From contig OZ024757.1 in NCBI GenBank assembly GCA_964016885.1, positions 30,752,001 to 30,816,000 on the forward strand: a stretch of 64,000 nt of DNA. Direction: 5' to 3'. The position numbers and the translations under genes are program-made. This document shows positions 1 to 64,000 of the stretch, piece by piece. This DNA comes from Eledone cirrhosa (Eukaryota). The notes under the pieces were generated by a model that was not told the DNA's origin, did not search any database, and was given only the letters and a program-made list of their open reading frames with translations. Positions within the stretch are counted from its first letter, which is position 1; each line of letters begins with the position of its first letter.

Positions 1-14844: not shown

Positions 14845-15640
14845 GTGAAGACTGAGAAACTCATCCTCTCAAAGAAGCCTGTGCAGTGCATTCTACATGT
14901 GAATGGAATTCCACTGAAGCAGCTGGAGAAGTTCAAGTATCTCAGGGCCATGTTCACGAGTGATAGAAGGCAGGAGGCTGAATTAAGTGCAAGAAGTGCA
15001 GGAGCTGGTGCAGTAATGCGCCAGCTTCAGCATTCAGTAATCAGAAGAAGAGAAGTAGGTGTAAAAACCAAACTTGCTATCTTCAATTCGGTATTCATTT
15101 CAACCCTTATTTATGGTCATGAGTTTTGGGTAATGACTGAAAGAATACAATTGTGAATATAAGTAACTGAAATGAGGTTCCTCCGAAGAGTTTTGGAATA
15201 ACATTACTCAATAGAGAGAGTTGTTTAGGAGTAAAATTACTTGGAGATCAGAGAATCACTTCAGGTAGAGCCACTACTTCTCTGAATTAGAGATTACAGC
15301 TCCGATACTATGGGCATGTGGTTAGAATGTCTCAGGAAAGAATCGCTGAACAGATTTGTAGCTCAGACATCAGGGAATCACTCCAGGTAGAGCCGCTATT
15401 TCTCTAAATTGAGAGATCACAGCCCCGATATTACAGGTATGTGGTTAGAAAGAATCACTGAACAAATCACTGAACACCAACTGGCAGGAAAACTAGGGGT
15501 AGATCCCGAGCAAGATGGTTGGATAACATCTTTGAGCTTGGCTGGTTTTGCTTGGGGATCCAGCTGGGTCAATTGGAGATGGCTGCTTCTGACAAGACCT
15601 GCTGGAAGAAGTGTTTGAGGACTCTGTCCCCCATGACCCT
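14845..15640 (+). mobile_element. Decayed RTE-clade LINE 3' fragment
   Basis: 'VNGIPLKQLEKFKYL...KTKLAIFNSVFISTLIYGHEFWVMTERI*...EMRFLRRV...LRYYGHVVRM', with stops and frameshifts. Confidence 0.85.
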
Positions 15641-15669
15641 CCACACTTTGCTAATGCAATAATAATAAT

Positions 15670-16180
15670 AATGTTTCTATTTTTGGCACAAGGCCAACAA
15701 TTACCTCAATACATTACTGGTGCTTTATTTTATCAACCCCGTAAGCATAAAAGGCAAAGTTAACCTGGTGGATTGGGTGCTTTTTGTCGTGACTCCTACA
15801 TGATCACTTAATAATTGTTTCTACTTTTGGCACAAGGCCAGCAATTACCCCAATGTATTACTGGTACTTTATTTTATCGACCCCATAAGGATGAAAGGCA
15901 AAGTTAACCTCGCCGGGATTTGAACTCAGAATGGCAAGGGCCGTAACTCTATGCGTCAAAGCATGGCGTCCGACCCTCTACCGATACTGCCAATCCACCA
16001 CCCTTTGATCACTTAATAATGATAATAATTGTTTCTACTTTAGGCACAAGGCCAGCAATTACCCAGTGCATTACTGGTACTTTATTTTATCGACCCCCGT
16101 AAGGATGAAAGGCAAAGTTAACGTAACTCTATGCTGCAAGGCATGGTGTCCGACTCTCTACTGATACTGCCAATCCACAT
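15670..16180 (-). mobile_element. Tandem cluster of family-1 SINE copies and fragments
   Basis: Repeated 'ggcacaaggccagcaattacccagtgcattactggtactttattttatcgaccccgtaaggatgaaaggcaaagttaacctc', separated by (aat)n tails. Confidence 0.85.
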
Positions 16181-16619
16181 AATAATGATTTCTTTATTAA
16201 CCACAAGGGTTTACATAAAGTAGACATTAAGGACAGTGCAGGACAATACAGGACGGTACAAATGGGCATTTCTGCGTGTAAAAAACAAAAACAGAGGATG
16301 TAACAAAAATAACAATGAAAAATTCCCCAATAGGGGGGAGACTTCGGAGGGACATTTGTGGAGAAAGCCCAGTAAAAGCCCACATAATAATAATAATAAC
16401 AACAATAACAATGAAATGATACATTGTTTGTTTTATATGAAATGAATCAACATTAGTAATATGTTTTGAAGAAATTTATTGTATACATTCATGAGAATGA
16501 AATAACACCACACACATTCACATACACATACACACATATACATACATATATACATGTATATGTCTATATATGTATATATATATACTTATGTCATGATGTA
16601 GGTGGATATATTCATACAT

Positions 16620-18220
<1,601 letters not shown>

Positions 18221-19566
18221 TATGGTAAATGACATTGACGTAAGATATCACACATTGGGATTGAACCAAGAAACTAATGGTTGCGAACCAAATTTCACAA
18301 CCATTCCATCATGCTGTGTTCGTTCACACACATATACACATACAAGCATACGCACAGAGACACATACAGGGTGTCTATAAAGTCTGTATGCAATTTAATA
18401 GCTGTAGCGTTTTACCTACACACAGACTTTCTGGACATCCCCGTATATCAATTTATTGAAAGATGACAAAGGCGACTCTTACAAGACTAGTTCTGTTTCT
18501 TCCTGTTATAAATATATATATACACATATATACACATATATACACACACACATGCACATACATACATACTTACATACATATATACATACATACTTACATA
18601 CATATATACATACATACAGGTACATACATACATACACATACATACATACACATACATACATACATAATAATGTACATGACTAAAATGAAGAGAGATTATT
18701 TTAAAAAATGTTTTGATTTTTTTTTCTTGTTGAAACAATTTTGGAATGTTTGGCTTATGTGTGTTTGGATTAGTGCATGGGGGTCACGGATATGAGCTGC
18801 TTTAGTAATTTTTTGTTGCTTTTTTTTTTTTGGCAGGGGTGGGTGAGTGGGGTATGACATGTACCCTTTTATTTTTCCCAACCATTGAGTGGAATGTTTG
18901 AGGCTTTGAGCAAAAAATGTTTTAAATTCAAAACTACTGCGTGAAATGAAAAATGAAATTTCCAGCTCACACCTGTGTAGGTTTAACTGGCTTCTGATAA
19001 GGTTGTACCTCACAGAAGGTTTCTCAAGTGTTTTTTTTAATAATAGGGGCCTCAAGTGCTGTTGTTACAGCTCACAGCTATGTAGGTTTAACTGGCCTCC
19101 GATAAAGTTGTATCTCATAGGAGGTTTCTTGAGTGATTTTAGTGATAGGGGCCTCTAGTCCCATCACATAAAACACAACATGAAATGAAGTGTCACCAGG
19201 TCCAGGAATTGAACCTTATGCTCTTATGATTGTGAGTCCAATATTCTAACTATGAGGATACGTGCTTTCACAAGCTCCTGAGCAGCAACAATTCTATGTG
19301 CACAGCACCAATACAGCAAATGCATGACCGCGCACCCATGCATTTTAGAGGGGATTTTTGAGGTTCAGAAGTTCAGTGGAGAGTTGTGGGATGGGATTGG
19401 AAGTTAGTTGGAGACATCACAAGATTTTTTTTTTTCCTTTTTTCTTCCTTTTTTTTTTCTTTTTTCCCGAAGGAATATCTTTTGTATTGCAGAGTCATTT
19501 TTCTTCCAGAAAGTTCCGAGAAGATGAAGAATAATATCATAATAGCATAACAGCCGTAGATAAAGT

Positions 19567-19799
19567 CTAGTAGTAGAAAACGTTCCAAAAAATGGCGAAA
19601 ACAGTACATGCTATGTAGATTCCAAGGGCAAGCCACCATATATATTGTTCATGGAGCTTTTGTTCAAAGTTCTTGAGGACGACCAGACCAATTGTGATTC
19701 CAGCCAGGGCGCCCATTAGATGGGCTGTGTATGCAACTGGTGGTAGGGCATCATCTACTGAGTAGCGGTCCCAGATAGCGAAGCCGACATCTGCACTTG
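19567..19799 (-). CDS. Rhomboid protease last coding exon E, with the catalytic His: (A)SADVGFAIWDRYSVDDALPPVAYTAHLMGALAGITIGLVVLKNFEQKLHEQYIWWLALGIYIACTVFAIFWNVFYY*
   Basis: Acceptor ctatctgtttgcag|; 233 nt ending in TAG at 19569-19567. Contains the 'AHxxGxxxG' TM6 motif and a final hydrophobic helix. Confidence 0.96.
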
Positions 19800-20294
19800 C
19801 TGCAAACAGATAGAAAGGAAATAAAGTACATGATGATGATAATGATGGTGGTAATGATGATGATGGTGATGATGATGGTGGTGGGGGTGATGGTGGTGAT
19901 GGTAATGATGGTGGTGATGATGATGGTAATGATGGTGGTGGTGGTGATGATGGTGGTGATGAGATGGTAAGGACAATGGTGGTGATGGTGGTGATGATGA
20001 TGATGATGATGATGGTGGTGGTAGTGATGGTGATGGTCGTGATGATGGTAATGATGATGATGATGCCAGCAATTTTGGGGAGGAGGAGGAGGAGAAAATC
20101 GATTAAATCGACACCAGTGCATTACTGGTACTTTATTTTATCAACAGGATTGAACTCAGAATGCAACGAGCAATAACTCTATGCTGCAAAGCATGGTATC
20201 TGACGCTCTTCCGATTCTGCCAAACCACCGTCCTAATACTAATTAACGATGATGATGGTGATGGTGATGATGATGGTGATGGTGATGGTGATGG

Positions 20295-20325
<31 letters not shown>

Positions 20326-20519
20326 GGTGATGACGACGACGCTGATGATGACGACGACGACGACGACGGTGATGATGATGATGATGATGATGAGAAAGAG
20401 AAAATAATGAGCCAGTTATTGCAAAACAGTGAATAGAAAAATTACTGCCATTGTTATAAATGTCTAGATTGGTTTGATGGGGAGGTTGGGGTGTGTTGTA
20501 TATAGTAACTGTGTCTAGT

Positions 20520-21720
20520 GTGTATATATATATATATACCTATATATATATTTTGTGTGTATATAATGTGTATATATATAATGTGTATATTGTATATATA
20601 TTGTGTGTATATATTGTGTGTATATATATAGTGTGTATATATTGTGTGTGTATATAATGTGTATATATATAATGTGTATATTATATATATATTGTGTGCA
20701 TATATTGTGTATATATAGTGTGTATATATTGTGTATATATATATATAGTGTGTATATATTATGAGTATTGTGTGTATATATAGTGTGTACATATTGTGTA
20801 TATTTTATGTATATGTTGTGTATATATAGTGTGTATATATTGTATATATTTTATGTATATGTTGTGTATATATAGTGTGTATATATTGTATATATTTTAT
20901 GTATATATTGTGTATATATAGTGTGTATATATTGTGTATTGTGTGTATATATTGTGTATGTATTATGTGTATATAGTGTGTATATATTGTGTATATATTA
21001 TGAGTATTGTGTGTATATATTGTGTATATATTATGAGTATTGTGTGTATATATGGTGTATATATTGTGTATATATAGTGTGTATATATTCTGTGTATTGT
21101 GTGTATATATTGTGTATGTATATTATGGGGAAGTTGAGGTGTGTTGTATGTAATAACTGTGTCTAGTGTCTCTCTCTCTCTATATATATAGTGTGTGTAT
21201 ATTGTGTATATATTGTGTATATATATTGTGTGTATATATTGTATATATATTGTGTATATATTGTGTATATATTGTGTATATATTGTATATATATTGTGTG
21301 TATATATTGTGTATATATTGTATATATATTGTGTGTATATATTGTGTATATATTGTGTATATATTGTGTATATATTGTGTATATATTGTATATATATTGT
21401 GTGTATATATTGTGTATATATTGTGTGTATATATTGTATATATATTGTGTGTATATATTGTATATATATTGTGTATATATTGTGTATATATTGTGTGTAT
21501 ATATTGTGTATATATTGTGTATATTTGTGAGTGTATTGTGTGTATATATTGTGTGTGTGTATTGTGTGTATATATTGTGTATATATTGTGTATATATTGT
21601 GTGTATACTGTGTGTATATATTGTGTACATATTGTGTGTATATATTGTGTATATATATTGTGTATATATTGTGTGTATATATTGTGTGTATATATTGTGT
21701 ATATATTGTATATATATTGC
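20520..21720. repeat. tatatattgtg-type microsatellite
   Basis: Direct inspection. Confidence 0.9.
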
Positions 21721-21724
21721 TAAC

Positions 21725-21765
21725 TATCTTCTGATGAAAGACTAGTGTCCGAAACGTTATGACTA
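21725..21765 (+). ncRNA. Minimal hammerhead-like motif, degenerate copy
   Basis: tatctt-CTGATGA-aagactagtgtcc-GAAACGTT-atgact. Related copies at 57049-57089 and 57665-57702 give an apparent consensus of gtctt-CTGATGA-aggac(tagt)gtcc-GAAACGTT-aagact. Confidence 0.55.
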
Positions 21766-21853
21766 CCTTCCTGCTATTTCAAGCAATAAACTAATATATT
21801 TTGTCTATTTATTGTGTCGTTTGTTTTGTTATTTTTTGTTATTCCTGTTTACC

Positions 21854-21944
<91 letters not shown>

Positions 21945-22230
21945 CACACATACATACATGCATATATATATATATATATACACAACAAGAGACAGGTCCC
22001 CTCTTCAGTTGTCTGCTGGGGGTCTTGGACATTTCAACGCATTAAAGACAATATGTCTATCCCCAGTGTATCAATAACTGTTGTAAGTTATTGGGGAAGC
22101 AAAAAAGGAGAGAGAAATATCTATGAGGGCGGTTGAACGGGGTAGAAGCTGCTAAATGTTCGGTCGCCCTCATGTCTCTGCTTTTCAGCCCCATGGATCT
22201 TGTCTATTATATTCCTTTGTTATATTTCGA

Positions 22231-22288
22231 ATACCTGATGATGTCACCGGATTCATACTGAACCCGGTCATTGAAATGATCATAGTAT
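22231..22288 (+). ncRNA. Minimal type I hammerhead-like motif
   Basis: atac-CTGATGA-tgtcaccggattcatactgaacccggtcatt-GAAA-tgatca-TA-gtat. The palindrome TGATCA occupies the stem III position. Confidence 0.62.
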
Positions 22289-22404
22289 AATAAACTTTTT
22301 AAGGAATTACACCAGTCCAGCCTCCTGTTATATTATTATATGTCGCAAGGCTCTGATACCATCAACACCATAAACACAGAGCTGGCATATCTAAGAACTG
22401 ACTA

Positions 22405-22462
22405 ACTACCTGATGAGGACATAGCCATTCAATGGCTATCATCGAAATATATATATAGCAGT
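22405..22462 (+). ncRNA. Minimal type I hammerhead-like motif
   Basis: actac-CTGATGA-ggacatagccat(tca)atggctatcatc-GAAA-(ta)n-gcagt. Confidence 0.58.
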
Positions 22463-22763
22463 AAATAAAGGATTATGAGTTCATGCAATTGACTTATGTT
22501 TCGTCACTATATATACATATATATATATATATAGGAAACGAGTCAGGACCCCGACGGCTGAGATCCGACCATTTCGACCGCTAGATCCGACTAGCTGTTG
22601 AAATGGTCGGAGCTCAGCCATCGGGGTCCTGACTCTTTTCCTATTACCCACTCTACTGCCCTAAATATCGAGTACTCTGGTGCATTATGGTCCACCTGGT
22701 TTCTTACCACACTTTCTTTGTTTAGTTTACATATATGTGTGTGTGTACATATATATATATATA

Positions 22764-22814
<51 letters not shown>

Positions 22815-22829
22815 ACATATATATATATA

Positions 22830-22917
<88 letters not shown>

Positions 22918-23029
22918 TATGCATACATATATATATATTGTACGCTATACTAAATTTCACTGTACTATACTATATTATGCTGTAATGTACTATGCTACAG
23001 TAAAGTATATATAACTATATTATACTTAC

Positions 23030-23084
23030 CAACAATAAATATGGCACCAAGTTTGAATATTCCAAGTTCCATCTGTGGATAATT
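23030..23084 (-). CDS. Rhomboid protease small exon D: NYPQMELGIFKLGAIFIV(A)
   Basis: Acceptor cttatgttctag| and donor G|gtaagt; 55 nt. Phase 0 start and phase 1 end exactly bridge exons C and E. Resembles the rhomboid 'NY..ME.G..RL' segment. Confidence 0.9.
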
Positions 23085-23265
23085 CTAGAACATAAGAAAC
23101 AGAGTTAAACATTTAGAAAATGCAATATGGAGTTTTATGGTTTAATATATAGGAAGGCATGTGGCCTAGTGGTTAGGGTGTTAGTAGGGCCAGCATTGCC
23201 ATCAAAATAAACTAAGCAGCTGATTAGGGCCCAGAGCTTAGAAAGGCACTTCAGTGACCCTCAAA

Positions 23266-23337
<72 letters not shown>

Positions 23338-23789
23338 ACCCGCCACACACACTACACACACATGCCACACACACTACACACACGCCACACACATATATAT
23401 ATATATATATATACATATACTCTTTTGATAGCTGTTCCAGCTATCCGGCTGAGACCATGCTGGAGCACCGCCCTTGAAAAATTAAAATCTTCCTATGTGT
23501 AGACCGCTGGCCAAGATCTTCACCATCTCCAAAACCTACCACAAGGCCACAGAACGTTATTAGTAGGACCAGTGCCACCCTCAAAGGAATCTAGGCAGCT
23601 GATTAGGGCACAGATCTTAGAAAGGGACTTTACTGAACCTCAAACACACACTCACACGCACTCACACACACCCATACACACACACACTCACACACATACA
23701 CACACACTCGCATAGGTACAGGAAAAAAGAGTGCTCTATGTAGGCTACAGAGCTTATTAGTTATGTAATAAACAACATAAGATAATTAT

Positions 23790-23847
23790 TTCATTTACCA
23801 GTGGTTTCTTGAAAGCAGATATATCTGTTTTCAGTCGTCAGAATGAA
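23790..23847 (-). ncRNA. Type I hammerhead ribozyme in the left arm of a palindrome, GUA triplet
   Basis: Reverse complement: ttcatt-CTGACGA-ctgaaaacagatatatctgctttcaa-GAAAC-cactg-GTA-aatgaa. Confidence 0.8.
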
Positions 23848-23909
23848 TAAAAAACATGGTGTTTTAATAAATATGGATTCCATATTTAATAAAAACACCA
23901 TGTTTTTTA

Positions 23910-23965
23910 TTCATTCTGACGACTGAAAACATATATATGCTTTCAAGAAACCACTGGTAAATGAA
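23910..23965 (+). ncRNA. Type I hammerhead ribozyme in the right arm of the same palindrome
   Basis: ttcatt-CTGACGA-ctgaaaacatatatatgctttcaa-GAAAC-cactg-GTA-aatgaa. Confidence 0.78.
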
Positions 23966-24124
23966 ATAATTATCTTATATTGTTTATTACATAACTAATA
24001 AGCTCTGTAGCCTACATAGAGCACTTTTTTTTTCTGTACCTTTCCGACGGAATTACTTCATTTACATATATACTTATATATTATGGAATACTGTTGGCTT
24101 GCTACAATACTTTCTATACCTTTC

Positions 24125-24155
<31 letters not shown>

Positions 24156-24596
24156 CATATATATTATATTTACTTTTCACTTATATATATACATACATAT
24201 ATATACAAGCATGTATGCATACATTCATAACCTTTGCTAGTGGGAGAAAATGGATGTTAAATGATATATATGCCAACATGGAAGAACTGACATTAAATGA
24301 TGATGAAATGATCTGTGTGTTTATACACACATACGCACAAATATGTATGTGTGATATTATTGTGTGTGTGTATGTAAAAAGACACACACACACTCGTTTA
24401 CACAGACACACACATATATACACACACTTGAGTCTACACACATACACATCTAAACACACACACACACACACGTGTCTACACACACACATGTGTCTACACA
24501 CACACACACACGTGTCTACACACACACATGTGTCTACACACACACACACACATACATTTCTACACAGATACACTTACATTTTTACACATATACACG

Positions 24597-24637
<41 letters not shown>

Positions 24638-24899
24638 TTCTACACATATATACACGCCTACACACACACACTCACCAACACACACAGACACACATATACT
24701 CACACACACACACACTCACCAACACACAGACAGACACACGCACATATACACACACATACACACATCCATCCAAACATTGATGTTTAATAGAAAACAATGA
24801 CGTTAACATCAGATTGGCAACTGTGACTTTGATGTCAGAGAAGAACTAACAACAACAACAACTACTACTACTACTCCTACTACTACTATCACCACCACC

Positions 24900-24933
<34 letters not shown>

Positions 24934-25085
24934 TGACCACCACTACCAGTACTACTACTATGACCACCACCACCACCACCAATACTACTACTATGACCAC
25001 CACCACACCACCACCACCACCACTACTTACTACTACTACTACTATGACCACCACCACCACCACTACCAGTACTACTACTATGACC

Positions 25086-25119
<34 letters not shown>

Positions 25120-25768
25120 TTGCTGCTGCTGGAACAGCAACTGTTATTAATAATACTACAACAACAACAATTACTAACAATACAACATCAGCAACAACAA
25201 CTACAGTAACAACATCAACAGCAAATACAAGTACTATTACAGCAACAACAACAACAACAACAACTAGAATTAATTGACTGTCTTTGATGTGAATAATGTT
25301 AATCATTGTGAAGTTGATTGAAGAGAGAGAGAGAGAGTTAAAAAGAGAGGAAACGACATAGGGAGAGGGGCAGGAGAGAGAGAGATAGACAGATATAGAG
25401 AGGGAGGAAGGAAATGGAGACAGATATAGAGAAAGGTAAAGACATAGAGAGAGGGGAGGCAGAGAGAAGGAAAGAGGAGAGGGACATAGAAAGAGGTGAA
25501 GGAGAGAGAGAGAGAGAGAGACAGACATAGTGAGATAGGAAGGAGAGAGAGAGAGAGACGGGTGTATATATATATATATATATATATATAGGAAATAGCC
25601 GTCGAAATGTCCAGAAATAGCCGTCGAAATGTCCAGAAATAGCCGTCGAAACGGCTCGAGCTCTGCCGTTGGGGTCTTGAACATTTTCCTATTACCCACT
25701 CTACTACCCTAAGTATTGAGTACGCTGGTGTGTTATGGTCCATCTGGTTCCTTACCACACTTCCTTCG

Positions 25769-25809
<41 letters not shown>

Positions 25810-25847
25810 ATTAAATAAATGGAAAACTATATTTATAAAACCATATT

Positions 25848-25913
25848 TATTTCATTATATATATTTCGGGGATATCATATTAACAATATGCTATGCCTTC
25901 ATCAGACAAAATA
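25848..25913 (-). ncRNA. Minimal type I hammerhead-like motif with a palindromic loop in place of stem III
   Basis: Reverse complement: tattttgt-CTGATGA-aggcatagcatatt(gtt)aatatgatatcccc-GAAA-tatata-TA-atgaaata. Confidence 0.65.
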
Positions 25914-25989
25914 CAATATAAACAGTTTTATAGACAAATAGGTTCGACATACCGTTATAACACCGACTTCATTTTAAATATAACTTTCC

Positions 25990-26029
<40 letters not shown>

Positions 26030-26274
26030 AGTTAGGAACTCAAAATAGTCTCTTACAACAAAATAGCTCTAAGAAAGAGATATTTCTGAGACGTATATTA
26101 TAATAGAATATAAAAGAGAAGCGAACACAGATATATAGATATATGTGTTCAAATCGTAAGGGACCTGATTGACTAAGGTGAAAAGAATACTAACTATAGA
26201 CAATAGGGTTCGCTTGTCTCAATTTAAGAAAAAATTAAGAAAATAAATACAAACCGGAATTGTGGTAACTACCA

Positions 26275-26349
26275 ATCACCCAGACAACTTGTTGTTTCGC
26301 AAAGTTAATTGTGAATAGAAATACCAACCCAAGCTCATCAGTGGGTGAT
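26275..26349 (-). ncRNA. Type I hammerhead ribozyme, canonical core, GUC triplet; same family as 63832
   Basis: Reverse complement: atcaccca-CTGATGA-gc...gc-GAAAC-aac(aa)gtt-GTC-tgggtgat. Stem I has 8 bp. Confidence 0.85.
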
Positions 26350-26575
26350 GAATTAGTAGCCTAGACACATCTAAGTATGCTATATTTAAAATATAGCATA
26401 CATGGCATCCTAGCGAGTCTCACAAACCGACACCACTAGAAATAGCAGCCAGGTTTACTCGACATTTGAAATAGCTCAACAAATTAACGGAGCCGAATAT
26501 ATATATATTGAGTTAGGAACTAAAAATAGTCTCTTACAACAAAATAGCTCTTATATATATATATATATATATATA

Positions 26576-26641
<66 letters not shown>

Positions 26642-26669
26642 GAAAGAGGAAGGAGGAGAGGCTGATAGA

Positions 26670-26705
<36 letters not shown>

Positions 26706-26790
26706 GAAAGAGGAAGGAGGAGAGCTGATAGAGACATATATATATATATATATATATATGAAGAAAGAGGAAGGAGGAGAGGCTGATAGA

Positions 26791-26854
<64 letters not shown>

Positions 26855-26882
26855 GAAAGAGGAAGGAGGAGAGGCTGATAGA

Positions 26883-26920
<38 letters not shown>

Positions 26921-27185
26921 GAAAGAGGAAGGAGGAGAGGCTGATAGAGACATATATATATATATGAAGAAAGAGGAAGGAGGAGAGGCTGATAGAGACA
27001 TATATATATATATATATATATATATACTGTATATATCATCATCATCGTTTAATGTCCATTTTCCACACTAGCATGGGTTAGACGGCTTGTCCCATTAGAG
27101 GCAAGTTGGGTCAGATGACCATTTCTTGCTCATATAGAACTGTTTCTGGCTAGGATTTTACAGCTGGATGCCCTCCTTCCGAATG

Positions 27186-27235
<50 letters not shown>

Positions 27236-27299
27236 AGAGAGAGGAGGGGGCAGAGTGAAGTTAAGGATCATAGCCTGGGCCTTATCCCAGTTTTATATT

Positions 27300-29092
27300 G
27301 ATGTTAAGTAACTGATAGTACAAGACATCCCCGCCCCCTGGACAGGACACCAGTCCATCACAGAGTTTAACCCCATTTTATTAGCATTAAGCAACTGATA
27401 GTACAAGACATCCCCCTGGATAAGACACCAGTCCATCACAGAGTTTAACCCCATTTTATTAGCATTAAGCAACTGATAGTACAAGACATCCCCCTGGATA
27501 AGACACCAGTCCATCACAGAGTTTAACCCCATTTTATTAGCATTAAGCAACTGATAGTACAAGACATCCCCCTGGATAAGACACCAGTCCATCACAGAGT
27601 TTAACCCCATTTTATTAGCATTAAGCAACTGATAGTACAAGACATCCCCCTGATAAGACACCAGTCCATCACAGAGTTTAACCCCATTTTATTAGCATTA
27701 AGCAACTGATAGTACAAGACATCCCCCTGGATAAGACACCAGTCCATCACAGAGTTTAACCCCATTTTATTAGCATTAAGCAACTGATAGTACAAGACAC
27801 CCCCCTGGATAAGACGCCAGTCCATCACAGAGTTTAACCCCATTTTATTAGCATTAAGCAACTGATAGTACAAGACATCCCCCTGGATAAGACGCCAGTC
27901 CATCACAGAGTTTAACCCCATTTTATTAGCATTAAGCAACTGATAGTACAAGACATCCCCCTGGATAAGACACCAGTCCATCACAGAGTTTAACCCCATT
28001 TTATTAGCATTAAGCAACTGATAGTACAAGACATCCCCCTGGATAAGACACCAGTCCATCACAGAGTTTAACCCCATTTTATTAGCATTAAGCAACTGAT
28101 AGTACAAGACATCCCCCTGGATAAGACACCAGTCCATCACAGAGTTTAACCCCATTTTATTAGCATTAAGCAACTGATAGTACAAGACATCCCCCTGGAT
28201 AAGACACCAGTCCATCACAGAGTTTAACCCCATTTTATTAGCATTAAGCAACTGATAGTACAAGACATCCCCCTGGATAAGACACCAGTCCATCACAGAG
28301 TTTAACCCCATTTTATTAGCATTAAGCAACTGATAGTACAAGACATCCCCCTGGATAAGACACCAGTCCATCACAGAGTTTAACCCCATTTTATTAGCAT
28401 TAAGCAACTGATAGTACAAGACATCCCCGCCCCCTGGATAAGACGCCAGTCCATCACAGAGTTTAACCCCATTTTATTAGCATTAAGCAACTGATAGTAC
28501 AAGACATCCCCCTGGATAAGACGCCAGTCCATCACAGAGTTTAACCCCATTTTATTAGCATTAAGCAACTGATAGTACAAGACATCCCCCTGGATAAGAC
28601 ACCAGTCCATCACAGAGTTTAACCCCATTTTATTAGCATTAAGCAACTGATAGTACAAGACATCCCCCTGGATAAGACACCAGTCCATCACAGAGTTTAA
28701 CCCCATTTTATTAGCATTAAGCAACTGATAGTACAAGACATCCCCCTGGATAAGACACCAGTCCATCACAGAGTTTAACCCCATTTTATTAGCATTAAGC
28801 AACTGATAGTACAAGACATCCCCCTGGATAAGACACCAGTCCATCACAGAGTTTAACCCCATTTTATTAGCATTAAGCAACTGATAGTACAAGACATCCC
28901 CCTGGATAAGACACCAGTCCATCACAGAGTTTAACCCCATTTTATTAGCATTAAGCAACTGATAGTACAAGACATCCCCCTGGATAAGACACCAGTCCAT
29001 CACAGAGTTTAACCCCATTTTATTAGCATTAAGCAACTGATAGTACAAGACATCCCCCTGGATAAGACACCAGTCCATCACAGAGTTTAACT
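27300..29092. repeat. Highly homogeneous 78-bp minisatellite, about 23 copies
   Basis: Unit ccccctggataagacaccagtccatcacagagtttaaccccattttattagcattaagcaactgatagtacaagacat; this explains the 26-aa repeat ORFs. Confidence 0.97.
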
Positions 29093-29469
29093 CCCTTCCT
29101 ACATGCGTTTACTGGAATTCATTTATGTTTGGAGCAACACAACAGAATGACACAACGCTCCACCCCGTCCTAGAATCAAACCCACAACATTACAATTGTG
29201 AGTTGAACTTCCTGACCACTTGGCCACACCCCTTTCATGATCGCCATTGTACTTCAAACAACAGCAACAACAGCAACAAAACAAATAAAAACTTCACTGG
29301 AATATTGATGTTGTATCAATTATTTCAATAATAATTCAAAGTAGCTGTGTTTCTCGTTAAATTCATTAAGATAATTAAAGACAAATATTTGACAATGTTG
29401 TAATTTATTACATAAATTATTAATGGCTTTTTCGGAGGAGATTATTTTAGCTGTTTCTAATCATAAGCG

Positions 29470-29720
29470 GTGAAGGCACGTGGCCTAGTGGTAAGGGTGT
29501 TGGACTTACGATCATAATGTCGTGGGTTCGATTCCTAGACATAGGTTGCGTTTTGTGTTCCTGAGTAAAACACTTCATTTCACGTTGCTCCAGTATACTC
29601 AACTGAAAATGAGTACCAGCAATAGCTGGGGGTTTAAGTCTGCGATGGACTGGCATCCTCTCCAGGGGGAGTCTTGTACTCTGTCGCTTCACGTCATGAA
29701 ACCGGGATAAGCACCGGCTC
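29470..29720 (+). mobile_element. tRNA-derived CORE-like SINE followed by a tandemly amplified tail
   Basis: A-box TGGCCTAGTGG, B-box GGTTCGATTCC and CORE-like ttgtgttcctgagtaaaacacttcatttcacgttgctccag. Confidence 0.8.
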
Positions 29721-29721
29721 A

Positions 29722-30628
29722 AGCCACAGTCTAATGACTGCAACTAGTAAAGGAACAGTAATCCAGCATGGCCACAGTCTAATGAATGCAACCAGTAAAG
29801 GAACAGTGCTTCAGCATGGCCAGTCTTATGACTGCAAACTAGTAAAGGAACAGTGCTCCAGCATGGCCACAGTCTTATGACTGCAAACTAGTAAAGGAAC
29901 AGTGCTCCAGCATGGCCACAGTCTAATGACTGCAAACTAGTAAAGGAACAGTGCTCCAGCATGGCCACAGTCTTATGACTGCAAACTAGTAAAGGAACAG
30001 TACTCCAGCATGGCCACAGTCTAATGACTGCAAACTAGTAAAGGAACAGTGCTCCAGCATGGCCACAGTCTAATGACTGCAAACTAGTAAAGGAACACTA
30101 CTCCAGCATGGCCACAGTCTAATGACTGCAAACTAGTAAAGGAACAGTGCTCCAGCATGGCCACAGTCTAATGACTGCAAACTAGTAAAGGAACACTACT
30201 CCAGCATGGCCACAGTCTTATGACTGCAAACTAGTAAAGGAACACTGCTCCAGCATGGCCACAGTCTTATGACTGCAAACTAGTAAAGGAACAGTGCTCC
30301 AGCATGGCCACAGTCTAATGACTGCAAACTAGTAAAGGAACACTGCTCCAGCATGGCCACAGTCTTATGACTGCAAACTAGTAAAGGAACAGTGCTCCAG
30401 CATGGCCACAGTCTAATGACTGCAAACTAGTAAAGGAACACTGCTCCAGCATGGCCACAGTCTTATGACTGCAAACTAGTAAAGGAACAGTGCTCCAGCA
30501 TGGCCACAGTCTAATGACTGCAAACTAGTAAAGGAACAGTGCTCCAGCATGGCCACAGTCTTATGACTGCAAACTAGTAAAGGAACAGTGCTCCAGCATG
30601 GCCACAGTCTTATGACTGCAAACTGGTA
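29722..30628. repeat. 49-bp minisatellite, about 18 copies
   Basis: Unit ccagcatggccacagtctaatgactgcaaactagtaaaggaacagtgct. Confidence 0.95.
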
Positions 30629-30859
30629 ATAGAATATAATAATAATTAAAGACCAATATTTGACAATGTTGTAATTTATTACATAAATAATTAATGGATG
30701 TTTTTGTTTATTTGTAGTTGAAGAGTTTAGCTGTTGTTATGGCTTGTTTATAAAGTCTTTCATTTTATTGTAGTGAACTGTGAAAATTAAATGAGATGCT
30801 ATAGCTATAACTTTAAGGTGTGGCACAATGACTGACACATACACAGACAGATAGATATG

Positions 30860-31915
30860 TTTCTTTAGTAGCCACAGAGGCACAAAAGAAGGGGACAAAT
30901 ACAAAGGGGGAAGTTTACATACAATAAAAACGTGTAAAATATTATCACAAATGCAATTTAAAAATTAGTCGATTTTGCCCAATAGGAGGAGACAGTTCAT
31001 ATGGGTAACACATACCCCCGAAAAAATGTGCAACCCTCATCTCCAGGAGTACGAAGAGTTTGTACTCCCTTCCTCTCTTCCTCTTTTTCCTCAACCTACA
31101 GGCTGATATAGAGAGAAGGCCCATTCACTCGGGCCATTCTCGCCACTTTCACCCACCTTTCATAAAACTTGCTGGGGTACAGCACCTCTCTCTCCATCCT
31201 GATTCTTCTTCCAAAGTGGTATTTGAAAAAAAGAATCAGTTGTTGGCCGGAGAGAAAGGTGTCTGACCTCAGCCCTTTCAACCTTGTCCACCATACAACC
31301 TCTTTCGCCATAGCTATCACACAAAGGAAAACCGCCTCTCCTTCGTTTTTGAAGGAGGGTGGCGGTTTGATCATGACAATGGACTCGGTGGTCAACCGGA
31401 TTGGTCCCACCCGCGACAATAGTCGTTCTACATTGCCCCACAGGACGGTGACGCCCGGGCTGTGTATGAATGCGTGAGACGGTTTCTTCGTCTCGCACGC
31501 ACCTCGGACAGATCTCTTTTGCAGGGTCCCTGCCCGGGCGCTCATGTCTGTAGAGCTTGTCTCGAACTGGTAGAGCTCCTCGGTAGCACTGCCAGGCCAG
31601 GGACTTTTGGAAGTTGTCCATAGGTCCCGGGCGGAAGGTCCTACCGAACAGACTGGCCAGTTCATCTTCCTCTACGCCTAGAGTTTCACCGAGCGCGTCG
31701 TCGCACTTGCTGCGGATCAACCCTCTATAGAATGATGAAGGGGAGTCTCCACTGATCGCCGGGTCCGCCTGCCAGAGGGCTGTGAGCGCTTGAGCACATT
31801 CGATGTGCCAGTCGCCCATTTTCCTCGGTCTTTGCTTGACCCAGGACTGCAGCTCGGTCAGCGAGACGAGTCGTGGGAAGGCTCGCCTCACGAATGGGGC
31901 CCACACCGGTTGTCC
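30860..31915 (-). mobile_element. Tx1/L1-like LINE 3' fragment (zinc-binding domain downstream of RT, plus 3' UTR)
   Basis: 'LAWQCYRGALPVRDKLYRH...ICPRC..DEETVS..H' is a CCHC-type zf-RVT-like motif. Frameshifted and adjacent to GATA/GACA repeats. Related 3'-end pieces at ~32450-32960 and ~16190-16385. Confidence 0.75.
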
Positions 31916-31925
31916 GGTGAGGAAT

Positions 31926-32445
31926 GATAGATAGATAGATAGACAGACTGACAGATAGACTGATAGATAGATAGACTAACTGATAGATAGATAGACTGAC
32001 AGATAGACTGATAGATAGATAGACAGACTGACAGATAGACTGATAGATAGATAGACAGACTGACAGATAGACTGATAGATAGATAGACTAACTGATAGAT
32101 AGACAGACTGACAGATAGACTGATAGATAGATAGACAGACTGACAGATAGACTGATAGATAGATAGACAGACAGATAGACTGATAGATAGACTAACTGAT
32201 AGATAGACAGACTGACAGATAGACTGATAGATAGATAGACAGACTGACAGATAGACTGATAGATAGATAGACTAACTGATAGATAGACAGACTGACAGAT
32301 AGACTGATAGATAGATAGACAGACAGATAGACTGATAGATAGATAGACTAACTGATAGATAGACAGACTGACAGATAGTCTGATAGATAGATAGACAGAC
32401 AGATAGACTGATAGATAGATAGACTGATAGATAGTCTGATAGATA
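31926..32445. repeat. GATA/GACA/GACT tetranucleotide array
   Basis: Direct inspection. Confidence 0.9.
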
Positions 32446-33266
32446 TGTTTCTTTTATTTGCCACCAGGGCATCAACAGTGGGACAAGTACAAAGGGGGGA
32501 GTTTACAAAACAAGGTGTCCTCAATAAGGAGGAGGCAATAACAAAATATAAAAATAAAATAAAATATAACAAAAAATAAAATTAAAATTTATAACAAACT
32601 CCTCAATAGAGAGGAGGCGCCTTGGGGGGTCGCACACACCCCCAGACAGACAGATAGACAGACAAATAGATATATTTCTTTATTTGCCACAAGGGCGCAC
32701 AAGTAAAGGGGACAATACAAAGACATATGCCAGGGATTTTACATACAGTCGTGTAAAAATATAAAACAAACAATTATAACAATCGAAATCCCCAATAGGG
32801 GATAAGCCCCACAAATGGGTTGTTTAATACCCCGTAGATAGAACAACCCTCAACTCCAGGAGCGTGTTGCGCAAGTGTTCCCTTCTTCCTTTTGCTCTCT
32901 TCCTCAACCTACAGGTTTATAAACAGAGAAGGCCCAATCACTGGGGCCACCTTTCAGTAAATTTACTGACTGACTGACACACAGGCAGACAGAGAGACAG
33001 ACAAACAGACAAGATAGACTGACGTACATACATGCATATATACGGACAGACAGACAGTCATACACATATATAGACTCACAGGTAGACAGATAGACATACA
33101 CACAGGCATACACTCACACATACACACAGACTCACACTCAGACAGACAGACAGTTACACGGACTCACCAACTGACAGTCATATGTATATATATATATATG
33201 TGAAGTGCATATAAATATGTATATATATATTGTATAGATATATATATTCCAAAGAAGGTAACTTAC

Positions 33267-33367
33267 CAGTAATATATTGGCAAGATGTGCTGCCAGCAAG
33301 GCATAAACACCACCAGATGCTCCGACAAGAAATACATCCATATCAAAAACAGACGTTCCTAATGATC
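33267..33367 (-). CDS. Rhomboid protease exon C, with the catalytic serine: (G)[33 protein letters not shown]
   Basis: Acceptor gtcttttag| and donor CTG|gtaagt; 101 nt. Phase matches exon B (G+GA). Contains the GASGG catalytic motif. Confidence 0.97.
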
Positions 33368-33394
33368 CTAAAAGACAAGATATTCACATTAACA

Positions 33395-34785
33395 CGACTG
33401 GTAGAAGATATGAGAGTAAACTGGTAGAAGACATGGCACAGTAGACTGGTAGAAGACATTGTGTAACATACTGATAGAAGACATGACGTTGTAAACTGGT
33501 AGAAGATATTGTGTAATAGACTGGTAGAAGACATAACGTTGTAAACTGGTAGAAGATATTGTGTAATAGACTGGTAGAACACATGACGTTGTAAACTGGT
33601 AGAAGATATTGTGTAATAGACTGGTAGAAGATATTGTGTAACAGACTGAGAGAAGACATGACGTTGTAAACTGGTAGAAGATATTGTGTAATAGACTGGT
33701 AGAAGACATGACGTTGTAAACTGGTAGAAGATATTGTGTAATAGACTGGTAGAAGATATTGTGTAACAGACTGAGAGAAGACATGACGTTGTAAACTGGT
33801 AGAAGATATTGTGTAATAGACTGGTAGAAGATATTGTGTAACAGACTGATAGAAGACATGACGTTGTAAACTGGTAGAAGATATTGTGTAACAGACTGAG
33901 AGAAGACATGACGTTGTAAACTGGTAGAAGATATTGTGTAATAGACTGGTAGAAGATATTGTGTAACAGACTGATAGAAGACATGACGTTGTAAACTGGT
34001 AGAAGATATTGTGTAATAGACTGGTAGAAGACATTGTGTAATAGACTGGTAGAAGACATTGTGTAATTGACTGGTAGAAGATATGGCATTGTAGACTGGT
34101 AGAAGACATTGCACAATAAAATGGGAGAATATACTGCATAATTAACTTGTATAAGACATTGTTTAATAAACTAGTAAAAACTTTGTATAATTTATTGGTA
34201 GAAGATAGTGTAATATACTGGTAGAAGATATTGTATAGTAGACTGGTAGAAGACATGACGTAGCAGACAGGTAGAGGATATTGTATGATAGCTGACTGGT
34301 AGAAGACATTGTCTCATAAACTGGTAGAAGACATGCCATAGTAGTCTGGTAGAATACATTCCATAGTAGTCTAGTAGAAGAGATAGCATAGTAACTGGTA
34401 GAAGACGTATAATTTATTGGTAGAAGAAGACATATCATAGTAACTGGTAGAAGACATGACATAGTAACTGGTTGAAGACATGGCATAGTAGCCTGGTAGA
34501 AGACGTTTAATTTATTGGTAGAAGACAGCATAGTAACTGGTAGAAGACATGACATAGTAGTCTGTTAGAAGACGTATAATTTATTGGTAGAAGACATAGC
34601 TTAGTAACTGGTAGAAGACGTATAATTTATTGGTAGAAGACATAGCTTAGTAACTGGTAGAAGACGTATAATTTATTGATAGAAGACAGCTTAGTAACTG
34701 GTAGAAGACGTATAATTTATTGGTAGAAAACATAGCCTAGTAACTGGTAGAAGACATTGTATAATTTATTGGTAGAAGATATTAC
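33395..34785. repeat. ~25-bp degenerate minisatellite with an actggtagaagac core
   Basis: Alternating variants that form higher-order units; begins about 30 bp from the exon C acceptor. Confidence 0.9.
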
Positions 34786-35319
34786 ACAGTTGATAGTGAG
34801 ATGAGATTGCACAATTTGTGGTTTAACTGCACAGATGAACAGTTAAAAAAAGAAATAAAAACGTCACCATAAACCACTGACACAAAGTATTATTATTACA
34901 AACCATTGTTCACATTTTCATGTGATTTAAAGCAAATCTTTCTAAAAATCTTTCTAAAAATCTTTCTAAAGATCTACCAGGTGTCAACAACAACAACAGC
35001 AATAACAAAAGGCCTGCAGTTTAGAAATGTACCTGATAATAAAAGACAAAACAAAAAATACAACCTTTTTCTCACAGTGCTTATTATCAGTTCTGGAGAA
35101 CTTTAATATTTCTCTAATTGGTTTAGTAGATTGTTTTAGCTGGAAGCTTAGTTGAAAGTGTCTGTGGAATTCTTTGTTCAGCTTCTCCCCCCAACCACCA
35201 CCACACCCAACAGCAAACTTTACCAACACCTCATGACAATAATAATAGTAAGAAGAAGAATGGTAAGAATAATTGTTATTATAATAGTAGTAATAATAAT
35301 ATTAATGATAATAATAAGA

Positions 35320-36135
35320 ATTGTTTCTACTTTTGGCACAAGGCCAGCAATTATCCCAGTGTATTACTGGTACTTTATTTTATCGACCCCTTAAGGATGA
35401 AAGGCAAAGTTAACCTCGGCGGGTTTTGAACTCAGTCCGTAAAGGGCCGTAACTCTATGCGTCAAAGCATGGCGTCCGACCCTCTACCGATACTGCCAAT
35501 CCACCTAATACTTTCTTTTAATAATAATTGTTTCTACTTTAGGCACAAGGCCAGCAATTACCCAGTGCATTACTGGTACTTTATTTTATCTTTCTTTTAA
35601 TAATAATCCTATAATAATGGTAATAATAATAATGTTTCTACTTTTGGCACAAGGCCAGCAATTACCAAAGTGTATTACTGGTACTTTATTTTATCGACCC
35701 CGTAAGGATGAAAGGTAAAGTTAACCTCGGCGGGATTTGAACTCAGAACGTAAAGGGTCATAACTCTATGCTGCGAAGCATGTTGTCCAACATTCTACCA
35801 ACACTGCGAATCTGCTGGTAATAATAATTTCTAGTATAGGCACAAGGTCAGTAATTTGGGGGGAGGGGAAAGTTGATTAAATCGACCCCAGTGCGTTACT
35901 GGTACTTTATTTTATCAACCTCGTAAGGATGAAAGGAATAGTAATAATTTTCTACTTTTGGCACAAGGCCAGCAATTATCCCAGTGCATTACTGGTACTT
36001 TATTTTATCGACCCCGTAAGGATGAAAGGCAAAGTTAACCTCGGCGGGATTTGAACTCAGAATGGCAAGGGCCGTAACTCTATGCGTCAAAGCATGGCGT
36101 CCGACCCTCTACTGATACTGCCAATCTACCGCCTT
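35320..36135 (-). mobile_element. Tandem cluster of about 5 family-1 SINE copies and fragments
   Basis: Same consensus repeated head-to-tail. Confidence 0.85.
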
Positions 36136-36844
36136 CTATTCCGAAAGGAATAATAATAATAATGACTTCTTTATTAGCCACAAAGGGTTTACATCAAGAA
36201 AAACATGACAGTACAGAATGAAAACATAGTGTTGGTGTGTGGGTTTTGGTGTGTGTTGGTGTGTGGGTTTTGGTGTGTGTGTGTGTGTGTGGGTTTTGGC
36301 GCATGTTGGTGTGTGTGTGTTGGTGTGTGTGTGTATGTGTGTGTTGGTGTGTGTTGGTGTGTGTGTTAGTGTGTGTTGAGGTGTGTGTGTGTGTTGGTGT
36401 GTGTTGAGGTGTGTGTGTGTATGTGTGTTGGTGTGTGGGTTTTGGTGTGTGTGTGTGTGTTGAGGTGTGTGTGTGTATGTGTGTGTTGGTGTGTGGGTTT
36501 TGGTGTGTGTGTGTTGAGGTGTGTGTGTGTTGGTGTGTGTTGAGGTGTGTGTGTGTTGGTGTGTGGGTTTTGCCTGTAAACAAATTTTGACAATGTTAAA
36601 AAAAAAAAAGATTTCTATAAAATTAAAACAAAGAAGGAATAACAATAATAACAATAAATAGTTTTAACTGACACTGTCCATGCCTTGAGAAGGACATTAT
36701 CAATTTAAAAACCTTTCAAAGATATTTACTGATGTTAGTGCCCTTATGGCATCATTTGTATGACAATTGATTGTATAATGTCTGGAGGTTGACACTTCAG
36801 CATGATTTGGGAAAGAAGCAGAATTCAAAGGAAATTTCAAATAA

Positions 36845-37380
36845 TAATTGTTTCTACTTTTGGCACAAGGCCAGCAATTACCCAGTGCATTACTGGTACT
36901 TTATTTTATCGACCCCGTAAGGATGAAAGGCAAAGTTAACCTCGGCGGGATTTGAACTCAGATTAACTTTGCCTTTCATCCTTATGGGGTTGATAATGGT
37001 TTCTTATATAAGCACAAGGCCACCTATTTTTTGGGAGGCAGGGAAAGTCGATTAAATCGACCCCAGGGTGTGACTGGTACTTTATTTTATCGACCCAGAT
37101 CAACCATTGATTTTATTGAACTCAGATCATAAAGGGCTGTAACTCTATGCTGTAAAGCATGGTGTCCGTCCCTCTACCTATACTGCCAGTCCATAATTAT
37201 TTCTACTTTTGGCACAAGGCCAGCAATTTTCCCAATGTATTACTGGTACTTTATTTTATCGACCCCGTAATAATAAAGATTTCTAGTATAGGCACAAGGC
37301 CAGTGATTTGGGGGGAGGGGAAAGTTGATTAAATTGACCCCAGTGCATTACTGGTGCTTTATTTTATCGACCCCGTAAGG
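36845..37380 (-). mobile_element. Cluster of about 4 family-1 SINE fragments
   Basis: Same consensus; includes a short inverted piece at 36963-36996. Confidence 0.8.
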
Positions 37381-37629
37381 AACCACCCAAGGGCAACTCA
37401 GGTACCTCACCAATCCTGAAACACCTGACACTTCAAAGGAAATGGTAATAATAATGGTAGTAGCAGTAGTAGCAGCTAGCAGTAGACTTTATTTTTAATG
37501 TTGCACATGTATTCCTTTGATCTCAGTCTTTAGGTCATGGCATATCTTCTCAATTATCTCATCTTGTTTCTTGCATTACACACTGTCACCATTGTATATT
37601 AAATGGTGGTACCATGCTACTATTGTTTG

Positions 37630-38055
37630 GTGGTAGTGCTGGTGCCATGATAAAATATATCCAGTACTCTCTGTAAAATGGTAGTGCTGGTGTCATGATA
37701 AAACACACCCAGTACACACTGCAAAGTGGTAATGCTGGTGCCATGATAAAACACACCCAGTACACTCTGTAAAGTGTCAGTTCTGATGTCATGATAAAAC
37801 ACACCCAGTATACTCTGTAAAGTAGTAATGCTGGTGCTGCGATAAAACACACACAATACACCCTGTAAAGTGGTAGTGCACGTGTCATGATGAAACACAC
37901 CGAATACACATTGTAATGTGGTAATGCTGGTGCCATGATAAAACACACCCAGTACACTCTGTAAAGTAGTAGTGTTAGTGCTGCATTAAAACACATCCAG
38001 CCTACCCTGTAATGTGGTAGTGCTGGTGCCATGATGAAACACACTCGGTACACAT
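37630..38055. repeat. ~51-bp degenerate tandem repeat
   Basis: ggtagtgctggtgccatgataaaacacacccagtacactctgtaaagt repeated about 8 times. Confidence 0.85.
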
Positions 38056-38185
38056 AATTTTTGCTAATTTAAATAGAGACCTTTTAAAATGGGAGCTTTT
38101 GTGATGTAGAATCCAAAACAGTTTGGTTGGGTTGGTACCAAAAGGATTAAGGAGACAGTTCTAGTACAATATTACATATGGAATA

Positions 38186-38549
38186 TTTACTCTTTACCAT
38201 TTACACTACTCTATATATACTATTATATTTTCATGGTAAAGGCTTTACCTCACATAATTATCTCAAATAACATTTACATTACTCTATATATACTATTATA
38301 TTTTCATGGTAAAGGCTTTACCTCACATAATTATCTCACATAATATTTACACTACTCTATATATACTATTATATTTTCATGGTAAAGGCTTTACCTCACA
38401 TAATTATCTCACATAATATTGAATCTATGAGATTTTGATATCATTTATTTTGAGAACATCAGTATGAGCAGCCAGTTACAGCCAGTTTGAACAGAAAGAG
38501 GTGAGAAAATTCTGGCCAGATACTGCCAGTTTAAATGCTAAAGGGTTAA
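38186..38549. mobile_element. Second copy of the same MITE in the opposite orientation, with a ~70-bp internal triplication
   Basis: Ends in TAAATGCTAAAGGG-TTAA; the left end is degenerate. Internal sequence is the reverse complement of 46900-47060. Confidence 0.65.
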
Positions 38550-38817
38550 ATCCAGTATGAAAGGATCTCTTGTCTACTCTACCAGCACAAAAAGATCCAT
38601 GGAGTCCTCTCCCAGTACAAAAAAATATTTGGAGTCCTTCACCAGTAAAATCTATTGAATATTCCACCAGTATAAATTGAACCATGGAAATACTCCCACA
38701 CTATAAAAACATCTCTAGAATATTCTCCCAGTACAAAAGCATCTATGGCATACTCCACTTGTATGACATGGTCACTGGGACATTCAACTAGTACTGAAAG
38801 ATGTCTGTAATACTCAC

Positions 38818-38930
38818 CAGCTAAAACTCCTGCTAAATAGACAGCACCAATACGAAAGGATCCATGCACCATTTCCAGAGGTATACCAACCAAAACTTGT
38901 ACTAACATATTAAAAAACAAGTGAACCCAT
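38818..38930 (-). CDS. Rhomboid protease exon B: (G)[37 protein letters not shown](G)
   Basis: Acceptor tttatttcag| and donor G|gtgagt; 113 nt. Phase matches exon A (GG+A). Contains the HxxxN motif and '[19 protein letters not shown]', typical of RHBDL/rhomboid secretases. Confidence 0.97.
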
Positions 38931-39633
38931 CTGAAATAAAACATAAGAGAATGAAGTGAGACAATATTTCATGTGTGTGTGTATGTATATATATATATAT
39001 ATATATATATAGTTATACTTTGGGAAGCTAAAGATATTATTACTCAAATAAAACTCATGAATACATTTACGTATCTGCTATGTGAGAGTGAAAAACCAAA
39101 TTCTAATAATATTAGAATTTGGTTTTTTGCTCTCACATAGCAGATACGTAAATGTATTCATGAGTTTTATTTGAGTAATAATATCTTTAGCTTTCTATTT
39201 TATCTTCTTTTCCTAACTTTATCTTCTGAAGAAGGACTCTTTTCTTGCCATTTCAAGCGTTAAACTAATATATTTCTTAAATGTACTGTGTCATTTGCTT
39301 TGTTATTTCTGTTTTCCTTTTACACACAAACATTTGCCTGAAAGATAAGCAACATTAGCAGATATATGGTTGCTAAGACCTATGCTAGGGTAGCCTTTGA
39401 AACCTTAGGTAGCATGCAACCTTAGGTAGCATGCAACTGTGTTGAGATTTTATTTATAATAATTGTTTCTACTTTTGGCACAAGGCCAGCAATTACCCAG
39501 TACATTACTGGTACTTTATTTTATCGACCCTGTAAGGATGAAAGGTTAATGATAATTGTTTCTACTTTTGGCACAAGGCCAGCAATTACCCAGTACATTA
39601 CTGGTACTTTATGCACACACACATGTATGGGTG

Positions 39634-39665
<32 letters not shown>

Positions 39666-39726
39666 TTTATGAATATATATATGTACACACATTCCAGTGA
39701 ATAGAAAAGGTATGGAATCTACCAGA

Positions 39727-39768
<42 letters not shown>

Positions 39769-39850
39769 CAACTGCATGAATAATGTATATTCCTGTCTGT
39801 TGGAAACAATATGTGGTATTTATATTGGCTTGGCATCAGCTGGGTGGGTG

Positions 39851-39881
<31 letters not shown>

Positions 39882-39899
39882 GTCATATATTGTACTCTA

Positions 39900-39953
<54 letters not shown>

Positions 39954-40057
39954 TCACACCCATTTATTTATATATACACATACACATGAACATAAATACA
40001 TGTATATATATACATGTATATATATAAATACATGTATATATATTTACATACTCTGTA

Positions 40058-40113
<56 letters not shown>

Positions 40114-40844
40114 ACGTAGTTTAGAAAGCCACAACAATGCAGAGGGAAATCTCGAGGTAGGAAGTGAATGATAGATAAGAGAAATAGGAGAAAGTGAAAA
40201 TAGAGAGAGACAAAGATGAAAACAAAACAAAGGTAGAAGGGTTACCGTAGTGGAGATTTAATCCCAATATTTCGGGCTCACGCCCATCAATGGGGGAAAG
40301 TTCCAAAGGGGGGGAACAGGCCAAGCGGAGAAAGTTGTGATGTCGTTAAAACAGGAATGCCGAAATATTGGGATTAAATCTCCACTACGGTAACCCTTCT
40401 ACCTTTGTTTTGTTTTCCTCTTTGTCTCTCTCTATTTTCACTTTCTCCTATTTCTCTTATCTATCATTCACTTCCTACCTCGAGATTTCCCTCTGCATTG
40501 TTGTGGCTTTCTAAACTACGTATCTTACACATTTCACAATGCTTCAAGCAAACTTTAACACCCTCTTATATATATATATATTCAGGTAGATTCAGGCCAG
40601 TACATCCTTTTGCTCCTTCCCACCAATCAAAACAATATTGTCAAACTCTTGAACTTCTGTCTTTACCACATAGCATGTATTTCATTTTCTTATAGCATTT
40701 TAAAGGGTCCGTCGAGCTGCCGATCATTGAGTCGGGTAGCATCGATACAGATCGAACCTTGAGCTGATCAGTGGTGAAACGGGCGTCACCTACCAATAAA
40801 TATAATGAAGGAGTAACCAATCGTCCTTGTTATCCTTTCAATAT

Positions 40845-41030
40845 AATTGTTTCTACGTTAGGCACAAGGCCAGCAATTACCCAGTGCATTACTGGTACTT
40901 TATTTTATCGACGCCGTAAGGATGAAAGGCAAAGTCAACCTCGGCGGGATTTGAACTCAGATCGTAAAGGGACATAACTATGCTGGAAAGCATGGCGTCC
41001 GACCCTCTACCGATACTGCCAATCCACCGC
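40845..41030 (-). mobile_element. Family-1 SINE, head-to-head with a family-2 SINE
   Basis: Matches the family-1 consensus, including the B-box (ggatttgaactc on +). Confidence 0.8.
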
Positions 41031-41069
41031 CATGTTATCCTTTCAATATAATACACTGCAAAGTGGTCG

Positions 41070-41380
41070 TGGAGGTGCCATGGCTTAGTGGTTAGAGCAT
41101 TGGCCTTGCAATCGAAAGGTTGTGAGTTCAATTCTCAGACCGGGTGATGTGTTGTTTCCTTGAGCAAGACACTTTATTTCACATTGCTCCAGTTTACTCA
41201 GCTGTAGAAATGCAAAGTGGTCGTGGAAGTGCCACGGCAAAAAAGCACCCAGCACTCACTGTAAATGAGGTTGGTGTTAGGAAGGGCATCCAGCTGTAGA
41301 AATCAAGCCAGAATCAGTTTCCGTCCCACCCTTGCAAGCAGGGAAAAAGCGGACGTAAAATGAAATGATGAATGATGATG
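41070..41380 (+). mobile_element. tRNA-derived SINE, family 2 (CORE-like centre, ATG-repeat tail)
   Basis: A-box TGGCTTAGTGG, B-box GAGTTCAATTC, then tgtttccttgagcaagacactttatttcacattgctccag and the tail ggtgttaggaagggcatccagctgtagaaa...atgatg. Other pieces at 48360-48580 and 56553-56863. Confidence 0.8.
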
Positions 41381-41475
41381 ACACTCTCTATAGCTCTACA
41401 CCTCATCACAGAAGTGAACCTAAACATCGAGTGCTCTCCCGGGTGAACCTGCAGTAACTCCAAGTTACACCCCCT

Positions 41476-41523
<48 letters not shown>

Positions 41524-42054
41524 GATAAGTATAGAAATTATTGTAGCGAGAAGCTAACAGTATTCCATAATATATATATATAACATAATATATATATATA
41601 ATATAATATAATATATATATAATATAATATAATATATATATATAATATAATATAATATAATATATATATATACATATATATATATATGAAAAGAGTTATG
41701 GTTCACCTAGTATCTTACCATACCCTTTTTGTTATATATATACATATATATATATATATATGTACATATGTGTGTGTGTGCGTGTGTAGGTGTATGTCTG
41801 CATATGTCACCATGGACATAATTTTTTCCTAGTTAGCATGGGTTGCATGAGGCTATATTGAGGTAGTTTTCATACAGTTCTTTCTGACATCAGCCCTAGC
41901 TCGCCTGTTCTTTTAAGTACGGCAGTGATCTTTGCATGTTGAAGCACAGAACTGTGAAACATTTGTTTATGTGGGACGTAAACCAATGTCGTGACTAGCA
42001 GGGCTAAATGCTAAGTGATGACACATACTGAGTTGTGTTTGTGTAGGTTGAATG

Positions 42055-58159: not shown

Positions 58160-60660
58160 ATCATCACCACTACTACACCCCGCCTCACTCTACCACCATC
58201 ATCACCACCACTACACCTTGCCTCCACCACTACTACACCCCCACCTCACTCTACCACCATCATCACCACCACTACACCTTGCCTCCACCACTACTACACC
58301 CCGCCTCACTCTACCACCACCATCACCACCACTACACCTTGCCTCCACCACTACTACACCCCCACCTCACTCTACCACCATCATCACCACCACTACACCT
58401 TGCCTCCACCACTACTACACCCCGCCTCACTCTACCACCACCATCACCACCACTACACCTTGCCTCCACCACTACTACACCCCCACCTCACTCTACCACC
58501 ATCATCACCACCACTACACCTTGCCTCCACCACTACTACACCCCCACCTCACTCTACCACCATCATCACCACCACTACACCTTGCCTCCACCACTACTAC
58601 ACCCCACCTCACTCTACCACCATCATCACCACCACTACACCTTGCCTCCACCACTACTACACCCCACCTCACTCTACCACCATCATCACCACCACTACAC
58701 CTTGCCTCCACCACTACTACACCCCACCTCACTCTACCACCATCATCATCACCACTACACCTTGCCTCCACCACTACTACACCCCGCCTCACTCTACCAC
58801 CCTCATCACCACCACTACACCTTGCCTCCACCACTACTACACCCCACCTCACTCTACCACCATCATCACCACCACTACACCTTGCCTCCACCACTACTAC
58901 ACCCCGCCTCACTCTACCACCATCATCACCACTACTACACCTTGCCTCCACCACTACTACACCCCGCCTCACTCTACCACCATCATCACCACCACTACAC
59001 CTTGCCTCCACCACTACTACACCCCGCCTCACTCTACCACCATCATCACCACTACTACACCTTGCCTCCACCACTACTACACCCCGCCTCACTCTACCAC
59101 CATCATCACCACTACTACACCCCACCTCACTCTACCACCATCATCACCACCACTACACCTTGCCTCCACCACTACTACACCCCACCTCACTCTACCACCA
59201 TCATCACCACCACTACACCTTGCCTCCACCACTACTACACCCCCACACTCTACCACCATCATCACCACCACTACACCTTGCCTCCACCACTACTACACCC
59301 CCACCTCACTCTACCACCATCATCACCACCACTACACCTTGCCTCCACCACTACTACACCCCACCTCACTCTACCACCATCATCACCACCACTACACCTT
59401 GCCTCCACCACTACTACACCCCCACCTCACTCTACCACCATCATCACCACCACTACACCTTGCCTCCACCACTACTACACCCCCACCACACTCTACCACC
59501 ATCATCATCACCACTACACCTTGCCTCCACCACTACTACACCCCGCCTCACTCTACCACCACCATCACCACCACTACACCTTGCCTCCACCACTACTACA
59601 CCCCCACCTCACTCTACCACCATCATCACCACCACTACACCTTGCCTCCACCACTACTACACCCCCACCTCACTCTACCACCATCATCACCACCACTACA
59701 CCTTGCCTCCACCACTACTACACCCCACCTCACTCTACCACCATCATCACCACCACTACACCTTGCCTCCACCACTACTACACCCCACCTCACTCTACCA
59801 CCATCATCACCACCACTACACCTTGCCTCCACCACTACTACACCCCACCTCACTCTACCACCATCATCATCACCACTACACCTTGCCTCCACCACTACTA
59901 CACCCCGCCTCACTCTACCACCCTCATCACCACCACTACACCTTGCCTCCACCACTACTACACCCCACCTCACTCTACCACCATCATCACCACCACTACA
60001 CCTTGCCTCCACCACTACTACACCCTGCCTCACTCTACCACCATCATCACCACTACTACACCCCGCCTCACTCTACCACCATCATCACCACCACTACACC
60101 TTGCCTCCACCACTACTACACCCCGCCTCACTCTACCACCATCATCACCACCACTACTACACCCCGCCTCACTCTACCACCATCATCACCACCACTACAC
60201 CTTGCCTCCACCACTACTACACCCCGCCTCACTCTACCACCACCATCACCACCACTACACCTTGCCTCCACCACTACTACACCCCCACCTCACTCTACCA
60301 CCATCATCACCACCACTACACCTTGCCTCCACCACTACTACACCCCGCCTCACTCTACCACCACCATCACCACCACTACACCTTGCCTCCACCACTACTA
60401 CACCCCCACCTCACTCTACCACCATCATCACCACCACTACACCTTGCCTCCACCACTACTACACCCCCACCTCACTCTACCACCATCATCACCACCACTA
60501 CACCTTGCCTCCACCACTACTACACCCCACCTCACTCTACCACCATCATCACCACCACTACTACACCCCCGCGTCACTCTACCACCATCATCACCACCAC
60601 TACACCTTGCCTCCACCACTACTACACCCCCACCTCACTCTACCACCATCATCACCACCA
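58160..60660. repeat. 60/61-bp C/A-rich minisatellite (~40 copies), continuing as a CAC-rich tract to ~61340
   Basis: Unit ctcactctaccaccatcatcaccaccactacaccttgcctccaccactactacacccc(a/g)c. Confidence 0.95.
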
Positions 60661-61781
60661 CCTTTCCTCCACTACTACACTCCTGCCCCACCACAACCAT
60701 CCCACCACCACCACCACACTCTACCACCACTAGTATACCCTCGCCCTACCACCACCACCACTATCACCACTACCACCCCACTCTACCACCATCACTATCA
60801 CCACCACCCCACTCTACCACCATCACCACCACCACTACTATACCCTCACCCTATCACCACCACCCCACTCTACCACCACCACCATCACCACCACCCCACT
60901 CTACCACCATCACCACCACCACTACTATACCCTCACCCTATCACCACCACCCCACTCTACCACCACCACCATCACCACCACCCCACTCTACCACCATCAC
61001 CACCACCACTACTATACCCTCACCCTACCACCACCACTATCACCACCACCCCACTCTACCACCATCACCACCACCACTACTATACCCTCACCCTACCACC
61101 ACCACTATCACCACCACCCCACTCTACCACCATCAACACCATCAACACAAACACCACCATCAACACCATCCACCACCACCACCACTACAAACACCACCAT
61201 CAACACCATAAACACCACCATCAACACCATCACCACAAACACCACCATCACCATCACCACCATCACCATCACCACCATCACCACCATCACCACCACCACC
61301 ACCACAAACACCACCATCAACACCACAAACACCACCATCATCACAGATGTTTGTCAAGGTAGGAACTTGATGTGTCCAGAGATTAGTAAGGAGGAGGAGG
61401 TATGTGCTGCGGGATGAGGGTGTTGGTCAAGGTAAGGTATTGGGGGTGGGGTGGTGGTGGTGGTGGTGGGTGGTGGTGGTGGTGGGGGGGCGTTGGAGTG
61501 GGATGAGATTATGAGAAAAACTAACAAAACTATATGAGAAATATTGGCAGTGATATCCTACCCAGATATACAAACACCCCACCACATACTGGCTACCCTG
61601 CCTGGGGTGGGGAAAGGGTTATAGAGCTGGGGTGGTGGTGGTATTAGCAGAGAAGACACTATAAGGAGGGGGGGGGTGAGAGTGAGAAACTGGAAGAGAG
61701 AGAGAAAGAAAGAGTGAGTGAGGGAGAGACAGGAAGGAAGACATAGAGAGATTGAGAGACTGAGGGGGGGGGGGGAGAGAA

Positions 61782-61817
<36 letters not shown>

Positions 61818-62884
61818 GAAAAGAGATAGTGAGAGTGAGGGATATATATATATATATATATAGAGAGAAAGAGAGAGAGAGCAGGAGATTGGGAGTGTGA
61901 AATGGAGAGTGTGTGTGTGTGAGTGTGTGTATAAAGGAAAGAGTGGGAATGTGAAAGAGAGAGAGTCTTTGAGAGAGTGAAAAAGAGGGAGAGATTATGA
62001 GTGTGAGAGAGAGAGAGCTAGAAATTGAGAGAGCTAGAGAGGGGGAAAATAGATAGCGAGAATGAGGGATATATATAGAGAGAACTAGAGAGTTTGAGGG
62101 AGAGAGAGCTAGAGAGAAAGTTTGAAAGAGAGAGAGAGAGAGAGAGAGAGATAGTAGTAGTAGCAGCGAGGGAAATGTTGTATTTGAAATATTTTCCCAG
62201 GGGAAGTAATTTATCACCACAATATTTTTATTTATTTAAAACACCTTTTTTTTTTGCTTTGGTTTTTATTTTTCCAATACTTCACAATGTTGTTGTTGTT
62301 CTTGTTAAACACACACTCACACACGCACACACACACATATTTACATATACACATACATACATATATATATAGATACGTATTTACATATACACATATATAT
62401 TTACATACATATACACATACATATTGACATATACACATACATATTGACATATACACATACATATTTACATATACACACTTATTTACATATACTCATACAT
62501 ATATTCACATATACACACACAAGCATACAAGCATTCACACGCACACATACTTATATACACACACACATGGAAGATGGACGTTAAACGAAGATGATGATGA
62601 TGATAATGATATTCACATACACATGCACACAAAAATCACTCCCAAACGTTAAGTATAAATTTATGGATGTATGTATGTGTGTATGTATATGTACAAATAT
62701 ATATATATATGTGTATGTCTGGAACTAACTGTTGAAATGGCGCTAGAGCTCTGCCTCAGGTCCCGACTCATTATAATGCCAAAAAAAAATATATATATAT
62801 ATATTTTTTATTTATTATTTAATTATATATATTTGTATATATAATTATAAATATTTCTATGGAAATACTAAACATATATTTTTT

Positions 62885-63255
62885 ATTTTTTATGTCCGCT
62901 TTTTCCCTGTTTGCAAGGGTGGGACGGGAACTGATTTTGGCTTGATTTCTACAGCTGGATGTCCTTCCTAACACCAACCTCATTTACAGTGAGTGCTGGG
63001 TGCTTTTTTGCCGTGGCGCCTACACGACCACTGTGCAATGTGGGCTGGGTGCTTTTTTGCAGTGGCACCTCCACGACCACTTTGCAGTGGAATGATAGGG
63101 ACCCCAGTCCCTATCATCTCATTTCTACAGCTGAGTAAACCGGAGCAATGTGAAATAAAGTGTCTTGCTCAAGGAAACAATGCATGACCCAGTCTGAGAA
63201 TTGAACTCACAACCGTTCGATTGCAAGGCCAATGCCACTAAGCCATGTGCCTCCA
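62885..63255 (-). mobile_element. Family-2 SINE
   Basis: Reverse complement of the 41070-41380 consensus. Confidence 0.8.
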
Positions 63256-63552
63256 TATATATATATAGTCTTCAAATTTATTATTATTACTATATATATA
63301 TATATGCTATTTCCAACTTCATCTTTTCTCTCTCTCTATATATATATATATAAATTTAAATAATTTTAAAAAAGCCATACAATTCATTAGAAAATTAAAG
63401 GTGCCAAGATAACGATAGAATTTTACCTTCGCAAATTTAATTATCCCAAATATTTTTTGGTTTAAAAACCCATTATTAAGGAAGTGTCCCTGTGATGGTC
63501 TTAAAGGACCGGTCGGAGATGAATTGTTGTTAGGATGGCAGATTTAATTTAA

Positions 63553-63597
<45 letters not shown>

Positions 63598-63831
63598 TAT
63601 AAAAGAGAGATAAACACAGATATATAGATATATACATATATGTGTTCAAATTGTAAGGGACATTCTCCTTGAATTTGTTGAGCTAATTTAAATGTTGAGT
63701 AAACTTGGCTGGTATTTTTAGTAGCATACGTTTTATGAGACATGCTAGATTCTGATACCATCTGCGTTATTTTATATACGCATACTATTCAGTCTTCTGA
63801 GATACTTAGAAGTGAAGGGTTTACTAATGTT

Positions 63832-63911
63832 ACACCCACTGATGAGCAATAGAATTGGTAATTCCCTATCACTAAATTGCGAAACAGCATTACCAAAAGC
63901 TGTCTGGGTGT
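63832..63911 (+). ncRNA. Type I hammerhead ribozyme, canonical core, GUC cleavage triplet
   Basis: acaccca-CTGATGA-gcaat...attgc-GAAAC-agc(attaccaaaa)gct-GTC-tgggtgt. All three stems pair and the core is complete. Confidence 0.88.
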
Positions 63912-64000
63912 CAGACAGTTGTCGTAATTTTGGTTTGTATTTCTTTTCTTAATTTCTTTTAAATTGAGTCTGGCAAACCAATTGTTCATAGTTAGTATTT

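What the first reader, a model, noticed from the sequence alone, without database searches (positions are those of the whole stretch)
26027..26551. 481-bp HHR-containing unit with 44-bp terminal direct repeats (retrozyme-like)
Seen: ttgagttaggaact(c/a)aaaatagtctcttacaacaaaatagctct occurs at 26027-26070 and again at 26508-26551, an offset of 481 bp. (TA)n flanks both sides. A canonical GUC hammerhead lies on the minus strand at 26275-26349, and a perfect palindrome gtatgctatattt/aaatatagcatac lies near 26375-26401. No ORF. Inference: terminal redundancy is what reverse transcription of a ~480-nt circular RNA running slightly past one round would leave, as proposed for retrozymes.
Basis: partly seen in the sequence, partly recalled or inferred. 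Interest (0 to 1): 0.8.

Follow-up and report, generated by a model that had tools for sequence, protein, structure and literature searches.

The report
Hammerhead mini-retroelement riding Penelope machinery
This is one truncated copy of a scattered, non-coding, roughly 490-base repeat family that carries a hammerhead ribozyme fold and lands in TA microsatellites with the footprints of Penelope-like jumping genes, which likely copy it; the 44-base end repeat is just the start of a second unit, and whether the RNA template is a circle remains untested.

Summary
In detail: 43/44-bp repeat at offset 481, a type I GUC hammerhead on the minus strand at 26275-26349, (TA)n on both sides, no ORF. The 44 bp are not a fixed terminal repeat. 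The unit is one copy of a dispersed ~493-nt family; across 81 insertions the tandem overlap runs from 11 to 319 nt. The family shows the Penelope-like (PLE) footprint: 110 of 128 outer 3' ends fall at two sites 80 nt apart, mostly against (TA)n; 5' ends scatter; 47 of 81 insertions carry an inverted arm, and 26 of 30 such insertions use one site at each end. Intact Hydra-type PLEs in this genome end the same way. Hammerhead stem III covaries across sister subfamilies. No 5' break lies at the cleavage site (0 of 146), so the template was uncut: a circle or an uncleaved multimer. Shared-variant tests do not separate these. No RNA data were found. Verdict: a new member of a known kind (animal non-LTR retrozyme / non-autonomous PLE), with a clear genomic case for PLE twin priming. 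The scan noted similar elements on other DNA.

The parts
26027..26507 (-). One full monomer (481 nt here, 493 nt in the family reference L002) of the hammerhead repeat family F1; RNA sense is the minus strand
   Evidence: 93.9% identity to L002 monomer
26508..26551 (-). 3' part of a second, 5'-truncated monomer (pseudo-LTR); truncation point at 26551
26275..26349 (-). Type I hammerhead; predicted cut after GUC, between 26283 and 26282
26094..26104 (-). Inner 3' terminus T1 of the family (TA-rich); not used as an end in this copy
   Evidence: 48 of 128 outer 3' ends
26015..26093 (-). 80-nt tail between T1 and the outer terminus T2, with a 7-bp hairpin at 26027-26043; this copy ends at T2 and lacks the short family spacer before (TA)n
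   Evidence: 62 of 128 outer 3' ends at T2
26167..26183 (+). Stretch matching the stem II/GAAA part of the PLE-A hammerhead, i.e. complementary to it in the element's RNA (16/17 in L002, 14/17 here)
   Evidence: 7 of 5000 shuffles for L002
26375..26401 (.). 13-bp-arm palindrome, perfect only in this copy and one other occurrence
25993..26027 (.). (TA)n target at the 3' end
26552..26638 (.). (TA)n at the truncated 5' end

Best explanation
The unit is a 5'-truncated insertion of a dispersed, non-coding ~493-nt hammerhead repeat family with two fixed 3' ends, inverted arms and (TA)n targets, likely copied by target-primed reverse transcription by the protein of an autonomous Penelope-like element, most likely of Hydra type. 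Shown: family, architecture, ends, targets, ribozyme covariation, intact candidate helpers in the genome. Inferred: a transcript of more than one unit, with its hammerheads uncut, is bound by the PLE protein; the GIY-YIG nuclease nicks (TA)n; reverse transcription starts at T2 or T1 and runs through the unit into the next until it falls off (here 44 nt into the second unit); in over half the events the second target strand primes a second cDNA at the other site, and the two cDNAs join by microhomology to give the inverted arm. The hammerhead is predicted to process multimeric transcripts into monomers and circles as in other animal retrozymes. Circle versus linear multimer as template is open (about 35:65, both may occur).
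For: 2,617 candidate places, 40 scored, 83-97% identical outside the window copy; 98 exact hits of a 22-nt hammerhead word, 0 for the reversed control. 81 unique insertions: 128 outer 3' ends, 48 at T1, 62 at T2, 18 elsewhere; 34 5' ends scattered; TA-rich flank beyond 84 of 110 T1/T2 ends versus 12 of 34 5' ends, P 2e-5. With a hammerhead-centred query, which does not select for the tail, 26 of 29 ends in 18 new insertions fall at T1/T2. 47 of 81 inverted; T1+T2 in 26 of 30 with two canonical ends, P 3e-5; 17 of 43 arm pairs are mutually non-nested, so neither is a plain fold-back copy of the other; 13 single-orientation copies end at T1. Junction overlaps 0-6 nt in 28 of 47. PLE-A, -B, -D, with DKT and CxCX5C motifs and intact frames of 784 and 894 codons for B and D, end at two sites in (TA)n downstream of a hammerhead: 28 of 29, 55 of 68, 15 of 19; spacing 66, 80, 104 nt versus 80 here. 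Stem III: 3 of 5 pairs change on both sides across subfamilies. 0 of 146 5' breaks at the cut site, 98 segments span it. Partial tandems, inverted arm and one-sided tail are the published PLE pattern (PMC8557442, PMC3846280); two internal RT starts, extension of both strands and use of uncleaved RNA were shown in vitro (PMC11167929).
Against: No autonomous PLE shares extended sequence with the monomer: sense-strand alignments to the 3' regions of PLE-A, -B and -D are at shuffle level and blastn finds nothing against the Neptune-type loci; only four or five PLE families were examined. The Neptune-type family also ends at two sites in (TA)n, so the helper clade is not settled. The cut site lies 189 nt from T1 versus 19-53 nt in the PLEs. 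Only 1 of 81 insertions (L267) and one pair among the 98 pattern hits has two same-strand hammerheads, so a source locus is not evident. The sample is the top-scoring, longer copies. Self-cleavage and expression are untested.
Confidence: 0.8

Rival explanations
1. One reading: the template is always a covalently closed monomer circle made by hammerhead cleavage and ligation, and each tandem overlap is reverse transcription running past one round. Compatible with PLE mobilisation; it differs only in template form.
For: Seamless head-to-tail junction that is not the cut site; 0 of 146 breaks at the cut site; colinear runs up to 813 nt; tandem parts share 21 of 283 rare variants versus 187 of 19,278 between insertions; L267 shares 11 variants across all three segments; this copy lacks the family spacer at both its inner junction and its end, seen as a clean loss in 2 of 46 inner and 3 of 58 outer junctions (post hoc). 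Circular folds are stable, z -3.8 to -8.0 in sense. Circles are shown for coral, mussel and axolotl retrozymes (PMC7229834).
Against: A single circle predicts identical tandem parts at insertion, yet they share fewer rare variants than inverted arms do (21/283 versus 67/408; bootstrap by insertion P 0.01-0.05), and at 17 of 48 three-way sites the inverted arm agrees with only one tandem part. This is confounded: inverted arms share as much with the upstream unit (19/130) as with the downstream one (28/162), which points to an orientation effect such as gene conversion. In vitro, a PLE used unprocessed linear RNA (PMC11167929).
Confidence: 0.35
2. The copies are truncated 3' ends (pLTRs) of an autonomous PLE not yet found, not a self-propagating non-coding family.
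For: Same insertion pattern as autonomous PLEs; searches score only the top 40 candidates; earlier scan notes found this situation in other genomes (unchecked).
Against: In 52 adjacent same-strand segment pairs the sequence upstream of the unit is the end of another unit; no held F1, F2, F3 or F4 locus shows a PLE frame continuous with the unit; three sister families keep the same closed 493-526-nt unit.
Confidence: 0.07
3. Inverted arms arise by fold-back self-priming of one cDNA, not by twin target priming.
For: 26 of 43 arm pairs are nested; L017 is a symmetric fold; self-priming was proposed for PLE inversions (PMC3846280).
Against: 17 of 43 pairs are non-nested, 10 of them with canonical ends on both sides; T1 is used alone in 13 copies.
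Confidence: 0.2
4. The 44 bp are a long target-site duplication or a local duplication.
For: The two copies are 43/44 identical.
Against: The 44 bp are the family's own tail sequence, present in dozens of other loci, and the overlap length varies from 11 to 319 nt.
Confidence: 0.01
5. Endogenised viroid-like RNA replicon with ribozymes in both polarities.
For: Both polarities fold better than shuffles; the plus strand carries a hammerhead-like half.
Against: No complete core on the plus strand of the unit; branched, not rod-like, 65% paired.
Confidence: 0.03

Closest known systems
Animal non-LTR retrozymes (Cervera and de la Pena 2020, PMC7229834; Li, Clavereau and Pollet 2026, 10.64898/2026.07.22.740005)
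   Same: Non-coding, low-GC, head-to-tail units with one type I hammerhead each; thousands of dispersed copies; coexistence with PLEs; solo monomers and long arrays (sister family F3 has a 50-unit array).
   Different: 493-526 nt, above the 170-400 nt of the 2020 paper but inside the 51-972 nt of the 2026 preprint; F1 is almost all 0.4-1.6-mers with inverted arms, only 1 of 81 with two same-strand ribozymes; no extended homology to a PLE pLTR found; the passages read do not describe fixed double 3' ends or inversions for retrozymes.
Endonuclease-bearing Penelope-like elements, Hydra clade (Craig et al. 2021, PMC8557442; Arkhipova et al. 2013, PMC3846280; Frangieh et al. 2024, PMC11167929)
   Same: 5' truncation, partial tandem pseudo-LTR, inverted arm, tail at one end only, (TA)n target, hammerhead upstream of the 3' ends.
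   Different: No ORF; tail 80 nt, not the 30-40 nt described (the Hydra-type PLEs here have 66-104 nt); ribozyme 189 nt from the first end; stable 5-bp stem III, not the short palindromic helix of most PLE hammerheads (PMC4209133).
Non-autonomous Chlamys PLEs such as MRC1 (PMC8557442)
   Same: Non-coding, form pLTRs and head-to-tail multimers, once mistaken for LTR elements.
   Different: Those generally share 3' sequence with their helper and lack canonical hammerheads.
Plant LTR retrozymes (as described in PMC7229834 and the 2026 preprint)
   Same: Non-autonomous, hammerhead-bearing, direct repeats at the ends.
   Different: Type III hammerhead inside each LTR, 4-bp TSD, Gypsy helper; here type I, single, outside the repeat, and the repeat length is not fixed.

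Membership tests
Non-autonomous PLE-type element | [quoted passage not shown] | tested here: met
   44 positive overlaps of 11-319 nt among 52 adjacent pairs; 34 scattered 5' ends
Non-autonomous PLE-type element | Inverted 5'-truncated arm adjacent to the insertion | tested here: met
   47 of 81 insertions; the window copy itself has none
Non-autonomous PLE-type element | Optional tail, present at one end only (two RT start sites) | tested here: met
   T1/T2 80 nt apart; mixed in 26 of 30
Non-autonomous PLE-type element | Microsatellite or AT-rich target | tested here: met
   84 of 110 T1/T2 ends against TA-rich DNA
Non-autonomous PLE-type element | No coding capacity, with autonomous PLEs in the same genome | tested here: met
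Non-autonomous PLE-type element | 3' sequence shared with an identified helper (common, not universal: 24 of 57 Xenopus families) | tested here: inconclusive
   None found against PLE-A, -B, -D and a Neptune-type family; other PLE families not examined
Animal non-LTR retrozyme | Type I hammerhead with intact core in the unit | tested here: met
   36 of 53 F1 spanning segments pass a strict core pattern
Animal non-LTR retrozyme | Small, low-GC, non-coding unit | tested here: met
   481-526 nt, GC 30-35%; no ORF
Animal non-LTR retrozyme | Tandem arrangement with two or more consecutive hammerheads | tested here: inconclusive
   Window copy has one; F1 has 1 such locus of 81 (L267); sister family F3 has arrays up to 50 units
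Animal non-LTR retrozyme | Self-cleavage in vitro | not testable with these tools
   structure and covariation only
Animal non-LTR retrozyme | Expression as linear and circular monomer RNA | not testable with these tools
   no RNA holder listed
Plant LTR retrozyme | Type III hammerhead within each LTR, fixed LTR length | tested here: not met
   type I, outside the repeat, variable overlap
Plant LTR retrozyme | PBS, PPT and 4-bp TSD | not tested
   TSD cannot be read inside (TA)n; PBS and PPT not searched
Hydra clade (candidate helpers PLE-A, -B, -D) | C-terminal nuclease, DKT, CxCX5C, (TA)n target, hammerhead | tested here: met
   motifs read against the description in PMC8557442 section 11; PLE-B has a non-canonical core; no tree built, Pfam gives no hit for B and D

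The most novel reading that the evidence does not exclude
The element recruits or disarms its helper by RNA-RNA pairing: its transcript carries a 16-17-nt stretch complementary to the stem II/GAAA core of the PLE-A hammerhead (7 of 5000 shuffles, predicted duplex -28.6 kcal/mol), kept in subfamilies F1, F2 and F4, which would let a protein-free circle or multimer dock onto the PLE ribonucleoprotein without sharing its 3' sequence. The plainer reading is a relic of a captured inverted PLE end or chance: the stretch is degraded in F3 and in the window copy, varies in F2, and the match was found post hoc among 24 comparisons.
Probability: 0.08. Interest if true: 0.75.

Novelty: new member of a known kind. 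Interest (0 to 1): 0.4.

Why it matters
Papers propose that animal retrozymes are mobilised by PLEs from co-occurrence and pLTR similarity, and say the mechanism is unresolved. This family gives a direct genomic footprint: two fixed RT start sites, one used at each end of inverted insertions, matching intact Hydra-type PLEs in the same genome. It defines a small testable substrate (a 493-nt RNA, two predicted start sites, a (TA)n target, candidate proteins) for asking whether circles or uncut multimers are the template. The class of element itself is known.

Tried and rejected
Rfam: no gathering-level hammerhead hit. Expression: no RNA holder listed; runs X1-X3 are contigs of one sample, of unknown kind, that hold family variants and inverted joints but say nothing on RNA. 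Helper search: four protein searches of the genome and sister-family searches found no ORF-linked copy of the unit. Apparent pile-up of 5' ends near the cut site in F2/F4 was an alignment artefact of the different stem III or lay inside stem III. Template jumping between cleaved monomers: variant sharing does not drop 5' of the cut site, 7/48 versus 28/162. The F3 50-unit array as proof of rolling-circle synthesis: units share variants in non-adjacent subsets, pairwise 0.6-5%, so later array turnover blurs its origin. Tracking of PLE-A hammerhead variants by the antisense stretch: a GGG variant exists in both but may be ordinary mutation; inconclusive. Extra conservation of the hammerhead within F1 is slight (0.976-0.987 versus 0.948-0.974). 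L020 and L022 were dropped from the F1 counts as near-duplicates of L019. Literature searches found no paper on such a family; PMC13282606 has no mention of hammerhead or ribozyme. The word octopus in these searches is my guess from genome size and microsatellite content, not a tool result. Supplements were not read; those of the 2026 preprint are closed and may list related families.

Full report
Observation. The repeat, its 481-bp offset, the (TA)n flanks, the minus-strand type I hammerhead at 26275-26349 and the lack of an ORF are all present as described. The palindrome has 13-bp arms around one base and is perfect in only 2 of 60 family occurrences. Rfam gives only a weak hammerhead hit, E 6.

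A dispersed family. The window lies in a 3.0-Gb assembly. The 525-bp unit has 2,617 candidate places, of which 40 were scored; a 22-nt hammerhead word occurs exactly 98 times, the reversed control never. From I assembled 81 unique insertions of this family (F1), after dropping L020 and L022 as near-duplicates of L019. The natural monomer is 493 nt (L002); copies differ about 3.5% from the column majority. Sister families share the layout: F2 (73-90% to F1), F4 and F3 (526 nt). F3 forms arrays of up to 50 units between (TA)n tracts. All counts come from top-scoring copies and favour long ones.

The 44 bp are a random truncation. Reading the hammerhead strand as sense, the left end of the window copy is the 3' end. 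Among 52 adjacent same-strand segment pairs, 44 overlap, by 11 to 319 nt. Of 128 outer 3' ends, 48 lie at T1 (window 26094) and 62 at T2 (26015-26027), 80 nt apart; 34 outer 5' ends scatter. TA-rich DNA follows 84 of 110 T1/T2 ends but 12 of 34 5' ends (P 2e-5). A hammerhead-centred query, which does not select for the tail, gave 26 of 29 ends at T1/T2 in 18 further insertions. F2 and F4 show the same two ends (44 of 47 and 44 of 49; tail-anchored queries).

Inversions. 47 of 81 insertions have an inverted arm. Where both outer ends are canonical, 26 of 30 combine T1 with T2 (P 3e-5 against independent choice). Of 43 simple arm pairs, 17 are mutually non-nested and 26 nested; T1 alone ends 13 single-orientation copies. 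Junction overlaps are 0-6 nt in 28 of 47. Partial tandems, an inverted 5'-truncated arm and a tail at one end are the published PLE pattern (PMC8557442, passages and section 11; PMC3846280, passages). PMC11167929 (parts 1-2 of 4, whole results) showed that a PLE protein extends both target strands, starts at two internal sites that define the tail, is predicted to be a dimer, and uses uncleaved RNA. I infer twin target-primed reverse transcription; fold-back priming may account for some nested cases.

Candidate helpers. Flanks of the copies led to abundant autonomous PLEs. PLE-B has intact 784-codon frames in 3,531-bp tandems, PLE-D an 894-codon frame. They and PLE-A carry the DKT and CxCX5C motifs given for the Hydra clade; no tree was built and Pfam gave no hit for B or D. 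Their copies end at two sites in (TA)n below a hammerhead: 28 of 29, 55 of 68 and 15 of 19, spaced 66, 80 and 104 nt. A young Neptune-type family also ends at two sites in (TA)n, about 40 nt apart (clade name from my reading of its motifs). None shares extended sequence with the monomer, so the helper is inferred from behaviour, not identified.

Ribozyme. In 18 natural copies from F1, F2 and F4, 93.8% of cells pair and 3 of 5 stem III pairs change on both sides (few independent events). 36 of 53 F1 spanning segments pass a strict core pattern. MFE folding does not place the active junction. Circular monomers fold better than shuffles, z -3.8 to -8.0 in sense and -2.1 to -4.9 in antisense, 30 shuffles each.

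Circle or multimer. No 5' break of 146 lies within 3 nt of the cut site, and 98 segments span it; three overlaps reach past the upstream cut site. The template was therefore uncut. Tandem parts share 21 of 283 rare variants against 187 of 19,278 between insertions, so they come from one lineage. They share fewer than inverted arms (67 of 408; bootstrap P 0.01-0.05), and 17 of 48 three-way sites split the tandem parts, which leans against a single circle. But inverted arms share 19 of 130 with the upstream unit and 28 of 162 with the downstream unit, so orientation, possibly gene conversion, confounds the test. For the circle: L267 shares 11 variants across all segments, and the window copy lacks the family spacer at both junctions. 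Only 1 of 81 insertions has two same-strand ribozymes; the window copy cannot release a monomer by double cleavage. No RNA holder was listed.

An unexplained detail. The plus strand at 26167-26183 matches the right half of the PLE-A hammerhead: 16/17 in L002, 16/16 in one F4 copy, 14/17 here; 7 of 5000 shuffles. It is a relic, chance, or an antisense docking site; F2 varies there and F3 has mostly lost it.

Comparison and verdict. It works like an animal non-LTR retrozyme (PMC7229834: abstract, sections 13, 14, 17; preprint 10.64898/2026.07.22.740005: parts 1-3 of 5) inserted by PLE machinery. It meets the structural tests for a non-autonomous PLE-type element; retrozyme membership is probable at family level, with cleavage and circles untested. 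Searches found no description of this family. Earlier scan notes report similar elements in other genomes and none for this sequence or genome. New member of a known kind; interest 0.4.

Noticed in passing
window 63582-64000: A second relative (F2 type) with an intact hammerhead at 63831-63912 (+) and an inverted arm ending at T1.
   Followed up: partly
window 25808-25992: Another (TA)n-embedded repeat with its own type I hammerhead at 25848-25913 (-), palindromic stem III; a second copy at 48848-48913; found in 14 of 326 held loci.
   Followed up: partly
window 25592-25775, 9725-9917, 22592-22722, 57201-57399: Four 3'-end stumps of PLE-B type, two with short inverted arms.
   Followed up: partly
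window 23788-23967, 45631-45692, 48131-48185, 48604-48658, 56466-56520: Further hammerhead-like motifs; ten in all in 64 kb, including an inverted pair at 23788-23967 and a PLE-D-type end at 45631.
   Followed up: no
L121 4700-4810: The very young PLE-B family has a hammerhead-like fold whose core reads UUGAGAAGA in place of CUGANGA in nearly all copies, with a long stem II; activity unknown.
   Followed up: partly
L261-L263 (G000:C2, 383.78-383.81 Mb): A 26-kb array of exactly 50 whole F3 units bounded by (TA)n, mean pairwise divergence 4.5%, with signs of array turnover.
   Followed up: yes
L177, L178: PLE-C and PLE-D proteins carry long low-complexity insertions between RT thumb and nuclease.
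   Followed up: no
window 41074-41142: tRNA-like match just above Rfam's threshold, probably a SINE head.
   Followed up: no
window 27304-29091 and 29723-30629: Homogeneous minisatellites, 78 bp x 23 (98%) and 49 bp x 19 (95%).
   Followed up: no
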